Of a stretch of DNA of 64,000 bases, positions 1 through 64,000 are shown piece after piece; within the stretch, counting starts at the first letter, position 1; the number at the start of each line of letters is the position of its first letter. The notes beneath the pieces are model-generated. The model was not told the DNA's origin, searched no databases, and was given only the letters and a program-made list of their open reading frames with translations. The translations under genes were made by a program, and so were the position numbers. This stretch comes from Candidatus Krumholzibacteriota bacterium (GTDB lineage Bacteria > Krumholzibacteriota > Krumholzibacteriia > LZORAL124-64-63): NCBI GenBank assembly GCA_024275485.1, contig JAJRZA010000050.1, forward strand, positions 18,033 through 82,032, given 5' to 3'.

Positions 1-2
1 AC

Positions 3-662
3 CATCTTGATGAAATTTTCAGGCAATGCGGACTGGAACAGGTTCGAAACAAGCTGGTGGGCAACCTCAGCCACGGTTTTACCAAGCGGCTGGGTTTGGC
101 CCAGGCCCTGGTGGGCGATCCGCCGGTGTTGATTCTGGATGAACCCACCAGCGGGCTGGATCCCCATCAAATCGTGGGGATTCGCGAGCTGATCAAAAGT
201 TTCCGCGGCAAGCGCACGGTGTTGATCAGCAGTCATATCCTTTCTGAAATCAGCGCCACCTGCGATCGGGTGCTCATTCTCAACCAGGGCCGTCTGGTTG
301 GGGAAGACACCGCCGAACATTTGGCATCTGGAATGTCGACTGGGCAGCAGGGCTCAAACCTGGGGTCCACTGGGCAAAGAGTTGTTTTGTCCTGGGATGG
401 GGACCGTCTGGCTGTGGCCGACGCATTACGGCAGGTGACCGGGGTTGAAGACGTGGTAATCACCGACGTTGGTGCCGAAGTCCTGGTTGCCGGCAATCCT
501 GTGGAAGTCAGGCCCAAACTGGTTGAATCGGTTTTGCGGTCGGGTGGCCGTCTGCAGACCATCCAGGACAAGGGCCCGAGTCTTGAGGAAATGTTCCTGC
601 GCCTGACCGGGGCGGACTCTGCACCGGATAAATCCGCTCCCGATGCCGGAGAAAAACCATGA
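3..662 (+). CDS. ABC transporter ATP-binding subunit (GldA-like), 5'-truncated by the window edge
   Basis: Frame is open from base 3. Signature LSHGFTKRLGLAQAL, Walker B ILDEPTSGLDP and switch ISSHIL are present; ATGA overlap with the permease gene. Confidence 0.9.
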   Translation, partial: HLDEIFRQCGLEQVRNKLVGNLSHGFTKRLGLAQALVGDPPVLILDEPTSGLDPHQIVGIRELIKSFRGKRTVLISSHILSEISATCDRVLILNQGRLVGEDTAEHLASGMSTGQQGSNLGSTGQRVVLSWDGDRLAVADALRQVTGVEDVVITDVGAEVLVAGNPVEVRPKLVESVLRSGGRLQTIQDKGPSLEEMFLRLTGADSAPDKSAPDAGEKP

Positions 663-2806
663 GGCAGTTCAACGCCATCGTACGCCGCGAAGTGGGGGCC
701 TTTTTTCACGGCAGCATGGCTCCGATCCTGCTGGGTGGTTTTCTGGTATTGGTGGGTTTAATCTTCACCAAGCTGATGATGGGCTACAGCGATCTGAGTA
801 CCAATGCCCTGCAGAGCGCCCGCAGCGGAAACTACATCAACCTGGCGGAGACGGTATTTCGCCCCATGGTTTCAACCATGCTGCTTTTGGTTGTGCTTCT
901 GATGCCTTCTTTGACCATGAGGCTTTTTTCACCCGAATACCGTTCAGGTCGTTTCAACCTGCTGGCCAGCTGGCCGGTGCCGGACCACATCTGGGTCCTT
1001 GGGAAATGGTGGTCAGCCCTGGTCTCTGCCTCGGTGATGCTGCTGGCCACCCTGGTTCTGTTTGTTTCGGTTTGGTTCTTCGGCGACCCGGAGCCCGGTC
1101 CCTTGTTCACGGTTTTTCTGGGTTTGTTTCTGCTGGCCTCCAGCCTTGTTGCTTTCGGAACCCTGGCTTCGGTGGCTTTCAGTCATCAGATCCTGGCCTA
1201 TTTTGTGGCCCTGATTTATGCCATGTTGCTCTTTATGGTGCAGCTTTTGGAGCGTTTTCTTCCAGGTATCCTGGGACAGGTCGCCCATGAAATGTCCCTG
1301 TTGTTGCACTTCGAACGCTTCAGCCGGGGGGTGCTCGATAGCCGGGATGTCCTGTTCTTTCTCTTGATGACCATGCTCCCATTGACGGCTGCAACCTCGA
1401 TTCTGGCCGGCCGCCGTTTGCCTGCCCGGCGCCGTCTGGCCCAATGGTTGCCTACCTTGCTGATGCTGATTCTCGTGGTGGTGATTTATTTGCTGGGTAT
1501 GTATTTCCCGGTCACTTTGGATTTGACCGGCAACAAGAGGTACAGCCTGGCGCCCCAAACGGTGAAAATCCTGAAAAATCTGGGTCAGGATCTCGACACC
1601 ATCGAGGGAGTGGACAAGGTCACGGTGTATTCATTCCTGCAACGTTACGACCCCGCTTACGATCTCACCGAAGTCTTGCTTAAGGGCTGCAGCCAGCAAT
1701 CGCGTCATTTTCGTTACGAGATGGTGGATCTGGAAACCGACATTGAAATGGTGAAAAAGTATGGAGTGAGGGTGGCTCGTTCCATGGTTGTGGAGGTGGG
1801 CGACCGCACCACCACCATTCTGCAACCCGAAGAAAGCGGTTTGATCAACGCTGTCTACCGTCTGGTCGTGGGCAAACGGCCGGTCATTGGCTATTTGATG
1901 GGGCATGGAGAGCATCGCTTTGATGATCTTGAGATGGCTGGTTACGCCACCCTGGAGTTGGTACTCCAGGAGCAGGGTTACGATGTCAGGCCATTGGTGC
2001 TTGGCGAAACAGGTGGTGTCCCGGAAGCGTGCGATGTGTTGATCATTGCCGGACCGCGCACTGATCCGCTGGGTCTGGAAACTGAAGCGGTGGACCGGCA
2101 TTTGGCGAGGGGCAAAGCAGTGCTGATCATGTTGGATCCCATCACACCTCCGGGTTGGGTCGCCTGGCTGGAGCAATACCGGGTTCATCCGACCGGGAAG
2201 GTGATCATCACTCCCACGGGGCAGGGAAAGATCAGTCGTCTGATGGAAGTTCTGGATGAGTATGGCGCCCATGAAATATCACATTCGATGCAGGGTGTGC
2301 GAACGTTGTTTCCCTTTGCCCAGGCTTTGGGTGTGATGGCTGATGACGGCTCGGGCATCAAGGGGGCCGTCCTGTTGTTGAGCAACAACGTGAGTTGGGC
2401 CGAGTTGGATCCCGAGACCCGCTTCAGCGGTCCGGCCCAATTCGATCCGGCCACCGATACGGCCGGTCCTGTGCCGGTTGCCCTGGTCCTGGAAACGCCG
2501 CCCGTAGAGGCGGACGCGCGTCCAGGCCGTATGGTGGTGGTGGGGAATTCCGAGTTCGTCAACAACAGCATGATCAATCGTGATGGCAACCGGGATTTGC
2601 TGCTGAATATGGTAGGATGGTTGGCCCGCGAAGAGAACCTGATCGAATTGAGGGGGCGCGATCCCCTCAGTCAGCCGATAATCCTGACTACCAACCAGAA
2701 AAACCTGATCCAATGGGGGGCGGTGGTTCTGTGGCCGTTGCTGGTCGTTAGCCTGGCGGTGGGGATCATGATTCGCCACCGCCGCCGCACCGAGGAGAAA
2801 TCTTGA
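659..2806 (+). CDS. Fused ABC-2 permease (GldF-like) and GldG/ABC-auxiliary domain protein
   Basis: N-terminal multi-TM region with LTMRLFSPEYRSG and HFERFSRGVLDSRD, then DLTGNKRYSLAPQT, GHGE, IIAGP and VVGNSEF motifs, and a C-terminal TM helix. Confidence 0.85.
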   Translation: MRQFNAIVRREVGAFFHGSMAPILLGGFLVLVGLIFTKLMMGYSDLSTNALQSARSGNYINLAETVFRPMVSTMLLLVVLLMPSLTMRLFSPEYRSGRFNLLASWPVPDHIWVLGKWWSALVSASVMLLATLVLFVSVWFFGDPEPGPLFTVFLGLFLLASSLVAFGTLASVAFSHQILAYFVALIYAMLLFMVQLLERFLPGILGQVAHEMSLLLHFERFSRGVLDSRDVLFFLLMTMLPLTAATSILAGRRLPARRRLAQWLPTLLMLILVVVIYLLGMYFPVTLDLTGNKRYSLAPQTVKILKNLGQDLDTIEGVDKVTVYSFLQRYDPAYDLTEVLLKGCSQQSRHFRYEMVDLETDIEMVKKYGVRVARSMVVEVGDRTTTILQPEESGLINAVYRLVVGKRPVIGYLMGHGEHRFDDLEMAGYATLELVLQEQGYDVRPLVLGETGGVPEACDVLIIAGPRTDPLGLETEAVDRHLARGKAVLIMLDPITPPGWVAWLEQYRVHPTGKVIITPTGQGKISRLMEVLDEYGAHEISHSMQGVRTLFPFAQALGVMADDGSGIKGAVLLLSNNVSWAELDPETRFSGPAQFDPATDTAGPVPVALVLETPPVEADARPGRMVVVGNSEFVNNSMINRDGNRDLLLNMVGWLAREENLIELRGRDPLSQPIILTTNQKNLIQWGAVVLWPLLVVSLAVGIMIRHRRRTEEKS

Positions 2807-4401
2807 TCCCCCGGATTTTTATTGATCGCACCGGAAAGGTACCGCGTTCCGCGAGTATTCTTGGGGTAGTCCTGGTTGTGGCAGCGGTGGCCCTGTTTTT
2901 TGCCAGCCGTCGGGAAACATCCGATGACTTGATTCTGGGCGGCCATCTCTTTGATCTCGATAATTCCAGCATCGAAGGTTTTCTGCTGACCCATGATGGT
3001 GCTCAATTCCGATTCGATCGCGACACCGTTGAAAATAACCACGGCTACTGGACGCTGCGAGGCGCCACTTCGGATTTCCTGAACCAGGGAGCGGTGGCCC
3101 AATTCCTGGTGCAGTTGAAGGAGGCCCGGGGCGGCCGTGTTCTGCCCGGCACTGAACCGGAAGATCGTCGGTACGATTTTAATGGCCCGGAATCCTTGCG
3201 CCTGACCATCTTCACCTCCGACGGCCGGCGGCAATCCCTGGCCGTGGGCAGCTCCAATCCAGTCACAGGCCATTATTATGCTTCCGGCGTCGGGCGTCCC
3301 GGCTGTTTTCCGGTGACTGAAGTCATTCAGCACCGACTGGCGAGTTTGCCTGCGTCTCTGCAGCTGCATGTTTTATTGCCCCGCTTTGAACGCGATCTGA
3401 TCCAGAAAATTGATCTTCAATATGGTCAGGAAACCCACCTTTTGCGCCGGATGGATCAACGTTGGTGGATACGGCAACCGGCTAAAGGTTCCATTGCCCT
3501 GGGCAGCGCTGCCGGGGCTTATCACCAGCAGTATGACGATCGCCGCATGATGGATGATAATCAGGTTTGGTTGCTGGGCAACGATTCCGCCATCAGCCGA
3601 CTTCTTTACGAAACCAGTGAAATGGTCGTCAACGATATTCCAGCCACGAGGTGGGCCCAGCCTCGTCTTCAGGAATTGGAGTTGGACCCGCCCTGGCGAC
3701 GAGTGACGCTGCATGGGGCGGGAATCAACCCCGACTCCACGGAGGCGTCGGGTGATCTGCTGGAAATCGGTTTTGGCCCAGCCCTGGACAACGACCGTGT
3801 GCCGGCCCTGCGTCGTGGCAACGTTCTGATGACCGATGCGGAATCCCTGCGAAGTCTGGGGGCTCCCCTGGGAGACTTTCTGGACGTGGGTGCTGTCTCC
3901 TTCCTGGTGGCTGCCTCAGATTCCCTTCGGATTTGGCGGAGTGGCGAGTTGCTCATCCGTGGTTTCAGGGGAGAAGCATCCGAGATATTGGACATGTCGC
4001 GCAAGCGTCCCATGGTGGAATCCTGGGTTACCACCTTCCCCACTCGCGATATGCGTCCAGGGATGACGGAACTGGCATACCAGGGGTTGGTGCGCTACAT
4101 GATTACCAACTTGGATCGATTGGAAATCCTGGCCGTTTTGCCTCCGGTGATGGACCGACGTATTCTGTCCAACGAGGAGCGGGTGGTGATGGAAATTTAT
4201 ACGCCGCAGGGGAATCAGAAACTGGAATTCGGCTATTTGAATGCCGATTATTTGCCGCACGGTTCGCGCTCACCGGTGGGTACCGAAGATTCCATGGCGC
4301 CAGTGGCTCTTTGGCGGCCGCAGACCGGGCAGTTGTTGCAGGTGCCCGGGCATATTCTGGTGACTTTGCGGAATCATGCCTCGGCGATGGTTCGACGTTA
4401 G
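2803..4401 (+). CDS. DUF4340-like membrane-anchored periplasmic protein
   Basis: N-terminal TM anchor; typical position after GldG-type genes; overlapping stop/start. Confidence 0.6.
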   Translation: MIPRIFIDRTGKVPRSASILGVVLVVAAVALFFASRRETSDDLILGGHLFDLDNSSIEGFLLTHDGAQFRFDRDTVENNHGYWTLRGATSDFLNQGAVAQFLVQLKEARGGRVLPGTEPEDRRYDFNGPESLRLTIFTSDGRRQSLAVGSSNPVTGHYYASGVGRPGCFPVTEVIQHRLASLPASLQLHVLLPRFERDLIQKIDLQYGQETHLLRRMDQRWWIRQPAKGSIALGSAAGAYHQQYDDRRMMDDNQVWLLGNDSAISRLLYETSEMVVNDIPATRWAQPRLQELELDPPWRRVTLHGAGINPDSTEASGDLLEIGFGPALDNDRVPALRRGNVLMTDAESLRSLGAPLGDFLDVGAVSFLVAASDSLRIWRSGELLIRGFRGEASEILDMSRKRPMVESWVTTFPTRDMRPGMTELAYQGLVRYMITNLDRLEILAVLPPVMDRRILSNEERVVMEIYTPQGNQKLEFGYLNADYLPHGSRSPVGTEDSMAPVALWRPQTGQLLQVPGHILVTLRNHASAMVRR

Positions 4402-4405
4402 TTCT

Positions 4406-5851
4406 CTAATCCAACCTAATCCCCGCCGGCAGCTCCACCGCAGAAACCAGGGGACCCTCCCAAGCGGCCAACTCAGCCACCATCAAAGGTGGAATCACCA
4501 CGGGCTGACCATCCAATTCCAGCTCCTGCAAAATAGAAAGATAAACTTGGGCCTGGCCCTTGAAGCTAGCCATCAATTCCTTGCCCACGGGAGCCGCCGC
4601 CGGTAGTTTCAAACTGCGCGGATTGACAAACCTACCGTTCCGCTTGACCCGATAATCGAGATGCGGCCCCGTGGCATAACCAGTGGCCCCCACATAGCCG
4701 ATAATCTGTCCCTGATCAACCGTCGAACCCTTGTGGATGCCTTTGGCATAACTGGAAAGATGCAGATAAAAGGTCTCGTATTCGGCGTTGGTATGCCGAA
4801 TCTGAATGTAACGGCCGTTGCCTTTTTTCTTGGTGCGGGCCACAACCACACCATCGCCGCCGGCACGCACGGGAGTGCCCAACGGAGCGGCGTAATCCAC
4901 ACCGAGGTGAGGCATCCAGCGTTTGAGTACGGGATGAAAGCGCCGGTGGCTGAACTTGCTGCTGATGCGACTGTACTGCAGGGGCGCCCGCGAAAGTTGC
5001 TTCTGCAGATTGTACCCGTCGGCATCGTAATAATGGATTCGTCCGTCGGCCGAAGTGAACTGGAAGGCTTGTCGGGCTCTGCCGCGGTTCATGATTTCCA
5101 CACTTAAAATGGATCCGGTACGGATGCGTTTGCCTTCCTTGTAAACTTCTTCATAAAGGATGCTGAAGGTGTCGCCTTTGCGCAGATCCCGGTTGAAATC
5201 CAGGTCCCAGCCCAGGATGTCGTTCATTTTTGGCGCCAGGGCCAAGGGCGCATCGAGTTTTTGCAGACTGGTGTAGAGGCTGTTGTTGATGGTGCCACTG
5301 ATGGCCTTGAGCCGCCGTTCCACTGGATAAGTGCCGTCGATGCGCTCGTATGTGTCGCCCTTGCGCACCCAGGTAATGTAGCTTTCTTCATCCAGGTCGA
5401 AACCAAGGGCTTCCAACCCGCCGTCGTCGGTTACTTCAAGGCGGAAGACTTCCCCGGCGCGAACGGTCTTCAGGTTGCGAAAGGACTTGCAGGCCTTGAC
5501 CAGGGCCATGATGTCGTCATGCCCAACATGCCGCCCCTGGAGAGCTTCGTAAAAAGTTTGGCCGCGGGTGATGATCATGTTCTTGGGACCGCAGCCCGGC
5601 TGGGCAACCGGACCCAGCATTTCCTGGGGGACCGCGTTGTAGCCGGGAGATTTCAAGAAAGATGTCGTCAGGTCCAACGACTGCAGTTGCTGCACCCTGC
5701 TGAGAGGAGGTTCGGAAGGTCCGCCCATGCCATTTTGGGGCACCGGTGAGGTATCGGCGTGATTGAGGATGCCCACACCCCAGATCATCAGGGAGGCTCC
5801 GGACAGGGCAACAAGGGCCAGACCGCCATTTTTTAGAATAATTTTCAGCAT
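4406..5851 (-). CDS. M23 family peptidoglycan DD-endopeptidase (MepM/OapA-like)
   Basis: HLGVDYAAPLGTPV (HxxxD), YLHL and TGPHLDY motifs; N-terminal TM; Csd3/OapA-type middle region. Confidence 0.92.
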   Translation of the reverse strand: MLKIILKNGGLALVALSGASLMIWGVGILNHADTSPVPQNGMGGPSEPPLSRVQQLQSLDLTTSFLKSPGYNAVPQEMLGPVAQPGCGPKNMIITRGQTFYEALQGRHVGHDDIMALVKACKSFRNLKTVRAGEVFRLEVTDDGGLEALGFDLDEESYITWVRKGDTYERIDGTYPVERRLKAISGTINNSLYTSLQKLDAPLALAPKMNDILGWDLDFNRDLRKGDTFSILYEEVYKEGKRIRTGSILSVEIMNRGRARQAFQFTSADGRIHYYDADGYNLQKQLSRAPLQYSRISSKFSHRRFHPVLKRWMPHLGVDYAAPLGTPVRAGGDGVVVARTKKKGNGRYIQIRHTNAEYETFYLHLSSYAKGIHKGSTVDQGQIIGYVGATGYATGPHLDYRVKRNGRFVNPRSLKLPAAAPVGKELMASFKGQAQVYLSILQELELDGQPVVIPPLMVAELAAWEGPLVSAVELPAGIRLD

Positions 5852-5988
5852 TGTCGAATTCAGTTTGATTCCTCCTGAACGGATTCCATTTCCCTAGGCA
5901 AGGCCAAAATGCACTGTTTGCCATCTTGCAGGCAAGGGTTTTTTGTGACTCCGGTCAAGCATTGAGCATACAAAGGTGACCCGGTACA

Positions 5989-5997
5989 TGCTATAAT
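5989..5997 (+). promoter_or_regulatory. Extended -10 promoter element TGCTATAAT
   Basis: Perfect TGnTATAAT in the divergent intergenic region upstream of the FG-GAP gene. Confidence 0.55.
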
Positions 5998-6016
5998 ACA
6001 CAGCAAGCCATGCAAT

Positions 6017-8167
6017 TTGCACGTTGAAACCCCCCTGTCGGAATCCAGGTTCTTTAAGAAGGGGCTTAATCGGCGAAAACCGAAGACTGTGAGGCCGCCC
6101 TTGTCAAGAATCCCATCCTACGCCGCTAGATGCAACAGCTGTGCCGTATTTGGCCTTCTGGTGTTGTTTTCCGTCTTATTCATCCCGGTCATGGCTCATG
6201 CCGATGCGGTGTTTCTGACCGATCACGCTTCCGGTTTCACCGGACAGGATTTTGGTGCCGCCGTGTGTGGGCTGGGCGATATCGACGGTGACGGCAACAA
6301 TGACCTGCTCGTGGGCGCCCCGGGTGACAACTCGAGTGGTTCTGAAGCAGGCGCGGCTTTTCTATGGTACGGCAATTCCGCGGTGACCCACTCCGCGAAC
6401 GAGGTCTGGTACGGGGTAGCGGGAGAAAAATTTGGTTATTCCGTCGCCGCCATTGGTGACGTCAACAACGATGGGAATCCCGACTTTGCCGTGGGCGCAC
6501 CATTGTCCAACACCGGGGGCACCGGAAAAGGGCGAGTTTGTATTTTTTATGGCGGCAGCTTTCTTTCCCCAACTCCGGACCTGATCATTCTGGGTGCCAA
6601 TGGTGGCGACCAGTTTGGCTTCTCGGTAGCCGCGGCCGGCGATTTTAATGGAGACGGCAAAGACGATTTCATTGTGGGCGCACCATACTCCAACACTGGC
6701 GGGACGAACATTGGCGCCGCCTATGTCATTTATGGAAATACCGGCGACCCCAGTACTGATTTGGTCGATGCAACCACGCTGACGGGTGAAATTGGCGGCG
6801 ATTTTTTTGGCTGGTCGGTGTGTCCGGCGGGCAATTTCCTTGGTGGCAACGAAGTGAGTGTAGCGGTGGGCGCCCCGGGCAACGATTCCCACTGGGGACT
6901 GGATGCGGGCGCGGTTCATATTTTCAAGGGCTCATTGTTTCCAGCCACTCCCGACGCCACGGCAGATCATCTGATCGGAGTTGGGGGTACTTCCCAGGCC
7001 GGCAGTCAATACGGATGGGTGGTTAGAAACGCCGGTCGTTGGGACAACGTCGCCTATGACGATCTGGCAGTCGGCGCTCCCACCAATAACCAGGCCGGCA
7101 GCGCCGCCGGTCGGGTGGAAATCATTTTCGGCGGGCTCAGTCCCTCGACAACCGGCGATCGTTACGCGACCGGTAGCTCCGGCGGCGACAACCTGGGCTA
7201 CGCCCTTGCCCCATTGGGCGATTTCACCAATAGCGGCCGGGACGATATTTTGATTGGTGCCCCTTTCTACGCCGGTGATGGAACCGACGCGGGCCGGGCC
7301 TACATTTACGAGGGAAACAGCAGTTCGGGTGGCGTCTCCGTATTGGCAGCCATTGTTGTTGATCCTCTCATGCCCAGCACCCAGGCCTTTGACCGTTTTG
7401 GTTTCGCGGTGGCCGGAACCGGAGATTTCGACGGTGACGGTTTCATGGACTACGCGGTGGCAGCCCCTTCGGGCAACATCGCCAACAATGCGCCAGCCGG
7501 ATTTTGCCGATTGTGGGCTACTGACAACCAAACCGTAGCCACTTTCCGTTTTCAAGCCGTCTCCACCTGGACAGACGACGGCCAGGTGCAGTTGCGGCTG
7601 ATCCTGCCGGTGGCTCCCGAAGATATCGTCAACCTGGAAATCCGTCGTCAGGGTGCTTTTGGTCAGGAAACAGTGTTTGATGGCCCTGTTGAAGATTTGG
7701 TTGTTCCCGGATTTTTCCCCGACGGAGAGCATCATTATCAGCTGATCGACGCTGGTCCTTTCGATCAGGGTATACCCGACCGAATGATTTCCTATCAGGC
7801 CACCTTGAACCTTCGCAACGGCGGCATGATCGAACTTTCGGATCCTTACGTTTGGGAGCCGCTGTCCCTTGAACAGCAACCTGCCTTGCGACCACTGATG
7901 GCCCGGCAGGCTTGGCCCAACCCGGCCAATCCCCGCTCAGCCCTGGAATACAAGGTTGCCCAGGGACTTTCCTATAGCTTGACCATCGCCGATATCCGGG
8001 GACGCCGCATCCGCCAACTGGTTGAAGGCAGGGGAACCGGCCAATGGGAGCAAAAAAGCTGGGACGGAAAAGATGACCTGGGACGGGCCCTGCCATCCGG
8101 TCTTTATTTGTTCCGCCTGCGCACCAATGGTCATATCGAAATTCGAAAGGTGATCCTGGCACGATGA
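6017..8167 (+). CDS. Secreted FG-GAP/integrin-alpha beta-propeller protein with C-terminal FlgD-Ig/T9SS-CTD-like domain
   Basis: About seven FG...GD(I/F/V)xGDGxxD...VGAP repeats; signal peptide ending AHA; C-terminus WPNPANP...IADIRGRRIR...WDGKD...SGLYLFRL. The true start may be downstream (~6101). Confidence 0.88.
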   Translation: MHVETPLSESRFFKKGLNRRKPKTVRPPLSRIPSYAARCNSCAVFGLLVLFSVLFIPVMAHADAVFLTDHASGFTGQDFGAAVCGLGDIDGDGNNDLLVGAPGDNSSGSEAGAAFLWYGNSAVTHSANEVWYGVAGEKFGYSVAAIGDVNNDGNPDFAVGAPLSNTGGTGKGRVCIFYGGSFLSPTPDLIILGANGGDQFGFSVAAAGDFNGDGKDDFIVGAPYSNTGGTNIGAAYVIYGNTGDPSTDLVDATTLTGEIGGDFFGWSVCPAGNFLGGNEVSVAVGAPGNDSHWGLDAGAVHIFKGSLFPATPDATADHLIGVGGTSQAGSQYGWVVRNAGRWDNVAYDDLAVGAPTNNQAGSAAGRVEIIFGGLSPSTTGDRYATGSSGGDNLGYALAPLGDFTNSGRDDILIGAPFYAGDGTDAGRAYIYEGNSSSGGVSVLAAIVVDPLMPSTQAFDRFGFAVAGTGDFDGDGFMDYAVAAPSGNIANNAPAGFCRLWATDNQTVATFRFQAVSTWTDDGQVQLRLILPVAPEDIVNLEIRRQGAFGQETVFDGPVEDLVVPGFFPDGEHHYQLIDAGPFDQGIPDRMISYQATLNLRNGGMIELSDPYVWEPLSLEQQPALRPLMARQAWPNPANPRSALEYKVAQGLSYSLTIADIRGRRIRQLVEGRGTGQWEQKSWDGKDDLGRALPSGLYLFRLRTNGHIEIRKVILAR

Positions 8168-9141
8168 ACAAAGACCTGCCGGGTGTCGAGCTGCACACTC
8201 ATTTGGAAGGGTCGATAACTCCGAAGCGTCTGATCGCCCTGGCCGATCGCCATGGTCAACCGGGTTTGCCCGCCAACTGCCTTAACAAGGAAGGCACGGC
8301 ATATGTTTTTGACGGGTTTCAGGGCTTCCTGGATTTGTTTCGCAAAGTTACCCTGCTGCTGAAAACACCTGCCGACTTTCACGAGTTGGCCCTGGACCTG
8401 GGCAAAACCCTGTACGACGATGGCGTGGGGTACGCTGAAATAAGTCTTTCGTATGGTGTGATGCTGATGCGAAACCTCGACCCTCTGGCCATTCAACAGG
8501 CGCTGTCCGACGCCGCCCACCAGGTTCACGAAACTCATGGGGTACGCATGCGCTGGTTGCCCGATGCGGTGCGCCAATTGGGTGTGGATCAGGGCTGGCA
8601 TGCTTTTGAAGCCGCCGCCCGGGCCGGTCGTTCTTTGGGTGTGGTTGGTTTTGGTCTTGGTGGCGACGAGACCACTGGACCTGCCCGCAACTTCGCTCGG
8701 CTTTTTGCCGATGTGAAAGCCGAAGGTCTGGGCGTGAGCATTCATGCTGGAGAAGCTCCCGCCAGGGGTCCTGCCGCTGCCGAATCCGTCCGACAGGCCG
8801 TGGAAGATTGTGGAGCCCAACGCATTGGTCATGGTCTCGGGGCGGTTGCCGATCCTCGGGTTATGGCTTTGTTGAAGGCTCGAAACATTTTTGTAGAGCT
8901 CTGCCCGGGGTCAAATTTGCGTACCGGCGCCTTGGAAAGCTTGGCTGATCATCCGTTACAGGATTTCTTGGCCGCCAAAATACCCTGCGGATTGAACCCG
9001 GATGACCGCAGCTTGTTTGGCCTCGATCGAAAGGGAGAACTGGAAAGGGCCCGGCAAGAGCTTGACCTTCGGGAAGACCAGATTATGATGATGGATGAGT
9101 GGGCACGGGAGGCAACTTTTTCTTTCTTGGGTGAGGGCTAG
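8164..9141 (+). CDS. add: Adenosine/adenine deaminase family amidohydrolase
   Basis: ELHTHLEGS, HAGE, RIGHG, ELCPGSN and NPDD metal-binding motifs. Confidence 0.85.
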   Translation: MNKDLPGVELHTHLEGSITPKRLIALADRHGQPGLPANCLNKEGTAYVFDGFQGFLDLFRKVTLLLKTPADFHELALDLGKTLYDDGVGYAEISLSYGVMLMRNLDPLAIQQALSDAAHQVHETHGVRMRWLPDAVRQLGVDQGWHAFEAAARAGRSLGVVGFGLGGDETTGPARNFARLFADVKAEGLGVSIHAGEAPARGPAAAESVRQAVEDCGAQRIGHGLGAVADPRVMALLKARNIFVELCPGSNLRTGALESLADHPLQDFLAAKIPCGLNPDDRSLFGLDRKGELERARQELDLREDQIMMMDEWAREATFSFLGEG

Positions 9142-9308
9142 AATATGACGAAACAACCAAGTTTAATGTTTGAACAATTCCTGGTCGATGAAAGGCGGGC
9201 CTGGGTTTATCACCTGAGCGGAAAATTTGTGGGTACTTGGTTTGCTACTCTTTTCTGGAAGATACCGAGGACAACATCACGGACGAAACTCTCCAGGTGG
9301 TGCTGGTC

Positions 9309-10073
9309 ATGTCCGATCTGACTTTTAACAACAGCAAGGGCTTAGGCATTGTTGCTTCGCTGTTGACCATTTCGACGATTCTGGTTCTGGTTCTCGGAGT
9401 CACCACCAATGCTGCGGCAGCAGAAGGCGAAGGATCGTGGTTCCAGGTCTCCCTGGGCTATCTCGGCATGGCCATGGATGATATCAATGAAGCGGATTTT
9501 CGTTGGCACGATGATTCCCCCGACGGCTTTAATCTGGGAAAGATGAATTCCGGCATGGCCTTGTCTTTCGGATTAGGTTATGACATGTCGCCATCTCTGG
9601 GTTACGGCCTTTTTTGGGAGCATCAATACGCCTCAACCAGTGGCACGGACGGAGACTTGACTGCCGATGTCAACCTGGCTGCCGATACTTTTTCCGGCCG
9701 TCTGAATTACAATTTTGTAACGCAGAAGAGCTGGCGTCTGGGTTTGGCCGGATCCCTGGGTTATTTGGTCGTCGGTGGAGATGTCAACAAAACCACTTCC
9801 GGTGCCAGTTTCGGCGAGACTGATTTGGCGGGCAACACCTGGGCTCTGGAAGGCATGGCCGTTCTGGAATTTGTGGTTGGCGAATCTTCCACCTTGCAGG
9901 TCACCGCCGGCTGGCGGGATGCGAAGGTGACGTCCTTCAGAAGCGGATCTGCCACCGTGGTGAAGGATGATGGTCAGGACATGAGTCTCGATTACACAGG
10001 CTTCACTGCCCGGGTGGGGTGGAAATATCGTTTTGGCAGTTTGGACGATCAGACGGTGCCGGATATCAAGTGA
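9309..10073 (+). CDS. Outer-membrane beta-barrel protein
   Basis: Signal peptide, alternating amphipathic beta-strands, terminal strand VGWKYRF. Start reassigned to ATG 9309. Confidence 0.65.
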   Translation: MSDLTFNNSKGLGIVASLLTISTILVLVLGVTTNAAAAEGEGSWFQVSLGYLGMAMDDINEADFRWHDDSPDGFNLGKMNSGMALSFGLGYDMSPSLGYGLFWEHQYASTSGTDGDLTADVNLAADTFSGRLNYNFVTQKSWRLGLAGSLGYLVVGGDVNKTTSGASFGETDLAGNTWALEGMAVLEFVVGESSTLQVTAGWRDAKVTSFRSGSATVVKDDGQDMSLDYTGFTARVGWKYRFGSLDDQTVPDIK

Positions 10074-10140
10074 ATTTGACTTCATGCTGGTTGGTCATTC
10101 GGATCCGGAGATGGATCGGGTTATTTCCCGCGCTTTATTC

Positions 10141-11844
10141 CTATTTCCCCAACATTTCCTGCAACCGGTCAATCTCTACCTGAATTGCTTCCTGTTCAAG
10201 TTTGGGGAACAGAATTTCCTGTTTACCCAGTTGCCGACCCGAAGGGATATTCCGGTTCCCCTCTTGCCAGCCACCAACCCACAAATCGCTTTCCATTCCC
10301 AACCACCCCCACAATTTTTCCATTCCGAATGGCACAACTGGCGCCAGCATCATGCACAGTTGGCGGAGAATCTGGATGGTCACACCGAGACTGTGGCCGC
10401 AGCGTTCCATATCGGTTTTACGACTCAAAAAAGGTGCGGAATCGGTGAAATACGTATTACCCACATTGCCAGCATGGAAACAAGTTTCCAGGGCAGCCTT
10501 GATTTCAAACTTTTCCATATGGCCGGCCCATTTTTCGAGGTCAGTGGCCACTTCTTCCAACGCGTCGCGGTCCAGATCGGTCATCATCTCTTCGGACCAC
10601 TCGGGAACCCGACCTCCAAAATATTTGTGGATGAAGGTGAAAATCCGGTTGATCAGATTGCCAAAATTATTTCCCAACTCGCCGTTGTTGCGGGCCAGGA
10701 AAACTTCCCAGGTGAAGTTCATGTCTCGGGATTCAGGCAGGTTGCGGGCCAGGGTGTAGCGCAGGGGATCTGGACTGAACTTCTCCAGGTAGTCAGGCAA
10801 CCAGACGGCAAAACCGCGGCTGGTGGACAGCTTTTGTCCTTCGAGATTCAAAAACTCGTTGGCCGGGACATTGTCCGGTACGATGTAGTCCTCGCTGTGG
10901 GCCATGAGAATGGCAGGAAACAGCAGGGCGTGGAAAAAAATGTTGTCCTTGCCGATGAAGTGGACCAAGCGGGTGTCCGGGCTCTGCCACCAGGTTCTCC
11001 AGGCTTCCGGTTTTCCGTTTTCGGCGGCCCATTCGATGGTGGCGGAGATGTAGCCGATGGGAGCTTCGAACCAGACAAACATGACCTTTCCCTCATGATC
11101 GGGGAGAGGCACCGGCACGCCCCAGCCCAGATCACGGGTCATGGCCCGGTCCAGCAGACCATCGGCAAACCAGCCATGGCAGTATCGTAAAACATTGTCT
11201 TTCCACTCGGGATGGCGGCCGAGAAAGTCTTTCAGTTTCTCCTGCCAATCACCAAGGGGCAGGAACCAGTGGGTGGTTTCGCGCAACTCCAGAGGGCTGT
11301 TGTCCAGAACGCTGCGAGGGTCGATCAGTTCGGTGGGGTCGTGGGTTGACCCGCATTCTTCGCATTGGTCGCCGCGGGCCTCTTCATTGCCGCACTTGGG
11401 ACAAGTGCCTTCAATGTAGCGGTCGGCCAGGAACCGCTTCTGGCTGGAACTGTAGAATTGTTCGGTGGTTTTCTGGATAAAAACGCCCTGGTCATGCAGG
11501 TCCGTGAAGAAGGCTTGGGCTGTCTGGGTGTGGACCTCACGGCTAGTTTGACTGAAATTGTCAAAGCTCATGCCGAAGCCCTCAAAGCTCTTTTTGATGG
11601 ATGCGTAATTGCGATCCACCAGTTCCTTGGGGCTGATGCCCACCCTTTCCGCCGTCAGGGTGATGGGCACGCCATACTCGTCACTGCCGCAAATATACAG
11701 CACCTCCTCGCCACGCAGGCGCAGGTAACGCACATAAATATCGGCAGGCAAATATGCCCCGGCCAGATGACCCAGGTGGATCTCACCGTTGGCATAAGGC
11801 AGGGCGCTGGTCACAAGGGTCCGTTTGAAGCTGGCGGAACTCAC
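10141..11844 (-). CDS. metG: Methionine--tRNA ligase (short form, no C-terminal tRNA-binding domain)
   Basis: TSALPYANG..HLGH (HIGH motif), Zn-knuckle CPKC/CEEC, FIGKDN, KLSTS (KMSKS motif). Confidence 0.97.
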   Translation of the reverse strand: MSSASFKRTLVTSALPYANGEIHLGHLAGAYLPADIYVRYLRLRGEEVLYICGSDEYGVPITLTAERVGISPKELVDRNYASIKKSFEGFGMSFDNFSQTSREVHTQTAQAFFTDLHDQGVFIQKTTEQFYSSSQKRFLADRYIEGTCPKCGNEEARGDQCEECGSTHDPTELIDPRSVLDNSPLELRETTHWFLPLGDWQEKLKDFLGRHPEWKDNVLRYCHGWFADGLLDRAMTRDLGWGVPVPLPDHEGKVMFVWFEAPIGYISATIEWAAENGKPEAWRTWWQSPDTRLVHFIGKDNIFFHALLFPAILMAHSEDYIVPDNVPANEFLNLEGQKLSTSRGFAVWLPDYLEKFSPDPLRYTLARNLPESRDMNFTWEVFLARNNGELGNNFGNLINRIFTFIHKYFGGRVPEWSEEMMTDLDRDALEEVATDLEKWAGHMEKFEIKAALETCFHAGNVGNTYFTDSAPFLSRKTDMERCGHSLGVTIQILRQLCMMLAPVVPFGMEKLWGWLGMESDLWVGGWQEGNRNIPSGRQLGKQEILFPKLEQEAIQVEIDRLQEMLGK

Positions 11845-11910
11845 AGGCTGGCCTCCGGGTCAGGCGTTTTACAGTTCTGAATATGAAGGGAATCTAACTC
11901 AACACGGGAA

Positions 11911-13668
11911 CTATATCAACTGATCCAACGGGGCCAGGTTCCGCGTCCCGTAAACAAATTTCTCCAGCCATGGCCTACAGTCAACACCAGTGACGGCCAG
12001 CACGGCTTCTTCCAGGGCCAACCTGCTGAACCCCTCATCACTCCGGTTCTCATAGAGATAGCGTAATACCTCATCAAGAGGTCGCACCATACTGCTCTGC
12101 CGGGACAACCACTGGTCCAGGGCCACGCTCGCGGCCACCCCACCAGCGTAGGCGAAACGCACCAGTTCCGGGTCGCCCATGACATCGGCAGCCGCATCGG
12201 CAATGGAAATCTCCCCTCGCCAGGGGCTCTTGACATAGTCCCGGTTCAAGCGATCGGTCAGAACCTGTCGGGCATGTTGTGGTGTCCAAATCCCGGCGGC
12301 GGAGAGCATGCGCGCCGAATACCAGGTGGTGGCTCCTTCGGTGAACCAAAGTGTGGATGGGTCTACCTGGGTGATGGCTTCACCCAGCCAGCCATGGAAC
12401 ATTTCGTGGGCGATGACGCTGGCTGCTTGCTCTTCGAGCATGCCCCAAGTGGTTTCCGGGCTGATCATGACCAGAACCGAGCTGCCGGTGTGAACACCAT
12501 AAACATCAAATCCCTCGGCTGCCCGGATCTCGTTGGCCGACAACAAAACGGTGATTTGCTCCGTGGGAGAAGAACCAAAAAACCCCATTTCCGTGCGTGC
12601 GATCCGGCGGATCAAGTCGAGGGCGTCGTGGTCGCTGAAAAGCCAGTTTTGATCGGTGGCGAACTGAATCACGCATTCCTTGGCCTGGCTGTTGAGGGTT
12701 CGGATGTTGCCGCAGACCATCAGTGCGTTGTTCAGGTCCGCCAGGTCATGGGGATGGTAGAACAGGTTCATGGGGACGGGTGCTACCGCGCCGGAATGGT
12801 TCTGTGCCCCGTCGTCCCGAGAACTTGCCGTTATCAGGCCTGGAGCAGGGTTGTATCCTTGACCATACCCCAGGTGGGCGTCGGCAAGAGGTCCCGCTGA
12901 ATGGTTGCTTTCCCGGGGGGTGTTCTTGACCAAAGCCGGCCAAGGCACCAAAACCGACAATCTTGCGGGATTGTAAACTGAAACAGTGATGTCTTTCACC
13001 TCGGCGTTGGTCGGTTGCAGAAAAACCTCGAACCCGGCAAATCGCACGCCGCCACTTACGGGAGTGGAAATGAATTTCCGAATGTCCATTTCATTGGACT
13101 TGGCCTTGGTCAGGTCCACGCGGTAGATGAATCCAGCCCGGGTCAAGCCTCGGGTGCCGAGACGCCAGCCGTTGGAGGTTTGGTCCACGGTCAGGGGGCG
13201 GCCAATCATTCCGTTTTCTTCCAGGGCATGGGCCGAGGGGCGCAGAAGTTTTCGGCCATACTGGGCAATGCCGAAAATACCGGGTGGGTATTCAAGATCC
13301 ATTTGGGGGGGCAATTTACCTTCGGCAATGAGAGTTACAATGACCGTCCCTTGGGCCGCTTCGCTCAAATCAATTTCATAAGTCAGCACCAGGGGGTCTC
13401 CCGGCAGTTGTTGGTAAGCTCGCCAACCAAAGACGCCCAGGGCCGGCAACAGCAACAAAAGCAGCAGCCCGCGAAGAGCCAGGCTATTGCCTTGATGCTG
13501 GTCTTGTGAGCGGGAAGGGAGCCTCGTTTCCTCTTCGTCAACAAAGGTTCCCATACGGCGGGCCTTGTAACGTTGCAATGCGGTTTGCGACTTCCCAGCC
13601 AAACTATAACTTCCTCTGCACGGTTCGGCGGTGGCGCCGGTTCCTTGTTGTTCCTTGTTGTTCCCCAT
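11911..13668 (-). CDS. Membrane-anchored M61/M1-type gluzincin aminopeptidase
   Basis: IAHEMFHGW followed by WFTEGATTWY; one N-terminal TM helix; no PDZ domain evident. Confidence 0.75.
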   Translation of the reverse strand: MGNNKEQQGTGATAEPCRGSYSLAGKSQTALQRYKARRMGTFVDEEETRLPSRSQDQHQGNSLALRGLLLLLLLPALGVFGWRAYQQLPGDPLVLTYEIDLSEAAQGTVIVTLIAEGKLPPQMDLEYPPGIFGIAQYGRKLLRPSAHALEENGMIGRPLTVDQTSNGWRLGTRGLTRAGFIYRVDLTKAKSNEMDIRKFISTPVSGGVRFAGFEVFLQPTNAEVKDITVSVYNPARLSVLVPWPALVKNTPRESNHSAGPLADAHLGYGQGYNPAPGLITASSRDDGAQNHSGAVAPVPMNLFYHPHDLADLNNALMVCGNIRTLNSQAKECVIQFATDQNWLFSDHDALDLIRRIARTEMGFFGSSPTEQITVLLSANEIRAAEGFDVYGVHTGSSVLVMISPETTWGMLEEQAASVIAHEMFHGWLGEAITQVDPSTLWFTEGATTWYSARMLSAAGIWTPQHARQVLTDRLNRDYVKSPWRGEISIADAAADVMGDPELVRFAYAGGVAASVALDQWLSRQSSMVRPLDEVLRYLYENRSDEGFSRLALEEAVLAVTGVDCRPWLEKFVYGTRNLAPLDQLI

Positions 13669-13770
13669 TGTGCCTCAGGGTGTCTCTGATCAAAAAACGA
13701 TGCAACAGACGTGCCGCAGTGGTAAGGTCTTGCAAAACAGGATAGGTGTTTTTGGGAAAGGGAATACGCA

Positions 13771-14583
13771 ATGGATTTAGGACTCAAGGGAAAGACGGCC
13801 TTGGTCATGGCGGGCAGCCGTGGATTTGGTCGGGCCGTGGCATTGGAGTTGGCAGCTGAAGGTGCCAAGGTGGCTCTGTGTGCGAGGAACGCCGAAGACC
13901 TGGCCACCACTGCAGAGGAGGTTCGCTCTGTGGGCCAGGAGGCCTGGGGGGAAATGGCCGGAGCGGTGTTGGCGCAACCCCTTGATGTAACCGATGACCA
14001 GGCCGTGCGGGACTTTGTAAGTCTCACCCAATCCGACTTGGGCTCGGTGGACATCATGCTGGTCAACGCCGGCGGGCCACCCGCTGGAAATTTCGAAGAT
14101 CTGGATGAACATGACTGGAAGGTTGCCTACGAACTGACTCTCGAAAGTTCGGTGCGGCTTTGCAAACTTGTTTTGCCAGGGATGAAATCGAGGGGTTGGG
14201 GGCGAATTGTCCAGATCACTTCCGTGAGTGTGGTGCAGCCGGTGGAAAACCTGATGCTTTCCAGTGTCCTGCGTCCGGCGGTGCATGCTCTCACCAAAAC
14301 TCTTTCCGATGAAGCGGCGCCCTTTGGAGTGACCGTCAATTCCATTGCGCCGGGGTTTCACAACACCAGTGCTGTGCAGCGTCTGATCGCTAAGAAAGTG
14401 GAGCAAACGGGATGCGCCCCTGAGGATGTGATTGCCGGCTGGACCAAGGAAATTCCAGTTGGGCGTTTGGGGGAACCCGAAGAGTTGGCAGCTCTTATCC
14501 TGTTTCTGATGTCCAAACGGGCGAGTTATCTCACGGGACAATGCCTGGTTTCGGACGGCGGGTGGGTCAAAAAAACATTCTAA
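13771..14583 (+). CDS. SDR family oxidoreductase (3-oxoacyl-ACP reductase-like)
   Basis: AGSRGFG, NAGGPP, TVNSIAPG, GRLGEPEE and SYLTG motifs. Confidence 0.9.
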   Translation: MDLGLKGKTALVMAGSRGFGRAVALELAAEGAKVALCARNAEDLATTAEEVRSVGQEAWGEMAGAVLAQPLDVTDDQAVRDFVSLTQSDLGSVDIMLVNAGGPPAGNFEDLDEHDWKVAYELTLESSVRLCKLVLPGMKSRGWGRIVQITSVSVVQPVENLMLSSVLRPAVHALTKTLSDEAAPFGVTVNSIAPGFHNTSAVQRLIAKKVEQTGCAPEDVIAGWTKEIPVGRLGEPEELAALILFLMSKRASYLTGQCLVSDGGWVKKTF

Positions 14584-14609
14584 ATAACAAAATAATGCCT
14601 CTGGTCGGC

Positions 14610-14637
14610 TTGACAGAAGAAGTTCCTTTCCTATCTT
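14610..14637 (+). promoter_or_regulatory. Putative sigma70 promoter (TTGACA-N16-TATCTT) for the small-gene pair
   Basis: Consensus -35 in an AT-rich intergenic region. Confidence 0.45.
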
Positions 14638-14716
14638 ACTATCAATAAAGTATGCAATTAAATAATCTCGGTGTTGGCAGTTTTAATTCCTTCACAGGGT
14701 ATCAGGGAGTTCGTGC

Positions 14717-14902
14717 ATGAAAGAACTGATCATATTTGTGGTCTTCTACTTCGTCTTGGTGAAATTTATTTTTCCCAAGATGGGATTGAAGCCCGGTTGA
14801 GGTCCAAATGCGTGCTCGATCGGTGATCGAGATTCGTCGGACCCAACCCCAGGTTCCTCAAAAACCGCAGGTTCCGCTCCGGAGCCCCAAAAACTGGATT
14901 GA
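14717..14902 (+). CDS. Candidate 61-aa membrane selenoprotein MKELIIFVVFYFVLVKFIFPKMGLKPG-U-GPNACSIGD...QKLD (27 aa if UGA is a stop)
   Basis: RBS AGGGAG at 14704-14709 and ATG at 14717; hydrophobic TM segment; in-frame TGA 14798-14800; frame stays open to TGA 14900-14902; SECIS-like hairpin follows the UGA. Absent from the ORF track. Confidence 0.65.
14801..14843 (+). other. SECIS-like stem-loop 1
   Basis: Upper stem CTCGATC/GATCGAG (perfect) with apical loop GGT 21 nt after the UGA; lower stem GGTCC/GGACC. Confidence 0.6.
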
Positions 14903-14919
14903 AAGCTGGAGGTGGCGCA

Positions 14920-15138
14920 GTGCCGCTTTACGAATTCACCTGCAAAAAATGCGGGCAAAATTTTGAAGAGCTGATGACCTTGGCTGAATTGAACGACGGC
15001 AAGTTGAAGTGTCCTGCCTGTGATTCGAAACGCCTTGAGCGGGGATTCTCGGCGTTTGCCACTGGAAGCAGCGGTGTCGGTGGGAGTTTTGCCGGCGGAA
15101 GCCCAGATTGCGGCAGCGGCGGATTCACCTGAGGCTAG
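14920..15138 (+). CDS. FmdB-family zinc-ribbon protein, probably ending ...CGSGGFT-U-G (ends at 15132 if UGA is a stop)
   Basis: RBS GGAGG and GTG at 14920; MPLYEFTCKKC...CPACDS; Gly-rich tail; TGA-GGC-TAG at 15130-15138. Confidence 0.85.
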
Positions 15139-15143
15139 AAAAA

Positions 15144-15168
15144 TTCTGGTAGCCGTGTGTTGCCGGAA
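15144..15168 (+). other. SECIS-like stem-loop 2
   Basis: 10-bp stem TTCTGGTAGC/GTTGCCGGAA (three G-U pairs) starting 11 nt after the UGA; loop CGTGT 21 nt after the UGA. Confidence 0.45.
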
Positions 15169-15221
15169 AAAATAATGATAATAACTCCACAGCCTCTTGG
15201 CTCTGGAGTTTTATTTTGAAT

Positions 15222-16145
15222 TCAACACGGTCGGTTTTTCAGGCGATCACGGGCCACATCTCCCAACCGGCTGCCGAAGTACATCACCAGCCAGCCGAGG
15301 AGCAGTCCGGCAAATACGTCGACCACATAATGATACCGGTTGTAAACGGTGCTCATGCAAAGGAGCACGAAAATCGTTGTCATCCACCAACGATGCCGTG
15401 GGAAAAGTTTCCAGGTGTGCCACCAGGGAACCATGGAAGCGGCTACATGACTGCTGGGGAAGGCAGCCCCCAGAATGGCTCCATTTTCGTGAATATGTCG
15501 CATGATGTCAGTGAAAATCCAACCGCCCACATCCACATATCCTGCCTTGAAATACTTGGGGCCCCAGGCGGGGAACAGCGTGTAGAGCGTATAGCAGATG
15601 AGCATGGTGGTGCCGAGATCGCGAACGAAAGCCCGCACCGCATCCCACCGCTGGTCATCGGCCAGACCCTTGGCCCGCAAGGCAAGGGCGATAAATGAAA
15701 CAGCAAGGAAGTAGTAGGAAAAATAGGCAAACTCCATCAACTCGTGAAACCAGGCCCAAGGCCATACCCGCGACCATTCCAGGCTGGGTTGGAAACCGAA
15801 TATTGCCTGTTCAATTTTGATCAGGGCCGGATCAAGGCTGTTCTCGAATTCAAAAAATACCAATCCCAGGTATTCCATTTCGCCATAGAAAAATGGGAAG
15901 AGCAGCGGCAGGTAAATTTCCCCCAGCAGTCGCAATACAAAGTGACGGCTGCAACGCAGCATGGGTGGGAGGAACCAAACCCCCAGGGATAGACCAGCAT
16001 GCACAGCCATGTTAACCCATGGTTTGGGAGAAACGCCCGGTCGCAGGAAGGGATAAAAGGCACTGACCAGAAGATAGACCACCACCCAGCGGTCCATGTT
16101 CATGCGCCGGAGGGAAAGTTCAACAAGGGTTCGTCGCCAGGTCAA
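15222..16145 (-). CDS. PAP2-superfamily membrane phosphotransferase, Aur1/inositol-phosphorylceramide-synthase-like
   Basis: Multi-TM; FPAWGP, AAFPSSHV and STVYNRYHYVVD motifs; TTG start overlaps the upstream stop. Confidence 0.8.
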   Translation of the reverse strand: MTWRRTLVELSLRRMNMDRWVVVYLLVSAFYPFLRPGVSPKPWVNMAVHAGLSLGVWFLPPMLRCSRHFVLRLLGEIYLPLLFPFFYGEMEYLGLVFFEFENSLDPALIKIEQAIFGFQPSLEWSRVWPWAWFHELMEFAYFSYYFLAVSFIALALRAKGLADDQRWDAVRAFVRDLGTTMLICYTLYTLFPAWGPKYFKAGYVDVGGWIFTDIMRHIHENGAILGAAFPSSHVAASMVPWWHTWKLFPRHRWWMTTIFVLLCMSTVYNRYHYVVDVFAGLLLGWLVMYFGSRLGDVARDRLKNRPC

Positions 16146-17149
16146 AGCCAATCCTGTTCCTTGAAGAAGTCCATGGTGTTGGCAAATCCGGTGAGAGCCG
16201 AGTATTTGGGTTGCCAACCGGTTGTGGTGCTCAAAAGGGAACCGTCACAAACCCAGCCGGAGGTTTCCAGGTCCCTGATCCGGTCCGGGTTCAGGACGGG
16301 AGACGAGATGGCTCGGCCGCGACCCAGCAAAGAGCTACTGATTTTCAACAACACCAACGGCACCTGGAGAGTTCGGATTTTTTTCCCCGTGGTCGAACTC
16401 AGGATATCGGCCAGCTCCTGCCAATTGTATCCGGTGTGGAGGTCATCCACAAAATATGTTCCTGTAGCCTGGTCACACTGCATCAGGGCCACGGCGGCGG
16501 CGGCGGCATCCCAACCATGAACCAGACTCAATCCGGTCATTGATTTTCCCAGTCTGGCAGTGATGCCTCTGGTTGCTGCCTTGAAAAGGGGCAGGAATTC
16601 CTTGTCACGGGGGCCATAAAGTGAGGGCGGACGCAATATGGCACGGCGGAAACTCCATTCGGACCCGTTTACGGCCAACTCTGCGGCCAATTTGCTGCGC
16701 CCGTAGGCGGTGATGGGAGCTGGGGAGTTGCTTTCCACGGCCGGGTTATCCAGGCCTGCAGGTCCGTGGGCGGCCATGCTGGATATAAGTACAAAAGCAG
16801 GGTCGTCGCACTGCTCTTTCCAGGTCAGCTCGGCTCGGGCGAGCAAATTTTCGGTTGTTCGAACATTGGCACGTTGGTACTGCTGCTCACCGGTAGCAGT
16901 GACCAAGCCGGCACAGTGGATCAATCCGCTGCTGCCGGACAAAAATGAATCGCAGGATTTTGCATTCTCAAGATCCACTATAGTCGTCTCAATGTCTTTG
17001 CCTTCTAGCCAGCGAAGATTGCTCGTTTGCCGGATAGAGGCCCGAACGGCAAAGCCCTTGGCCAGCAGAATGTCGGCAACATGACTGCCCAAAAACCCCG
17101 AGGCCCCGGTCAGGGCGATCACGGGTTTGCTTCCGGAATGCCCGCTCAT
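16142..17149 (-). CDS. NAD-dependent epimerase/dehydratase-family reductase (ceramide reductase CerR-like by context)
   Basis: TGASGFLG, YGRSK (YxxxK) and RPPSLYGPRD motifs; coupled to the cerS-like gene. Confidence 0.8.
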   Translation of the reverse strand: MSGHSGSKPVIALTGASGFLGSHVADILLAKGFAVRASIRQTSNLRWLEGKDIETTIVDLENAKSCDSFLSGSSGLIHCAGLVTATGEQQYQRANVRTTENLLARAELTWKEQCDDPAFVLISSMAAHGPAGLDNPAVESNSPAPITAYGRSKLAAELAVNGSEWSFRRAILRPPSLYGPRDKEFLPLFKAATRGITARLGKSMTGLSLVHGWDAAAAAVALMQCDQATGTYFVDDLHTGYNWQELADILSSTTGKKIRTLQVPLVLLKISSSLLGRGRAISSPVLNPDRIRDLETSGWVCDGSLLSTTTGWQPKYSALTGFANTMDFFKEQDWL

Positions 17150-18270
17150 GCCAGGGGCATCTCGTATATGCGATAAGTTTTGTAGACCTGGGCGCCATAA
17201 CTCTCAAGAATGCGATTCATGGTCCTGTTGTCATCCAGGATCCAGGACAATTCTCCTGAGGTGATGCCTTTGGCAAACGTGGCCTGCATGGCGGTGTAGA
17301 CCAGGGCCAGGTCCACACCCTTTCTTCGATACTCGGGCAGTACACCCATCAACGGCATGCGTGCATAGTTGATATGGCGTTTGGCGAGCAGAAATTTCAG
17401 CCAACCGAAAGGATACATTTTTCCCTTCATGGGTTGAGTGGCCTGATTGAAATCCGGGAGGGTCAGGGCGAAACCGATGGGTTTATCGTCCATCTCAGCT
17501 ATCAGGACAAATTCCGGGTCAACCATGCTTTTCATATCCTTGGCGCTATAGGCAAAATCTTCGTCATCCATGGGGATGAAGCCCCAGTTTTCACTCCAGC
17601 TGCCGTTGTAAAGGGCCCGAATCAGGCTGGCTTCCTCCTGGAAGTTTTTCATGTCCAAGGGACGAATCTTCAGGCCGGGTAGGTTGATGATGCGGTCAAT
17701 AAAACGTTGAATTTTCTCAGGCAGGATGCCGTCGGTCTCCAAGTGCCAGGCCAGAAGATCCTTGGCTTGGCTCATGCCGAATTCCTCAAAGTTTGTGGGG
17801 TAGTATTCCGGATTGTAGGGCATGCCCACCACCGGACGGTTGCGCAGGCCTTCAATCTGCACACCAAACCAGTCATGATTGGAGGTGAAACAACCAGGAC
17901 CGCGCATGGTGGTCATGCCTCTGGCGGCAATCCAGTCGCAGGCTGTTTGCAACAGCAGGCCGGCCAGCTGGGGGTTGTCGTCAGCTTCATAGAAACCGAA
18001 GAACCCTACTTTTTCATGGTGATGGTCGTTGTGGTACTTGTCCACCGCAGTGGCGATGCGCCCGACCACTGAGCCGGCGTTGTCGCGAGCCACCCAGAGT
18101 TCGGCTTCGGCATGGTTGAAAAAAGGGTTCTTCTGACGATCGAAGAAGTGTTTCAAATCGTCCAGCAGGGGGTAGACATAGTTTGGATCGTCATGGTAAA
18201 TGTGGTAGGGAAGTTGCAGGAAATCATCAAGCCCCTGTTTGTTTTGGACCTTGGAAATGGTGAACGACAT
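17146..18270 (-). CDS. cerS: GNAT-family N-acyltransferase, bacterial ceramide synthase-like
   Basis: GFFGFYE, MRGP, MPYNPEYY, ENWGFIP, GVLPEYRRKG and ELSWILDDN motifs; RBS AGGAGG; directly downstream of spt. Confidence 0.72.
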   Translation of the reverse strand: MSFTISKVQNKQGLDDFLQLPYHIYHDDPNYVYPLLDDLKHFFDRQKNPFFNHAEAELWVARDNAGSVVGRIATAVDKYHNDHHHEKVGFFGFYEADDNPQLAGLLLQTACDWIAARGMTTMRGPGCFTSNHDWFGVQIEGLRNRPVVGMPYNPEYYPTNFEEFGMSQAKDLLAWHLETDGILPEKIQRFIDRIINLPGLKIRPLDMKNFQEEASLIRALYNGSWSENWGFIPMDDEDFAYSAKDMKSMVDPEFVLIAEMDDKPIGFALTLPDFNQATQPMKGKMYPFGWLKFLLAKRHINYARMPLMGVLPEYRRKGVDLALVYTAMQATFAKGITSGELSWILDDNRTMNRILESYGAQVYKTYRIYEMPLA

Positions 18271-18295
18271 GTTGCCTCCTGAATCCTTCTTTTGC

Positions 18296-18322
18296 AAAAA
18301 TGGGCGGCCCATTGGACCGCCC
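18296..18322 (-). terminator. Intra-operon terminator-like hairpin between spt and cerS
   Basis: Minus strand GGGCGGTCC-AAT-GGGCCGCCC followed by ATTTTT. Confidence 0.5.
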
Positions 18323-18354
18323 GAAATTCCCACTGACCGCAGAAAGGGCGGAGT

Positions 18355-19539
18355 CTAGCTCTCCACAATTTCCAGCTCGCGGCCCACACGGGCCATGATG
18401 TCCATGGCTTTGTGGATCTCATCTTCGGTGTGGGTGGCCATCAAACTCAATCGGATCAGGGCGTTGCCTTTTTCCACCGCCGGGCTGACCACCGGGTTTA
18501 CAAAAACACCTTCTTCGGCCATGCGGCTGCACATCTGGAAGGCAGCCATGTCGTCGCCGACCACCGCCGGGATGATGGGTGTCTCGCTGGGACCAGTATC
18601 GAAGCCGGCTTCCTTCAGACGCTCGCGCATGAGGTCGTTGTTGTGCCAGAGGGCATCGTGCCGCCAGGTTTCTTCAATCATCACATCAATTGCCGCAGAT
18701 ACCGAAGCCACCGATGCGGGGGGCATGCTGGCCGAGAACATCAGGGCCCGGCTGTGGTGCTGGATGAAATGCATGACATCTTCGTCGCCTGCAACAAAGC
18801 CACCCACGGAGGCAAGAGACTTGCTGAAGGTTCCCATAATCAGACCAGCTTCGTCGGTGAGCCCGAAGTGGTTGCAGGTGCCACGGCCGTGGTCGCCCAA
18901 TACGCCAACACCATGGGCGTCGTCCACCATCAGGAAAGCATCGTATTTTTGGCAAAGTTTGACGATTTCCGGGAGTTTGGCAATGTCGCCCTCCATGGAA
19001 AAAACACCGTCGACGATGACCAGCTTGTTGGAATCATTCTCGCTTTTGAGGACCAGCTCCAGGTTTTCCATGTCGTTGTGACGGAATTTGCGCACATCGG
19101 CAAAGCTGAGGCGGGCGCCGTCGATGATTGAAGCATGATCGGTGCGATCGACGATGATGGTTTCCTTGCGGGTCACCAAAGAGCTCAGCACTCCCTGGTT
19201 GACCATGAAACCGGTGGAGAAAACCAGGGCTTTTTCTTTGCCCACCAGATTGGCCAGCTTTTCTTCCAGCTCGATATGAATGTCCAGGGTTCCATTGAGG
19301 AAGCGGCTGCCCGCACAACCAGTGCCGTATTTTGCCACAGCGGCGGAGGCGGCTTCCTTCACTTTGGGATGGTTGGTCAAACCCAGGTAGTTGTTGCTAC
19401 CCAACATGATGATTTCCCGCCCTTGATACTTGACGGTATTTTCCTGGGCAGATTCAATTACTCGAAAATAATTGTAGAAATCAGCAGCCATCAAATCCTT
19501 GGCTGTCGTGAAGTTGTTGACCTTGTCCAGCAGACCCAT
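18355..19539 (-). CDS. spt: Serine palmitoyltransferase (alpha-oxoamine synthase, PLP-dependent)
   Basis: MLGSNNYLGL, GTGCAGSRFLNGT, DGVFSMEGD, DDAH and the PLP-Lys motif GTFSKS; clustered with cerS/cerR-like genes. Confidence 0.82.
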   Translation of the reverse strand: MGLLDKVNNFTTAKDLMAADFYNYFRVIESAQENTVKYQGREIIMLGSNNYLGLTNHPKVKEAASAAVAKYGTGCAGSRFLNGTLDIHIELEEKLANLVGKEKALVFSTGFMVNQGVLSSLVTRKETIIVDRTDHASIIDGARLSFADVRKFRHNDMENLELVLKSENDSNKLVIVDGVFSMEGDIAKLPEIVKLCQKYDAFLMVDDAHGVGVLGDHGRGTCNHFGLTDEAGLIMGTFSKSLASVGGFVAGDEDVMHFIQHHSRALMFSASMPPASVASVSAAIDVMIEETWRHDALWHNNDLMRERLKEAGFDTGPSETPIIPAVVGDDMAAFQMCSRMAEEGVFVNPVVSPAVEKGNALIRLSLMATHTEDEIHKAMDIMARVGRELEIVES

Positions 19540-19649
19540 GGGCACCATTCCTTGCAATACAAAACCAGCGAGGGCAATGGATGCCCCGCGCGATGGTAAC
19601 AGGACTTTGAAAATAGCTTCTAACCTTAGATACGACAACTAGAAATCAC

Positions 19650-20210
19650 CTAAAAGATTTGGGCCTCGAATACCCTGAACTTAGCTCCCTGCTGCCATTC
19701 CAGGCGGCCCAATCCTGCTTTGAGGGCCAACTGGGTCAGGGTGGTGTCCAGATCCCATCCCTGTTCCGTGGCCACCTGGGGTAAAAATACCGCCTGTCGA
19801 CCATTTTTCTCCATCAAGATACCGTGCCTCCCAACCTGAATTTCCAGGTATGACGGCACATCCCGCAGGGGGGTGAGCACTGAAACCTCGATCTCCAGAC
19901 CGGATAATTCATGGACTTGAAGCGGTGGAAATCGGGGATCACCCACCGCGGCGCTGCGCCCGTTGTCGGCCACGGCCGTTGCCAGGGGTTTGAAACCCTC
20001 GATGTAGCCGATGCATCCCCTCAGCCGTTTCTGTGAAGTCAGAGTTACAAAGGCTCCTCGATTTTCCGTCAAAAGGCCATCAAGAGGCAATCCGGCTGCA
20101 TCAGCTAGGATTTGCACATCAGGGGGAGGGTCGCCAATGGCTGCGGCGGCCACCGCCTGCCGGGCCACTTCCTGCAGAAATGTCTGTTGTTGTTCGGTCA
20201 GTTGGCTCAT
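19650..20210 (-). CDS. amrA: AmmeMemoRadiSam system protein A (AMMECR1 domain)
   Basis: GAFVTL..LRGCIG, DPRFPP, EVSVLT, VFLPQV and LALKAG motifs. Confidence 0.9.
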   Translation of the reverse strand: MSQLTEQQQTFLQEVARQAVAAAAIGDPPPDVQILADAAGLPLDGLLTENRGAFVTLTSQKRLRGCIGYIEGFKPLATAVADNGRSAAVGDPRFPPLQVHELSGLEIEVSVLTPLRDVPSYLEIQVGRHGILMEKNGRQAVFLPQVATEQGWDLDTTLTQLALKAGLGRLEWQQGAKFRVFEAQIF

Positions 20211-21076
20211 GTGATCTGCTTTCCATCGGTCAGCAACAAGGTTGCGTAACTGACACTGAATGAGTAGTCGCCATCTTTGTCTGCGCTGCGGCCATAATCC
20301 AGCAGAGCTGCTTCGTATCCCGAAGGTGGCCCGTCGCCAAGGGCCACACAGCAGGCGGCCAGGCCACACATGGTGATGCCCGTGTCCCGTCCATATTGCA
20401 ACAGTCCGTCCACATCGCCGCCCAAAATTTTCAGGATGGCACCGGAATCAAGCCTTTCCAAGGCCATGGGAACATCTTCGGTGAATGGAACATAGCCAAA
20501 AGAGGGGCCGTAGTGGGTGAAATCGCTGGAGACCAGAAGCAGGTTGTTTTCACCCATGGTTTGCTTCAAAACCAGGCCGGCTCGGGTCAGGGCGGCTGGG
20601 CTCGACATGGGCACGAGCATCGGCACAATGGTCGGCGAAACATCAGACCAGGTCCGTTGGATAAAAGGCAGGACAATTTCGATGGCATGTTCTTCGGCGT
20701 GGGCGGCAGGGTTCAGGGAAAAACCGGTTTCTTTGGCTAATCGGTTCACCATTTCAGTGTCGATGAGAACCTCCCCGAGAGGGGTGGCAAAGGCTGATTC
20801 CTCCGGCAGGGCTATTTCATTCAAGGCAACCCGATGATTTGGCGCCAGAATGATGATGTTGTCAGGCCGCCAATCCCCCAAAAGACCAAACAAGCGCCCG
20901 GCCACAGGGCCGCAGTGTACATGTCCTGCGTGGGGTGTGACGGCCAGCCAAGGCTTCCCAACAGGCATTTGGGCGGGATCTGATCCTGCGAGGAAGCGAT
21001 CCACCGAAGCGGACAAATCATTTGGATCAGCCGGATACCAGGAGCCGCTCAAGACGGGAGGTCGTACCATTGTCAT
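20207..21076 (-). CDS. amrB: AmmeMemoRadiSam system protein B (MEMO1 family)
   Basis: PHAGH, APNH, EHAIE, SSDFTHYG, TMCG and VSYA motifs. Confidence 0.9.
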   Translation of the reverse strand: MTMVRPPVLSGSWYPADPNDLSASVDRFLAGSDPAQMPVGKPWLAVTPHAGHVHCGPVAGRLFGLLGDWRPDNIIILAPNHRVALNEIALPEESAFATPLGEVLIDTEMVNRLAKETGFSLNPAAHAEEHAIEIVLPFIQRTWSDVSPTIVPMLVPMSSPAALTRAGLVLKQTMGENNLLLVSSDFTHYGPSFGYVPFTEDVPMALERLDSGAILKILGGDVDGLLQYGRDTGITMCGLAACCVALGDGPPSGYEAALLDYGRSADKDGDYSFSVSYATLLLTDGKQIT

Positions 21077-21187
21077 CAATCTCTCCCTATTTGGAGTTGT
21101 TGTGAAAAATCCCTGTTGGAAACCCACGGTTTGGACTCTATCATATATTCAAGTGCACACAACACCCACTGCCACAAGGAGGGCAAG

Positions 21188-21532
21188 TTGAAAATCAAGC
21201 AGTCACTGCAGGGCGAGATCATGATTTTGCATGTTTCAGGTAAAATCATGGGTGGTCCCGATCACGAGAAATTCCAGGGTGAGATCAAGGAACTGATCTC
21301 CCAGGGTCATGTGGATGTCCTGTTGAACATGTCCAAGGTCAGTTGGGTCAACTCCACTGGTTTGGGCATTTTAGTTTCGGCTTTCCATACCCTGAAGAAA
21401 AATAGTGGCCGGCTAAAGATTTGCGAAGTGAATGATCGCATCGACAACATCCTGAACGTGGCCCAGTTGAAACTGGTCTTTGAAACCTACGAAAAATGCG
21501 ATGAGGCTTTGGCTTCCTTCAGTCAGGATTAA
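21188..21532 (+). CDS. STAS-domain anti-sigma factor antagonist
   Basis: LNMSKVSWVNSTGLG (phospho-Ser motif); RBS AAGGAGG before TTG 21188. Confidence 0.88.
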   Translation: MKIKQSLQGEIMILHVSGKIMGGPDHEKFQGEIKELISQGHVDVLLNMSKVSWVNSTGLGILVSAFHTLKKNSGRLKICEVNDRIDNILNVAQLKLVFETYEKCDEALASFSQD

Positions 21533-22026
21533 TGGTCGTGGGTGAAAGCACTGAACAATTCAGCCAGGCAGGCCAGGAACAGGGAACCATCTACCGCAAT
21601 CCTGCCCTGACGGTGGATGCTGTGGTTCTGCATCGGCAAAACCACTTCCAGGACAGCGAGGCCTGCAGTGTCCTGTTGATCAAAAGAGGGCAGGATCCTT
21701 TTCAGGGTCGCCACGCCCTTCCCGGTGGGTTTGTGGACTATGGCGAAGACATCGACTTGGCCATCAGTCGGGAAATCAAAGAAGAAACCGGATTGGAAGG
21801 ATTGCCTTTTCGGCAGTTCCGAACCTTCGGTAAACCTGGTCGCGATCCCCGCGGGCATACGGTCTCGGTGGTCTATGTGGCCATGGTCATTGGCGAACGG
21901 CCCGAGGTTGTCGGTGGCGACGATGCTGCCGAAGCGGAATGGTTCCCTATTTCGCGGTTGCCGGACCTGGCCTTTGATCACGCCCAGATTCTGGAAAAGG
22001 TGTTCGAGGCACTTAAAATCTGTTGA
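21532..22026 (+). CDS. NUDIX hydrolase (ADP-ribose pyrophosphatase/NrtR-N-like)
   Basis: LPGGFV...REIKEETG Nudix box; RDPRG; LAFDH. Confidence 0.9.
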   Translation: MVVGESTEQFSQAGQEQGTIYRNPALTVDAVVLHRQNHFQDSEACSVLLIKRGQDPFQGRHALPGGFVDYGEDIDLAISREIKEETGLEGLPFRQFRTFGKPGRDPRGHTVSVVYVAMVIGERPEVVGGDDAAEAEWFPISRLPDLAFDHAQILEKVFEALKIC

Positions 22027-22060
22027 TTCAATTTGTTCGATAAATGTCTGTCCCTGAACA

Positions 22061-23164
22061 GTGAAAAGATCCTTATGGGATCCGGAGGAAGTGATAGTGA
22101 GTTCCAAACTCAATACAGGCGTGGTGATGGAGGCTCTAAAGCAGGTTATGGTGCCCGGGACCCAGGTAAGCGTGGTTTCCATCGACCTGATCGGTGAGGT
22201 AAAAGTCACCGGTGGCGAGGTCTACGTCACGGTAGTGCGCACCAGCGAAAAAGAAGAAACCATCAACCAGGTTCGCCAGGAAGTGGCCGACAAATGCAGC
22301 GCCTTGCCGGGAGTATTGTCGGTGAAAGTGGAGATTGACGACCGTGGTGGAAATAAGGCTCCCGCCGGTCCCCACGGGCACTCCACCGATCCTTTTGCCG
22401 ACCGTGCCGGCTTGCCCGGCGTCAAGAAAATCATTGCCGTGGCCAGTGCCAAGGGTGGCGTGGGCAAGAGTTCCGTGGCCGTGAATCTGGCTTTGGCGAT
22501 GCGGGACAAGGGTCACAAGGTGGGACTGATGGATGCCGATGTCTACGGACCCAGCGTACCGACCATGCTGGGTACCAACGAAGCCCCCGCAGCCACCGCC
22601 GACCGCAAAATTCATCCCATCAATAGCCACGGGTTGCAGGTTATCAGCATGGGCATGCTGATGCCTCCGGAACAGGCTGTGATCTGGCGCGGTCCGCTGG
22701 TCATGTCCGCCATCAAGCAGTTCCTGCAGGATGTGCTTTGGAACGACCTGGATTTCCTGATTATCGACATGCCTCCCGGAACCGGCGACGCCCAGTTGAC
22801 CCTGGTGCAAACCGTGCCCCTGAGCGGGGTGGTCATGGTCACCACTCCCCAGGAAGTGGCCCTGGCCGACGTTCGTCGCGGCATCACAATGTTCGTCAAG
22901 GTAGAGGTGCCGGTGCTTGGTATTGTGGAGAACATGAGTTACTTCATCTGCCCTGAAACCGACAAGAAATACGACATCTTCGGCAGTGGCGGCGGCGCGG
23001 CGGTGGCCAAGCAATACAACCTGCCTCTGCTGGCCGAAATCCCCATCGACCCTGCCATTCGCATCGGTGGCGATGAGGGTAAACCCGCAGTGGAGATTGA
23101 TGGGTCATCTATTCAGAAAGCGTTCCACCAGTTGGCTGTCAAGGTGGCGGAATTGGCTGGCTAG
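22061..23164 (+). CDS. mrp: Mrp/ApbC (NBP35) Fe-S cluster carrier ATPase
   Basis: AKGGVGKS, DADVYGPS, WRGP, DMPPGTGD and ENMSYFICP motifs. Confidence 0.93.
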   Translation: MKRSLWDPEEVIVSSKLNTGVVMEALKQVMVPGTQVSVVSIDLIGEVKVTGGEVYVTVVRTSEKEETINQVRQEVADKCSALPGVLSVKVEIDDRGGNKAPAGPHGHSTDPFADRAGLPGVKKIIAVASAKGGVGKSSVAVNLALAMRDKGHKVGLMDADVYGPSVPTMLGTNEAPAATADRKIHPINSHGLQVISMGMLMPPEQAVIWRGPLVMSAIKQFLQDVLWNDLDFLIIDMPPGTGDAQLTLVQTVPLSGVVMVTTPQEVALADVRRGITMFVKVEVPVLGIVENMSYFICPETDKKYDIFGSGGGAAVAKQYNLPLLAEIPIDPAIRIGGDEGKPAVEIDGSSIQKAFHQLAVKVAELAG

Positions 23165-23205
23165 TTGGCTGGATGATTCAGCGTAAGTTGGTTTTGTGGA
23201 ATGAT

Positions 23206-23239
23206 AAAAGCAGTGCCTCTTTTGGGGTGCTGCTTTTTT
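23206..23239 (+). terminator. Intrinsic terminator, possibly bidirectional
   Basis: AAAAGCAGTGCCTC-TTTT-GGGGTGCTGCTTTTTT between convergent genes. Confidence 0.65.
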
Positions 23240-23275
23240 GGTGGGATGGAATTGGTATTGCGTTGATTCGGTTGG

Positions 23276-24817
23276 CTAGTCTGAATACCCAAGATCCCGC
23301 AACCGTTGGCGCACCGTATCGTCAAGATCATCCCAACTCTCATCAGAAGAGCTACCACCGTCAGCGCCGGTTCCCGAATCCTGCCATAGGGTGAGCACAC
23401 CCTGGAGTCGAACCACCACTTCGGAGTTGGAGGATTGAACATCCGATTTTTCATCGGGGTCGCCCTGCAAATCAAATAGGGCAAGGACAAACCCATCCCG
23501 TCGGGCGATCATCTTCCAATGCCCCTGGCGAATGGCCACCAGATCAGGACCAAAGGCGATGGCTTCGGCCAGGATAATACGATTGTTTTCATCGGCACCT
23601 GACAAGTGGCTGAATGGTGAATCCGCAGCCTGGGAACAACCCTGGAGCAAACCCGCCAGATTGCCGGAAAGCGACTCCAACCGCGTCTGCAAAACCGGCT
23701 GTTGCAAAGGCGGCAACTTCAGCCAGTCCAGTACGGTGGGGGTGAGGTCGCAAAGGGAAATGGGCTCCTGGCATTGTACACCCGCCTGCACTCCAGGACC
23801 CCAGGCCGCCCAGGGTACATGCAGCAACTCCTGAAAATGCGAGTGACCGTGCCCAATACCCCGGATTTCCCGTGGGTCATGATTCCATTGGCGGGCAAAT
23901 TCCGCGTGGTCCAGGAATTCTTCCCCGTGGTCCGAAAAAACCGAAACCAGAGTCGAGTCGGCGAGCCGCCAATTTTCCAATTGCTCCTGAATTTGTCCAA
24001 TGACGCGGTCAACACCACGGATGGTGGCATCGTATATGGCCAGCTTTGTTTTGACGGAATTTTGAGACACCGGTGAATCCGGATCATCCAGAAAACCCAG
24101 GTGTTGGTGGGGCGGCTCACCCCAGCGGGCAAAGGCTGCCAATTTTTCTGGATGGCTCAATTCCTCTTCGGTCAAGAACTTGGCCAAATCGTCCGCAGTC
24201 GGAGTGGTTGGTTCGTGCGGATCATTGAACAGGACAAAACAGAAAAATGGCTGATCGGCGTGGCGACGAATCCAGTCCTGGGCCATGCCAGCCAGATCTA
24301 TGGCGGGCAGATTTTGGTACTCGTGGTGGTCAAAACTCTCGGCCAGCCCAAAGGCAAAAAACTGATTGGAGTAGAAAGCTGCCGTGCGGTAACCCAGTTT
24401 TTTCAGATGAGCCGCCAAAGTGACGATGCCGTCGTTCAACCGTCCGGGGGGTTGTTGATCCATGTTCCGCACTTCACCGGAGAGAACTCCTCCGTGCAAA
24501 CCGGGCATCACTCCGGTCAAGGCACTGGTGAACGATGGCAGGGTCCAAGGCGCGGGGGCGGTGACCTCGGTGAAGATGGTGCCCCCGCCGGCCAATCGAT
24601 CCAGATTTGGGCTGATGGGGCCGCCGCCGTATCCGCCAAAACCCAGGTGGTCGGCCCGCAGGGTATCAATACCCAGCAGCAACAGATTGGCCGGACCCGG
24701 TCGCTCGGGCACAATTCGACTGGGCCGAAAAGCACGGCCCAGAGCCAGCTTCATCCTAAACAAACGAGCCTTGATCCTTGTTTTGCGAGTGAGTTTTTCA
24801 AACGGGTTGACGGGCAT
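23276..24817 (-). CDS. Sulfatase/alkaline-phosphatase-superfamily protein
   Basis: IDTLRADH, APWTLPSF, DPHEP, SDHGEEF, HGH and the C-terminal LRDLGY motif. Confidence 0.85.
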   Translation of the reverse strand: MPVNPFEKLTRKTRIKARLFRMKLALGRAFRPSRIVPERPGPANLLLLGIDTLRADHLGFGGYGGGPISPNLDRLAGGGTIFTEVTAPAPWTLPSFTSALTGVMPGLHGGVLSGEVRNMDQQPPGRLNDGIVTLAAHLKKLGYRTAAFYSNQFFAFGLAESFDHHEYQNLPAIDLAGMAQDWIRRHADQPFFCFVLFNDPHEPTTPTADDLAKFLTEEELSHPEKLAAFARWGEPPHQHLGFLDDPDSPVSQNSVKTKLAIYDATIRGVDRVIGQIQEQLENWRLADSTLVSVFSDHGEEFLDHAEFARQWNHDPREIRGIGHGHSHFQELLHVPWAAWGPGVQAGVQCQEPISLCDLTPTVLDWLKLPPLQQPVLQTRLESLSGNLAGLLQGCSQAADSPFSHLSGADENNRIILAEAIAFGPDLVAIRQGHWKMIARRDGFVLALFDLQGDPDEKSDVQSSNSEVVVRLQGVLTLWQDSGTGADGGSSSDESWDDLDDTVRQRLRDLGYSD

Positions 24818-24898
24818 GAATCTCTCTTTTTTGCGGGAGGTGGGGCTATTCAAACACACTTACTGGACTCTGCCCATCGTGAACACTACCATTCGGGA

Positions 24899-25366
24899 AT
24901 GAAGTTGCTGGACTATACAACAGATAATGGCTTCCTGCCTCATATCAAGTGCACAAGTGTGGACGAGGCGGTGGCCCAGTTGGTTGAGGTGCTGGAAACA
25001 TCCGGTGCGGTGACCGATGGAAAGAACCTGGCTGTGGAGGTCATGCGAAGGGAAAGGGAGGGCAGCACCGCCATTGGTGGTGGCTTGGTATTACCTCATG
25101 CCCGCCATCAAGGAGTCAAAAGCATGAAGGTGGCGGTGGCCACTTTGGCTGAGCCCCTGGATATTCCGTCCGAAGACCACCAGCCTGTGGATATTGTCAT
25201 TCTGTTGGTGGGGCCCGCCCATGACCCCCGTTTGATGCTCTGGGTGTTGGCCCGCTTGGCTCGGCTTGTAAAAAACAGAGATTTTCTGGATGATTTGCGG
25301 GGTGCCGAGACAGGTGTGGATCTCAGGAAAGTATTTGCCATGGCGGATGATCAGCGCAATGACTGA
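24899..25366 (+). CDS. PTS EIIA (Ntr/Fru-type) domain protein
   Basis: REREGSTAIGGGLVLPHAR with the phospho-His; this is the C-terminal part of listed ORF 24101..25366. Confidence 0.88.
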   Translation: MKLLDYTTDNGFLPHIKCTSVDEAVAQLVEVLETSGAVTDGKNLAVEVMRREREGSTAIGGGLVLPHARHQGVKSMKVAVATLAEPLDIPSEDHQPVDIVILLVGPAHDPRLMLWVLARLARLVKNRDFLDDLRGAETGVDLRKVFAMADDQRND

Positions 25367-25412
25367 TGCAAAGCTGTGGGCGATCCCCGGGGCTTGGCCA
25401 GTTGTTCAGATA

Positions 25413-25946
25413 TCAAGAGTCTGTCGTAGACTCAAAGAAACTGGCTTTCACAACCGAAAAAATTATCCCGGACAATCCTAGAACACATAGGCCCGCACCT
25501 GGAATCGCCATAAAGGCGAGGGACTCCTTGGCAGCCCCGGTGCTGCCCAACCCGGGGGCGGTGAGTCCGGCAAAGAGCCAAAAAAGGGAATAAATGAGTG
25601 ACCCGGAGCCAAAAGCCAATGCACTCAGTTTGGCAACCATTCCCAGTCGCCCAAAAAGAATCAGGGCCATGATCGAAACCAGGGCAGAGGACCCAATTGC
25701 CCCGCCGTGGAGGTGGGCCCGCTTCAGGTATGACCACGATTTGTTGACAACCTTGTCCTTGGCGGAAACATCTCCGTGATAAGCAGTCTGCAATGCCGAG
25801 GTTCCGGAATCATCCAGGTGAGCTTTGATTGAACTTTCTTTGGCACCAAAAGAAAGACCCAGGACAAATCCAAAAAGAATCGTCATCAAGGCCAGACTAA
25901 TTCCCATGGCCATGGTTTTGGGAATGTCCGAAACTATGGTGTTCAT
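25413..25946 (-). CDS. Hypothetical 4-TM membrane protein
   Basis: Hydrophobic helices, an AHLH motif and RBS AGGAGG. Confidence 0.7.
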   Translation of the reverse strand: MNTIVSDIPKTMAMGISLALMTILFGFVLGLSFGAKESSIKAHLDDSGTSALQTAYHGDVSAKDKVVNKSWSYLKRAHLHGGAIGSSALVSIMALILFGRLGMVAKLSALAFGSGSLIYSLFWLFAGLTAPGLGSTGAAKESLAFMAIPGAGLCVLGLSGIIFSVVKASFFESTTDS

Positions 25947-26168
25947 TGTTGTTGGTCCTCCTGCGGTTTGTTTGATTTGAGAAAGACGGTCAATCCACTC
26001 GACAATGGGTAGAGTAACGTGTTGACCCCCTTCACGTCACGATCATTTTTATCTTCATAGTTGAAGCTGATTTTCAATTACAAAATTATTCCAGACCGAC
26101 TTGATTCCAATAATTTCCAAGAAAATGCCCAGGTGATCAGCCTGCTTCTTGACAAGAATAATCCACAC

Positions 26169-26197
26169 TTGAACCGCGCGTGATCCTGGGCTACTTT
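26169..26197 (+). promoter_or_regulatory. Putative sigma70 promoter TTGAAC-N17-TACTTT flanked by palindromes
   Basis: 17-bp spacing; perfect palindromes at 26146-26158 and 26211-26225. Confidence 0.45.
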
Positions 26198-26255
26198 CTC
26201 TCTTCTACCCTGAAGTTGAACTTCATGCTAATTCCCCTTGAAGGGAGCTCTCTCA

Positions 26256-28637
26256 ATGACCGGTTATCCTAAGGGTGCCACCAAGGCGCTGGGTTGGATG
26301 CTGACGTTGGCGGCCTTTGTAGGTGTGGTACCACCAACCATGGCCCTAGACGCCGACCACTTGATCCTAAGCGAGATCGTGGCTGAAACCCATCCCAACT
26401 TTATCAGCACGGGCAGTTCGTACATTCAGGTGGTCAACCCCACCGGCAGCCCTGTGACTATGGACCAGGTGTACATTACAAACGGTACATTCTTCAGTGC
26501 GGTCTATTATTACAACCTGCCTCTTGGCGATCCTGCCACCCACAATCCAGGCGGAGGCACAGGCGGGTCTTTCCACGCACGTTTTCCTTCAGGGTATGTG
26601 CTGGCTGCGGGGGACTCCCTGGCTATCTCCATTGATGGAAGTGATCATTACCTGGAAAGGTATGGTCGGTTGCCCGATTTCGAACTCTTTGAAGATGCAA
26701 ATGCACCGGATATGGTGCCAGAACTGCTGGAGGTCTTTCCCGGCTCCATCAATGCCGGCAGCATCGTGGGTGGGACCAATACTCCTGCCCTGGGAATTTC
26801 ATCCGGAACTGTAATTCTTTACACCTGGGATGGAGCTTCCGATCTGGTTCAGGACCTGGATTACCTGATCTGGGGGACCAACACTGGTGTGCGCGCGGAT
26901 AAAACCGGGGTGACAATCGGGTCGGAAACATACCTGGACGACACCCCCGTTGCCGACCAGGAACAAGTTCCAGGTGATGGGCCAAGATTGCGTCACTCCC
27001 TGCGCCGTATCAGCGCCGATGAAGGTTCTGAAAGCCTCAGTGGTGGCAATGGTGTCGATGGGCATGATGAAACCAGTGAGAATCTGGCAACCACCTGGCG
27101 AGATGTGGACTTTACGGTGGAAGGCCATGGTGTTCCTTCAGCACCCGGTAGCTTTCATCCTGCTGCCCCTATTTTTGTTGCCACCGGCATGAGCCCGGCC
27201 GCCCCCTCCGATGGACAGGAAGTTGTGCTGAGCGCGACCTTGGTCAGCAACAGCACCATCAGCAACGTTACTTTCCACTACACCGTTGATGGTGGCTCGT
27301 TGATTGATCTTGCAGGTGCCAACACCACTGGCGACGAATACGTCGCCACCGTTCCCGCCCAGGTTGCAGGTTCTGTTCTGGTTTGGTACGTCACCAGTGG
27401 GAACGCCGACGGTGGAATTGCTGTTTTTCCAGCGGCCGCACCTGCCTACTCTGGAAACTGGACCGTGGCCGAAGCCCCGAATCCCAGTGACTTCCCCGCC
27501 AAGCTCCTGATCACCGAGGTGGCTACTGTTGGCTCCGCCCAGGAATTTGTGGAGATTTACAATCCGGGCACCGAAGACGTCGACATGGGTAACTATTACC
27601 TGACCGACGCCAACTATTCCCCAGGCGGTCAATACTACTGGCGCATCACCGAAGGGACTCCTAATTCGGGAACAATCGGTGGTGGTGCCTTCAGCGATTT
27701 CCACAGCCAATTCCCCGAGGAATTCATCCTGGCGGCCGGAGATACCATTGTGGTTTCCGTGGCCGGCAGTCAGGACTTCTCGGCTTTCTATGGTTTCCTG
27801 CCCGACCTCGAATTGTATGAAGACGACGATTTCCCGGATATCGTTCAGGATATGCGCTGGGTATTTGGTGATGAAGTGGACAACAGCATCATCAACCGGA
27901 CCGGCAGCATCCCCTCGACACCGACCTTGTCCAACGGTGCCGAAACAGTGATTCTGTACCACTGGGACGGCACCAGCGATGGTATCACCGACATCGATGT
28001 CTTCCACTGGAAAGACTCGGAATCGACTACAACAAGTCACTTCTTCAACAAGACCAACGTGACTATCGGCAGCCATAGCTACCTGCCTGAAGTCGGAACC
28101 GGACTATCGACAACATTCCCTCTTGAGGCTTCCTTCGGACTGTCCTATCACCGCATTGATGCCACCGAAGGCAATCAATCGCCCTCCGGCAGCAATGGTG
28201 TCCTGGGTCGAGACGAAACCTCCGAAGATCTGTTTAACACCTTCGAACTTGCTGAATACGATCCAAGTCGCCCCAGCGAATCCGAAGGTGGCGGCGGCGG
28301 CACCATGGAACTGGTGGTGGAGGCCAAAACCTTCATCCCGACCATGGGTGAGTTGATGCCCATCCGCTTTGTCTCCAATGCCCGAAGTGAAACCAGGCTG
28401 CGCCTCTTTGACATGGAGGGCCGTCTGATATTCACTCTGTGGGACAGTCGGCGCAACGGCCCCCCCTCGGTTGTTCCCGGCGCCTACACCATCGTGAACT
28501 GGGACGGCAGGGATAATCATTACGAACGTGTGAGGGCGGGGTTGTACATCCTGCACCTGTCGGTGGTTGACAACCGCACCGGCGAAGAAGAAGTCCAAAC
28601 CGCGCCCGTGGTCGTTGCCACGCGGCTCAGCAAGTAG
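26256..28637 (+). CDS. Secreted protein with two lamin-tail-like domains and a C-terminal FlgD-Ig/T9SS-CTD-like domain
   Basis: Signal peptide; duplicated module LI(L/T)(S)E..(Y/F)(I/V)..NP....FH.(R/Q)FP...LAAGD...YG.LPD.EL.ED...DETSE; C-terminus LFDMEGR...WDGRD...AGLYILHL. Confidence 0.78.
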   Translation: MTGYPKGATKALGWMLTLAAFVGVVPPTMALDADHLILSEIVAETHPNFISTGSSYIQVVNPTGSPVTMDQVYITNGTFFSAVYYYNLPLGDPATHNPGGGTGGSFHARFPSGYVLAAGDSLAISIDGSDHYLERYGRLPDFELFEDANAPDMVPELLEVFPGSINAGSIVGGTNTPALGISSGTVILYTWDGASDLVQDLDYLIWGTNTGVRADKTGVTIGSETYLDDTPVADQEQVPGDGPRLRHSLRRISADEGSESLSGGNGVDGHDETSENLATTWRDVDFTVEGHGVPSAPGSFHPAAPIFVATGMSPAAPSDGQEVVLSATLVSNSTISNVTFHYTVDGGSLIDLAGANTTGDEYVATVPAQVAGSVLVWYVTSGNADGGIAVFPAAAPAYSGNWTVAEAPNPSDFPAKLLITEVATVGSAQEFVEIYNPGTEDVDMGNYYLTDANYSPGGQYYWRITEGTPNSGTIGGGAFSDFHSQFPEEFILAAGDTIVVSVAGSQDFSAFYGFLPDLELYEDDDFPDIVQDMRWVFGDEVDNSIINRTGSIPSTPTLSNGAETVILYHWDGTSDGITDIDVFHWKDSESTTTSHFFNKTNVTIGSHSYLPEVGTGLSTTFPLEASFGLSYHRIDATEGNQSPSGSNGVLGRDETSEDLFNTFELAEYDPSRPSESEGGGGGTMELVVEAKTFIPTMGELMPIRFVSNARSETRLRLFDMEGRLIFTLWDSRRNGPPSVVPGAYTIVNWDGRDNHYERVRAGLYILHLSVVDNRTGEEEVQTAPVVVATRLSK

Positions 28638-28649
28638 AGAGGGTGAGCG

Positions 28650-29540
28650 ATGTTTCGGAAACTAACTATTATCTGCATTCTGGCGGCGCTTGGCCTCAAC
28701 AGCAGCACCGCACTGGCGGTTTTTGAGGATATTGCCGTCAGTCCGCGTGCGCGGGCCATGGGCGAAGCCGGTTCTGCCGTCGTCGATGGTGCTTACGCCA
28801 CCTACCTGAACCCGGCGCACCTGGGTTTGACCACCACGGGTTCCATCGCCGCAAGCTATGTGAAACCCTTCCAGCTGACTTTCAACGACTACTACCACCT
28901 GGGGGCAGCCGTGCCCATCAGTCCCGGCAACGGGGCTTTCGGCATCAGCCTGACCCAGTTCAAGGTGGAGCACGAGAATGTCAAATTGCTGGAAGAAAAC
29001 CGTATCAGTTTGGGTTATGGAAGAGCCCTGTACAGTGACATGCACTCCCAGGTCGATCTGGGAGCTTCGGTCAACATGTACCACCTGAAATTCGGCGAGA
29101 CCACTTCGGGTCTCGACCCGGGCAATGATTCCGCCCTGGGTATTGATCTAGGCCTTTTGGTGACGGTTCACAAGCGCACCAGGTTGGGTGTGATGGTCAA
29201 GAACCTGAATAATCCCCAGATCGGTATCGACCAAGAAGAACTCGCCCATCGTGTGATTGGGGGCGTCAGCTACGAACCCTATGATGGCGTGATCACCACT
29301 TTTGAAATCGACAGCGAGCTCGGTCAGGATGTTCAGTACCGGGGTGGTGTCGAATTCTATGCGGCCCAGGGTTTTGCCCTGCGAGCCGGTATCGTCACCA
29401 AGCCCAACAAACTGACCGCGGGCTTTGGTTACACCCTGGATCGTTTCTCCCTGAACTATGGTTTTTCCACCGGCGGCGGGACCTTGGATAGCACTCACCA
29501 GTTCGGGCTGAACATTGCCTGGGGCGGTGAGACACAGTGA
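28650..29540 (+). CDS. PorV/PorQ/PorP-like outer-membrane beta-barrel
   Basis: Signal peptide, SPRARAMG...NPAHL N-terminal hatch, beta-strands, KNLNNP and THQFGL. Confidence 0.72.
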   Translation: MFRKLTIICILAALGLNSSTALAVFEDIAVSPRARAMGEAGSAVVDGAYATYLNPAHLGLTTTGSIAASYVKPFQLTFNDYYHLGAAVPISPGNGAFGISLTQFKVEHENVKLLEENRISLGYGRALYSDMHSQVDLGASVNMYHLKFGETTSGLDPGNDSALGIDLGLLVTVHKRTRLGVMVKNLNNPQIGIDQEELAHRVIGGVSYEPYDGVITTFEIDSELGQDVQYRGGVEFYAAQGFALRAGIVTKPNKLTAGFGYTLDRFSLNYGFSTGGGTLDSTHQFGLNIAWGGETQ

Positions 29541-32113
29541 GAAAAAACAATCACAGCAGCGGAGAAATCCGCCTGCGCGGGCTGCTGACCATGGGCTTTG
29601 TGCTCGTGGTGGCGCTGTCTGGTTTGCTGGCTTTGCCCAGCTTGCCCGGTGGCGGGGCAGCTTGGGCCGCGCAGGGTGGCAGTCCTCCCGTGGATTTGAA
29701 TTCGGCCTCCCTGGAAGAGGTGATGACCCTGCCCATCAGCGAAGAAGTGGCGCGCAACATCGTTCACTTCCGCACCTATATTCGTTTCTTCAGCAACGTT
29801 TACGAGCTGAGGGATGTCGATGGCGTCACGGTGGAGGTATTGAATACCCTCAAGCCCCTGGTGTCGACCATGCCACCACCTGACCAGGACGCTTCCATCG
29901 CCCGCCTGAGTGCAAGCTACCGCCAGGTGCAGCGCTATCTTGGGCAGGAAGGATCCAACGAGGGATTGGCTGATGAGTATCTGGACCGCATGCGTAGCCC
30001 GGGCAACGTCAACAACATGGACCTCTACGACCTGATGTCGTATCAAAATGTCTCGCCGGTGGATGCAACCAATATCCTAAAGGCTCGAGATCGACTTGGT
30101 CGTTTCGATAGCGCCCGCCAGCTCAGGCGCAGCGAAGGTTTGCGCTACTGGGCATTCCGCAACATGCGCGACTTCGTGGTTTATGACGATGAGGAGGTCC
30201 ACAGCGAGAAATCCAGCAACGTCAAAGGTTATTACCAAATCCGCTACCACGAAACTCCATTCAGCAACGATGACGACGAACTGGGAAAATTTGCCACCGG
30301 TGTGCCGCGAGGGCGTTTTGCCGTGGGGGATTATTATCTCTTCAAACCCGGCCTGCTGAATAAAATTCGCTTCCACACCAAAGAGGGTGTGGTGGGTGGT
30401 CTGCTGACCAACCGCGAATTTGGTGAAAAAAACTGGGATGAAACGGTCAAGGGATTTGTCGGCATTACCAACCTGCGCAACGAAAACGGCGGGATCAAGG
30501 GCATGTACTTCGGCAACTACCGCGTGGCTTTCGGTCTGGGTCTGGTTATGGACAACACCGATTACATCCACTACCGCAAAACCGGTTTCGGATTCAACAA
30601 ACGGCTGCTCGGCGTGCACGGCGATTTGAGTCGCAGTCACGAATACGCCCTGACCGGAGCCGCCATCGAAGGCTGGCTGGGCCCGGTGAACGCAACCTTC
30701 TTTGCCTCCAGTGGCAAGAAGGACGGTATCATGAATCCTGACGGAACCATCAACCGTTATGTCAACATGCAGCCCCGACCCAATGCCGACTGGCTGATTG
30801 AGCGCACCGTCGATATTGGGGAACCGGATGAAAGGCCCACTGACCTGCGCCGCGACGCCTTCAGCGAAAGTCTCATCGGCGGCAACGTCAAACTGATGCT
30901 CGCTCCCGGAACCTTCATCGGTTTGACCGGCTACGAGGCCCGTTACGACAAGGCCTGGCGCGCCGACGAAACCACGCTGGTTATGGCGTCGAACCTGGAC
31001 CTTCTCGAAGCCCGGGACAGCGAAATCTGGAACTCCTACACCAGCAGCTTCGAAAACGAAGACGGCACGGTGGACGAGTACAAGTGGCGTCGCGTGATGG
31101 GTGCCGAAGCCCAGGCTGTTTTCAATAACGTTTCAATTCAGGGGGAGTACGCTTTCCTCCAGGATCCTCGCAACAAGTTTTTCACCACCAGGAACCCCGA
31201 TGCCTACCTCATCAACGCTTTCAGCCAATGGAACAATCTGCACCTGCTGGCGATCTACCGCGATTATGATGTTGGCTTCGACAACCCGTACAACCGGGCC
31301 TTCAGCAACGACAACCGTTATGAAATGACGTTGCTGGATGCGCCTTATCGTTTGAACGACGATTTGTACACCTGGGTGGAAACCAATACGCCCGCGCCCA
31401 AACCCGAAAAGGGTATTTTTCTGGAGGCGCGTTACAGGATCAGTAGCAAGCTGATTCTCAGCGGGCTGCAATTCGACCAATGGACCCGCAAGGCCGATGG
31501 TGCCGATCTGATGCGATACACCATCAAGGGCGAATACCAGCCCAAGTTCAATCTGCGTTTCCGAGTGCGGCACCGTTTCAGCAGCCGCACTGAAAACAAC
31601 CCGGATGATGTGAGAACATTCAAAAACTGGGAAACGCGCTGGCAAATGATTGCCCTGTTGAGCAATTACAACCGGTTGGGCTTCACCTACATGACCAGCA
31701 ACGTGATGTTCCCGCCCCGGCCCCGTCTGGGGGGAACCCCCGTTCCTGGTGGCCTTCCTGCCGTGGGAACAGCCGGCAGTCCAGCCAGCGCTTTTGAGGT
31801 CCGCTACGAGCACAACATCACGCCGGGACTGAAATTCACCTTTGCTTCGTCGGTCTATGACGGGTTCCTCTGGAACTTTGAAGGCAACGAATTCGTGCTG
31901 CTGGATGGCAACGGATTCCGCAACTGGTTCAAGATTGAGAGCCGCGTTTCCGAACGCCTGCTTTTTCAACTGAAGATCACGCGCGATCACAACCTGCCCA
32001 AAACCTATGTGGATGTGCGTCGGTTCGGCGAACCTTCGGGACTCGACCCCGACGCCAGCTACGTACCCCAGGATGACACCATTGTCCGTCTGCAGATGGA
32101 TTACACGTTCTGA
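29537..32113 (+). CDS. ComEA-type helix-hairpin-helix domains fused to a large outer-membrane beta-barrel
   Basis: VDLNSASLEEVMTLP...FSNVYELRDVDGV and a second HhH NVNNMD...GRFDSARQL; GNYRVAFGLGLV; C-terminal LQMDYTF outer-membrane signature. Confidence 0.8.
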   Translation: MRKNNHSSGEIRLRGLLTMGFVLVVALSGLLALPSLPGGGAAWAAQGGSPPVDLNSASLEEVMTLPISEEVARNIVHFRTYIRFFSNVYELRDVDGVTVEVLNTLKPLVSTMPPPDQDASIARLSASYRQVQRYLGQEGSNEGLADEYLDRMRSPGNVNNMDLYDLMSYQNVSPVDATNILKARDRLGRFDSARQLRRSEGLRYWAFRNMRDFVVYDDEEVHSEKSSNVKGYYQIRYHETPFSNDDDELGKFATGVPRGRFAVGDYYLFKPGLLNKIRFHTKEGVVGGLLTNREFGEKNWDETVKGFVGITNLRNENGGIKGMYFGNYRVAFGLGLVMDNTDYIHYRKTGFGFNKRLLGVHGDLSRSHEYALTGAAIEGWLGPVNATFFASSGKKDGIMNPDGTINRYVNMQPRPNADWLIERTVDIGEPDERPTDLRRDAFSESLIGGNVKLMLAPGTFIGLTGYEARYDKAWRADETTLVMASNLDLLEARDSEIWNSYTSSFENEDGTVDEYKWRRVMGAEAQAVFNNVSIQGEYAFLQDPRNKFFTTRNPDAYLINAFSQWNNLHLLAIYRDYDVGFDNPYNRAFSNDNRYEMTLLDAPYRLNDDLYTWVETNTPAPKPEKGIFLEARYRISSKLILSGLQFDQWTRKADGADLMRYTIKGEYQPKFNLRFRVRHRFSSRTENNPDDVRTFKNWETRWQMIALLSNYNRLGFTYMTSNVMFPPRPRLGGTPVPGGLPAVGTAGSPASAFEVRYEHNITPGLKFTFASSVYDGFLWNFEGNEFVLLDGNGFRNWFKIESRVSERLLFQLKITRDHNLPKTYVDVRRFGEPSGLDPDASYVPQDDTIVRLQMDYTF

Positions 32114-32135
32114 TAGATCCGAGGAGTTTGGAGAG

Positions 32136-33476
32136 ATGCGTAAAAGAATTTCAATCAAAGCAATGACCGGAGCCATGGCTGCTCTGGCATTGTTCGGTCT
32201 ACTGGTGAGCGCCGTGCCCGCAGGTGCGGTTCCCCAAATAATGGCTGAATACGGTGATCAAATGGCCTGGCGTGGCGCCGACATCAATGCCATGGGTGGA
32301 ACCGGTGTGGCCCTTTATCGGGGTGCCATATCCAATATCTACAACCCAGCCATGCTGACGGGCGGCCCCAGTGATGGGCGTCTGGATATCAGTTTGTCCA
32401 TGGACCAGGAGCACGAAGACCGCTTTCAGCCCCTGTTTGATTCCTTCCAGAGTTGGGTGGCCGACGCAGCCATCGCCAGCAATCGCAACCATTACTGGCA
32501 GACGGGTTTCGGTATTGCCGGCGCGCCCCTGGGTGGGGAAACTCCCATCCGTGTGGGTCTGTCCCTGGTGGACCGCTACCCCTTCCAGTACAATTTCGAT
32601 GAGGAACTGCGCAATCCCAGCCCGTTCAATCCTGGTGACGACGAGCCCGCCCGCGACCAGATCATCGAAATGCGCCAACGGGAAGTTCGCGGTACCCTGC
32701 GCACCCTCTCTTTGGGTGTGGGTGCCGATGTTGACGATGAAATCGCCATCGGAATGGCCCTGCACTATGCCTTCGGCAGCCGGGAAGAAACCAACACCGT
32801 GCGCGACTACGTGACCGAGGCCAACAGCTACCACAACGTCACCAAATATGACATGAACGGAGTCAATTTCTCCCTGGGCGTGCGTGGCAAGATAAGTGAA
32901 CGGGTGGAGTTGGGCCTGGCCTATGAAAGCCAGCTCGCCACCACCGGTGACTACAGCGAATCCCTTTACGATCCCAGCCTCACCGCCGCGGATGAGACCA
33001 CATGGGGCGGCTACTTGCGCTATCCCAACATATATCGGGCAGGCCTGACATTCATGCCGCAGACCGATCCTCGCACCATCTTCACGGTGGAGATGGAGTA
33101 TTCGGCCTGGAGCGAGCTTGCGGACAGCGAAAATCCAGGGTACGATAACCCGCAAAACCTGCAGGATACCATGGATGTGCGCATTGGCCTGGAGCATCGT
33201 TTCTACAACGGTCTTCCCCTTCGTTTCGGGTTCCGTCATTACGACAGCTACGCCGATGCCGAAGCCTCCGCATCGGTATTTTCAGCCGGCACCGCTTTTG
33301 CCATTGGGCGGGGTGAGTTGGCGGTGTCCATGGAGTTGAGCAAGCTCACCTCCATACAGTCCCACCAGTTCCCGTACCCGGACAATTACTTCGGCGACAA
33401 TTTCACGTCCGATCCCGATGCCAGGGTAGAGGACACGAGATTCCGGATCGGTGTGGGCTACACGCAGAACTTTTAG
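32136..33476 (+). CDS. FadL/OmpP1-like outer-membrane transporter
   Basis: Signal peptide, AMGGTG...YNPAML hatch motif, beta-strands and C-terminal GYTQNF. Confidence 0.7.
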   Translation: MRKRISIKAMTGAMAALALFGLLVSAVPAGAVPQIMAEYGDQMAWRGADINAMGGTGVALYRGAISNIYNPAMLTGGPSDGRLDISLSMDQEHEDRFQPLFDSFQSWVADAAIASNRNHYWQTGFGIAGAPLGGETPIRVGLSLVDRYPFQYNFDEELRNPSPFNPGDDEPARDQIIEMRQREVRGTLRTLSLGVGADVDDEIAIGMALHYAFGSREETNTVRDYVTEANSYHNVTKYDMNGVNFSLGVRGKISERVELGLAYESQLATTGDYSESLYDPSLTAADETTWGGYLRYPNIYRAGLTFMPQTDPRTIFTVEMEYSAWSELADSENPGYDNPQNLQDTMDVRIGLEHRFYNGLPLRFGFRHYDSYADAEASASVFSAGTAFAIGRGELAVSMELSKLTSIQSHQFPYPDNYFGDNFTSDPDARVEDTRFRIGVGYTQNF

Positions 33477-33489
33477 GAGTTGAGAGCTG

Positions 33490-35235
33490 TTGAAAGCAGC
33501 TGAAAGCGAGAATGAGATGAGCATCAAACGCGGCACGATTTTTGGTTTCCTGCTGCTTTCCCTATGGATGTTGGCCGGCGTTGCCGGTGCGGCCGATGAC
33601 AAGAATGACGGCATCTTGCGGCTAAACCTCATATGGACCAATGATCTGCACGGGCACATCGCCCCGGAACCTGCCCGCTTCATGAACCCCGAATTCCCGC
33701 CGCCACTGGGTGGCGGCGCTTCGGCGGCTCGTTACATCAAGGAAATCCGCGCCAGGGCCGAGGCCAACGGCGAAGCTTTCCTTCTGGTTGATGTGGGTGA
33801 CATGTTCCAGGGCACACCTATAGGATCGAAGACCAAGGGCACTGCGGTCATCGAATATTTCAACGCCATTGGTTACGATTTTGCCGTTCCCGGCAACCAT
33901 GATTTCGACATGGGTAGGGAGAACACCGAGCGTCTGGCCCGCATGTCCAACTTTCCCTGGGTCTGTTGCAATCTGGCGGAGACCGAAACCGGCGAATTGG
34001 TTGATTGGGTTTTGCCGGACCTGATGCTCGATATGCAGGGCATCAAGATCGGAGTGGTGGGCATCATCACTCCATCCACCAAGACCATGAGTTTTCCCAA
34101 GAACGTCAATGGTTTGGACTTTATGAATATGCCCGAGCAGATTTCGGAACGCCGGGATATTCTACTCAGCGATGGCGCTGATTTGATCTTTCTGGCCATC
34201 CACGAGGGTTTGCCCTACGACCCGGACAGAGGCTGGAAGCGCATTGCAGGTGCCACCGAAACCGAAACCGCCGGGGAGAACCAGGGAACCTTCGGCAGCA
34301 ACTATTCGGCCAATGGCATGAACCTGATGGAGCTGGTGAATGAAGTACCTGGTATCGATTTTGCCGTGGGAGGGCACACGCATCGCGGGTATCATCTCCC
34401 CTGGATTGATCCGGTCAACCATACCATGTGCTTTGAGAGCTTTGGCAACGGCAGCAGCATCGGGCACGTCATTTTGTTGATCGACCGGGAGACCAAATCC
34501 CTGGTGGGATACGAAGGGTCTCACGATCGCGGCACTCTCATCACCCTCTTTGAAGATGAAATCTGGCCTGACGAGGAAATTGCCGAAGTCATTCGTCCTC
34601 ACCAGGAAAAAGCCCAGGAGGCCATGCGCAAAGTCGTTGGTACTTCGGCTTTCCCCCTGGGACGCGGCGGTCCTGGAGCCAATCTGGTGGGCAACCTGGT
34701 GACCGACGCCATGGTCGCCTATTTTGAAGCTGATTTCAGTTTCCAGAATATGGGTGGATTGCGGGCCGATTTACCAGGCGGCGATTTGACCAGCGGCGAC
34801 ATTTTCAGCGTGCTGCCCTTCGGCAACGAACTGGTGGTGGTGGAGATGGACGGCCGCCTGGTGCGCCGGATCATCGAACAAAAACTCGCTGGCCGCAGTG
34901 GCGGTATCTGCACCGGAGGTGCGAAAATCTTTTTCGACAAAACCCGACCCGATTTTGATCGGGTTGTGGAGTTGGAAATTGCCGGTGAACCCTGGAGTCC
35001 GGACCGGATTTACAAAGTGGTCTGCACCAGCTTTCTCATGGAGGGAAACAGCAACCTGGGATTCCTGACTGCCATTAGTCTGGATAAGGTCATGCCTACC
35101 GGTATTATCACTGCCGAGGCGGTGGAGCACTATCTCTCGGAGAATGACCCGGTGCGTCCCAAGGTGGATGATCGCTGGGTTGAAAAAACAGGGATGGCCC
35201 AGAAAGCTTATCTGGGTGTAGAGTATTTGCAGTAA
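33490..35235 (+). CDS. Exported bifunctional 5'-nucleotidase/UDP-sugar hydrolase (UshA-like)
   Basis: TNDLHG, DVGDMFQG, GNHDFD and GGHTH motifs; C-domain NMGGLR and LPFGN; signal peptide. Alternative start at 33517. Confidence 0.92.
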   Translation: MKAAESENEMSIKRGTIFGFLLLSLWMLAGVAGAADDKNDGILRLNLIWTNDLHGHIAPEPARFMNPEFPPPLGGGASAARYIKEIRARAEANGEAFLLVDVGDMFQGTPIGSKTKGTAVIEYFNAIGYDFAVPGNHDFDMGRENTERLARMSNFPWVCCNLAETETGELVDWVLPDLMLDMQGIKIGVVGIITPSTKTMSFPKNVNGLDFMNMPEQISERRDILLSDGADLIFLAIHEGLPYDPDRGWKRIAGATETETAGENQGTFGSNYSANGMNLMELVNEVPGIDFAVGGHTHRGYHLPWIDPVNHTMCFESFGNGSSIGHVILLIDRETKSLVGYEGSHDRGTLITLFEDEIWPDEEIAEVIRPHQEKAQEAMRKVVGTSAFPLGRGGPGANLVGNLVTDAMVAYFEADFSFQNMGGLRADLPGGDLTSGDIFSVLPFGNELVVVEMDGRLVRRIIEQKLAGRSGGICTGGAKIFFDKTRPDFDRVVELEIAGEPWSPDRIYKVVCTSFLMEGNSNLGFLTAISLDKVMPTGIITAEAVEHYLSENDPVRPKVDDRWVEKTGMAQKAYLGVEYLQ

Positions 35236-35294
35236 TATCTGACAATATTGCAATCTGATGCCGTAAATGCAGTTACAAAATAATATTCATGCTT

Positions 35295-35342
35295 AAGCCC
35301 GCCTCACAGTGACCGAAACCTTGGTCAGAGGCGGGTTTCTTT
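35295..35342 (+). terminator. Intrinsic terminator after the five-gene envelope operon
   Basis: CCCGCCTC..TGACC / GGTCA-GAGGCGGG stem followed by TTTCTTT. Confidence 0.6.
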
Positions 35343-35470
35343 GGGGACGGATCCTCAACCGAAAGCCAGTTTCTTCGCCGGTGGATCTTTTTCATGACAG
35401 GATCCACCGGAGGGACAAGGAAGTCCTAGGGCGGCACCAGGATAGTGCCAGAATCAAGGCGGACACGGAA

Positions 35471-36709
35471 GTGAAGATTCTCAAAAAAGACAAACGCAAT
35501 GAACAGCTCATTCGGTTCACAACCCATATGAACAAGATGGTGGTTGGTCAACCGGTTGCCATCGACAAACTCACCGATAGTTTCAGCAGGCTGATCGCCG
35601 GGGTTCACGATCCCGAGTCGCCCCTGTTGACAATGATGTTCATGGGACCAACCGGTGTGGGAAAAACCGAAACAGTGCGCGCTCTGGCCGAAACAATCTT
35701 CGGCAACAAGCGGGCCTACACCCGGGTGAACTGTCAGGAATATTCCGCCCATTACAATATCAGCAAACTGCTGGGCTCGCCTCCCGGCTATGTGGGCGGA
35801 GAAATCCGGCCTCTGCTGGCTCAGGAAAATATTGATCGCCACCACCGAAAGGCCCTGGAGAACCAATCGGGTCTGGTGAGTGAACCGGGAAGCAAGCTGA
35901 GCTCAATGTACTCTCCGGAAGCCGAAAAAAATCTTTCCATCATCCTCTTCGACGAAATCGAAAAGGCGCACCCCAAGCTGTGGAATCTGCTGCTGGGTAT
36001 GCTGGAAGATGGAACCGTGGTCCTGGGGAACAATGAAGAAGTGGACTTCCGCCAGTCCATCATTATCCTGACGACCAACGTGGGCAGCGCCGCCATGGGA
36101 GCCCACCTGGCGCAGAACAACATTGGCTTCTCCTCGGGCATCAGCGAAGAGACCATGGATCACGACATCGAAGAAGCGGCCATGCGCGAGGCCAAAAAAG
36201 TATTTCCCTTTGAATTCATCAACCGCTTTGACGACATCATCACCTATCACACTCTCAAGGAAACGCACCTGTACAGCATTCTGGACATCCTGATCGCCCA
36301 AATCCACCACCGTTCACTCATGTGCTCGGAGCCCTTCCTTTTGGAAATCACCCAGGATGCAAAGACCAAACTGGTGAAGGCAGGCACCGATATTCAATAC
36401 GGCGCCCGTCCCCTGAAAAGAATTGTGGAGAAGGAAATCGTCACTCCCATTTCCCATTACATTTGCAGCGACCAGATTCGCAAAGGCGATTTGATCACGG
36501 TGGACCTGGAGGAGGGGGAATTCCTGTTCCGCAAGGAAACCGGCGTTACCAGTTGGGAAGAGCTGGAAGGCCTCGGACCATTCCCGGAAGCCAAGTGGGC
36601 CAAGGAAGATCTGGGGGTCAAGGATGACGGTGGCGAGAAAAAACAGATCGTCGAGGAGATTGTCCAGGTGGTTGCTAACGCAGGGGCCTTGACCGGGGCA
36701 GAGGATTAG
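35471..36709 (+). CDS. Stand-alone ClpB/ClpA-D2-type AAA+ ATPase
   Basis: VVGQ, Walker A GPTGVGKT, pore loop PPGYVG, Walker B FDEIEKAHP, EFINR and YGARPL. Probable GTG start at 35471. Confidence 0.85.
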   Translation: MKILKKDKRNEQLIRFTTHMNKMVVGQPVAIDKLTDSFSRLIAGVHDPESPLLTMMFMGPTGVGKTETVRALAETIFGNKRAYTRVNCQEYSAHYNISKLLGSPPGYVGGEIRPLLAQENIDRHHRKALENQSGLVSEPGSKLSSMYSPEAEKNLSIILFDEIEKAHPKLWNLLLGMLEDGTVVLGNNEEVDFRQSIIILTTNVGSAAMGAHLAQNNIGFSSGISEETMDHDIEEAAMREAKKVFPFEFINRFDDIITYHTLKETHLYSILDILIAQIHHRSLMCSEPFLLEITQDAKTKLVKAGTDIQYGARPLKRIVEKEIVTPISHYICSDQIRKGDLITVDLEEGEFLFRKETGVTSWEELEGLGPFPEAKWAKEDLGVKDDGGEKKQIVEEIVQVVANAGALTGAED

Positions 36710-36843
36710 GACCACCTGGTTGAAAAAACCCCCCAGCCAAAAAGGCCGGGGTTGAAAATGGATTCCGCGACAAAACAATTATAAAACTTCATTGATCAAT
36801 CGATTCGCAATGCGATTCGGTAAAGCGTTGGCCTGATGGAATT

Positions 36844-37182
36844 CTAGGGCCAGTACAGAATGCGCCCGCAACTTTCACATTTCTGAACCCTGTTGGCGTT
36901 CGTCTTGCTGACAAACTGAGCAGGAATGTTGGCAAAGCAGCCGGTGCAAAGATTGTTCACAACCGGAACAACCGCATGGCCAAATTTGTCGGTCAGCCGG
37001 CGATACCAGCTCATGTGGCGCGGATCAACTTTTTCCGCCAGTTGATCACGGGCTGTTTTCAAATCATCAATCCCGCCATGCTTGAAGCCCATACCCTCGA
37101 GTTCATCACCCTGGGTTTCCACTTCCTTGAGCATGCCTTCCATATCCTGCAGGGCAACCAGAAGCTGGAGTTGTGGATTCAT
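36844..37182 (-). CDS. Short C4 zinc-ribbon protein (DUF164/zf-RING_7-like)
   Basis: CTGC...CESCGRILY; N-terminal LLVALQD helix. Confidence 0.8.
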   Translation of the reverse strand: MNPQLQLLVALQDMEGMLKEVETQGDELEGMGFKHGGIDDLKTARDQLAEKVDPRHMSWYRRLTDKFGHAVVPVVNNLCTGCFANIPAQFVSKTNANRVQKCESCGRILYWP

Positions 37183-37184
37183 GC

Positions 37185-37646
37185 CTACTCCCCTTTCATG
37201 GCGGTGCAGAAAGATTCATAGTCTTCGGCGATCATCAGGCTTTCCCGCAAATCAGCATCCTGGATGCGATCGATGAGGGCAGCCAGGCTTTTGATGTACT
37301 GATGGCCGGAGTCCTGGGGTGGTGCGATCAAAACAAAGAAGAGCTTGGTGGGATTACCGTCTTCCGAATCGAAATCCACGCCTTCAGGGCAGCGGCCAAT
37401 CAGGATGGTCAGGCGTTGCACCGAGAGGGTACGACCGTGGGGGAAGGCGATGCCGGGGGCCACTGCCGTGCTGCCCAGGTTTTCCCGGCTCTGCAGCATC
37501 TGCATGATGTTGTCGGCGTTGTTGATTTCGGTTCCGCTGATGAGGCCCTTGACCAGTTCGGCCAAAGCGCCATCCTTGTCGGTGGCCTGAATGTTGGGAA
37601 GAAATAGATCGGATGAGGTGTGTTTGAGAACCTCGACAATATCCAT
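37185..37646 (-). CDS. PTS EIIA (Ntr-type) domain protein
   Basis: RENLGSTAVAPGIAFPHGR and GVDFDSEDG motifs. Confidence 0.88.
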   Translation of the reverse strand: MDIVEVLKHTSSDLFLPNIQATDKDGALAELVKGLISGTEINNADNIMQMLQSRENLGSTAVAPGIAFPHGRTLSVQRLTILIGRCPEGVDFDSEDGNPTKLFFVLIAPPQDSGHQYIKSLAALIDRIQDADLRESLMIAEDYESFCTAMKGE

Positions 37647-37738
37647 TGCGTTGCACCGCCTTGAGAATGCCACCAAATTGTGTTAGGACTGATTCAATGA
37701 AAAGCTAACCGATCCCTGGACGATCCACAAGTTTCAAA

Positions 37739-38764
37739 GTGTACGATGGGCCTGGAAAACCGGTTCCAGGAGCGATGGAGGCTGATATTTCCAAAAAGAT
37801 GACCATCCCGGACGATTCTTTCCTTGAAGGCATCGTCATTCGGTCAACCGCAGGCCACTTGCAGATATCCCTGGACTCCGCCATCTGGCGCTGCCAAATA
37901 CGGGGACGTCTGAAAAAAGGCCCCCGCACCTGTCAGACCCTGGCGGTCGTGGGCGACCGTGTCCGATTCTCTATTTTGGACGAAGCAGCCGATCCTCCCA
38001 CTGGGGTGGTGGAGGAAGTTCTGGCCCGTCGCAACCGCATTTCCCGCATGGCAGCCAAGCGCAGTGGAGGCAATGTGGAGCAGGTCCTGATGGCCAATCT
38101 TGATCAGGTCGTGGCAGTTCAATCGGTCTTGGAACCCGCCCCACAAACCGGGTTTGTGGATCGTCTGCTGGTGGCGTCGGAACGTTTTGGGGTGGCGGGG
38201 ATTCTGGTGCTCAACAAGTGGGACCTGGTGGAGGATGGGCAGTATCGGGAAAAGTGGGAATATTTTGAAAAGCTGGACTACCGGGTCCTGTTCACCAGCG
38301 CCGAAACGGGACAGGGAGTGGAGGATTTTCGACAGATGTTGAAGGACCGGATCTCCCTGCTGATTGGTGCTTCGGGAGTGGGTAAAAGCACCCTCCTGAA
38401 CGCCATTCAACCGGAGCTGGGGTTGCGGGTGAATGAAGTCGCCAATAAAACCGGATTGGGTCGCCATACCACCACGCGGACCGAATTGTTCCCCCTGGAC
38501 ACCGGCGGTTTTATCGCCGACAGCCCGGGTATTCGCGGATTTGATCCCTGGGACATTGATCCGCTGGCGGTGCGTGACTATTTTCCGGACTTCAGGGAAG
38601 GACAGTCGGAGTGCCGATACCGGACCTGCATGCACCGGGACGAACCCGCCTGCGGGGTAAAAGAGGCTGTGGCCCGGGGAATAATTCCCGGTTGGCGGCA
38701 TGACGCCTACCTTGCTCTTTTGGGCGATCTGGAAGAGCGAAAGAAGAGATTGGGATATCGTTGA
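37739..38764 (+). CDS. rsgA: Ribosome small subunit-dependent GTPase A
   Basis: Circularly permuted NKWD, GASGVGKS, GRHTT and DSPG motifs; Zn site C..C.H..EP.C. Start is likely 37775 or 37799. Confidence 0.95.
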   Translation: MYDGPGKPVPGAMEADISKKMTIPDDSFLEGIVIRSTAGHLQISLDSAIWRCQIRGRLKKGPRTCQTLAVVGDRVRFSILDEAADPPTGVVEEVLARRNRISRMAAKRSGGNVEQVLMANLDQVVAVQSVLEPAPQTGFVDRLLVASERFGVAGILVLNKWDLVEDGQYREKWEYFEKLDYRVLFTSAETGQGVEDFRQMLKDRISLLIGASGVGKSTLLNAIQPELGLRVNEVANKTGLGRHTTTRTELFPLDTGGFIADSPGIRGFDPWDIDPLAVRDYFPDFREGQSECRYRTCMHRDEPACGVKEAVARGIIPGWRHDAYLALLGDLEERKKRLGYR

Positions 38765-39057
38765 GGGTGGTCAGCCAAACAAACCATAGAAACGAAGGGC
38801 TTCTTCGCCTTCGTGTAGAAATTTGTCCAGGGGTAAAATTCCCGTGGGCGGGTTCCAGGGAGTTGATCTTTCCACAAGTTGGGTTTTTTGCCAACCGGGT
38901 AAAGGATTACCCAGCAGCAGGTGCGATTTGGCGGTAACTTCGTAAAGACCCAGCAGGTCCGTAGTAATGGCAATGAGGCAGATACAAGCAAAAGGCAAGG
39001 GGCGCATCATTCTCTCCCTGGTCAGGTTTTTCCAGGTCGACGCAAAGCGTATGCCAG

Positions 39058-40224
39058 ATGCCAGGGGCCAAGCCGACTCAACAGTTAAAATGGAGATTCT
39101 GGATTTTGAAACGTTGGCTTAGCAAAACCGTGGCCAGGCTTGTGCGGCGACCTCACCTGAAACCGGAACAATTGCTGTTCATGCAGCCGGGCCGAATTTT
39201 GGTGGTCCGTCAGCAAAACCAGATGGGCGATATGGTTTGCGCCACCCCGGTGTTTCGAGCCCTGCGGGAAACTTTTCCCGATGCTCGCATCGCCCTGGTC
39301 ACTTCACCGGTCAACATGGCAGTGGTGAGGCACAATCCCCATTTGGACCAGGTGTTTACCTTCGACCAAAAGATGTGGCGCAATCCTTTTCGATTGCTGC
39401 CCTTCTTGATGGAATTGCGGTCTTACCGTGCGGATGTTGCCTTCGTGCTTTCGAGTGTCTCCTTTTCGGTGACGAGCGCTGCATTGGCCCTTATCTCGGG
39501 TTCACCATATGTGGTTGGTGCCGACAGTCGTCCTTTTGGTTTGGACGTCAGTCATCATGCTTTTTCCCTGGAGATGCCTTCGGTACCGGAGCAGGACCGT
39601 CACACGGTGCTGCACAATTTGGCACCGCTTCAGGCCATCGGTATTACCACCAACGACTTCTCCACCGTGGTTGTACCGTCGGCAGGGGAGCAGGAGGCCG
39701 CCCGGAGAATTCTCGACGACCTCGGCTTTTCTCCAGGGTTTTGGGCCTTGCATCCGGGTGCGGGGAAAATGCAGAATGTCTGGCCTGCAGCCGATTTTGC
39801 ACAAGTGGCCCAGCGGGGTGCAGCCATGGGGTACCAGATTCTGATCCTTCATGGTCCGGCCGATGCTGGGCCGCTGGCGGAGTTGGAATCAAACCTGGAA
39901 GATCTGCCTGATGATAGTCAGAAAGATCACATCAAAGTGGCTCCGCCATGCAGTATAGGGGTGGGGGCGGCCCTGCTTCAGCAAGCTGACCGCTTCCTGT
40001 GCAACGATACAGGAGTGATGCACATGGCTGGTGCCCTGCCCATTGCGACCTTGGCCCTCTTTGGCCCCACCAATCCGGAATTCTGGAAACCATCCGCGCC
40101 CGAAGTGGTGGCTCTCTGCAGTCCAAGGCAATCTGCCGACGACCGGGGTGAAGAGTTCGGGTGGATGCAGAATATCACTCCCACAGAAGTATGGAATGCC
40201 TGGCAGAACTTGCCGGGAAGATAG
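39058..40224 (+). CDS. Glycosyltransferase family 9 (LPS heptosyltransferase-like)
   Basis: QMGDMV, HPGA..W, NDTGVMH and LFGPT motifs. Confidence 0.9.
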   Translation: MPGAKPTQQLKWRFWILKRWLSKTVARLVRRPHLKPEQLLFMQPGRILVVRQQNQMGDMVCATPVFRALRETFPDARIALVTSPVNMAVVRHNPHLDQVFTFDQKMWRNPFRLLPFLMELRSYRADVAFVLSSVSFSVTSAALALISGSPYVVGADSRPFGLDVSHHAFSLEMPSVPEQDRHTVLHNLAPLQAIGITTNDFSTVVVPSAGEQEAARRILDDLGFSPGFWALHPGAGKMQNVWPAADFAQVAQRGAAMGYQILILHGPADAGPLAELESNLEDLPDDSQKDHIKVAPPCSIGVGAALLQQADRFLCNDTGVMHMAGALPIATLALFGPTNPEFWKPSAPEVVALCSPRQSADDRGEEFGWMQNITPTEVWNAWQNLPGR

Positions 40225-40234
40225 GAATTTTGAT

Positions 40235-40939
40235 ATGGCCATGGAAATGGTGGCGATTCGATTGTTGGTTTTGGTGTTCTCGGTGGTGGTGCATGAAGTG
40301 GCCCACGGCTGGACTGCCCTGAAGCTGGGCGATACAACCGCCAGGGATGCCCAGCGGCTGACCCTCAATCCCCTGCCTCATATTGACCCCGTGGGTTCCA
40401 TCATCCTGCCGTTAGTCCTGGCTGTCACCGGCAGTCCGATCATGTTCGGTTGGGCCAAACCAGTACCTGTTCGGGTGGGAATGCTCAACGATCCGAAAAA
40501 TGATCATGCCAAAGTTGCGGCCGCCGGTCCGGTGAGCAACCTGCTTCTGGCTCTGATTTGCGCTGTTCTGTTGGGAGTGTTGATCCTGGTGGCCAGCCTT
40601 GTACTCAGTGATGATTCCAACATCGCCCGGCAGACGAATTCGCCATTGTACTTTCTGGTGCATCTGCTGGAGACGGGAATCCTGTTGAACGTGGCTCTGG
40701 CCGTGTTCAACCTCTTGCCCCTGCCGCCGCTGGATGGCAGCTGGATTATTTCCAGGTTTTTGCCCTACCAATACCGATGGCGCTATGAAAACCTTCGCCG
40801 CTACTCGATGGTGATGATTCTCGGCTTTCTACTTCTGGTGCGTTACACAGTCGTTGGCCAGTTATTCGTGGGACTGATTTTCTTCGGTTCCGGGATCATG
40901 CATCGGGTCACCGGTAGCATCATCGGTCTGCTTGGCTAG
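40235..40939 (+). CDS. Site-2 protease (M50 family)
   Basis: HEVAH, AAGPVSN and FNLLPLPPLDG motifs. Confidence 0.93.
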   Translation: MAMEMVAIRLLVLVFSVVVHEVAHGWTALKLGDTTARDAQRLTLNPLPHIDPVGSIILPLVLAVTGSPIMFGWAKPVPVRVGMLNDPKNDHAKVAAAGPVSNLLLALICAVLLGVLILVASLVLSDDSNIARQTNSPLYFLVHLLETGILLNVALAVFNLLPLPPLDGSWIISRFLPYQYRWRYENLRRYSMVMILGFLLLVRYTVVGQLFVGLIFFGSGIMHRVTGSIIGLLG

Positions 40940-40970
40940 GCCAGGTCAACCCGATGGATCTGTTGCACGG

Positions 40971-41396
40971 CTATTGCATCCCTATCCTGGATTCATCTTC
41001 AGGCCCATAATAGTTGACTGCAGCCCAGGCGCTCTCGTTGCCGGTTTCATCCAGGGCGGTCACCAAATAGGTGCAGGCCACATTGACGGGATGATCATCG
41101 ATCCAGATGGTATCCTGAGTGGGCAGATCCAACATTGGATAATGATCTCCCCAGACAACCCGGTAGACCATGAATCCGTGGAAGTCTTCATCCACGACGT
41201 TGGCGTCCCAGGTGACCTTTACGTTGTCATTGGAAGTTGAGGCCGCCAGCCCGGTTGGTGCGGCAGGGGGGGCCGTGTCCGCCACGGTCTCGGGAACAAC
41301 GACCGGTGCCAGGGCATTGTCGCTTTCACAACCTGTCAGGACCAGGGCTCCGATAATCATGGCAAACAGGGCAAACATCTTCAGAGTGGGTTTCAT
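40971..41396 (-). CDS. Lipoprotein with a single FN3-like domain
   Basis: Lipobox LTG-C; DTAPPAAPTGL...TWDAN...GNES. Confidence 0.75.
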   Translation of the reverse strand: MKPTLKMFALFAMIIGALVLTGCESDNALAPVVVPETVADTAPPAAPTGLAASTSNDNVKVTWDANVVDEDFHGFMVYRVVWGDHYPMLDLPTQDTIWIDDHPVNVACTYLVTALDETGNESAWAAVNYYGPEDESRIGMQ

Positions 41397-41502
41397 TATG
41401 CTGCTCCTCAACTCCACGGTTGTTCAAATCCGGCAAGGCCCTCCGCAGGAGCGGAAGGCCTTGTTGTGCTACCCAGCGAAGGGGATCACTATTCCGGAAT
41501 TC

Positions 41503-41922
41503 CTAGTCATGCAGGTTTTCATCTTCAGGGTGACGACCGCTCAGATTATAATCGACGCTGGCGACGGCGCTGGCGTTACCGACCAGATCCACACTGTAGA
41601 CCTGATAGGTATTCAAACCCATGGCAGGGCTGTCTTCAAAGCTCTGAATGATGCTGGGGCTGGCAACCAGAGATGTCATCACGCCGTAGTTGTCCCGGCT
41701 GACAATAAAGCCGGCCAGATCAGCGTCGGTGGTGTTTGCATCCCAAGTCAGGGTGATCAAACCATCAACATAAGCGGCACCCAGGTTCGAAGGAACGGCG
41801 GGCGGAGCAGTGTCAACAACCGGGGGGTCGACGATGCTGGTGGTGTCGTCGCTGCAGCCAATGCTGACCAGAGACAGTGTGGTAATCAGTGCGAGAGTTA
41901 CGATGAGTTTGATGCTGGACAT
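41503..41922 (-). CDS. Lipoprotein with a single FN3-like domain (paralog of the adjacent gene)
   Basis: RBS AGGAGG; lipobox SIG-C; DTAPPAVPSNL...TWDAN...GNAS. Confidence 0.75.
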   Translation of the reverse strand: MSSIKLIVTLALITTLSLVSIGCSDDTTSIVDPPVVDTAPPAVPSNLGAAYVDGLITLTWDANTTDADLAGFIVSRDNYGVMTSLVASPSIIQSFEDSPAMGLNTYQVYSVDLVGNASAVASVDYNLSGRHPEDENLHD

Positions 41923-42341
41923 GAGTGGTCCTCCTTGTTTCGCTAAGTTGCCCAATGGCTTTATTGTTGGGCGGCCGGACGGAATCGGTTGCAGTGGCAC
42001 AGTTGTTTTCTTGCTGCCCATCCGGCCGCGTCCACGTCCAGTCAAAAGCAAACAGGATGCCACTTGTTGAGTGGTAAACCGGAAACCAGTAAAGCCTATG
42101 TTTTTCAAGGAATTAGGAGTGCCAATAACCCCTGCCTTGGCACAACGGGATACAATGGGATGCAATTTGACGTTTCGTCTTGCGATGCCTGGCCCCCGAG
42201 ATGTTGCAAGATGCCCGAGACAGACAACCATCAATAGTTTGGATTGGTCCAAAAACGGATAAGACCCTTGACAAACCACCATTTATGCCGGATGATGTAA
42301 TCCACAAACCAATTCTGCGGTGATTCTTCCATTGATTTAGG

Positions 42342-42414
42342 GAATTGGTTCTGTTTTTGAATTGGTTTGACTAAATTGGTTGAACTGAATTGGTTGGACT
42401 GAATTGGTTGGACA
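42342..42414 (+). repeat. Direct repeat array, core (G/A)AATTGGTT x5, four copies at a 14-bp period
   Basis: Cores start at 42342, 42359, 42373, 42387 and 42401; an inverted copy AACCAATTC is at 42307-42315. Confidence 0.85.
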
Positions 42415-42428
42415 CTAGGAGGCACGTC

Positions 42429-42707
42429 ATGACCAAAGCCGATATCGTTGAGGACATTGCCCAAAAAACCGGCCTGACCAAAAAGGAAGTCGCCGAGACC
42501 GTGGACCTGTTCCTGGTCAAGATTGGTGATCTCCTGGTGGAAGGACGCCATTTGGAAATTCGTGGCTTTGGAACCTTTAAGGTCAAAGAGCGCAAAGAAC
42601 GCATGGCCCGGAATCCCAGGACCGGAGAAGCGGTGCCCGTGCCCGCTCGCAAAGTTCCTGTTTTCAAGGTTTCCAAAATGCTCAAGGACAAGGTGGCCGG
42701 GCAATAG
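42429..42707 (+). CDS. hup: HU/IHF family DNA-binding protein
   Basis: MTKADIV...IRGFGTF...RNPRTG; RBS AGGAGG. Confidence 0.92.
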   Translation: MTKADIVEDIAQKTGLTKKEVAETVDLFLVKIGDLLVEGRHLEIRGFGTFKVKERKERMARNPRTGEAVPVPARKVPVFKVSKMLKDKVAGQ

Positions 42708-42779
42708 CAACCAGGCAATAGCATCCCGGCCCGGGCCCAAACCCCGACCGGGCCCCGTGAGCCAATCAATTCCATATTG

Positions 42780-42820
42780 AAACCGGTGACCCGACCACAA
42801 TTCGGGTCGTCGGTTTTTGT
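42780..42820 (+). terminator. Intrinsic terminator after HU
   Basis: AAACCG-G-TGACCCGA / TCGGGTCG-T-CGGTTT stem followed by a T-rich tail. Confidence 0.65.
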
Positions 42821-42844
42821 TTGTAACCAAACAGGGAGGCAGGC

Positions 42845-43876
42845 ATGAAAGTAATAGATATGCGAAGTGATACCGTGACTCGTCCCACCGCGGCCATGCG
42901 AAAGGCCATGGCAGCAGCTGAAGTGGGGGACGACGTTTTTGGAGATGATCCCACCGTCAACCAATTGCAGGAAAGAGTGGCCGATCTGCTGGGAAAGCAG
43001 GCTGCCCTGTTCGTTCCCAGCGGAACCATGGGCAATCAACTCGCCCTGAAGGCCCAAACCCAACCAGGTGACCAAATCATCCTGGAAGACGGCGCCCATA
43101 TCTATAGGTATGAAGGTGGTGGGTCCGCTGCCGTATCGGGTGTTCTGAATACCTGCGTGCATACTGAGGGAGGGCAGATAACCTGGTCACACATTGCCAA
43201 TGGCCTCAATCCTCGGGATGTGCACAGCGCGCCTACCTCGTTGATTTGTCTGGAAAACACCCACAATCGGGCCGGTGGCCGTATTCTGGCCCAGGACCAG
43301 GTCATCGAAATTGGCCAATGGTCCCACGATTTGGGTTTGCGGGTCCATTTGGACGGAGCCCGGATCTGGCATGCCTATATTGCCACCGGGTTACCCCTTT
43401 GCGAGTTGTGCGATCCCGTCGATACCATCAGTGTTTGTTTTTCCAAGGCCCTCGGGGCACCCGTGGGGTCTATTCTGGCGGGAGATTCGGAAACCATCAC
43501 CCGGGCCCACCGCTTCCGGAAAATGCTTGGTGGTGGCATGCGTCAGGCAGGAATACTGGCTGCCGCTTGCATTTATGCCCTGGACCACCATCTTGAGCGG
43601 CTGGTCGAAGACCATCAGCAGGCAAATTTGCTGGCCACAGGGCTTGACCATCCGGCTTTGAGGGTCAATCATCCGGTGGAGACCAACATCGTGATCATGG
43701 ATGTGGCTGGAGTCGGCAACGATCAGTCCCTGTTGAAGCACCTTACTGACAATGGTGTGCTAGGGGTGGGGTTCGGTCCCGGCCGGGTCAGGCTCATTCC
43801 CAATCTGGACACCAGCAATGCCGATGTGCAGCGGGTTCTGGATGTGTTGAATTCCTTTGCGGGAGAAGTGAATTGA
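42845..43876 (+). CDS. ltaE: Low-specificity L-threonine aldolase
   Basis: [32 protein letters not shown] and GGGMRQ motifs. Confidence 0.95.
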
Positions 43877-45219
43877 AAATCGTCATTGTGGGAGCCGGAT
43901 CCGTAGGCTTTGAGCTGGCCAGAACCATCAGTCGCCGGGAACACGATGTGATCCTGGTGGAACGTGATGTGGATATTGCCAACACCACCGCCGAAAGCCT
44001 GGACTGCAGTCTGGTGGTGGGCAGTGGAGTCAATCCGCAGGTCCTGTGCAATATAGGCATGCGCGACTGTGACCTCTTTGCGGCGGTCACCGATCGGGAC
44101 GAGATCAACATCATCGCCTGCCAGACGGCCCACGCCCTGGGGGCCAAGGTCAAGGTGGCCCGGGTGCGGCAGGAAGAATATTACTTGGACCACCGGCTGG
44201 TGCTCGACGGCATTGATTTGGCCATCAACCCCGATCACGAAGCCGCGCATGCCATCCGCAAACTGCTTTTTCAGACAGAAGCTGCCGAGGTGCACGAATT
44301 CGCCGGTGGCAAGGTTCGGGTGGTGGGAGCCAGGGTTGTGGCCAACTCCGATGTTGATGGCCAGAGCCTGGCGCAGTTGCATGGTCGACTGGGAGAAAAT
44401 ATCGCCCTGGTCATCACCATCGTACGAGGCGAAGAAACTCTCATACCCAAGGGTGATACAGTGATCCAGGCCGAGGATATGGTCTATCTGGCCGGGCCTC
44501 GCAGCGTGGTGAATAAGAGCCTCATGCATTTCCGTGCACCGGGTCGCAAGCTCACCAAGGTGATGATTGTCGGTGCCAATGCCATGGGGCGGGAGCTGGC
44601 CCGCGATCTGGCGGCGGCCCGGGTCAAAGTCAAGCTTATCGACCGCAACGAAGAGAAATGCCGGAGGGCCAGCGAGTCGCTCAAAGGGGTCCTGGTGCTC
44701 CACGGCGAAGGAACCGATGCCGACTTGCTGGAGAGCGAAGGTGTGGCCGAAATGGACGGCTTCGTTTCGGTGAGCAACGACGAAGAGACCAACGCCATGG
44801 CCTGCCTGCTGGCCCATTATCATGGGGCAGGAAAAACTGTTTGCCTCGTCAACCGTCCCGACTATGTACCTCTGTTGCCTCTGCTGGGTGTGGATTCTGT
44901 CATCTCGCCTCGCCTATCCACTTCGGCCTGGATTGCCCGCTTTGTCAAAAGAGGGGCCGTCATCAGCTCGGAAAGCTTGGGCTACAGCGGGTCGGAAATC
45001 CTGCAGTTGCGTGTGCAAGAGGGATGTTCGTGGCTTGGCAAACCATTGTCGAAACTCAGTTTTCCCGTACATGCGGTCATCGGCGCGGTGCTCAAAAGAG
45101 GTCGGGTGTTGACACCCCGGGGCGATACCGTGCTCTCGGTTGGTGATGAAGTTGTTGTTTTTGCTCTTTCGGACGGAGTGACGGCTGTGGAAAACTTTTT
45201 TTCCGGTGGTAAACGTTGA
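43873..45219 (+). CDS. trkA: Trk system potassium uptake protein TrkA
   Basis: Two RCK (N+C) units; IVGAGSVG; adjacent to trkH. Confidence 0.95.
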
Positions 45220-46664
45220 ATTATCGTTCCGTCATCAAGGTTCTCGGCTTCCTGCTGCTGGTGACATCGGCTTGCCTGGTTTTGCCGGCCCTGGTTTCGT
45301 TGGCCTACCGGGAGACCGACTGGCCGTATTTTCTGGCTGCCACCGGGATTGGCGTTCTGCTCGGTGGCGGAACACTGCTGGTTCTGCGTGATGCTCCCGA
45401 TCTGCGGGTCCGCGAGGGATTTGCCGTGGTGGCTTTCGGCTGGATCTGTGTGGGACTGCTGGGGGCCTTGCCCTTCTGGCTCAGCGGACAGGTTCCATCT
45501 TTCACAGATGCCGCCTTTGAGTCCATCAGTGGATTCACAACCACCGGAGCTTCCATCCTGACCGACATTGAGGGTTGCAGTCATGGGATGCTCTTTTGGC
45601 GGGCCATGACCCACTGGCTGGGAGGCATGGGCATTGTCCTGTTGGCCCTGGCCATTTTGCCGCTGTTGGGTGTGGGTGGAATGCAGCTTTTTCGGGCCGA
45701 AGTGCCCGGGCCGGTGGCTGAACGCCTGACGCCCCGCATTCGCGAGACGGCAAAAATTCTCTGGGGTGTTTATGTGCTGCTGACGGCAGCTGAGATATTG
45801 GCTCTGCTGCTGGCCGGGATGGGACTCTTCGATGCCGTTTGCCACAGCTTTGCCACCATGGCCACCGGGGGATTCAGCAACCACAACAGCAGTGTGGGAG
45901 GATATGCCTCACCAGCCGTTGAATGGGTGATCATCGTTTTCATGTTTCTTGCCGGCGCCAATTTCTCCCTGCACTTCCTGGCCCTGAAAGGGAAATGGAG
46001 GGTCTATTTTCGGGACGAGGAGTTCAAGTTCTACGGCACAATCATTCTGGTTTGCACGAGCATGATCATGGCCACCCTGGTGCCCATTCATTTCTATCCC
46101 CATTGGGGTGAAGCCTTCAGGCGGTCTCTTTTCCAGGTGGTGTCCATCCTCACCACCACCGGGTTTGGCACGGCAGATTATCTTATTTGGCCTCCTCTTG
46201 CCCACGGCCTCCTGTTGGTGCTTATGGCCGTGGGGGGCTGTGCCGGTTCGACCGGTGGCGGCATCAAGGTGATGCGGGTGCTCATCCTGCTCAAGCATGC
46301 CAAGCTGGAACTCAGGAAGATGCTTCATCCGCGCGGCGTGTTCACCCTGTGGTTCAACGGCCGGGCCATTTCCAGCAGTTTGCAAACCAATGTCCTGGGT
46401 TTCTTCTTGTTGTACATGATGGTTTATGTGGGCGGGGTTTTGATTCTGACCATGGGAGGGCGTGACCTGGTGACCAGCGTAGGTGCCACCGCGGCCACTC
46501 TGGGGAATATCGGCCCAGGTTTGGGGTTGGTGGGTCCGGCCAGCAATTATTCCACTTTGCTGGATTGGGAAAAATGGCTGCTGGTCATGTTTATGGTGAT
46601 TGGCCGCCTGGAGCTGTTCACTGTGCTGGTTCTCTTTTTGCCGGGAGCCTGGCGGAAAAGCTGA
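45216..46664 (+). CDS. trkH: Trk system potassium uptake permease TrkH
   Basis: SGFTTTG, TGGFS, TTTGF, GSTGGGIK, NIGPG and GRLE motifs. Confidence 0.96.
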   Translation: MNYRSVIKVLGFLLLVTSACLVLPALVSLAYRETDWPYFLAATGIGVLLGGGTLLVLRDAPDLRVREGFAVVAFGWICVGLLGALPFWLSGQVPSFTDAAFESISGFTTTGASILTDIEGCSHGMLFWRAMTHWLGGMGIVLLALAILPLLGVGGMQLFRAEVPGPVAERLTPRIRETAKILWGVYVLLTAAEILALLLAGMGLFDAVCHSFATMATGGFSNHNSSVGGYASPAVEWVIIVFMFLAGANFSLHFLALKGKWRVYFRDEEFKFYGTIILVCTSMIMATLVPIHFYPHWGEAFRRSLFQVVSILTTTGFGTADYLIWPPLAHGLLLVLMAVGGCAGSTGGGIKVMRVLILLKHAKLELRKMLHPRGVFTLWFNGRAISSSLQTNVLGFFLLYMMVYVGGVLILTMGGRDLVTSVGATAATLGNIGPGLGLVGPASNYSTLLDWEKWLLVMFMVIGRLELFTVLVLFLPGAWRKS

Positions 46665-46694
46665 TCCAGACCCTCAGAGAGGAGATAATCGACC

Positions 46695-47543
46695 ATGGAT
46701 ATAGCCAACCTCCCTCGACCCGAATGGGCCTTTGATCCGGCCATGGCCTGCGAAAATTGTTCTGAATTTATTCGCAGCACTCTGGCGGCTGCAGGAATCG
46801 ACAACCTGGTATTGGGTCTCAGCGGGGGCATCGACTCGGCAGTGGCCGCTGGGCTTGCGGTGAGAGCATTGGGTGCGGACAATGTTCTGGGAATCATGAT
46901 GCCCTATTCCACAAGCAGCGCGGCTTCGATTACCGATGCCGCAGCCGTGGCAACTGCCCTTGGCATGAAAACCGAAACAGTCAGCATCGCCCCCATGGCC
47001 GATGCTTTCCTCAGTGATATCCCCGCCGGCGATTTGGTGCGTCGGGGAAACATCATGGCCCGCTGCCGCATGGTGATCTTGTACGACCGCTCGGCCAGGG
47101 ATGGTTCCCTGGTTCTGGGCACCGGCAACCGCACCGAAGCATTGTTGGGTTATACCACCCTCTTTGGTGACAGTGCCTGCGCCCTGAATCCTATCGGACA
47201 ACTTTACAAAACCGAAATTCGTTTGCTGGGAACCTGGATGGGCCTGCCCGACCCGGTGTTGACCAAGGTTCCGAGCGCCGATCTCTGGGAAGGCCAATCC
47301 GATGAGGACGAACTGGGTTTCACGTATGCCGAAGTTGATAATCTCCTGCACGCCATGATTGATCTGGGTCGCCCAAACGCGGACTTGATTGCCGATGGTT
47401 TTGCTGACGGTCTTGTCATCCGTGTCCGCCAACGGGTACAGGCCATGGCCTTCAAACGACGATTGGCGCCGACCGCTGAGTTTTCAGGCCGCCCAAATCC
47501 TGGTTTTGCCCTGGCCGCCCGCAAGGATGGAGGCTTTCATTGA
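46695..47543 (+). CDS. nadE: NH3-dependent NAD+ synthetase
   Basis: GLSGGIDS, GNIMARCRM, GTGN, PSADL and DEDELG motifs. Confidence 0.95.
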   Translation: MDIANLPRPEWAFDPAMACENCSEFIRSTLAAAGIDNLVLGLSGGIDSAVAAGLAVRALGADNVLGIMMPYSTSSAASITDAAAVATALGMKTETVSIAPMADAFLSDIPAGDLVRRGNIMARCRMVILYDRSARDGSLVLGTGNRTEALLGYTTLFGDSACALNPIGQLYKTEIRLLGTWMGLPDPVLTKVPSADLWEGQSDEDELGFTYAEVDNLLHAMIDLGRPNADLIADGFADGLVIRVRQRVQAMAFKRRLAPTAEFSGRPNPGFALAARKDGGFH

Positions 47544-48267
47544 CCACGGTGAATCTACCTGAGATCGAATTCCCTGCCGGATTGTGCCATTTTGTGGCCA
47601 CCCCCATTGGAAATCTGGCCGACGTGAGTTTGCGCGCCTTGGCCGTATTGGCCGCTGCCGATGTGGTCTATTGCGAAGACACTCGTCATACCCGGCGTCT
47701 GTTGAATCGCTACGATTTGAAATGCCATCTGATGAGTTATCATGACCATAACAAACTGAAGGCCGTGCCCCAAATCGTTGATCGGTTGCGGGCCGGCGAA
47801 AAAGTGGTGGTTGTTAGCGACGCGGGGATGCCTTGCATTTCGGACCCTGGTTTTACCCTGGCCCGTCGTCTGCTGGAGGAAGAATTGCCCTGGACCGTTA
47901 TTCCCGGGCCGAGCAGTACCCTGGCCGCGCTGGTTCTTTCGGGATTTTCGCCTGACCGATTCCTTTTTTGGGGTATCTTCCCCGTAAGAAAGGCAAGCGG
48001 ACCACTTTTCTGACGAGCGCCCTGGAAGAGCCCGGCACCGTCCTGTTACTGGAATCCTGCCACCGGATCACCTCCACTTTGGAGATTCTCGCGGAGCTTG
48101 CTCCGACCAGGATTATGGCCGTGGCACGGGAGATCACCAAGTTGCACGAAGAAACTTTGCGCGGCACCGCCGCCGATTTGCTCAAGGTCATGATTGGCCG
48201 ACGACTCAAAGGTGAACTGGTCCTGGTTCTGCAGGGCCAAGCCTCAGCACGCGATCCGGAGGAATGA
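47540..48267 (+). pseudogene. rsmI: 16S rRNA C1402 2'-O-methyltransferase split by a 1-nt deletion in a T-run (pseudogene, phase variant or sequencing error)
   Basis: N-half ATPIGNL, CEDTR, SDAGMP in 47540..48013; C-half GYLPRK, ESCHR, REITKLHEE, KGE in 47968..48267. One extra T at 47964-47969 restores F-L-F-L-G-Y. Confidence 0.88.
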
Positions 48268-48929
48268 TGGATATCAATCAATTCAAACAAGACTTCCGCA
48301 AGGGTGTGCGGCCGGTCGTTCTCATACTTGACCGATTGGGAATGTCTCCCCTGACCGTGTCCATCCTGGGCCTGGTGATCACCGCTGTTTCGGGTTGGAT
48401 CATTGCCAAAGGAGCCCTTTTTGGCGGTGCCCTGGTTTTTTTGCTGGGTTCTGGATTCGACATGCTTGATGGTGATCTTGCCCGGATTCAAGGAACCGTT
48501 TCCAGGCGTGGGGCCTTCCTTGATTCATGTTTTGACCGTTTGGGCGAAGCTTTCCTCTTTGCAGGTCTGACCTGGTATTTCGCAGGCCTGCCCCAGGAGG
48601 TGGCCCGGCTGCCACTGGTCCTGATCACGGCCACGGTGGTGGGCAGCCTGACCACCAGTTACGTTCGCGCCCGGGCTGAAGGAGTGGGGCAAACCTGTTT
48701 TGTAGGCTTCCTGCAACGAACCGAACGGGTCATCCTGCTCACCATTGGCTTGTTGCTGGGTCGATGGGCTCTGGTTCCTGTTCTGGCCTTCCTGGCCATA
48801 GCCACCCTGGGCACCACCGTTCAGCGAATTGTTCATGTGGCAGCCAAACTGCCCGGTCCCGGCGACCCGCAGGATACTGAAGATTCAGATTCAGACGAAA
48901 CAGAAGATGCAGTGGAGGAGACCCCGTGA
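48264..48929 (+). CDS. CDP-alcohol phosphatidyltransferase, PIP-synthase/PgsA-like
   Basis: DMLDGDLAR...GAFLDSCFDR, SYVRARAE and QRTER motifs. Confidence 0.85.
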   Translation: MMDINQFKQDFRKGVRPVVLILDRLGMSPLTVSILGLVITAVSGWIIAKGALFGGALVFLLGSGFDMLDGDLARIQGTVSRRGAFLDSCFDRLGEAFLFAGLTWYFAGLPQEVARLPLVLITATVVGSLTTSYVRARAEGVGQTCFVGFLQRTERVILLTIGLLLGRWALVPVLAFLAIATLGTTVQRIVHVAAKLPGPGDPQDTEDSDSDETEDAVEETP

Positions 48930-49591
48930 CTCCGCAAGGTGCCCATTCGGTCAGTGACCCCGGTCTTCTAATCACTTTCGAAGGACCTGAAGGCAGTGGC
49001 AAGACCACTCTCATCCGCACCCTCGCCGCTCACATCAGTGGCCGTGGAGACGATCCCCTGCTCACCCGCGAGCCGGGTGGAACACCCATCGGGGAACGAG
49101 TACGCAATATTCTTTTGGATAATGCGTCGAACAACATGTGCGCCGAAACGGAACTGATGCTGATGGTTGCCAGCCGGGCCCAACTGGTCAGGGAAAAGAT
49201 CCAACCCGCCCTGGAAGCGGGTTTGATCATCTTGTGCGACCGTTTTGCCGACGCTTCGGTGGCCTACCAGGGTTTTGGCCGTGGGCTGGGTGAAAAAACC
49301 GTTGACCGTTTGAACGATATCGCTCTGGCCGGCGTTCAACCCGACTTGACTTTTTTCTGTCTCCTGCCACCGGAAGAGGGCCGAGCCCGGCAAAGCAGCA
49401 GCCAAACCGACCGTTTGGACCGTGAGGCCATCGAATTCCATCAGCGGGTGTTCGAAGGCTATCAGCTTTTGGCAAACTCCGGGAAAAGCCGTATTCATGT
49501 CATTGATGCGTCGGCCAGTCCCGAACAAATGTTCGAGGAGGCACTTGCCAGACTCAGAATGGTGGAACACGGCTTGCTAAAGTACCTTTAA
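48926..49591 (+). CDS. tmk: Thymidylate kinase
   Basis: FEGPEGSGKTT, REPGG and DRF..ASVAYQG motifs. Confidence 0.96.
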   Translation: MTPQGAHSVSDPGLLITFEGPEGSGKTTLIRTLAAHISGRGDDPLLTREPGGTPIGERVRNILLDNASNNMCAETELMLMVASRAQLVREKIQPALEAGLIILCDRFADASVAYQGFGRGLGEKTVDRLNDIALAGVQPDLTFFCLLPPEEGRARQSSSQTDRLDREAIEFHQRVFEGYQLLANSGKSRIHVIDASASPEQMFEEALARLRMVEHGLLKYL

Positions 49592-49724
49592 TTCAATCAG
49601 TCCTGGGCGAGAACAAGGAATTTCGGCCGGAATTCGGTTGCGGGCCGAATTTCCAGACAACCAATGCTGCCAGATTTGCAGCCAACTAGTGCGATCAAAT
49701 CATACAGCCAACGAAGGAATGACC

Positions 49725-51449
49725 ATGGCTTTTTTTCCCAATACAAACCGACCAACCTCAACCAGTTTTTCGGGGTTTTCCCGAGTGTTGTTGACCGCAG
49801 TCCTGATGACGGTTCTGTTCAGCTGCACCGTTCAGGCGGCCGACGATCCTGCCGCCCGACGCCGGGAATTCTACGACAACCTGAAAATCCTGGGCGAAGC
49901 CTACGAACGTATCATCAACAACTATGTGGATGAGAAGGATCCCAAGGAAATCATGGAAGCCGGCGTCAAGGGTATGCTGAAAATTCTGGATGAGCATTCC
50001 AATTATCTGCCTCCGGTCAATTACGAAGACCTGATGATGTCCACCGAAGGAGAGTTCGGCGGCCTGGGCATCACCATTAATATTCGGGATCACTATCCCA
50101 CGGTGGTATCACCCATCGAAGGCACACCCGCCTACTATATGGGCATTCAGGGTGGCGATCAGATCATTGAAATCGAAGGCGAAACCACCCGCGATTTCAC
50201 CAGTCGCGATGCGGTGAAAAAGTTGCGCGGCCCCAAAGGCACCAAGGTGAACATCACCATCGCTCGGCCCGGCAGCAAAGAGCCCTTTCCCTTGACCATC
50301 GTGCGCGATATCATCAAGGTCGAGAGTGTTCCCTATGCTTTCATGATGGGTGATATTGGCTATGTGAAAGTGCAGAATTTTGCTCGCACCACCCACCATG
50401 AATTGGAAGACAAGCTGCAAGAATTGACGGATCAGGGTATGAAGGGTTTGATCCTGGATCTGCGCTTCAACCCCGGCGGGTTGCTCTATGCCGCCCAGGA
50501 AGTCAGTTCTCTATTCTTGGAGGATGAACAACTGGTGGTCTTCACCAAGGGCCGTTTGCGCGATCAGAACAAAAGCTATTATGCCGCAAATCGGGGCCCC
50601 ATCTTCAACAAGGTTCCTGTAATCGTGATGGTCAATGGCTCATCCGCTTCCGCCAGTGAGATCGTGGCGGCGGCACTGCAGGACCACGATGCCGGCCTGG
50701 TTGTGGGTAAAACCAGCTTCGGCAAGGGATCTGTCCAAACTGTTTTCCGTCTGGACGAGGACGAAGCTCTCAAACTGACCACCGCCCGCTATTACACTCC
50801 AAGCGGTCGCTCCATCCACAAAAACCGGAGCCGTGACGGCGGACTGAGCGAAGAGGACCATCCTGTGGTGGATCTGGAAAAGGATCCCGCCAAAGAAGAG
50901 ATGGATCGTTTCGACAAGGAAAAATTCTACACCGACAGCGGTCGTGTTATTTACGGCAGTGGCGGCGTAACCCCCGACATCGAAATCGATCAGGACTTCA
51001 TGTCCGACTTTGAAATGAGTGTGGAGCGCGATGGTGCCCTGTTCAGTTTTGCCGTGGAGTACGCCAACGAACATGAAGGCGTCAACGGAGACTTCCAGGT
51101 TAGCGACGACACCTTCGCACGCTTCAAATCATTCCTGGGTGAGCGGGAAAAAATTGGTGAATACCTGGAAGTTTTTGAGCTCACCTACAGCGATTCCCTG
51201 GCTGATGCCAACAGTGATTTCATCAAACGTGGTATTCGTCGTGAAATGGCTCGCAGGATCAGCGGTCCCACCGCCGCCTACAAAGTGGCCATCGAAGCTG
51301 ATAGTCAACTCCATGAGGCCCTGGAACTGTTCAATGATGCGCCGTCCCTGGGAGCCCTGCTGAAAAGCGCGGCCGAGTGGAACGAGAAGCAAATGGAGGT
51401 GCTGGCGGCCGAAAAATCCGCTGCCGAAGAGGAAACCGTGTCCAACTGA
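49725..51449 (+). CDS. S41 carboxy-terminal processing protease with PDZ domain
   Basis: FGGLGI, DLRFNPGG, SASASE, SFGKGSVQ, TTARYYTPSG and GGVTPD motifs; signal peptide. Confidence 0.95.
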   Translation: MAFFPNTNRPTSTSFSGFSRVLLTAVLMTVLFSCTVQAADDPAARRREFYDNLKILGEAYERIINNYVDEKDPKEIMEAGVKGMLKILDEHSNYLPPVNYEDLMMSTEGEFGGLGITINIRDHYPTVVSPIEGTPAYYMGIQGGDQIIEIEGETTRDFTSRDAVKKLRGPKGTKVNITIARPGSKEPFPLTIVRDIIKVESVPYAFMMGDIGYVKVQNFARTTHHELEDKLQELTDQGMKGLILDLRFNPGGLLYAAQEVSSLFLEDEQLVVFTKGRLRDQNKSYYAANRGPIFNKVPVIVMVNGSSASASEIVAAALQDHDAGLVVGKTSFGKGSVQTVFRLDEDEALKLTTARYYTPSGRSIHKNRSRDGGLSEEDHPVVDLEKDPAKEEMDRFDKEKFYTDSGRVIYGSGGVTPDIEIDQDFMSDFEMSVERDGALFSFAVEYANEHEGVNGDFQVSDDTFARFKSFLGEREKIGEYLEVFELTYSDSLADANSDFIKRGIRREMARRISGPTAAYKVAIEADSQLHEALELFNDAPSLGALLKSAAEWNEKQMEVLAAEKSAAEEETVSN

Positions 51450-51477
51450 TCAGTCGGTTTTTTGTTCCAACTGCTCC

Positions 51478-51515
51478 AAATGCCCTCGGTGCCTGGAAGG
51501 TGCCGGGGGCATTTT
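51478..51515 (+). terminator. Intrinsic terminator-like hairpin
   Basis: AAATGCCCTCGGTGCC-TGGAA-GGTGCCGGGGGCATTTT. Confidence 0.6.
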
Positions 51516-51606
51516 ACAATCTCGCTTGCCGTCAGCAGCGCCATCTGGCAGGCTTGCGGTGCCGAGAACTCATCCAATCTTTTTATCCCAAGGAATGAAT
51601 CAGGAC

Positions 51607-52860
51607 ATGCTGAAAAAACTGCAAAGTCTGGCCCGGATCCACAGGGAAAAATCGCCCGACCAACTCGACCTGACCAGCGCCGAACATCTGGCCCTGGCTA
51701 CCAATTTCGCCGACGAATTGCTAGCTGCCAGGGGTGCTCCTGCCGACTACCTGGCTTTGGAGTCCGAACTGGTGGCCAAGAAGGACCAGATACCTCTGTT
51801 GGTGCACCTTGCTGTCAAGCTGGCCTTGTCCCGGAGCCGGGTGCTTTTGTGGCCGGGCCCAGCCCACCTTTCGGTGGTTTTTGCGGTGTACAAAGAGCAC
51901 CAGCGAATTCTTGGCAGCGACCAGGCTGCTGGTGGCGAAGATTTTCTGCGGCGTAAGGTCCACCAACTGGAATGGTTGTTCGCAGGTAGGAAGGATCTGA
52001 CCTGGGACATGTATGTGGTGGACGACGGCTGTCCCGAAGGCAGTGGTCGCATCGCCCAGGAGATCATTGATGAAGATGATCTGGGTGGTCGAGTCCGTGT
52101 GCTGTTCCTGGCTGAAGCCATCAAGCAGGGTCTGCCGGTGGTCTCTTCCCTGGCCGACACCGCACAGAGTATGAAAGGCGGTTCCGTGGAACTGGGTATG
52201 TGGACCGCCGCTGAGCAGGATAGGGATAACCACGTGATCGTTTTCACTGATGCGGACCTTTCCACTCACCTCGGTCAATCTGGATTGCTGATGGACGGCA
52301 TCCTGGAAAAGGGTTTCGATGCAGCCATCGGTTCCCGACGCCTGGCCGCTTCGGTGGTGATCAAAAAAGGCTCCCGCAATACCAGGGGCAAGCTCTTTAT
52401 CTACTTGTGGAAACGAATCATTTCCAGCATTCCGGATATCATCGACACCCAATGCGGGTTCAAGGGATTCCGGGCATCGACGGTGCGCAAGATCGTGCCC
52501 GATATGCTGGAAAAGAAATTTGCCTTCGACATTGAGTTGCTCATCAAGACCATAGTGGAGAGACCCGACTCCATCGTGCAGGTACCGGTGGCCTGGATCG
52601 ACAGTGATATCTTGTCCACAACCACCGACATTCAGCCATATTTGCCCATGTTGCAGGCGATTGCGGGAATGTATCGCCATTACCTGGATACCACCGCCGA
52701 TGGCTCCGCCTTTGCCGATTTTGTGGACAGCCTGGACGAAGGGTACTGGGAACGGTTGCAAAACAACATCCCGGCAGGCATAACCGATCGTGAACCGGCT
52801 GAATATGTGGAGTATGCAGGGGTCACTGTCCAAGAGTTGAACCGGGCCTGCGCCGGGTAG
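51607..52860 (+). CDS. GT2-family glycosyltransferase (dolichyl-phosphate glucosyltransferase-like core)
   Basis: VVDDG, KGG, FTDADLS, IGSR, DTQCGFK and FAFDIE motifs. Confidence 0.82.
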   Translation: MLKKLQSLARIHREKSPDQLDLTSAEHLALATNFADELLAARGAPADYLALESELVAKKDQIPLLVHLAVKLALSRSRVLLWPGPAHLSVVFAVYKEHQRILGSDQAAGGEDFLRRKVHQLEWLFAGRKDLTWDMYVVDDGCPEGSGRIAQEIIDEDDLGGRVRVLFLAEAIKQGLPVVSSLADTAQSMKGGSVELGMWTAAEQDRDNHVIVFTDADLSTHLGQSGLLMDGILEKGFDAAIGSRRLAASVVIKKGSRNTRGKLFIYLWKRIISSIPDIIDTQCGFKGFRASTVRKIVPDMLEKKFAFDIELLIKTIVERPDSIVQVPVAWIDSDILSTTTDIQPYLPMLQAIAGMYRHYLDTTADGSAFADFVDSLDEGYWERLQNNIPAGITDREPAEYVEYAGVTVQELNRACAG

Positions 52861-52875
52861 GAATCCAAAACATTA

Positions 52876-52911
52876 CCCCGACCGATCCCATGATCGGCCG
52901 GGGTTCCTTTT
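52876..52911. terminator. Terminator hairpin between convergent genes
   Basis: CCCCGACCGATC-CCAT-GATCGGCCGGGG followed by TTCCTTTT. Confidence 0.55.
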
Positions 52912-52926
52912 CCGGAAGAACCGGCC

Positions 52927-53841
52927 CTAACCCGTTTTCTTGATCAAACTGGTCGCCGCGGCCACCATGCTACCAACCTCGCTCAAATTTGAGGGGATGA
53001 TCAAGGTATTGCCTTCCTTGGCCAGCTTGCCAAATTCACCAATGTACTGCTCGGCCACCCGCAGGTTCACGGCACTTTCACCCCCGGGCTCCTGGATGGC
53101 GGCGGCGATGGAGCGGATTCCTTCGGCGGTTGCCGTGGCCACCATTTTTATCTCTTCAGCCAAACCTTCGGCTTCATTGATTCGTTTCATCTTTTCGCCT
53201 TCGGAAGTTTTGATGGCTTCCTGCTTGGTGCCTTCGGCCACGTTGATGCGAGCCTGACGTTCACCTTCGGATTCGGCAATGGTGGCGCGTTTCTGGCGTT
53301 CGGCCCGCATCTGCTTTTCCAGGGCGTCGCGCACTGTCTGGGGCGGATGAATGTTCTTGATCTCATAACGGGTGATTTTCACGCCCCAGGGATCGGAGGC
53401 CTTGTCTACAGCGGCGATGATGGCGTGGTTGATGGTGTCGCGTTCTTCGAAGGTGCGATCCAGTTCCAGCTTGCCGATTTCCGAACGCATGGTCGTCTGG
53501 GAGAGCTGGGTTGAGGCAAACAGGAAATTCTCGATACCATAACTGGCCTTGACCGGATCGGTGACCTGAAGGTAAAGCACACCATCGACTTCCACGGCGA
53601 TGTTGTCCCTGGTGATGCACATCTGGGGGGGGACATCCACAGCCACTTCTTTCATGGAGTGTTTGTAGGCCACCCGATCGAGGAACGGTGTCAGAATATG
53701 GAATCCGGCCTTCAAGGTTCGCGAGTACTTGCCCAGACGCTCCACAATGTAGGCACTTTTTTGTGGCACGATGCGCGCCGTGTTCAGCAAGGTGATGATA
53801 ATCAGGGCAGCAATACCAGCAGCAACGATAGGTCCCAACAT
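52927..53841 (-). CDS. SPFH/paraslipin (QmcA-like) protein
   Basis: VERLGKY, ITRDN, WGVKITRYEI and QMRAER motifs; paired with NfeD. Confidence 0.93.
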   Translation of the reverse strand: MLGPIVAAGIAALIIITLLNTARIVPQKSAYIVERLGKYSRTLKAGFHILTPFLDRVAYKHSMKEVAVDVPPQMCITRDNIAVEVDGVLYLQVTDPVKASYGIENFLFASTQLSQTTMRSEIGKLELDRTFEERDTINHAIIAAVDKASDPWGVKITRYEIKNIHPPQTVRDALEKQMRAERQKRATIAESEGERQARINVAEGTKQEAIKTSEGEKMKRINEAEGLAEEIKMVATATAEGIRSIAAAIQEPGGESAVNLRVAEQYIGEFGKLAKEGNTLIIPSNLSEVGSMVAAATSLIKKTG

Positions 53842-53887
53842 AACAGTCCTCCAATGAATGCCGTCACGACGACGGCCGATTGTATGA

Positions 53888-54337
53888 TCAAACAGGATCT
53901 ACCAACAGAGTGATGCTGTCCACTCCGGTGACGCGGGCGCGCTCTCCTGCAGCAATGGGTTCCGTGCTACGGGCACTCCACTGAGCCCCTTTGAATTCCA
54001 CACGACCGCTGCCGTCGGCAGGATCAATGTCTTCGATTACGGTGACAATTTGCCCATGGAAATCATCGAGGTTGCTCTCGGGGTTTTGCGAGTCACCTTC
54101 AAATCCGATAAACCGGGCCTGGAACCAACGCCTCAACAGCACCAGATACAACACCGAACTGACAGCGAAAACCAGCAATTGCGACGTCCAGCCGGCAGTC
54201 AGACCAATCCAGGAGGTAACCGCTGCGGTCCAGGCACCCAGGCCGAAAAAAACGAGGATGATGCCCGGAGCGAAGAATTCGGAAAGGATCAGACCCAGGC
54301 CGATCAGGAACCAGATCAACTGAGGATTGAAAGTCAT
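53888..54337 (-). CDS. NfeD-like (YbbJ-type) membrane protein
   Basis: Three TM helices plus OB-fold GRVEFKGAQWSA. Confidence 0.9.
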   Translation of the reverse strand: MTFNPQLIWFLIGLGLILSEFFAPGIILVFFGLGAWTAAVTSWIGLTAGWTSQLLVFAVSSVLYLVLLRRWFQARFIGFEGDSQNPESNLDDFHGQIVTVIEDIDPADGSGRVEFKGAQWSARSTEPIAAGERARVTGVDSITLLVDPV

Positions 54338-54424
54338 GGTTGTCTCCTTGGTCCGCGGTGGTTTGGCGGAAGTGCCAACGGGAGATTTAACCCGTAGAAT
54401 GGCGCTTTATTCAAGAAGAAATAG

Positions 54425-54462
54425 AAAAAACTCCCAGGCCTTGAGACCCGGGAGTTTGTTTT
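54425..54462 (-). terminator. Intrinsic terminator after cheV
   Basis: AAACTCCC.GG / CC.GGGAGTTT stem with an A6 run (U-tract on the minus strand). Confidence 0.6.
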
Positions 54463-54479
54463 CGAGGGGTATTGTCAGA

Positions 54480-55538
54480 TCATGCCTCCTGGGGCTCGAC
54501 CTTCAGTACAAATTTATCCAACAGCGACACCAACTCCGTGAACTGGGGTTTGGTGATGTAGGCATCAGCGCCCACGTCATCGCACTTGCGGGCAATTTGT
54601 TCGTTGATCAACGAGGAGAACATGATCACCGGCACATCCTTGATGTCCAGGGTTTCCTTCAGATTCCTGCAAAGGGCCAAACCATCCATTTGGGGCATCT
54701 CGATGTCACTTATCAGGCCGCCAAAGTATTCGCTGACCGGTTTGCCTTCATTCTTGGATTTTTGCTTGATGGCCTCAATGGCCTTAAAACAATCCAACCC
54801 ATTGGGAAAAGTTTTGACATTGGTGTACTTGGCTTTTGCCAACTCCTGGCAAACCTTTTCACTGATGACGACGGAATCTTCCGCCAGAAAAATCTGGACC
54901 GCTGCCCGTTCGGCAGAGATGGGTCCTACTTCACCGCTGACATTGAACATATTCTGGCCTTTGGGCAGAATCTCAGAGACAATTTTCTCCATGTCTACAA
55001 TGAGGATTTCTCGTTCTTCTATTTGCATCGAACCGGTGAACTTGCTCTCGGTGGAAGCCAGGAAGGGACTCAATGGACTGATGGCTCCCCAGGATACCCG
55101 GTGAATGCGATTGACCCCGTCCACCAGGAAAGCCGTTTTCATGGAGTTGAATTCCATGACCAGGGTCAACTTGTTTCCGGTGGGGTCGGATTGTCCTGCC
55201 GTGGCATTGACCAGGGACTTGCTGGATTCAACCATCTCCGGAGCGATAACCGACTCCACAGCCTCGGTGACATCCTCACTGTCTTCAGTGTCAGTCACGG
55301 CAAGGTCGCTGGACATTTCGAGTGAGAGATCCACAAGGGTTATGCAACTCTCCCTGAACAAGAGAGTCCCCACCACCGATGGGTGGGATAGTTGGATTTG
55401 AGTGACCCGTTCCGGATCAAACTGCTCAATAGCCTGAATTTTCAGGACATTGATGCCGAATGGCTGCCCGTTCACCACGAATTCCAGGATCTCAACTTCG
55501 TTGGTGCCCGATTCCAAAAGAATTCCATTGTTGGCCAT
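54480..55538 (-). CDS. cheV: Chemotaxis protein CheV (CheW plus receiver domain)
   Basis: ILLESGTNEVEILEF..FGINVLK; receiver AEDS, ISDIEMPQMDG, FSSL and TKP. Confidence 0.92.
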   Translation of the reverse strand: MANNGILLESGTNEVEILEFVVNGQPFGINVLKIQAIEQFDPERVTQIQLSHPSVVGTLLFRESCITLVDLSLEMSSDLAVTDTEDSEDVTEAVESVIAPEMVESSKSLVNATAGQSDPTGNKLTLVMEFNSMKTAFLVDGVNRIHRVSWGAISPLSPFLASTESKFTGSMQIEEREILIVDMEKIVSEILPKGQNMFNVSGEVGPISAERAAVQIFLAEDSVVISEKVCQELAKAKYTNVKTFPNGLDCFKAIEAIKQKSKNEGKPVSEYFGGLISDIEMPQMDGLALCRNLKETLDIKDVPVIMFSSLINEQIARKCDDVGADAYITKPQFTELVSLLDKFVLKVEPQEA

Positions 55539-55558
55539 GTTTCCACCTTCTTGAATTT

Positions 55559-55900
55559 CTAGTTGACCAGATTCATTCGATACATGACGTCTTCCAGAAG
55601 GAATCCGTCATTACCGGTCAGATTTTGGAATTTGAACCCGGTCTGATAATAACTGGGGTTGGTATCCTGTTCGCACCAAACCGCTTCAGCCTGCACTGAA
55701 ATATCATTTTTCCCATATGACTTGGGTGGCAGAACGATGCGGAGATTGAAGACGCGGCCTGGTTCCAGGTGGACGTTACCCACCATCATTAAGCCATCGG
55801 CGGTAATATCCACTACTCGACCGATGACCTGGTTGGACTCGGCGTCAAACACTTTGACCGGGTGCGGTGTGTTTTTGCGAGGTCTGTTTCGCTGTTTCAA
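55559..55900 (-). CDS. Stand-alone PilZ domain protein
   Basis: QRNRPR (RxxxR) and DITADG (DxxxxG) c-di-GMP motifs. Confidence 0.85.
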   Translation of the reverse strand: MKQRNRPRKNTPHPVKVFDAESNQVIGRVVDITADGLMMVGNVHLEPGRVFNLRIVLPPKSYGKNDISVQAEAVWCEQDTNPSYYQTGFKFQNLTGNDGFLLEDVMYRMNLVN

Positions 55901-56116
55901 TGGACTAGTCCTTTCTAGAGTGCTCTTTCCTGATTTGTTTCGACACCTGCAGGGGATTCTTGAGCAGTGAATTAACAGTTTTCCTCCGGCGAACCTGTTG
56001 GGGGCAATTTGGGGAATTCAGGTCAAGCGAAGATGAGTCAGGTTGCCCCAAACCCCGGCGGGATGTATCATGGCTCCCAGAAAGTTGATGATATCTTCTC
56101 TGACTGGGGAGTTGGC

Positions 56117-57373
56117 ATGGCCGATAGGTTTGACATCAACGTGGGGTCTGAAATTGGACGGTTGACCGGAGTATTGCTGCACGACCCTGGCCCGGAAGTG
56201 GCCAACATGACTCCCGAGATGGCTGAACGGGCTCTATACAGCGACATCCTGAACCTTTCCGTGGCTCGAGAAGAGTACCGGCAATTGCGGGAAATTCTTT
56301 CTCGGCGGGCGAGGACTTTTCAGGTTGGAGAACTGTTGACCGAAATCCTGGGCAACAGCCGGGTCCGTGGTGGTCTGGTTCGGCGTATCTGCGAAGCTGA
56401 AGGGGTGGGGGATATTGCCAAGGATCTGGTGGACCTGCCCAGTGATGATTTGGCCAAGTTGCTCATCGAAGGGGTTCCCCTGGTCAAGGATAATCTCTCG
56501 CGTTTTCTCAGCCGCGATCGATATTCCCTGCCGCCCTTGCACAATTTCTTTTTTACCCGCGATTCGGCAGTGGTCATCAGGGACAAGGTTCTGATTTCCC
56601 GCATGGCCAACCGGGTCAGGGGCCGCGAAACCCGCATCGTTGAAGCCATCTTCGACTATCACCCCACTTTCAACGCCCGCACAGTAAATCCGGCTCGACT
56701 GGGAGCCGCCGGAACCGAGGTGACCATCGAGGGTGGCGATATCCTGGTGGCCTCTCCCGAAATTCTCATCATCGGTATTGGAGCCCGCACGACAGCCAAG
56801 GCAGTTGATTTTTTAATTGAGCGCATCAAGGAGCAGGGTTACAAACAGCACCTTCTGGTGCAGGAATTGCCCAACACTCCGGAATCTTTCATCCACCTGG
56901 ACATGGTCTTCACTTTCCTGGATGAGGGCTGTTGCATGGTTTTTGAGCCAGTTATTTTGCAGACTCATCGTTTCGACACGGTGCATGTGGAAGTCAACAA
57001 TGGCCAGGTGATTTCCATCTCCGAAGAGGACAACCTGCTTTCAGCCCTGGGCAAGTTGGGTATGGATATGGAGGCGGTAGTTTGTGGTGGCAGCCAGGAT
57101 CAATGGGTTCAGGAGCGGGAACAATGGCACAGCGGTGCCAATTTCTTTGCCTTGGGACCCGGGCAGGTCATCGGTTACGGACGAAACCAGAACACAATTG
57201 AAGAGCTCAACACCGCAGGATTTGAAATCATTGGTGCCAATGAACTGCTGAAGGGCGGAAAGAATCTGGATGAAATGGGCCGCTGCGTGGTGACCATTGA
57301 TGGTTCAGAGCTGGCCCGGGGCGGGGGTGGCTGTCGCTGCATGACGATGCCTTTGGGCAGAGAAGAAGTCTAG
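56117..57373 (+). CDS. arcA: Arginine deiminase
   Basis: SEIGRL, FFTRD, IEGGD, HLD, EQW and SELARGGGGCRCMTMP motifs. Confidence 0.93.
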   Translation: MADRFDINVGSEIGRLTGVLLHDPGPEVANMTPEMAERALYSDILNLSVAREEYRQLREILSRRARTFQVGELLTEILGNSRVRGGLVRRICEAEGVGDIAKDLVDLPSDDLAKLLIEGVPLVKDNLSRFLSRDRYSLPPLHNFFFTRDSAVVIRDKVLISRMANRVRGRETRIVEAIFDYHPTFNARTVNPARLGAAGTEVTIEGGDILVASPEILIIGIGARTTAKAVDFLIERIKEQGYKQHLLVQELPNTPESFIHLDMVFTFLDEGCCMVFEPVILQTHRFDTVHVEVNNGQVISISEEDNLLSALGKLGMDMEAVVCGGSQDQWVQEREQWHSGANFFALGPGQVIGYGRNQNTIEELNTAGFEIIGANELLKGGKNLDEMGRCVVTIDGSELARGGGGCRCMTMPLGREEV

Positions 57374-57402
57374 TTTTTTTGGGCGGGTTTTTCCGGCAAT
57401 AA

Positions 57403-60400
57403 TCAGGATCGGACCGACGGTTTCAACAGCCAGGTCTGACGCTGACGCAGAATGGCCCCTTCCAGTTTGTCCGTCTTAACGGGTTTGGCCACGTAATCGT
57501 CCATGCCGGATTCCAGGCAGTGCCCACGATCCCCTTCCATGGCGTTGGCTGTCATGGCGATGATGGGGATATGGCCAGTTTCCCCTTCCAATTGACGGAT
57601 TTTGGCAGTGGCCTCATAGCCATCCATGACCGGCATCATGCAATCCATGATAATCAGGTCGTAATTACCTTCCATATAGGCTTTGACCGCCTCGGCGCCG
57701 TCGTTGACGCTGTCGGCGGTGAAGCCCATTTTTCTCAACAGGCCGAAAGCGACCTTGCGGTTGATGAGGTTGTCATCCACCAGGAGAATCTTCAAATTCC
57801 GGCGCCACTGGTCTTCATTGACCTCGTTGACGACGATATGGTCGGGGTGGGCATTGATGGATGAACCTTCCCAACCAAAGATATCGCAGATGGTGCCATG
57901 GACCGATCGAAAGCGGGCCGGGCAGGTCAGGATTCTAAATTCCTTTTCACTGCCATCGGGGATGGAGGTCAGATCAGGCGCCAACAGGACAATATTGGAC
58001 TTTGAGATGCCCGCCAACCGGGCTAACCGGTCCGCGTTCTGCAATCCGGAGCCTTCCGGCAAATCCAGAGCCAGAAAGACCAAATCGACACCGGGATTAT
58101 CCTGGATGAATCTTTCTGCCTGGCTCAAGTCGGCGGCCGAATGAACGGTCAATTCCACGCGTTGCAAATAGTGCTCGAAACTATCGGACGTTTCCTGGAG
58201 ATGATGGACAATCAGGGCGTTCTTGGCGGCCATATTTTTGAAAAGCCTGTCCCAACCATTTGTCTGGTGTATTTTTTCAATCTCATCTTTATCCGGCTCG
58301 GGCATTTCGGTTGTAAACCAAAACGTTGAACCTTTGCCGAGGGTGCTGAAGGCGTCAATTTTCCCATTCATCAGTTCAACCAGTTTTCGAGAAATACTCA
58401 GGCCCAGACCGGTGCCACCATATTTTCGGGTGGTTGATCCATCCGATTGTGAGAACGGTTCAAACAGTTCCGCGATTTTTTTCTTGGCCACGCCAATTCC
58501 AGTATCGGACACGGAAAATTTCAGGGACTGAATATCGGGTTCGCTGGACTCCATGGCCACCCTGATGGTCACATTTCCTTGATCAGTAAACTTCAGGGCA
58601 TTGTCGGCGAGGTTGATGAGCACCTGCCTGATGCGGGTGGGGTCGCCAAAGGTTACCATGGGAACGTCGGGGTTCACGCTACCGCATAGTTTGAGATTTT
58701 TTTCCTTGGCCTTGACTCCCAACATATCCAGGACTTCATCAACCACCTGGCGTGGCTGGAATGGTATGAGCTCCAGTTCCAGTTTTCCCGCTTCAATCTT
58801 GCTGTAGTCCAGAATATCATTCAAAAGCCCCAGCAGGGATTCGGCTGAAGATGAGACAATGTTCGCATATTCCCGCTGCAGTTGTCCCAATTCAGTGGTC
58901 AACAACAGGTCGGTCATACCGATGATGCCATTCATCGGAGTGCGGATTTCATGGCTCATGGTGGCCAAAAATTCACTTTTGGCGGCATTGGCTGCTTCGG
59001 CGGCCAAGGCCATTTCGTTGGCATGGGCGGCTACTCTCTCCAACTGGATGTTGGCCTGATCGGATTCTTCCTTGGCCAGAAGCATCTTCTCCCGAATGTC
59101 CACTTCTTCTGTGATGTTCTTCACTGAACCGCGATAGCCCAAAAATGCACCATTTTCAACCACGGGCACACCGTTGGCTTGAACGGGGACCAGTTCTCCT
59201 TGGGAGTCCATGATCCAGTACTCCTCGTTGACCATGGGTTCCTGGAAGCGGGCCAACTTCAACATCATGCGTTTGAGGCGGGTTTTTTCTTCAGGTATCA
59301 CCAAGTCCAGGAAACTGGTTCCGATCAATTGCTCGGGTTCCTGGCTGAGCATGGACTGGGTATTTCCGGAAATGAAGGTGAACACTCCTGTTTGATTGGT
59401 CTCCCAGACCCAGTCGCCGGCGGCTCTGGCCATGTCTGAAAACCGTGTATGGGATGCCTGGAGATCCTGAGCCGCTTTTCTTTCCCGTTGATGAATATGG
59501 GTAATGGAGCGGGCGATCAAGTGAGTCATGGCGAGGAAAAGTCCGGCCACCACCAGACCCAAAACCAGGGCACCAGCACTGAGTTGAGCGGCCTTTTCAT
59601 GCAGGCTCCAGTATTGATGTCGGGCGTTTTTACCAAGGGCAATTTTCATTTCCTGCTGGAAGCGTCCAATATGAGCCGAGCCGGACTCAAGTTTCGGCGA
59701 CAACTCGGACATTTTCTCACGGGTCCGATGAAAGGCCATCCGGTATTGGGCATATCCTTGGTTGCGCGGAGGCACTTCCTGCCCCATCAGTCTTGTTTTT
59801 AGAAACTGATAGTGGGTAAAAATGGAGTCTATTTTTTTCAGGTGTCCTGGATTTGACAAAAGCTCCATTCGATAAGCCGTCAATCGGGTTTCAAGGTTGT
59901 CCAGGGCGGGAATCAATTCTTGTTCATGAATGATGCGGCATTGGGTCATGGTCTTGGCATTGGCCATTTTGTGCAGCAGTTGCTGGCACTCGTTGGCCGA
60001 CTGCAGGGCTTCTCGGGTATGGTTGGAAACAAGAATGGAGAATTGATCCAAGAGCAAGAGGGGCACCAATTCCTTTTGATCCCAATGATTTCCTTGGCCC
60101 TGGGGTTTCCTCAGTCGACGCTTTTGTTGGGCAATTCCCAACAGTATTTCTTCGTGAAGATTGTTGATTGAGGAGGTGAATTCGGCCTGGTTGGGAACCA
60201 ACTCATCATACAACACCTGCGAGGCATGTGCTGCAACCAGCTTTTCCGCTCTGAGGTCCAGAGTTGTGCTGCACAGGCCTTCCCAAAGTATGACGGCAGC
60301 GGTGAGGTTCTCGAATTCTTCTTTCAGGTCGTAAGCTTCGGCGATCCTTGCAGAAGCTTTCATCAGGGTGGTCATTTCCTGGTCCAGCGTCATCAGGGCA

Positions 60401-60693
60401 TTTAAGTTGTTGGAGGCATCTTCGTTGTTCCAGTTGTTTCTTGCCAGGGCCTGAAGAATAAAACGGCGTTGGGTAAGGTGTTGAAAAAAACTGGTTTGTA
60501 GTTCCTGGCTATTAAAGAGGTCGTCGGTCAGGGTTTGCAGTTCCTTGTTAAGGCGCTTCTCCTGGACCAGGTATAGTCCTCCCGTGACGCCCCCGAAAAC
60601 AAGGACGGTCAGGATAAGAAACCAGACCCGGGTTTCAATGGTGTTCAGTCGTTTCAGAAAATTTGAAGGCAAAACTCTTCCTTTTCCAACCAT
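57403..60693 (-). CDS. Hybrid sensor histidine kinase (2 TM, PAS, HisKA, HATPase, pseudo-REC, REC)
   Basis: [29 protein letters not shown] and AKP motifs. Confidence 0.95.
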
Positions 60694-60826
60694 AGGTTGT
60701 GAAAACGGCTTTTCATGGGCTGCTTGTTTGAATCGGTGGCAGATCGCCCGGGTTGAGTTATTTTAAGTGCCCAACGGGTCCTATATTGACAAATGTCCCA
60801 ACTAAATAATCCCTAGGAGACTGCAC

Positions 60827-61798
60827 ATGAGTTCTGCCCTGCGTGCATTTATGAACGGGCTGGTGGATTTTGCGGGCCTGTTTCCGCCGGCGATTCTGAG
60901 CATGGAGACTGCGGTCAATCAATACGCCGGATTTCGGGGTGAGCCAGAGGCTTGGATGCTGGGTCGATTCATCGTGCCTGCGGATCGGTTGCCCGAGTTC
61001 GCTGTCTGTGCGGAAAACCACCTGGCCACCGGCGACCCATGGGGAGTATCGGCCCTGTTGGGAGACCGTGAAGACGCCTCCAATTCGATTGCGATTCTGC
61101 CAATCCAGTGCCGGGCCATTGTTAATTTGGAGACCGAGCTGGCCGGACTGGCTGCGGTGGAGGTCCTGGAGGTTCCCTTGCCCGGCAATTCGTCGCCGGA
61201 GGGTCTTTCGTCTTTTCTCAATGCCTATCTCGATGGCCTGATGCGAGCCGGGGTTCAGGGGCGGGACCTGTTTTGGGAGTTGCCCCCATCCGTCCCCGAA
61301 AAATTGGAATTGCCTCTTTTGAAGGTGGTGTCTGATCTGGGCGACTCTCGTTCCGAATCGAGTCGGGCCACTTTGCGCCTGGGGGCCAAGCTACGCTGCG
61401 GTGGTGTGATCCCTGAGGCCTTTCCTTCGGTGGAACAGGTGGCCCGGGTGGTGGCCCACTGCAGGGATCTGGGCCTGCCTTTGAAATGCACAGCCGGTTT
61501 GCATCATCCGATTCGGCATCAGGCCAAGGAGCCACTGGTGATGATGCACGGGTTCCTGAATGTCTTCGGGGCAGGATTGCTGGCCCATGCCCATGGTTGG
61601 GACGCCGGTCAATTGGCCAGGGTGATCGCCGACACCGAAGCACGGTCTTTCCAATTTGATGCTGGCGAATTCCGCTGGCGCGATCATACTGTTCAGGCCG
61701 ATACCGTGCGCACTCTGCGCAGCCAATATCTCTGCGGCTTTGGCAGCTGCTCATTTTCTGAACCCCGGGATGATCTGCAAAATCTCGGCTTGCTCTGA
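60827..61798 (+). CDS. Conserved-looking hypothetical protein upstream of fahA
   Basis: RBS AGGAG; motifs GLVDFAGLFPPA, KLRCGG, KCTAGLHHP, HGFLN and FGSCSF.EP. Confidence 0.75.
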   Translation: MSSALRAFMNGLVDFAGLFPPAILSMETAVNQYAGFRGEPEAWMLGRFIVPADRLPEFAVCAENHLATGDPWGVSALLGDREDASNSIAILPIQCRAIVNLETELAGLAAVEVLEVPLPGNSSPEGLSSFLNAYLDGLMRAGVQGRDLFWELPPSVPEKLELPLLKVVSDLGDSRSESSRATLRLGAKLRCGGVIPEAFPSVEQVARVVAHCRDLGLPLKCTAGLHHPIRHQAKEPLVMMHGFLNVFGAGLLAHAHGWDAGQLARVIADTEARSFQFDAGEFRWRDHTVQADTVRTLRSQYLCGFGSCSFSEPRDDLQNLGLL

Positions 61799-61819
61799 TG
61801 CCCGAAAGGATTTAGTCAC

Positions 61820-63106
61820 ATGGATCCCACCTCTGATCCCTCACTGAAATCGTTTGTTCCCGTGGAAGAGGATTCCCACTTCCCCATCCAGAATCTGCCT
61901 TATGGGATTTTTTCTCCCACACCCCGGGAAGATTCTCGGGTGGGAGTGCGCATTGGCGATCAGGTGTTGGACCTGGCAGTGATCCAGGATTGTGGGTTGT
62001 TGGACAGTGCCAACCTGCCTGCCGATATCCTCAGCTATCCGGTTTTGAATCCTTTTATGGAATTGCCCAAAAAGCAACGGCGGGCGGTGCGATTACTTGT
62101 CAGCGGCTTGTTGCGCGAGGGTGAACCCACTCTTCGTGACGATGAAAACCTGCGCAGACGGGCCCTGGTGCCGGCCGATTCGGTGACCATGCATCTGCCG
62201 GTGGCCATCCGGGATTACACTGATTTTTACTCTTCCAAGGAACACGCCACCAATGTGGGCATCATGTTCCGGGGCAAGGACAACGCCCTGATGCCCAACT
62301 GGTTGCATTTGCCCGTGGGCTACCATGGCCGGGCCAGCAGCATCGGCATTTCCGGCGAAGATGTGGTTCGTCCCCATGGTCAGACCATTGCCCCGGATGC
62401 CAAGACCCCTTCTTTTGGGCCCAGTCGTTTGATGGATTTTGAATTGGAGATGGGATTCTTCGTGAGCTCGAACTCCTTTCAGGGTGATCCCATCGACGTG
62501 GATCAGGCTGCGGAGAACATCTTTGGCATGGTGCTGGTCAACGACTGGTCCGCACGGGATATCCAGAAGTGGGAATATCAGCCTCTTGGTCCTTTCAATG
62601 CCAAAAATTTTGCCACGCATATATCGCCCTGGGTTGTGACCATGGATGCTCTGGCGCCTTTCCGCAGCACAGCCCCGGTGCAGGAACCAGAGCCTCTACC
62701 CTACTTGCGGGAGAGTGATCGTCACACCTTTGATATCAACCTTGAAGTGCATATTCAGGCCGAAAACGACGAGGAGAGCCTGCGGGTTTGCTCCAGCAAT
62801 TTCAAGCATCTGTACTGGACCATGGCCCAGCAACTGGCTCACCACACCGTCACTGGTTGCAACATGAGCGGTGGTGACATGCTGGCCAGCGGCACCATCA
62901 GCGGACCGGACAAGGGCAGTTTCGGCAGCATGCTGGAGATCACCTGGCGTGGCACCGAACCGATTGTCCTGCCAGGTGGGGCAGAACGCAAATTCCTTGC
63001 TGACGGCGACACCGTGACCATGAGTGGCTGGTGTCAGGGAGACGGCTATCGGGTCGGATTTGGCGAGGTGAGCAACACCATCCTGCCTGCCAGGAATCTG
63101 CAATGA
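61820..63106 (+). CDS. fahA: Fumarylacetoacetase
   Basis: FPIQNLP, DYTDFY, YHGRASS, DFELE, NDWSARDIQ.WEY.PLGPF and SGTISG motifs. Confidence 0.96.
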   Translation: MDPTSDPSLKSFVPVEEDSHFPIQNLPYGIFSPTPREDSRVGVRIGDQVLDLAVIQDCGLLDSANLPADILSYPVLNPFMELPKKQRRAVRLLVSGLLREGEPTLRDDENLRRRALVPADSVTMHLPVAIRDYTDFYSSKEHATNVGIMFRGKDNALMPNWLHLPVGYHGRASSIGISGEDVVRPHGQTIAPDAKTPSFGPSRLMDFELEMGFFVSSNSFQGDPIDVDQAAENIFGMVLVNDWSARDIQKWEYQPLGPFNAKNFATHISPWVVTMDALAPFRSTAPVQEPEPLPYLRESDRHTFDINLEVHIQAENDEESLRVCSSNFKHLYWTMAQQLAHHTVTGCNMSGGDMLASGTISGPDKGSFGSMLEITWRGTEPIVLPGGAERKFLADGDTVTMSGWCQGDGYRVGFGEVSNTILPARNLQ

Positions 63107-64000
63107 CAGCTGGCGGCCAAGACATCCTCTGGCAACCATCGAAGGATCAGGTGGCTGCTGCCCGGGTGACCCGGTTCAGGGAGTTTGTCAACCAAATCCA
63201 TGGCCTGGATTTGACCGACTACGAAGGCTTGTACCAATGGTCTGTTGAAGAAGCCCCTGAATTCTGGCGCGCTCTTTGGGATTATTGCCAAGTGGTGGGT
63301 GATGGTCCGGGGGCAACAGTGGTGGAAGGTTTCCTACGCATGCCGGGGGCCCGTTGGTTCCCCGAGGCCCTGCTCAATTATGCTGAAAATCTTCTTCAGG
63401 GCCGAGACGCCGCCGAGGCCATCGTTTTTCTCAATGAACGAGGCGATTCCACCAGGCTGACATTTTCCCAACTGAGAGACCAGGTCGCTGCTTTTGCTTC
63501 GGCCTTGAGGTCCGATGGAGTTGGAAGCGGAGATCGAGTAGTTGGTTTTCTGCCCAATCTGCCCCAAACCGTTGTGGCCATGCTGGCCACCACCAGCTTG
63601 GGCGCCATTTGGTCCAGTTGTTCCCCGGATTTTGGCGTGGAAGGTGTGCTGGACCGGTTTAGTCAAATCGAACCCTCGGTTCTGGTATGTGCCGATGGCT
63701 ATTTCTATGGCGGCAAGCAACACAACAGCCTCGCGGTTGTGGAGCTGATCAGGGAGCGGTTGAAGACTCTGCGCCGAACGTTGGTTGTGAACTATCTCGG
63801 CCAGGGGAAAAATTCCGATTCATCTCTTGCCGAGGGGTTGACTTCTTTCACCGACTATCTGGCCCAGGGAGCGGGAGCGAAACTTGAATTCACGCGCCTG
63901 CCTTTCGACCATCCTCTTTTTATCATGTTCTCTTCCGGCACCACCGGCCTGCCCAAATGCATGGTTCATTCGGCTGGAGGCACACTACTTCAGCATTTGA
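63103..64000 (+). CDS. Acetoacetate--CoA ligase, 3'-truncated by the window edge
   Basis: ATGA overlap with fahA; MTAGGQDILWQPS..LYQWSV..EFW, LNYAEN, WSSCSPDFG and IMFSSGTTGLPKC. Not in the ORF track because there is no stop in the window. Confidence 0.92.
   Translation, partial: MTAGGQDILWQPSKDQVAAARVTRFREFVNQIHGLDLTDYEGLYQWSVEEAPEFWRALWDYCQVVGDGPGATVVEGFLRMPGARWFPEALLNYAENLLQGRDAAEAIVFLNERGDSTRLTFSQLRDQVAAFASALRSDGVGSGDRVVGFLPNLPQTVVAMLATTSLGAIWSSCSPDFGVEGVLDRFSQIEPSVLVCADGYFYGGKQHNSLAVVELIRERLKTLRRTLVVNYLGQGKNSDSSLAEGLTSFTDYLAQGAGAKLEFTRLPFDHPLFIMFSSGTTGLPKCMVHSAGGTLLQHL

What the first reader, a model, noticed from the sequence alone, without database searches (positions are those of the whole stretch)
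14717..14902. Unannotated small membrane protein with in-frame UGA and SECIS-like hairpin (candidate selenoprotein)
Seen: RBS and ATG, a 27-codon TM-helix ORF, TGA, then 33 more sense codons (GPNACSIGD...). The extension ends just before the next gene's RBS. Right after the UGA is a hairpin with a perfect 7-bp upper stem and a GGT loop 21 nt downstream. Established: bacterial SECIS elements lie immediately 3' of the Sec UGA with a G at the start of the apical loop. Inference: a 61-aa membrane-anchored U-x4-C redox or metal-binding microprotein that gene callers would miss. I cannot tell whether the family has already been described.
Basis: partly seen in the sequence, partly recalled or inferred. 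Interest (0 to 1): 0.85.

Follow-up and report, generated by a model that had tools for sequence, protein, structure and literature searches.

The report
Small membrane selenoprotein missed by annotation
A 61-residue, single-helix membrane protein whose in-frame UGA almost certainly encodes selenocysteine belongs to a widespread protein family absent from the libraries and review searched, and it sits in a two-gene unit with a zinc-ribbon partner.

Summary

**The gene.** It runs from ATG 14717 through UGA 14798-14800 to the true stop at 14900-14902. It encodes a 61-aa protein with an N-terminal transmembrane helix followed by a U-x4-C motif.

**Conservation of the UGA.**
- The genome has tRNA-Sec, SelA, SelB and a Sec-containing SelD.
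- In its phylum, 143 of 208 genomes carry the gene. All 147 matches keep an in-frame TGA, while the terminal stop varies (14 TGA, 6 TAA, 9 TAG).
- P20, G23, U28 and C33 are invariant across 12 Sec and 18 Cys forms.
- Metagenome proteins include 69 forms with Cys at the Sec position and 66 forms cut off exactly before it.

**The hairpin.**
- It meets all four published bacterial SECIS constraints.
- It is conserved (92.6% of cells paired, against 23-57% when slid) and covaries (A-U to G-C through a synonymous Asp site).
- In Planctomycetota it recurs with different sequences.
- It coincides with the S-I-G-D-R codons, so that peptide motif probably reflects RNA constraint.

**Known families.** No Pfam or NCBIfam family matches, and none of the 119 families in a 2026 review fits.

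**The partner.** An FmdB zinc-ribbon gene follows directly. In sister lineages that partner carries a Sec close to its C-terminus.

**Function.** This is inferred only. The likeliest role is a thiol/selenol relay at the membrane.

The parts
14610..14637 (+). Promoter-like site (TTGACA, 16 nt spacer, TATCTT) in the gap after the upstream SDR gene
   Evidence: 10 of 12 consensus matches, against a mean of 0.5 such sites in shuffles. This is a consensus match only and function is not shown.
14705..14709 (+). Ribosome-binding site GGGAG, 7 nt before the ATG
   Evidence: sequence. A purine-rich motif in the same place was flagged at 27 of the 29 chosen start codons by my loose six-motif test.
14717..14902 (+). 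Full coding sequence of the 61-aa selenoprotein (27 codons, Sec-UGA, 33 codons, stop TGA)
   Evidence: The same architecture is present in 29 of 29 extracted relatives.
14720..14779 (+). Transmembrane helix (residues 2-21)
   Evidence: AlphaFold2 helix at residues 2-21 with pLDDT about 90; best 17-residue Kyte-Doolittle mean 2.65 for the window's protein (1.85-2.94 over all 29).
14798..14800 (+). Sec-encoding UGA (codon 28)
   Evidence: TGA is kept in every Sec-form relative; it aligns with Cys in 18 Cys-form homologues.
14813..14815 (+). Cys33 codon (the C of U-x4-C). Its last base opens the SECIS upper stem.
   Evidence: this column is invariant in 29 and in 30 sequences.
14795..14848 (+). 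SECIS hairpin. Upper stem 14815-14821 with 14825-14831, apical loop GGU at 14822-14824. A lower stem is seen only in this genome and its closest relative.
   Evidence: It meets the four bSECIS constraints quoted.
14900..14902 (+). True stop codon (TGA)
   Evidence: this second stop varies among relatives (14 TGA, 6 TAA, 9 TAG).
14920..15132 (+). Partner gene: an FmdB-family zinc-ribbon protein (Cys form, C-terminus ...DCGSGGFT). Its ribosome-binding site GGAGG is at 14908-14912.
   Evidence: TIGR02605 at 58.6 bits (cut-off 31.3) and PF09723 at 48.4 bits; adjacency is conserved, and sister lineages have Sec forms.
15183..15217 (+). Terminator-like hairpin followed by a U-run, after the FmdB gene
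   Evidence: the region 15133-15225 folds at -30.2 kcal/mol, z = -4.66. The pattern scan did not list it, because of a mismatch in the stem.

Best explanation
Window 14717-14902 is a real gene for a 61-residue, single-pass membrane selenoprotein.

**How the recoding works.** The ribosome reaches UGA at codon 28. The hairpin that begins 15 nt downstream has a 7-bp stem and a GGU apical loop 21 nt after the UGA. It acts as a bacterial SECIS. SelB carrying Sec-tRNA(Sec) binds it, selenocysteine is inserted, and translation runs on for 33 codons to the true stop at 14900-14902.

**The product.** It has a transmembrane helix (residues 2-21), a conserved juxtamembrane turn (P20-x2-G23-x2-P26), a U28-x4-C33 pair, and a disordered polar tail that is acidic on average. 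The positive-inside rule predicts that the tail and the Sec/Cys pair face the cytoplasm.

**The operon.** The gene is co-transcribed with the FmdB-family zinc-ribbon gene that starts 17 nt after its stop.

**Shown here by comparison.** The UGA, the hairpin and the downstream Cys are conserved across phyla. Cys-form homologues exist. The Sec machinery is present.

**Inferred function.**
- About 40%: the U-x4-C pair forms a reversible selenenylsulfide at the membrane face. It would exchange with the Cys or Sec on the flexible Gly-rich C-terminal tail of the FmdB partner, and would be fed by thioredoxin-type reductants.
- About 25%: the same pair binds a soft metal or metalloid, or carries sulfur or selenium.
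- The remainder: some other role.
For: **Machinery.**
- tRNA-Sec, selB, selA and selD are all above their curated cut-offs, and selD carries an in-frame TGA.
- TGA is a normal stop here: 20 of 42 long ORFs end in it.

**The UGA is kept.**
- 35 of 35 matches at E <= 1e-3 in the first 61 genomes carry an in-frame TGA.
- So do 147 of 147 matches in 143 of 208 genomes of the phylum, and 24 of 25 matches in 24 of 251 Planctomycetota genomes.
- The second stop varies: 14 TGA, 6 TAA, 9 TAG in 29 loci.
- By my own arithmetic, if the first stop were ordinary with the roughly 48% TGA use seen here, 29 of 29 TGA would have odds of about 6e-10. Related genomes are not independent.

**The protein is conserved across the UGA.**
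- P20, G23, U28 and C33 are invariant in 12 Sec forms plus 18 Cys forms.
- A start codon lies 26-30 codons before the UGA in 29 of 29 loci.
- In close pairs, differences after the UGA sit mostly on the third codon position. L024/L025 show 4, 0 and 11 differences at positions 1, 2 and 3, and L021/L022 show 3, 3 and 9. There are no frame-breaking indels.
- The C-terminal PQKL[DE] is kept in the genus despite in-frame length changes.

**Cys homologues.**
- Of 206 database relatives, 69 have Cys at the Sec position, 66 end exactly before it, 16 have W there, 48 escaped my regex and 7 have other residues.
- Cys forms were confirmed on DNA in Thermoguttaceae, Terriglobia, Planctomycetaceae and Blastopirellula records.

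**SECIS.**
- All four constraints of the published bSECIS model are met (text seen): a 3-nt loop, a 7-bp stem, G in the first loop position, 21-nt spacing, and MFE -13.9 to -26 kcal/mol.
- The helix forms standard pairs in 92.6% of cells across 29 sequences, against 23-57% when slid. One pair covaries: AU 20, GC 7, GU 1. This is Ile ATC with Asp GAT changing to Val GTC with Asp GAC.
- Hairpin enrichment is 26 of 30 against 8.4% of controls in the own phylum, and 13 of 22 against 8.1% in Planctomycetota, where the stem sequences differ.
- selD of the same genome has a like hairpin: 8 pairs with a bulged U, a GGG loop at +20, -7.4 kcal/mol.

**Operon.**
- The FmdB gene starts -1 to +55 nt after the second stop in 26 of 29 loci found by script. 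Two more are visible in the printed frames, and one locus ends too early to tell.
- A promoter-like site lies upstream and a terminator-like hairpin follows FmdB.

**Functional hints.**
- In families f3, f7, f8 and f9 of the phylum, the FmdB partner follows in 15 of 17 loci. In all 15 it has an in-frame UGA 2-4 codons before a stop (7 TGA, 4 TAA, 4 TAG), then a short G+C-rich hairpin shortly after the stop in nearly all 15 (11 show a GGCGGUCCGCC-like core by eye). That UGA aligns with the C-terminal Cys of the window's FmdB.
- In Planctomycetota a thioredoxin gene lies within 1.5 kb in 4 of 27 loci scanned (L085-L111). One locus reads Trx-FmdB-small gene. Three genomes read small gene followed by a YgaP-like_TM gene; in the one whose upstream flank I read (L051), ArsR and Trx genes precede it.
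- One database protein is fused to a thioredoxin.
Against: - There is no experimental evidence of any kind. No RNA run was listed, and no proteomics or selenium labelling is available.
- In the single window the hairpin is only modestly better than shuffles (z = -2.47).
- No Rfam family matches.
- The hairpin lies inside coding sequence, so RNA and peptide constraints are confounded. The G-D-R residues are kept in two lineages whose stems are in different registers.
- The polar tail is poorly conserved, and AlphaFold2 gives no fold beyond the helix (mean pLDDT 68).
- The phyletic test could not discriminate, because 200 of 208 genomes of the phylum have selA.
- That the W-bearing database forms come from TGA is my inference. 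Their DNA was not seen.
- The function rests only on motif type and gene neighbours. The neighbours differ between phyla, and thioredoxin is nearby in only a minority of loci.
Confidence: 0.88

Rival explanations
1. The UGA is a true stop. The product is the 27-residue hydrophobic peptide, and the conserved hairpin is an RNA element (attenuator, processing or stability signal) in the leader of the FmdB gene.
For: Gene callers report exactly such 26-42-residue products: 66 of 206 relatives. The hairpin lies between the short ORF and the FmdB gene. No expression data contradict this reading (one search listed no RNA holder).
Against: - The stop is TGA in 147 of 147 matches in the phylum and 24 of 25 in Planctomycetota, whereas the downstream stop varies.
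- 69 relatives have Cys at that very position and continue with the same x4-Cys spacing.
- Variation after the UGA is biased to the third codon position and preserves the frame, and the C-terminal PQKL[DE] is conserved.
- The FmdB start is tightly spaced from the second stop, not the first.
- The hairpin fits the bSECIS model.
Confidence: 0.04
2. The UGA is read through as a standard amino acid (Trp, Cys or Gly), either by near-cognate decoding or under a changed genetic code. Selenocysteine is not involved.
For: 16 database relatives are printed with W at this position, and a few with G, S, R or L.
Against: - TGA ends 20 of 42 long ORFs in the window, so the code is standard.
- The genome holds a complete Sec system.
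- A SECIS-type hairpin at the right distance is conserved and covaries.
- The W forms are most simply gene calls made under a TGA=Trp table. This is my inference.
Confidence: 0.03
3. It is a genuine selenoprotein, but the U-x4-C site binds or hands over a soft metal or metalloid, or carries sulfur or selenium (persulfide or selenide trafficking). It is not a redox relay.
For: - In three Planctomycetota genomes the Cys form is followed by a YgaP-like_TM gene; in the one whose upstream flank I read (L051), ArsR-type regulator and thioredoxin genes precede it and RND efflux genes follow.
- A Terriglobia locus has DUF302 next to it.
- The partner is a 4-Cys zinc ribbon.
- Several listed bacterial selenoproteins are metal-handling proteins: MerT-like, SO_0444, CopZ-like (table seen).
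Against: These contexts come from a few genomes. The main lineage has only SDR, FmdB, PAP2 and epimerase neighbours. No metal-transport gene lies beside it in the window. A two-residue site is a weak metal site unless the protein pairs up or uses its partner.
Confidence: 0.25

Closest known systems
Bacterial selenoprotein genes decoded through an in-frame UGA and a downstream bSECIS hairpin (fdhF type; model of Zhang and Gladyshev as quoted in PMC13188914)
   Same: An in-frame UGA followed by a hairpin with a 3-nt G-first apical loop, a 7-bp upper stem and 21-nt spacing, inside the coding sequence. Sec/Cys pairs occur among homologues. SelA, SelB, SelC and SelD are present.
   Different: The protein family itself matches none of the 119 families tabulated in that 2026 review, and no Pfam or NCBIfam model. 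The motif is U-x4-C, not the usual UxxC or CxxU. The protein is only 43-77 residues long (29 forms) and has a single transmembrane helix.
Eukaryotic SELENOK / SELENOS (recalled, not tested here)
   Same: The architecture is analogous: a short single-pass membrane protein with an N-terminal helix and a disordered cytosol-facing tail that carries Sec.
   Different: No sequence relationship was found or expected. Their Sec is at the extreme C-terminus and is decoded through a 3'-UTR SECIS. Here the Sec lies 8 residues after the helix and is paired with a Cys.
TsoA, the 'LULAXC motif' selenoprotein (NCBIfam NF045695)
   Same: An uncharacterised bacterial selenoprotein with Sec and Cys a few residues apart (U-x3-C).
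   Different: That model has 144 positions. It gives no match anywhere in this genome at E <= 10 and none to the protein. The source paper (PMC12013261) is not held, so I could not read it.
YgaP-like transmembrane domain, DUF2892 (PF11127)
   Same: A small membrane protein ending in ...P-x-x-x-x-G-[IV]-x-T-C. That motif resemblance is recalled and seen by eye. A PF11127 gene lies directly after the Cys form in three Planctomycetota genomes.
   Different: Pfam scans of the window's protein and of 10 Cys or W forms give no PF11127 match at E <= 1. PF11127 proteins have two helices, and this family has one.
FmdB-family zinc-ribbon proteins (TIGR02605 / PF09723), including the FmdB selenoproteins reported from GOS data (PMC2398784)
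   Same: The neighbouring gene is a member, at 58.6 bits against a cut-off of 31.3. The family is already listed as containing selenoproteins.
   Different: This applies to the partner, not to the finding itself. The published Sec is described as lying in a CxxU motif (passage seen; the review's table gives 'UxxU'). The Sec seen here in sister lineages is 2-4 residues from the C-terminus, with the hairpin after the stop.

Membership tests
Bacterial selenoprotein gene (Sec-UGA plus bSECIS) | An in-frame UGA conserved among orthologues, never replaced by TAA or TAG | tested here: met
   147 of 147 matches in the phylum, 24 of 25 in the Planctomycetota sample with the other one a Cys form, and 29 of 29 extracted loci.
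Bacterial selenoprotein gene (Sec-UGA plus bSECIS) | Homologues with Cys aligned to the UGA, and sequence conservation on both sides of it | tested here: met
   18 Cys forms align with 12 Sec forms, and P20, G23, U/C28 and C33 are invariant. 69 of 206 database relatives have Cys at the position.
Bacterial selenoprotein gene (Sec-UGA plus bSECIS) | A bSECIS: a 3-9 nt apical loop with G in its first two positions, a 4-16 bp upper stem, 16-37 nt from the UGA, and MFE <= -7.5 kcal/mol (legend quoted) | tested here: met
   GGU loop, 7-bp stem, 21-nt spacing, -13.9 kcal/mol for UGA to +45 and -26 for the whole hairpin. Conservation and one covarying pair. Enrichment over control TGAs.
Bacterial selenoprotein gene (Sec-UGA plus bSECIS) | tRNA-Sec, SelA, SelB and SelD in the same genome | tested here: met
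   All are above their curated cut-offs.
Bacterial selenoprotein gene (Sec-UGA plus bSECIS) | Selenium actually incorporated into the polypeptide | not testable with these tools
   This needs 75Se labelling, ICP-MS or peptide mass spectrometry.
Any curated protein family (Pfam-A, NCBIfam release 20) | A score above the family's curated cut-off | tested here: not met
   Window protein: 0 NCBIfam families at E <= 1, and only a chance Pfam match at E = 0.36. Ten Cys or W forms: nothing at or near a cut-off. Three Sec forms from other lineages of the phylum: 0 families.
TsoA (NF045695) and 'hypothetical protein DG' (NF049953) | A match of the family model at this locus | tested here: not met
   NF045695 gives no match in the genome at E <= 10. 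NF049953 gives only two weak matches, on other contigs.
YgaP-like_TM (PF11127) | A match of the Pfam model | tested here: not met
   No match at E <= 1. A neighbouring gene in Planctomycetota does match, at 47.7 bits.
Rfam RNA families (for the hairpin) | A match to any curated RNA family | tested here: not met
   only three chance matches with E > 1, none of them on the hairpin.
FmdB zinc-ribbon family (the partner gene 14920-15132) | TIGR02605 / PF09723 above their cut-offs, and two CxxC pairs | tested here: met
   58.6 bits (cut-off 31.3) and 48.4 bits (cut-off 34.4). C8, C11, C31 and C34 are invariant.

The most novel reading that the evidence does not exclude
The small gene and its FmdB neighbour together form a previously unrecognised two-component selenoprotein cassette, found in at least two phyla. 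One component is a membrane-anchored U-x4-C microprotein. The other is a soluble zinc-ribbon protein whose flexible Gly-rich tail ends in Sec or Cys. That tail would act as a swinging arm, as in thioredoxin reductase, passing reducing equivalents (or a bound chalcogen or metal) to and from the membrane face. This would be the first single-pass membrane microprotein family among bacterial selenoproteins, and a first functional handle on the very widespread but unexplained FmdB family.
Probability: 0.3. Interest if true: 0.8.

Novelty: new variant of a known kind. Interest (0 to 1): 0.62.

Why it matters
**Annotation.** Bacterial selenoproteins are routinely mis-annotated, and very small proteins doubly so. 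This family is present in most genomes of one phylum (143 of 208) and in about a tenth of a Planctomycetota sample. In public protein sets it appears only as 26-42-residue stumps, as 'W' read-throughs, or as unnamed Cys forms. Adding it would correct many annotations and enlarge the known prokaryotic selenoproteome.

**A useful example.** A conserved peptide motif (S-I/V-G-D-R) coincides with the SECIS hairpin codon for codon. This is a caution for motif-based functional inference in selenoproteins.

**The FmdB family.** The pairing with an FmdB zinc-ribbon protein, which itself switches between Cys and Sec near its C-terminus, gives a concrete and testable hypothesis for a large family of unknown function.

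Tried and rejected
I sent a narrower alignment, A3. Its pattern allowed only C or W at the Sec position, so it could find Cys forms only. One of its five loci (L055, an actinomycete) is spurious.
I obtained genome handles first and then scanned.
- **A Pfam call** failed because one reference contained stop codons.
- **The phyletic test** (does the gene follow the Sec machinery?) was uninformative, because selA is in 200 of 208 genomes of the phylum.
- **Rfam** gave no relevant match.
- **AlphaFold2** on A1 gave only the transmembrane helix; the rest has low confidence. I ran no fold search because the model has no fold to compare.
- **ESM Atlas.** The nearest cluster scored 0.87, below the 0.9 lead threshold. 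It is an unnamed 'hypothetical protein' cluster, mostly Planctomycetota, and adds nothing on function.
- **Sequencing runs.** No RNA holder was listed.
- **Complex prediction** was not used. The small protein can only be given with TGA read as a residue, and that tool's text admits proteins by genetic code 11 only. The 27-residue code-11 product is under its 30-residue minimum.
- **Neighbour clustering** is noisy because of spurious ORFs in G+C-rich DNA. I relied on motif-anchored counts instead.
- **My first hairpin regex** missed the '...PG-U' forms.
- **Three of the 20 regions** fetched from other families of the phylum (L117, L128, L130) did not show the motif with my regex, and I did not pursue them.
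- **Literature.**
  - Haft and Gwadz preprint (10.1101/2022.07.06.499078): passages only, nothing on this family.
  - deep-Sep (PMC12013277): passages only.
  - AEM 2026 review (PMC13188914): passages, and section 7 parts 1-2 with the whole of Table 1.
  - GOS paper (PMC2398784): passages.
  - BSepDB (PMC13326102): passages.
  - Haft and Tolstoy 2025 (PMC12013261): not held, and a title search did not find it.
  - The groundwater MAG study by Deng et al. cited in the review was not found in one search.
  - Supplementary tables are closed and could list candidate families that I could not see.
  - The statement that the family is not in print rests on searches and on the review's table only.
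Full report
**1. The observation**

The sequence is as described.
- GGGAG lies at 14705-14709 and the ATG at 14717.
- 27 codons for a hydrophobic peptide follow, then TGA at 14798-14800.
- 33 further sense codons follow, then TGA at 14900-14902.
- The ribosome-binding site (GGAGG, 14908-14912) and the GTG start (14920) of the next gene come next.
- Read with TGA=U, the product is MKELIIFVVFYFVLVKFIFPKMGLKPG-U-GPNACSIGDRDSSDPTPGSSKTAGSAPEPQKLD, with U28 and C33 forming U-x4-C.
- The hairpin has a perfect 7-bp stem (14815-14821 with 14825-14831) and a GGU loop (14822-24), 21 nt after the UGA.
- The longer hairpin 14795-14848 folds at -26 kcal/mol with z = -2.47. That is suggestive on its own but not decisive.

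**2. The genome can make selenoproteins**

The window's assembly has 106 contigs and is 96% complete.
- tRNA-Sec scores 69.5 bits against a gathering score of 47, and ARAGORN reads anticodon TCA.
- selB scores 330.6 bits, selA 449.5 bits and selD 366.5 bits. selD has its own in-frame TGA.
- TGA is otherwise an ordinary stop: 20 of 42 long non-overlapping ORFs in the window end in it.

**3. Comparative evidence in the same phylum**

The 62-residue read-through was searched in six frames against 61 related genomes.
- It found the gene in all 36 genomes of the same family.
- All 35 matches with E <= 1e-3 span the stop and carry an in-frame TGA.

I extracted 29 of the 30 loci returned. The thirtieth was recovered later. 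Each of the 29 has the following features:
- a start codon 26-30 codons before the TGA;
- a hydrophobic helix;
- the motif [FL]-P-[KR]-x-G-x2-3-U-x3-5-C-[SP]-[IV]-G-D-R;
- a variable polar tail of 4-39 residues beyond the motif.

A purine-rich ribosome-binding site precedes 27 of the 29 chosen start codons by my loose motif test.

The second stop is TGA in 14 loci, TAA in 6 and TAG in 9. The first is TGA in all 29.

In the alignment P20, G23, U28, C33, G36 and D37 are invariant.

A profile search of the whole phylum found the gene in 143 of 208 genomes, all placed in one class.
- By family: f1 86 of 90, f3 39 of 43, f7 5 of 8, f8 7 of 13, f6 3 of 10, f5 1 of 12, f4 0 of 23, f2 0 of 7.
- All 147 matches carry an in-frame TGA, and none is a Cys form.
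- selA is present in 200 of the 208 genomes, so presence or absence of the Sec system could not serve as a test.

In close pairs, changes after the UGA behave like coding sequence.
- L024/L025 have 4, 0 and 11 differences at codon positions 1, 2 and 3.
- L021/L022 have 3, 3 and 9.
- There are no frame-breaking indels.

Within the genus the last residues, PQKL[DE], are kept despite in-frame length changes.

**4. Cys homologues and range**

Two profile searches of the large protein collections were run.
- One gave 68 hits at E <= 0.01.
- The other gave 157 hits at E <= 1e-3, the best at 2.3e-11.

I sorted the 206 proteins fetched by what stands at the Sec position.
- 69 have Cys (...LPRLGVPT-C-MSGxC...).
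- 66 end exactly there, as expected when a gene caller stops at the UGA.
- 16 have W. I infer these were called under a TGA=Trp table.
- 7 have other residues.
- 48 escaped my regex. Many of these are evident ...G[IV][SQR]T-C/W variants.

Cys forms were confirmed on DNA in Thermoguttaceae, Terriglobia, Planctomycetaceae and Blastopirellula records.

In a sample of 251 Planctomycetota genomes, 24 have the gene. 24 of the 25 matches are TGA forms reading ...VPT-U-MSGxC, a direct mirror of the Cys forms.

A joint alignment of 12 Sec and 18 Cys forms leaves P20, G23, U/C28 and C33 invariant and P26 nearly so.

The family signature is therefore: transmembrane helix, then P-x2-G-x2-3-[U/C]-x4-C.

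**5. The hairpin is a SECIS**

The published bacterial model (legend seen) sets four constraints. The window meets all four.

| Constraint | Required | Window |
|---|---|---|
| Apical loop | 3-9 nt | 3 nt |
| Upper stem | 4-16 bp | 7 bp |
| G in the loop | first two positions | GGU |
| Spacing from UGA | 16-37 nt | 21 nt |
| MFE | <= -7.5 kcal/mol | -13.9 for UGA to +45 |

Across 29 sequences the helix forms standard pairs in 92.6% of cells, against 23-57% when the partner is slid.
- One pair covaries: AU 20, GC 7, GU 1.
- This covariation links Ile ATC with Asp GAT to Val GTC with Asp GAC, so it runs through a synonymous site.
- The third positions of the Ser (TCG) and Ile/Val (ATC/GTC) codons, which pair within the stem, are almost invariant.

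A defined hairpin follows the family's UGA far more often than it follows other TGAs in the same loci.
- Own phylum: 26 of 30, against 8.4% of controls.
- Planctomycetota: 13 of 22, against 8.1% of controls.
- Related genomes are not independent.

In Planctomycetota the stems have quite different sequences and encode different peptides, but they keep the position and a G-first triloop.

selD of this genome has a similar element: 8 pairs with a bulged U, a GGG loop at +20, -7.4 kcal/mol.

The conserved S-I/V-G-D-R peptide is encoded codon for codon by the hairpin, and it is mostly absent from Cys forms. I therefore read it as chiefly an RNA constraint. There is a caveat: G-D-R persists in family f3, where the stem is in a slightly different register.

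**6. The protein**

- AlphaFold2 gives a confident helix at residues 2-21 and no structure beyond it.
- Hydropathy is well within the transmembrane range.
- The four N-terminal residues are on average neutral (-0.14). The nine residues from P20 carry +1.5. By the positive-inside rule, which is an inference, the Sec/Cys pair and the tail face the cytoplasm.

**7. The surroundings**

The order of features around the gene is:
1. an SDR gene (13771-14583);
2. a promoter-like site (14610-14637);
3. the small gene;
4. 17 nt later, an FmdB-family zinc-ribbon gene (14920-15132);
5. a strong terminator-like hairpin (z = -4.66);
6. convergent PAP2-family and epimerase genes.

The FmdB gene starts -1 to +55 nt after the second stop in 26 of 29 loci found by script. 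Two more are visible in the printed frames, and one locus ends too early to tell.

I fetched 20 regions from other families of the phylum.
- 17 show the small gene.
- In 15 of those 17 an FmdB gene follows: 3-37 nt away in f3 and f9, 35-120 nt in f7, and about 400 nt in f8. It was not seen in the f5 and f6 loci.

In all 15, the FmdB reading frame has a TGA 2-4 codons before a stop (7 TGA, 4 TAA, 4 TAG). A short G+C-rich hairpin follows the stop in nearly all 15; 11 show a GGCGGUCCGCC-like core by eye. That TGA aligns with the C-terminal Cys of the window's FmdB...GCGSGGFT. These proteins pass the TIGR02605 cut-off.

The partner is therefore itself a Sec/Cys-switching protein, with the reactive residue on a Gly-rich tail.

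In Planctomycetota the neighbours differ.
- A thioredoxin gene lies within 1.5 kb in 4 of 27 loci scanned (L085-L111).
- One locus reads Trx-FmdB-small gene.
- Three genomes read small gene followed by a YgaP-like_TM gene; in L051, whose upstream flank I read, ArsR and Trx genes precede it.
- One database protein is fused to a thioredoxin.

**8. What it most likely does**

The recoding mechanism is standard and well supported.

For the function I commit to a membrane-proximal selenenylsulfide/thiol exchange between U28-x4-C33 and the C-terminal Cys or Sec arm of the FmdB partner, reduced by thioredoxin-type donors (about 40%). Binding or hand-over of a soft metal, metalloid, sulfur or selenium is the main alternative (about 25%). 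Both rest only on the motif type and on gene neighbours.

**9. Comparison with what is known, and novelty**

- The window's protein, ten Cys or W forms and three Sec forms from other lineages match no Pfam or NCBIfam family.
- The TsoA (U-x3-C) and 'DG' models do not hit this locus.
- Table 1 of the 2026 review lists 119 prokaryotic selenoprotein families. None is a small single-helix U-x4-C protein.
- Full-text searches found nothing on it.
- One relevant paper and all supplementary tables could not be read.

I therefore rate it as a new family within a known kind: a bacterial selenoprotein with a canonical SECIS. The C-terminal Sec form of FmdB differs from the CxxU position described for that family in the GOS study. 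It is reported as a side finding.

**10. Verdict**

- Confidence that this is a genuine Sec-decoded gene is about 0.88-0.9. The function remains open.
- Interest is moderate to high. Nothing is new in mechanism, but the family is widespread, systematically mis-annotated and paired with a partner that suggests a testable system.

Noticed in passing
L112-L131 (regions of G100, G081, G091, G076, G048, G198, G113, G085, G096, G200, G201, G086, G079, G122, G197); compare window 14920-15132: In families f3, f7, f8 and f9 of the phylum, the FmdB zinc-ribbon gene next to the small gene has an in-frame UGA 2-4 codons before its stop (for example ...GGGU-RPF-stop). The stop after it is TGA in 7 loci, TAA in 4 and TAG in 4. 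A short G+C-rich hairpin lies just after the stop in nearly all 15; 11 show a GGCGGUCCGCC-like core by eye. The UGA aligns with the C-terminal Cys of the window's FmdB. This looks like a C-terminal Sec form of FmdB, at a different position from the CxxU form described in the GOS study. A second TGA read as Sec would produce an apparent U-x(2-4)-U pattern.
   Followed up: partly
G000 contig C1:20138-21055 (locus L018): The genome's selD is itself a selenoprotein (...FAKSAG-U-AAKLSPGDL...). Its SECIS-like hairpin has a GGG triloop 20 nt after the UGA.
   Followed up: yes
Whole phylum (208 genomes): selA is present in 200 of 208 genomes, and in 125 of 125 of the high-quality ones. Selenocysteine use appears universal in this phylum.
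   Followed up: no
G208 (genome of L051): C87:10016-10171 and C408:3199-3351: One Thermoguttaceae genome holds both a Cys-form copy and a second, weaker match (E = 2.9e-8) that carries an in-frame TGA. My regex did not recognise the second (L088).
   Followed up: no
L051:392-1917 and the like loci L053 and L054 (also held as L085-L087): In Planctomycetota the Cys form sits in the order ArsR-type regulator, membrane-anchored thioredoxin, small protein, YgaP-like_TM (PF11127) protein. In L051, RND efflux genes follow. The end of the YgaP-like protein (...CP...G..PC) resembles the family's ...LP..G.PTC motif by eye, but no profile match supports kinship.
   Followed up: partly
Protein P0150 (208 aa): This is a database protein in which the small Cys form is fused in frame to a thioredoxin domain (WCGPC). 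It could be a natural fusion or an assembly or frame artefact.
   Followed up: no
Proteins P0087, P0097, P0059, P0194, P0206 and P0094: A few database relatives show G, S, R or L at the Sec/Cys position. Several of these codons are one base from TGA, so they may be real substitutions or sequencing variants. Their DNA was not seen.
   Followed up: no
window 15133-15225: Two strong hairpins follow the FmdB gene (-30.2 kcal/mol, z = -4.66). The second is followed by a U-run, so it is terminator-like. It lies between this operon and the convergent PAP2-family gene. The pattern scan missed it because of a stem mismatch.
   Followed up: partly

Follow-up and report, generated by a model that had tools for sequence, protein, structure and literature searches.

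Zhang and Gladyshev (2008, PMC2398784) predicted selenocysteine (Sec)-containing members of the FmdB family in Global Ocean Sampling reads, where they comprise two sequences with no representative accession. In the proteins described there, Sec replaces a cysteine of the zinc ribbon (CxxU or UxxU). Other selenoproteins carry the residue close to the C-terminus. The NCBIfam C-terminal-Sec selenoproteins have it at the very end or no more than three residues away, so their SECIS elements must presumably lie past the stop codon. SELENOS and SELENOK are membrane-anchored, and their disordered Gly-rich end carries Sec beside the C-terminus; the Sec of SELENOS is joined in a selenenylsulfide to a distant Cys. 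Animal thioredoxin reductase ends in -Gly-Cys-Sec-Gly on a flexible arm. E. coli makes the rat enzyme, in which Sec498 is penultimate and Gly499 the only residue after it, when given an engineered bacterial-type SECIS, and yields almost no Sec498 enzyme without it (PMC3834832).

We analysed two adjacent genes within a 64,000-nucleotide stretch of DNA (hereafter, the window) from a Candidatus Krumholzibacteriota bacterium. Our overall explanation, which comparative sequence analysis makes likely, is that both genes encode predicted selenoproteins and form a conserved unit; more tentatively, they may take part in a thioredoxin-linked relay. The Sec reading draws on conservation, RNA structure, synteny and a genome that has the Sec machinery. 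The features of the locus are as follows.

14610..14637, + strand: promoter-like site (TTGACA, 16 nt, TATCTT; 10/12 consensus matches, weak evidence)
14717..14902, + strand: micro-ORF encoding one transmembrane helix, with Sec28 at TGA 14798-14800 (profile matches with in-frame TGA)
14795..14848, + strand: SECIS-type hairpin of the micro-ORF, within its coding region (folding, covariation)
14920..15138, + strand: FmdB-type zinc-ribbon gene (GTG start, TIGR02605/PF09723 matches, orthologue tails)
15144..15168, + strand: SECIS-type hairpin of the zinc-ribbon gene, beyond the true stop (folding, covariation, bSECIS model)
15177..15220, + strand: terminator-like hairpin followed by a U-rich tail, at the end of the two-gene unit (folding, -18.1 kcal/mol)

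The start of the zinc-ribbon gene at GTG 14920 is fixed by the conserved N-terminus MPLYEF; TTG 14899 would give a longer ORF. Its 3' end reads ...D-C-G-S-G-G-F-T, followed by TGA (15130-15132), GGC (15133-15135) and TAG (15136-15138), exactly as given in a preliminary description of this DNA. Read-through of the UGA gives a product of 72 aa with Cys64-x6-Sec71-Gly72. The protein belongs to the FmdB family, with an N-terminal domain of ~50 aa, two CxxC pairs and scores above the curated cut-offs for TIGR02605 (58.6 bits, cut-off 31.3) and PF09723 (Zn_ribbon_8; 48.3 bits, cut-off 34.4). Its four ribbon cysteines (C8, C11, C31, C34) are encoded by Cys codons, are invariant in 27 + 52 aligned orthologues and are followed by a Gly/Ser-rich tail that includes Cys64. 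An AlphaFold2 model is confident over residues 1-40 (pLDDT 83-88) and falls to 46-60 in the tail. A Foldseek search of this model against the PDB gave nothing at E <= 0.001, just generic zinc ribbons; among the weak neighbours are rubredoxins and, from the nickel chaperone HypA, its zinc domain.

The window protein thus shares with the Global Ocean Sampling FmdB selenoproteins the small zinc ribbon (TIGR02605/PF09723) and the recoding mechanism. It differs from them, as they are described in PMC2398784, in that the four ribbon cysteines are intact and Sec is residue 71 of 72; throughout the window's family Sec lies 1-4 residues from the C-terminus, with the SECIS past the true stop. The position of Sec is that of the NCBIfam C-terminal-Sec selenoproteins, whose sequences are unrelated. 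No NCBIfam selenoprotein model appeared among the matches of the window protein (E <= 1) or of 14 distant orthologues (E <= 0.01). UXX-star (NF041114) likewise did not match the window protein (E <= 1) or any of 15 read-through proteins (E <= 0.01). The dual CXXC motif small (seleno)protein CxxC_Se_CxxC (NF041197) is, like the window protein, small and Sec-bearing with two CxxC motifs, and its model matched nothing in this genome at E <= 10 and none of the 15 proteins scanned. NF041211 gave a single 11-bit match in this genome, at another place.

The preliminary description had likened the terminal C-x6-U-G to the end of animal thioredoxin reductases. The motif is present in the window product, and the Sec-Gly-stop end on a flexible arm is indeed common to both; the spacing is not conserved, with Cys and Sec ~3 to 11 residues apart in orthologues rather than adjacent, and the window protein lacks the flavoprotein domain. 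The Sec-Gly-stop arrangement of the window gene is natural, whereas that of the rat enzyme in E. coli is engineered (PMC3834832).

The upstream micro-ORF starts at ATG 14717, reads ...PKMGLKPG-Sec28-GPNA-Cys33-SIGDR, continues into a hydrophilic tail and ends at a true stop, TGA 14900-14902. With read-through its product is 61 aa long, as compared with 27 aa under ordinary annotation. Pfam and NCBIfam scans of the micro-ORF returned no match. Its profile (A5) matched in 144/208 genomes of the phylum and in 42/151 Acidobacteriota. All matches better than E = 1e-5 have an in-frame TGA, the HMM alignments run beyond it, and 57 distinct sequences share the position of the TGA. No Cys form was found among the profile matches in the phylum and the Acidobacteriota.

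The micro-ORF hairpin (-26.8 kcal/mol, z = -2.4) has an apical stem at 14815-14821/14825-14831 and a GGU loop (14822-14824) located 21 nt past the UGA. Across orthologues 88% of cells are paired, versus 23-55% with slid partners, and 19 changes are two-sided. The apical stem-loop is also the sequence encoding C-S-I-G-D-R; conservation of the peptide after the TGA coincides with it and therefore may be RNA-driven. The Cys codon five residues past the TGA is nevertheless invariant, though the stem takes in just its third base. An open-frame test on the tail was non-discriminating (the read-through frame was the longest of three in 10/57 cases). From these comparisons we predict that the micro-ORF encodes a second, uncatalogued selenoprotein with one membrane helix, a Sec-x4-Cys motif and its own covarying SECIS. 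We also considered whether the micro-ORF might correspond to the YgaP-like/DUF2892 C-terminus with Sec in it (...LG-V-P-T-U) and rejected the idea: hhalign against the PF11127 protein of locus L247 gave a probability of 1.2%, and no member of the profile has a Pfam match to PF11127.

The gene immediately upstream of the zinc-ribbon gene is the micro-ORF in 46/46 genomes of family f1 with upstream sequence, and likewise in the genomes of other families where positions were recorded for both (37 f3, 5 f7 and 1 f9). These figures come from an HMM search and are fuller than a motif-based adjacency count (70/99 loci), which is too low for the families other than f1. In Acidobacteriota, the micro-ORF was found no more than ~370 nt upstream of the zinc-ribbon gene on the same strand in at least 21 of 42 genomes. 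The pair is thus syntenic across two phyla. A thioredoxin gene (PF00085, WCGPC) sits between the two genes in 5/5 of the Acidobacteriota 'gap' loci examined, and in loci L142 and L231 it is directly upstream of the zinc-ribbon gene. None was seen near the pair in 100 loci of the window's own phylum, so the redox link comes from another phylum. The single promoter proposed in the preliminary description (TTGACA at 14610) amounts to a consensus match plus adjacency, a weak indication given that ~0.9 equal matches are expected in the region by chance.

We predict that recoding follows the standard bacterial SelB/SECIS route. UGA 15130-15132 would be decoded as Sec by SelB carrying Sec-tRNA(Sec) and bound to the hairpin at 15144-15168; as just one codon (Gly) follows the UGA, the zinc-ribbon SECIS falls in the 3' untranslated region, past the true stop. 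The resulting 72-aa protein would consist of a folded four-cysteine ribbon (residues 1-44) and a flexible Gly/Ser-rich arm ending in Cys64...Sec71-Gly72. The upstream gene, with a SECIS inside its coding sequence, would yield a protein of 61 aa that spans the membrane once and has Sec28-x4-Cys33 right after the helix; the Sec segment is probably cytoplasmic according to the positive-inside rule. We tentatively propose that the Cys...Sec of the arm and the Sec...Cys of the microprotein might cycle between selenol/thiol and selenenylsulfide forms, in a thioredoxin-linked relay at the inner membrane face. The pair differs from SELENOS and SELENOK, which are eukaryotic, in that its membrane anchor and its zinc-ribbon arm belong to two separate proteins.

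Both UGAs may encode Sec and the pair nevertheless serve to bind or pass on a soft metal, a metalloid or selenium itself, as a small chaperone or sensor pair. We regard this as unlikely, though it has several points in its favour. The soluble protein has a metal-binding ribbon with four Cys as its body, and HypA and rubredoxins are among its weak fold neighbours. In several C-terminal-Sec families, SaoC and the UXX-star families among them, a 2026 review reads Sec as a possible metal ligand (PMC13188914). The variable Cys-to-Sec spacing is more in keeping with a flexible ligand arm than with a fixed redox motif. However, no metal transporter or resistance gene adjoins the pair; in family f1 the neighbouring genes encode an epimerase, a short-chain dehydrogenase (SDR) and a membrane protein of the PAP2 type. 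Moreover, the recurrent partner in Acidobacteriota is thioredoxin, and at least 7 zinc-ribbon orthologues terminate in U-x-x-C-stop, a classical redox motif. For the 'redox or metal relay' of the preliminary description these two observations provide context, from which a redox role may be suggested.

We next consider the Sec reading of the zinc-ribbon TGA itself, set against an ordinary stop. If the TGA simply terminated translation, the protein would end in ...GGFT and the hairpin would be a 3' mRNA element involved in stability, processing, attenuation or termination. This is very improbable. Gene callers do stop all 33/33 close database homologues at ...GGFT; more widely, 132 of the best 150 database representatives are small and 56/132 end in x-Phe-Thr/Ser/Gly. 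We collected FmdB orthologues from 87 genomes covering all 9 families of the phylum (47 from f1 and 40 from the other eight), in which the gene is near-universal and single-copy. The first stop is TGA in 85/85 distinct intact tails, while TGA makes up about half of the ordinary stops in the window's genome (1322/2626 long ORFs). Two copies fall outside the 85: L038 ends at a contig edge, and L032 is frameshifted yet keeps GGFT-TGA-GGC-TAG. The second stop is free to vary (TGA 49, TAG 29, TAA 7). Between the two stops are 1 (32 tails), 2 (27), 3 (19) or 4 (7) sense codons, which act as codons: the Gly codon after the TGA varies synonymously (GGC 29, GGT 7, GGA 5, GGG 3). Genomes are related and sequences are not independent, so these counts overstate significance.

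The preliminary description also expected TGA to alternate with a Cys codon (TGY). No such alternation was seen at the exactly aligned column, and a word-based search for the Cys form ...GGFTCG gave one uninformative candidate. Relatives from selB-negative genomes carry Cys-rich tails instead (e.g. ...GSCPFRD, ...SCDSCS); these tails are of low complexity and align poorly.

The hairpin of the zinc-ribbon gene has arms at 15144-15153/15159-15168 (10 pairs, 2 of them G-U; -12.1 kcal/mol) and the loop CGUGU at 15154-15158, exactly 21 nt past the TGA. The 10-bp stem, the loop and the spacing shared with the upstream gene had all been described correctly. Taken alone, the window hairpin is within chance (z = -1.83; 8/200 shuffles fold equally well), a point on the side of an ordinary stop; its significance comes from conservation and covariation, not from folding energy. 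Across orthologues 79.5% of cells are paired, versus 34-43% with slid partners. We counted 110 two-sided changes, and the covariation score is 0.416 versus 0.174 for shuffled alignments (0/500 reach the score).

According to the bSECIS model in Fig. 2 of PMC13188914 and its legend, the loop is 3-9 nt with G in its two initial positions, the stem is 4-16 bp, the element lies 16-37 nt past the UGA and the MFE is <= -7.5 kcal/mol. Both window hairpins fit (CGUGU, 10 bp, 21 nt; GGU, 7-bp apical stem, 21 nt). The model is passed by 73/85 zinc-ribbon tails versus 64/1322 (4.8%) ordinary TGA stops of the same genome and, with the spacing narrowed to 16-24 nt, by 71/85 versus 24/1322. The remaining 12/85 orthologue hairpins miss the -7.5 kcal/mol threshold. 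As the extension lengthens from 1 to 4 codons, the distance from UGA to loop stays steady (medians 19-22 nt), whereas the distance from the true stop drops from 13 to 7 nt. Hence, the hairpin holds its distance from the TGA and not from the true stop.

A separate and much stronger terminator-like hairpin lies downstream at 15177-15215 (z = -4.75; 0/200 shuffles fold equally well); a simple terminator scan missed it because the stem has an internal mismatch. No Rfam family matched within 14500-15400.

The distribution of selB is a further argument against an ordinary stop. The window's genome has selB (330.6 bits), selA (449.5 bits) and selD (366.5 bits), all above the curated cut-offs, and a tRNA-Sec gene (selC) with anticodon TCA, also above its cut-off; selD itself contains an in-frame TGA. 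The gene selB is above cut-off in 189/208 genomes of the phylum. Such a near-universally Sec-using phylum offers no Sec-free control of its own. In Acidobacteriota, the TGA/hairpin signature is present in 27 of the 29 best zinc-ribbon loci, and the genomes with the signature are 27/27 selB-positive versus 119/151 in the whole sample. All 42/42 Acidobacteriota genomes with the micro-ORF are selB-positive as well. In other phyla, 11/80 FmdB-family loci have the same tail signature; selB is found in 4/5 carriers, the fifth being a 1.9-Mb genome of unknown completeness. The signature is absent (0/5) from the best homologues in five selB-negative genomes, which end in Cys-rich or other non-Sec-type tails with TAG, TAA or TGA stops.

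The preliminary description had named three observations that would speak against a two-selenoprotein operon: free use of TAA or TAG at the Sec site, lack of hairpin conservation, and absence of selB or selC. Neither TAA nor TAG was ever seen there in the 85 intact tails, the hairpin is conserved and covarying, and selA, selB, selC and selD are all present. The operon reading is therefore supported.

Alternatively, the Gly/Ser/Cys-rich tail could be a modified or cleaved bacteriocin-like precursor peptide with the zinc ribbon as its leader; the curators' text of TIGR02605 reportedly likens FmdB tails to those of bacteriocin precursors. PMC13188914 also lists a family of 'selenobacteriocins' that have an SGUG motif. 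Even so, no gene for a modification enzyme, protease or exporter stands beside the pair in the loci examined, and a near-universal, single-copy gene of a whole phylum is unlike bacteriocin loci, which leaves this explanation with hardly any probability. Least probable of all is read-through of the UGA without selenium, whether a near-cognate tRNA (Trp or Cys) decodes it or the genetic code is changed. Among the stop codons UGA is the leakiest, but the genome has the full Sec machinery, the hairpin matches the SelB-type model in loop sequence and spacing, and the code must be standard since about half of the long ORFs terminate in TGA.

The C-terminal-Sec form of FmdB and the membrane microprotein are absent from the selenoprotein catalogues that we compared; the deep-Sep/BSepDB supplements, Haft and Gwadz 2023 and Haft and Tolstoy 2025 lay outside this comparison and may bear on novelty. 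With the TGA read as a stop, databases shorten both window proteins, and the 27-codon micro-ORF is probably too short for gene calling. Since the zinc-ribbon family is cut at the TGA and the micro-ORF probably goes uncalled, selenoproteome counts of whole phyla would be too low. Methods that need an aligned Cys/Sec pair or a SECIS inside the coding sequence miss a Sec located 1-4 residues from a low-complexity end. The zinc-ribbon genes would also supply many natural examples of a bacterial SECIS acting beyond the stop codon.

A broader proposal, which we consider rather doubtful, is that the microprotein, thioredoxin and swinging-arm zinc ribbon make up a minimal, unrecognised selenium-dependent thiol/selenol membrane relay present in at least two phyla, with the zinc ribbon among the most widespread missed selenoprotein families. 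If true, the relay would in effect be what bacteria have, in two pieces, in place of the eukaryotic membrane-anchored, Sec-tailed proteins. Overall, a predicted selenoprotein pair that spans the phylum and is linked to thioredoxin in a second one leads to a testable hypothesis, namely that the C-terminal Sec arm may be the working part.

The window carries two adjacent genes with an in-frame TGA, a micro-ORF and an FmdB-type zinc-ribbon gene. On sequence grounds, both very probably encode genuine selenoproteins, with the UGA recoded in the standard bacterial way. The relevant features are:

13771-14583, plus strand: SDR gene, upstream of the pair
14717 (ATG) to 14798-14800 (TGA), plus strand: micro-ORF, 27 codons as ordinarily read: MKELIIFVVFYFVLVKFIFPKMGLKPG
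14920 (GTG) to 15136-15138 (TAG), plus strand: zinc-ribbon gene, ending ...DCGSGGFT, TGA (15130-15132), GGC, TAG
15144-15168, plus strand: zinc-ribbon hairpin, 10 bp, loop CGUGU, -12.1 kcal/mol, loop 21 nt past the TGA
15177-15215, plus strand: separate and stronger terminator-like hairpin (z = -4.75)
15222-16217, minus strand: PAP2-superfamily membrane-protein gene, downstream of the pair
16142-17149, minus strand: NAD-dependent epimerase gene, downstream of the pair

The preliminary description had reported the TGA-GGC-TAG end and a 10-bp hairpin with its loop 21 nt after the UGA, as in the upstream gene, and the sequence confirms this. GTG 14920 was taken as the zinc-ribbon start because of the conserved N-terminus MPLYEF. 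The protein matches FmdB-type models (TIGR02605, 58.6 bits; PF09723, 48.3 bits). In the AlphaFold2 model, residues 1-40 form a confidently predicted ribbon (block-mean pLDDT 83-88), and the tail, with a low pLDDT of 46-60, is probably flexible; a fold search with the model returned generic zinc ribbons only.

By searching relatives and the entire phylum as sampled (208 species-level genomes, one class, nine families), the zinc-ribbon gene was located in 160/208 genomes, and its 3' end was examined in 87 (47 from family f1, 40 from the other eight families). The expected conservation of the TGA across FmdB homologues holds: it is the first stop in 85/85 distinct intact tails, and TAA or TAG occur only at the second stop (TGA 49, TAG 29, TAA 7). 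One further copy (locus L038), broken off by a contig end, stands outside this set. In another (L032, genome G009, ~1501-1720) the Gly-rich region is frameshifted, although GGFT-TGA-GGC-TAG and the hairpin survive in a different frame; the copy is a recent pseudogene unless the shift is an assembly error. The TGA is followed by one sense codon in 32 tails, two in 27, three in 19 and four in 7, encoding G, AS, SPF, NPFR, GIG, GGC and other peptides, with synonymous variation of the Gly codon among orthologues. Since TGA ends about half of the long ORFs of the window's genome (1322 versus 1304 at other stops), the standard code is in use. Database annotation terminates 33/33 close homologues at ...GGFT. 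The Cys-x6-Sec spacing suggested earlier is not a conserved feature, as the distance varies from about 3 to 11 residues among orthologues. At least seven orthologues end in U-x-x-C-stop, a classical redox motif. These are L093, L095-L098, L101 and L110 from families f3 and f9 (e.g. ...CGPT-U-GGC-TGA); their true stop is also TGA, so that two TGAs of different meaning lie 12 nt apart.

On its own, the zinc-ribbon hairpin is thermodynamically ordinary (z = -1.83). We therefore turn to its conservation in 85 distinct 52-nt stretches from the TGA onward, in an alignment that was not structure-fitted. The hairpin proved to covary, as had been anticipated: its 8-pair stem is paired in 79.5% of cells versus 34-43% with slid partners, carries 110 two-sided changes and has a covariation score of 0.416 versus 0.174 in shuffles (0/500 shuffles reach it). 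A published bSECIS model (PMC13188914, Fig. 2 legend) asks for a loop of 3-9 nt with G within its first two positions, a stem of 4-16 bp, a spacing of 16-37 nt from the UGA and an MFE <= -7.5 kcal/mol. It is passed by 73/85 tails versus 64/1322 of the genome's ordinary TGA stops, or 71/85 versus 24/1322 at 16-24 nt spacing; the 12 failing tails have the same loop and shorter stems. As the extension grows from one to four codons, the median UGA-to-loop distance stays at 19-22 nt while that from the true stop drops from 13 to 7 nt, which indicates that the hairpin is placed relative to the UGA. Rfam has no family match in the zinc-ribbon/micro-ORF region. Very probably, the SECIS of this gene sits naturally past its stop codon. 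A Sec-Gly-stop end has a mechanistic precedent in rat thioredoxin reductase, whose penultimate Sec498 is followed only by Gly499: E. coli produces it with an engineered bacterial-type SECIS and makes almost no Sec498 form without one (PMC3834832, available text). In that case the SECIS was engineered, whereas here it is natural.

The micro-ORF is very probably a second selenoprotein gene, judging by the following comparisons. Its strong hairpin has a GGU loop 21 nt past the TGA, the same spacing as in the zinc-ribbon gene. Read-through gives 61 aa with one hydrophobic helix, then the motif LP(R/K)xG-x-P-(G/T)-Sec-x(3-5)-Cys-x-(I/V)-G-D-R and a hydrophilic, variable tail; 17 nt separate the true stop (TGA 14900) from the zinc-ribbon start downstream. 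A profile of the micro-ORF finds it in 144/208 phylum genomes (f1 86/90, f3 39/43, f7 5/8, f9 1/1, f8 7/13, f6 4/10, f5 1/12, f2 0/7, f4 0/23) and in 42/151 Acidobacteriota genomes, and every match better than E = 1e-5 in both phyla spans the in-frame TGA. All 42 Acidobacteriota carriers have selB. Pairing in the hairpin reaches 88% of cells versus 23-55% with slid partners, and 19 changes are two-sided, e.g. Ile to Val together with synonymous GAT to GAC. The C-S-I-G-D-R peptide is also the SECIS stem-loop sequence, so part of its conservation is RNA-driven. The Cys codon is invariant, though just its third base pairs, and in Acidobacteriota the Cys is kept while the next residues change. An open-frame test of the tail was non-discriminating (read-through frame longest in 10/57 cases), and Pfam and NCBIfam gave no family match. 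Because basic residues follow the helix (positive-inside rule), the Sec-x4-Cys segment would be cytoplasmic, in the same compartment as the soluble zinc ribbon.

Both selB (330.6 bits) and tRNA-Sec (selC, anticodon TCA), on which the proposal depended, are present in the window's genome, together with selA (449.5 bits) and selD (366.5 bits). SelD, the selenophosphate synthetase (C1:20138-21055, minus strand, outside the window), is itself a predicted selenoprotein, with an in-frame TGA (...FAKSAG-TGA-AAKLSPGDL...) and a hairpin of 8-9 bp, loop GGG, 17 nt past the UGA. With selB above cut-off in 189/208 genomes, the phylum offers no Sec-free control.

Beyond the phylum, a profile run against 1.84 billion representatives matched 25,128 relatives at E <= 0.001. 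Small proteins make up 132 of the best 150; 56 of their tails end in x-Phe-Thr/Ser/Gly, 29 are Gly/Pro/Ser/Thr-rich and f3-like, and 47 are other, many Cys-rich. Several relatives (P0035, P0036, P0040 and others) are 600-1400 aa proteins with 7-14 tandem FmdB-type ribbons. Of 80 FmdB-family loci taken from named genomes in a range of phyla, the full signature (TGA, 1-5 codons, stop, hairpin loop 15-20 nt past the TGA) is seen in 11, labelled Solibacteraceae, Acidobacteria, Anaerolineales, Chloroflexi, Syntrophaceae, Deltaproteobacteria, Planctomycetota and UBP7; the other 69 have Ser-rich or Cys-rich tails without it. Four of five carrier genomes tested have selB. For 151 evenly sampled Acidobacteriota genomes (tallies include G357, G260 and G235, flagged unpublished; the sequences examined come from other genomes), we read 29 of the best 30 loci, leaving aside one that belongs to an unpublished genome. 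A Sec-type tail was found in 27/29, 25 with 1-3 further codons and two with ten or more, and the SECIS model accepts 25/27. selB is present in 27/27 of these genomes versus 119/151 overall. The signature is absent from the best homologues in five selB-negative genomes of the sample, which have Cys-rich or other non-Sec-type tails and TAG, TAA or TGA stops. In L221 and L224 the frame stays open at least 10 codons past the TGA, with the SECIS within the coding region; extension length thus ranges wider outside the window's phylum.

An FmdB-family selenoprotein was described from two GOS reads (PMC2398784), but there, in the text available, Sec lies within the zinc-ribbon CxxC motif. The available text of a 2026 review of 119 prokaryotic families has FmdB as the GOS entry only (UxxU, without accession), and lists neither a C-terminal Sec form of FmdB nor any family presented as a membrane microprotein with a single helix (PMC13188914). 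A full-text search for FmdB or zinc ribbon with selenocysteine or selenoprotein gave nothing beyond these entries, and FmdB/zinc-ribbon selenoproteins go unmentioned in the main texts of deep-Sep, BSepDB and Peng 2016. NCBIfam selenoprotein models NF041197, NF041211 and NF041114 did not match. Both forms appear uncatalogued as far as the literature consulted goes.

The expected synteny was also recovered. The micro-ORF is directly 5' of the zinc-ribbon gene on the same strand in 46/46 f1 genomes with upstream sequence and in all 37 f3, 5 f7 and 1 f9 genomes placed in both search tables. In Acidobacteriota it lies up to about 370 nt upstream on the same strand in at least 21/42 carriers; 10 of these pairs adjoin directly, and in the other 11 the genes stand 327-368 nt apart. 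In 5/5 fetched loci this gap is occupied by a thioredoxin gene (PF00085, WCGPC). In L142 and L231 a thioredoxin gene is directly upstream of the zinc-ribbon gene; none was found near the pair in 100 loci of the window's phylum. Upstream of the micro-ORF, L247 (at 40-225), L249 and L250 have a gene for a membrane protein with a YgaP-like transmembrane domain (PF11127). In L247 this gene comes first, followed by the micro-ORF, thioredoxin and the zinc ribbon, and its stop overlaps the micro-ORF start (ATGA), extending the module to four genes. Around the pair, the SDR, PAP2 and epimerase genes hold position through most of f1 (SDR upstream in 52/60 loci; PAP2 downstream on the other strand in 43/60), a pattern that simple vertical descent could explain, as could a lipid-related context. 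Co-transcription is compatible with, though not proven by, the promoter-like site at 14610 and the single terminator-like hairpin after the zinc-ribbon gene.

Overall, the sequence comparisons indicate that the micro-ORF and the zinc-ribbon gene are a conserved two-selenoprotein unit. Metal or selenium handling by the pair, the main rival functional reading, seems rather unlikely; the best reading, held tentatively, is that the two proteins may form a thioredoxin-linked selenol/thiol relay.

Follow-up and report, generated by a model that had tools for sequence, protein, structure and literature searches.

The bacterial ceramide pathway described in Caulobacter crescentus and E. coli BL21(DE3) combines an alpha-oxoamine synthase (AOS), a GNAT of about 375 aa and an extended SDR, and its genes are often clustered, according to PMC11334938. 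The clusters of Rhodobacteria include ACP or acyl-ACP synthetase genes (PMC9386255). Decoration of the Caulobacter ceramide involves at least six further gene products, and a search of the text of the paper describing it found no mention of PAP2 (PMC11324152). PMC9246714 and PMC8791184 show that PAP2/Aur1-type head-group transfer is already known in bacteria, the experimentally supported precedent being BT_1522, the AUR1 homologue of Bacteroides thetaiotaomicron, which is a phosphoinositol dihydroceramide (IPC) synthase whose deletion abolishes PI-DHC.

We compared these systems with a locus of an uncultured Krumholzibacteria-type bacterium, in a window of 64,000 nucleotides, that is, the whole stretch of DNA that was analysed. 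The first-pass annotation had described four co-oriented genes on the minus strand at 15222-19539, the last three with overlapping stop and start codons; the ORF listing bore this out, and a motif scan recovered the motifs that had been quoted, GTFSKS in Spt and FPSSH and RYHY..D in the PAP2 protein. The features considered here were the following:

18355..19539, minus strand: spt, 394 aa (stop at 18355, ATG at 19539)
18302..18322, minus strand: hairpin and T run in the spt-GNAT gap (9 pairs, 8 of them G-C, a loop of 3, then ATTTTTG)
17146..18270, minus strand: gene of a bCerS-type GNAT N-acyltransferase, 374 aa, soluble
16142..17149, minus strand: gene of a CerR-type extended SDR (3-keto reductase), 335 aa
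15222..16145, minus strand: gene of an Aur1-like PAP2_3 integral membrane protein, 307 aa
48264..48929, plus strand: gene of a CDP-alcohol phosphatidyltransferase, PIP-synthase-like by its HMM scores, outside the operon

The stop codon of the GNAT gene overlaps the start of the SDR gene (ATGA) and that of the SDR gene overlaps the start of the PAP2 gene (TTGA), while an 84-nt gap with no overlap separates spt from the GNAT gene. The GNAT start codon lies 5 nt downstream of AGGAGG. Inspection of the ORFs showed a second in-frame ATG at 19548 as an alternative start of spt, and in-frame ATGs 42 and 48 nt downstream of the TTG start of the PAP2 gene, at 16103 and 16097; the 307-aa form is the one recorded in the protein database. 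The GC-rich hairpin may serve as an attenuator within the operon or affect the stability of the mRNA. A hairpin and T run, of differing sequence, was also present in the spt-GNAT gap of loci L023, L026, L032, L040 and L041, and terminator-like sites were not in excess in the region (7, against 8.7 in shuffles). The four-gene operon showed no ACP or acyl-ACP synthetase gene of its own.

The product of the first gene matched Aminotran_1_2 of Pfam (205 bits) and, among the NCBIfam models, NF047600 SerpalmtaseCFB with 582.9 bits, the next family reaching 432.6 bits; its score is below the equivalog cut-off of that model (640), which we counted against our best explanation. Its best PDB match was the Sphingobacterium-type SPT (3a2b/8guh) with 446.7 bits, compared with 313 bits for BioF/Kbl and 242 bits for the cysteate acyltransferase. 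The GTFSKS motif is located at residue 236, and E. coli Spt, searched against this genome, found the operon protein as its best match. Since the best family and the best solved relatives are SPTs, with margins of 130 to 150 bits, the first gene product is, as judged from these scores, a PLP-dependent serine palmitoyltransferase of the Bacteroidota type, and its earlier identification as Spt stood. The other AOS of this genome is a true Kbl, above the cut-off (581.8 bits versus 460); this separate enzyme and the lower BioF/Kbl score speak against a BioF or Kbl identity for the operon AOS.

The second and third gene products were compared with bCerS and CerR by way of their E. coli homologues; yghO (ECD_02850) is grouped with CC_1154 as 'aca', and the YghO and 'epi' proteins of E. 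coli BL21 are equated with Caulobacter bCerS and CerR, in PMC9386255. The GNAT matched Acetyltransf_1 (PF00583, 34 bits) and no NCBIfam model, and aligned along its whole length with YghO, at 35% identity (E 1e-79); YghO, when searched back against this genome, matched the operon GNAT and nothing else. The SDR matched Epimerase (PF01370, 80 bits), carries the motifs GASGFLG and YGRSK, and was 31% identical to the 'epi' protein over 318 aa (E 2e-41), for which it was the best match in this genome (131 bits versus 70). The proposed GNAT ceramide synthase and SDR reductase are thus homologues of the proteins that correspond to bCerS and CerR in E. coli, and are their only or best reciprocal matches. 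The SDR also had weak PDB matches to a complex I subunit of the NUEM/NDUFA9 type (24.5 bits).

The PAP2 protein scored 63.6 bits with PAP2_3 (PF14378; cut-off 27), the profile by which its assignment was to be checked, 37.7 bits with PAP2 (PF01569), and 26.8 with PAP2_C, the sphingomyelin-synthase domain, just under the cut-off of 27. It carries PSSH at residue 230 (in AAFPSSH) and HYVVD at residue 272 (in NRYHYVVD), and the motif scan found in it neither the C1 motif KxxxxxxRP nor the C3 motif SRxxxxxHxxxD of phosphatases. Residues P230, S231, H233, H272 and D276 were invariant in 79 PAP2 sequences with identities down to 24%, while C1 and the SR of C3 were not among the conserved columns of this family alignment.

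A fold search with the AF2 model of the protein (pLDDT 93.4, pTM 0.91) gave two PDB matches at E <= 0.001, both yeast Aur1, over 286 to 310 aligned columns; the relationship is remote (17-19% identity, TM 0.56-0.62, rmsd 6.8 A), and this was counted against it. The next folds were B. subtilis PgpB, SMSr and LpxE (E 0.03 to 0.08). The family profile aligned with Aur1 over positions 15-280 (E 3.5e-8) and with phosphatases over about 60 to 80 C-terminal positions, which hold the C-terminal motifs alone; a direct search of PDB sequences gave nothing at E <= 1. With no C1 motif and with yeast Aur1 as its nearest fold and profile, the protein kept the Aur1-like label that it had been given. The BT_1522 model NF052609 reached 19 bits (cut-off 480), aligned over C2-C3 alone, and none of nine tested relatives from other phyla was matched by a curated NCBIfam model; on these scores the protein is a member of a distinct, uncurated subfamily, set apart from BT_1522. 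Lysine and arginine are clustered at both termini and around residues 64-68, 157-175 and 246-252. By this distribution of loop charges, C2 and C3 would be on the face opposite the K+R-rich loops, and the active site would face the periplasm, at the outer side of the inner membrane.

The order spt-GNAT-SDR-PAP2, on one strand, was found at all 20 loci of the family sample (one per genus), so the arrangement is not due to chance. Two other families of the phylum have the GNAT gene about 1.1 to 1.3 kb upstream of the PAP2 gene in 8/8 genomes compared by coordinates, the GNAT being 37-42% and the PAP2 protein 30-33% identical to ours. We also examined 80 loci of other phyla, which are the best PAP2 relatives in named genomes and hence the most query-like ones, not a random sample. 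A homologue of Spt, GNAT or SDR was located within 4 kb of the PAP2 gene at 64 of them and all three at 23, while 16 had none within 4 kb, three of these being flanked by 8 kb of sequence on either side. The PAP2 genes adjoining ceramide genes bore about ten phylum-level labels; related PAP2 genes thus have ceramide genes as neighbours in many further groups of bacteria. The suggestion that this lineage makes phosphosphingolipids by a eukaryote-like transfer held in its computable parts, the activities being predictions, but the idea is not particular to the lineage.

Our preferred reading, to which we give a probability of roughly 65%, is that the four genes form one phosphosphingolipid operon, in which the PAP2 protein transfers a head group to ceramide with phosphatidylinositol as the likeliest donor. 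In the pathway that we infer, Spt would convert L-serine and an acyl thioester to 3-ketosphinganine, the YghO/bCerS-type GNAT would N-acylate it, and reduction of its 3-keto group by the CerR-type SDR would yield (dihydro)ceramide, the order of these last two steps being provisional. The predicted ceramide phospho-head-group transferase, an eight-helix PAP2_3 membrane enzyme with His233, His272 and Asp276 as putative catalytic residues, would then transfer the phospho-alcohol head group of a glycerophospholipid onto ceramide, at its C1 hydroxyl, with release of diacylglycerol. Animal sphingomyelin synthases and SMSr use His/His/Asp chemistry and have no C1 motif; the operon protein likewise has no C1 motif and would share this chemistry.

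HMM searches showed that this genome, a 96%-complete MAG, encodes MIPS, a PIP-synthase-like enzyme and PgpA, while Psd was not found and PgsA and PssA gave nothing above cut-off; phosphatidylinositol is therefore the favoured donor, and inositol phosphorylceramide is most likely the product. The gene at 48264..48929, whose product might supply the donor lipid, scored 135 bits with NF040950 (cut-off 180), 126 with NF045883 PIPSynth (cut-off 170), 90.6 with the BT1523-type model NF052561 and just 22.7 with pgsA. MIPS was present in 184 and the PIPS-like gene in 195 of the 201 genomes of the phylum sample, operon-less families included, so that they carry no specific co-occurrence signal with the operon. 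On contig C18, genes of a nucleotidyltransferase and a PLP enzyme adjoin that of a second CDP-alcohol transferase, which could make another donor lipid.

That cluster might supply an ethanolamine-type head group, which would suit the strongest competing explanation, one that we regard as unlikely but worth weighing: the same chemistry with a non-inositol head group, the protein being an SMSr- or kinetoplastid-like ceramide phosphoethanolamine or phosphoglycerol synthase with PE or PG as the donor. The distance from BT_1522, the nine relatives matching no curated model and the near-threshold PAP2_C score all agree with it. Moreover, 35 of the 80 PAP2-relative loci were from Bacteroidota, a phylum rich in ethanolamine phosphoceramide for which a BLAST search with the Drosophila enzyme gave no synthase, according to PMC8791184. 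However, the HMM searches found the PI set (MIPS, PIPS-like, PgpA) but no Psd, and no PgsA or PssA above cut-off, and both the fold and the profile comparison place an IPC synthase nearest, SMSr being fourth among the folds (E 0.046, TM 0.42-0.48).

Most members of the PAP2 superfamily are phosphatases, and the protein could accordingly trim or recycle a phosphorylated lipid such as ceramide-1-phosphate, a sphingoid-base phosphate or a PgpB/LpxE/UppP-type substrate. The PF01569 score, the fact that the fold and profile matches include PgpB, LpxE and acid phosphatases, and the annotation of relatives as 'membrane-associated phospholipid phosphatase' in the sources are consistent with this, and linkage to ceramide genes would fit a sphingolipid phosphatase equally well. 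We nevertheless consider it improbable: the C1 motif and the SR of C3, which PAP2 phosphatases require for phosphate binding, are missing from the protein and from the conserved positions of its family, the phosphatase matches are confined to the C-terminal motif region when the Aur1 match spans nearly the whole protein, and a phosphatase at the end of a kinase-less biosynthetic operon would be less economical. That the cluster does not serve sphingolipid synthesis at all, its AOS using cysteate, glycine or alanine for sulfonolipid-like or 1-deoxy lipids beside an unrelated PAP2 gene, is very improbable, for although Spt is under its equivalog cut-off and the substrate choice of an AOS is not reliably read from sequence, cysteate-C-fatty acyltransferase scored far below SPT, Kbl is encoded elsewhere, the linkage to a PAP2 gene persists from phylum to phylum, and a head-group transferase would need a C1 hydroxyl, which no base but a serine-derived one supplies.

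The phosphosphingolipid operon that we favour resembles the Caulobacter and E. coli pathway in its three ceramide enzymes and in the clustering of their genes. It differs in its Spt, which is of the Bacteroidota and not the proteobacterial type, in the translational coupling of a PAP2 gene to the reductase gene and, relative to the Rhodobacteria clusters, in having no visible ACP or acyl-ACP synthetase gene of its own. BT_1522 attaches a phospho-head group to dihydroceramide. The PAP2 protein is, like it, a bacterial membrane protein that resembles Aur1, and MIPS, a PIP synthase (PIP-synthase-like here) and a PgpA-type phosphatase are found in both organisms; the two proteins belong to different subfamilies, and BT_1522 is encoded in an inositol-lipid operon whereas the PAP2 gene is located in a ceramide operon with the inositol genes scattered. 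Among solved structures, yeast Aur1 (PDB 9vj3/9vj4, 9ivc), the catalytic subunit of IPC synthase, solved in complex with Kei1 according to the title of 9ivc, comes closest to the PAP2 protein, and it also gives the best profile match, which extends over almost the entire membrane core. With 307 aa against 401, the bacterial protein is the smaller of the two; their AFPSxH and HYxVD motifs align, and both are assigned to PAP2_3 in Pfam.

The operon under study consists of four genes arranged head to tail on the minus strand of the window:

Window 18355-19539, minus strand: spt, with an alternative ATG at 19548
Window 17146-18270, minus strand: GNAT, separated from spt by an 84-nt gap, with its start 5 nt after AGGAGG
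Window 16142-17149, minus strand: SDR, whose ATG overlaps the stop codon of GNAT as ATGA
Window 15222-16145, minus strand: PAP2, whose TTG overlaps the stop codon of SDR as TTGA

The first-pass annotation had described four co-oriented genes in this region, and this observation was confirmed to the base, since every motif that it quoted was found. The annotation of the operon is solid, and the 307-aa PAP2 product is also the form held in the protein database.

Comparison of the first gene product with the NCBIfam models showed that its best match was NF047600, the Bacteroidota-type Spt model, at 582.9 bits; the equivalog cut-off of 640 was not reached, but this model led the next one (a BioF/Kbl subfamily) by 150 bits. 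Among solved structures the best match was the Sphingobacterium-type SPT (3a2b/8guh, 446.7 bits), followed by a BioF/Kbl protein (313 bits), Kbl (281 bits), proteobacterial SPT (about 251 bits), cysteate-C-fatty acyltransferase (242 bits) and BioF (221 bits). In this PDB ranking a characterised SPT came ahead of every BioF, Kbl, ALAS, CqsA and cysteate acyltransferase entry. The GTFSKS motif of alpha-oxoamine synthases is located at residue 236, and we take its lysine to be the PLP-binding one. The only other alpha-oxoamine synthase of the genome is a glycine C-acetyltransferase (Kbl) on contig C79, at 581.8 bits against a cut-off of 460. The NF047600 match, the PDB ranking and the presence of this separate Kbl argue against placing the enzyme on the BioF/Kbl side, so that its earlier assignment as an Spt held, by similarity ranking. 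We therefore refer to gene 1 as a predicted serine palmitoyltransferase.

We then compared the products of the second and third genes with the E. coli BL21(DE3) cluster, used as a stand-in for the Caulobacter sequences. PMC9386255 assigns yghO (ECD_02850) to 'aca' together with CC_1154, and ECD_02852 to 'epi' together with CC_1164. The GNAT protein, which is covered by no curated NCBIfam model, was 35% identical to YghO end to end (residues 1-370, E 1e-79), and the reverse search returned it as the sole match of YghO in the genome. Plain sequence search of the PDB gave nothing useful for it, and the ESM Atlas placed it in generic 'N-acetyltransferase' clusters only (Planctomycetota, Bacteroidota, Chloroflexota). 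The SDR matched Epimerase (PF01370) at 80 bits; GASGFLG, at residue 15, is its NAD(P)-binding glycine motif, and YGRSK, at residue 149, its YxxxK catalytic pair. It was 31% identical to 'epi' over 318 aa (E 2e-41) and was the best match of 'epi' in the genome, with 131 bits against 70 for the next; the best match of the E. coli Spt was likewise the spt of the window. PMC11087976 states a similarity of CerR to NDUFA9; the SDR matched the NUEM-type subunits of complex I weakly (24.5-24.8 bits, E about 1e-4), and many sugar epimerases ranked higher. None of Spt, GNAT and SDR carries a hydrophobic stretch typical of a membrane span, which agrees with the account in PMC11087976 of these proteins as soluble or peripheral. 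Through their E. coli homologues, GNAT is predicted to be a member of the bCerS family and SDR of the CerR family. Whether acylation precedes reduction in bacterial ceramide synthesis is debated in the literature.

The fourth gene had been read as an Aur1-like PAP2 enzyme, and the alternative is that it encodes a lipid phosphatase. Its product passed the PAP2_3 model (PF14378) with 63.6 bits against a cut-off of 27. PAP2 phosphatases carry the signature KxxxxxxRP (C1), PSGH (C2) and SRxxxxxHxxxD (C3), while transferases of the Aur1 type lack C1. In the PAP2 of the window, C2 is present as PSSH at residue 230, nothing corresponds to C1, and of C3 only HxxxD is left (His...Asp, HYVVD at residue 272), with no SR before it. 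The three-motif signature of the lipid phosphate phosphatases (PgpB, LpxE, LPP and acid phosphatases) was thus not found. Residues P230, S231, H233, H272 and D276 were invariant in an alignment of 79 family members whose identity goes down to 24%.

The AlphaFold model of PAP2 is confident (pLDDT 93.4, pTM 0.91) and contains about eight long helices. When it was compared with the PDB, only two yeast Aur1 structures (9vj4 and 9ivc) reached E <= 0.001; their alignments spanned 286-310 columns, and the TM-scores were 0.56-0.62. Next, at E 0.03-0.08, came PgpB of B. subtilis, human SMSr (E 0.046) and LpxE. The family profile matched Aur1 with E 3.5e-8 over positions 15-280, where AFPSSH was aligned to AFPSLH and HYvvD to HYFVD, whereas it matched phosphatases only over its last 60-80 positions or so. 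The likeness to Aur1 is remote (17-19% identity), a plain sequence search of PAP2 against the PDB found nothing, and the score against the sphingomyelin synthase family PAP2_C (PF14360), 26.8 bits, was below the cut-off of 27. The positive charges of the protein cluster at the N-terminus, in three short loops and at the C-terminus; the catalytic motifs would then lie on the other side of the membrane, presumably in contact with the periplasm. Judged by its motifs, profile and predicted fold, gene 4 looks like a head-group transferase and not a phosphatase.

We examined whether PAP2 is linked to the ceramide genes in other genomes. In the 201-genome sample of the phylum, PAP2 was found in 90 genomes, distributed over the host's own family f1 (80/86) and families f6 (7/9), f8 (1/12) and f4 (1/42), and in none of the other families; GNAT was found in 88 (f1 76/86, f6 7/9, f8 2/12 and f5 2/23). 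The order spt-GNAT-SDR-PAP2 on a single strand was present in all 20 f1 loci, taken one per genus, among which one has a 1.6-kb insert after spt and another gave only a partial Spt match. Comparison of coordinates in f6 and f8 showed that all eight genomes compared have a GNAT gene (37-42% identity) about 1.1-1.3 kb upstream of PAP2 (30-33% identity).

Outside the phylum, a family-alignment scan of 185,579 species genomes returned at least 596 relatives of PAP2, of which the best 80 were kept; these are the loci closest to the query, not a random sample, and the relatives are not independent. A homologue of Spt, GNAT or SDR was located within 4 kb of PAP2 in 64 of these best 80 loci, and all three were present in 23. 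By record label, a partner within 4 kb was found among these 80 in Verrucomicrobiota (11/11), Gemmatimonadota (8/9), Cloacimonadota (5/6) and Bacteroidota (26/35, mostly as PAP2 adjoining GNAT), and in single loci labelled Planctomycetota, Acidobacteriota, Eisenbacteria, Lentisphaeria and 'delta proteobacterium'. In 13 of the 16 loci that lack a partner, the flank on one or both sides is shorter than 4 kb; the other three have 8 kb on both sides. The interpretation of the operon as a phosphosphingolipid pathway completed by head-group transfer is supported, and the arrangement is not confined to this lineage.

Several variations of the locus were observed. In nine relatives (L055, L068, L070, L074, L088, L089, L094, L106 and L119) the order is spt-SDR-PAP2 with a convergent GNAT just downstream; eight of these carry Verrucomicrobiota-type labels and L119 is recorded as 'metagenome genome assembly, chromosome'. 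In L092, a Prevotellaceae MAG, in-frame stops interrupt the PAP2 homologue adjoining Spt and GNAT (6752-7675); either a pseudogene or a fault in the assembly may be the reason. In many relatives an open frame of 660-690 aa extends over PAP2, and these frames were considered as SDR-PAP2 fusions, which would have served as Rosetta-stone evidence. This was rejected because the SDR and PAP2 matches of the relative L024 overlap by one base and hence lie in different frames, which makes the long frames open alternative frames, not fusions. In the database protein P0244 (676 aa) an SDR (45% identity) and a PAP2 (41% identity) are indeed joined, but it was not counted, since its residues 75-95 look garbled, it has a single member, and a frameshift may have produced it as an artefact.

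Between spt and GNAT lies a strong, GC-rich hairpin with a T run behind it (window 18302-18322, minus strand), and a hairpin plus T run of other sequence is located in the same gap of the relatives L023, L026, L032, L040 and L041. A hairpin was present in relatives when the gap is at least 70 nt and absent when it is 13-43 nt. Such an element could act as an internal attenuator and so adjust how much Spt is made relative to the enzymes encoded after it. Directly upstream of spt and on the same strand are AMMECR1 (window 19650-20210, minus strand, 164 bits) and Memo (20207-21127, minus strand, 177 bits). By tblastn, both were upstream of spt in 18 of 20 family loci, Memo alone in one and neither in one.

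The genes for possible donor lipids were then considered in the genome, a MAG of 3.98 Mb whose contig C33 carries the window (18033-82032). It encodes a MIPS, a PgpA-family phosphatase and a CDP-alcohol transferase that is matched best by models of PIP synthases, though below their cut-offs. MIPS, PIP synthase and a PgpA-type phosphatase are the three functions of the PI route of B. thetaiotaomicron (PMC9246714). HMM searches of this MAG, which is 96% complete, did not find Psd and gave no PgsA or PssA above cut-off. The presence of the inositol-lipid genes, together with these results for the PE/PG genes, favours PI as the putative donor. If PAP2 is indeed a transferase, we put the probability of an inositol head group at roughly 55-60%. 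MIPS and the PIPS-like gene were also tried as a phylogenetic profile for the head group, but they are phylum-wide (184 and 195 of the 201 genomes, respectively) and do not discriminate. Members of the phylum may depend on inositol phospholipids to an unusual degree.

On contig C28 (L045 8416-9720, minus strand) the neighbours of MIPS are a GFO/IDH/MocA oxidoreductase and a bacterial sugar transferase and not lipid genes, so that a glycan may be a further destination of inositol. On contig C18 (96278-99334; L046 5608-8334), a 320-aa CDP-alcohol phosphatidyltransferase is located between a nucleotidyltransferase and a HisC/CobD-type PLP enzyme. These three genes could form a CDP-activated pathway leading, for instance, to phosphoethanolamine, and they bear on which donor lipid the cell has. 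The preference for PI is tempered by this possible source of another head group, by the phylum-wide spread of MIPS and the PIPS-like gene, and by the incompleteness of the MAG.

Bacterial sphingolipids are predicted in dozens of phyla. To our knowledge, genes that turn ceramide into a polar membrane lipid have been established only for the inositol lipids of Bacteroides and the phosphoglycerate route of Caulobacter. The operon would place the whole path in a compact four-gene cassette that is directly testable. The subfamily of its PAP2 is Aur1-like, uncurated and widely distributed, and offers a named candidate for the missing head-group enzyme of many uncultured lineages. Inositol phosphorylceramide is a characteristic lipid of fungi, plants and protozoa, and PI as the donor would mean that it is also made well outside gut Bacteroidota. 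A wider proposal, which we consider rather unlikely, is that bacteria in general, where they do not have the BT_1522 type, use this as yet unnamed PAP2_3 subfamily as their phosphosphingolipid synthase. It would then operate in Verrucomicrobiota, Gemmatimonadota, Cloacimonadota, Planctomycetota and Acidobacteriota as well as in many Bacteroidota, might include the ethanolamine-phosphoceramide synthase of Bacteroidota, and would go with a Krumholzibacteria-type membrane in which the head-group machinery that can be recognised is inositol-based (PI plus IPC, with no detectable PgsA, PssA or Psd). Such a lipid make-up is otherwise associated with eukaryotes and archaea.

The validated enzyme of Bacteroides, BT_1522, is an Aur1 homologue whose deletion abolishes inositol phosphoceramide, according to PMC9246714 and PMC8791184; the latter also describes a BLAST search of B. 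thetaiotaomicron with the Drosophila enzyme, from which no ethanolamine-phosphoceramide synthase emerged. The PAP2 of the window scored 19.0 bits against the BT_1522-type model NF052609 as a protein (cut-off 480) and 17.5 bits in the genome search, in which the control showed a match in B. thetaiotaomicron only. All nine relatives from other phyla that were compared were also below NF052609 and matched no curated NCBIfam model. In the open-access literature, which was the scope of the search, neither a PAP2/Aur1-like gene coupled to ceramide genes nor a name for this PAP2 subfamily was found. The Spt/bCerS/CerR route and its wide predicted distribution have already been published (PMC11087976 and PMC11334938). 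The operon overturns nothing and extends two results from 2022: the kind of system was already known, and what appears from the sequences to be new is the PAP2 subfamily and the operon arrangement, which reach beyond one lineage and carry a PAP2 that is not of the validated Bacteroides BT_1522 type.
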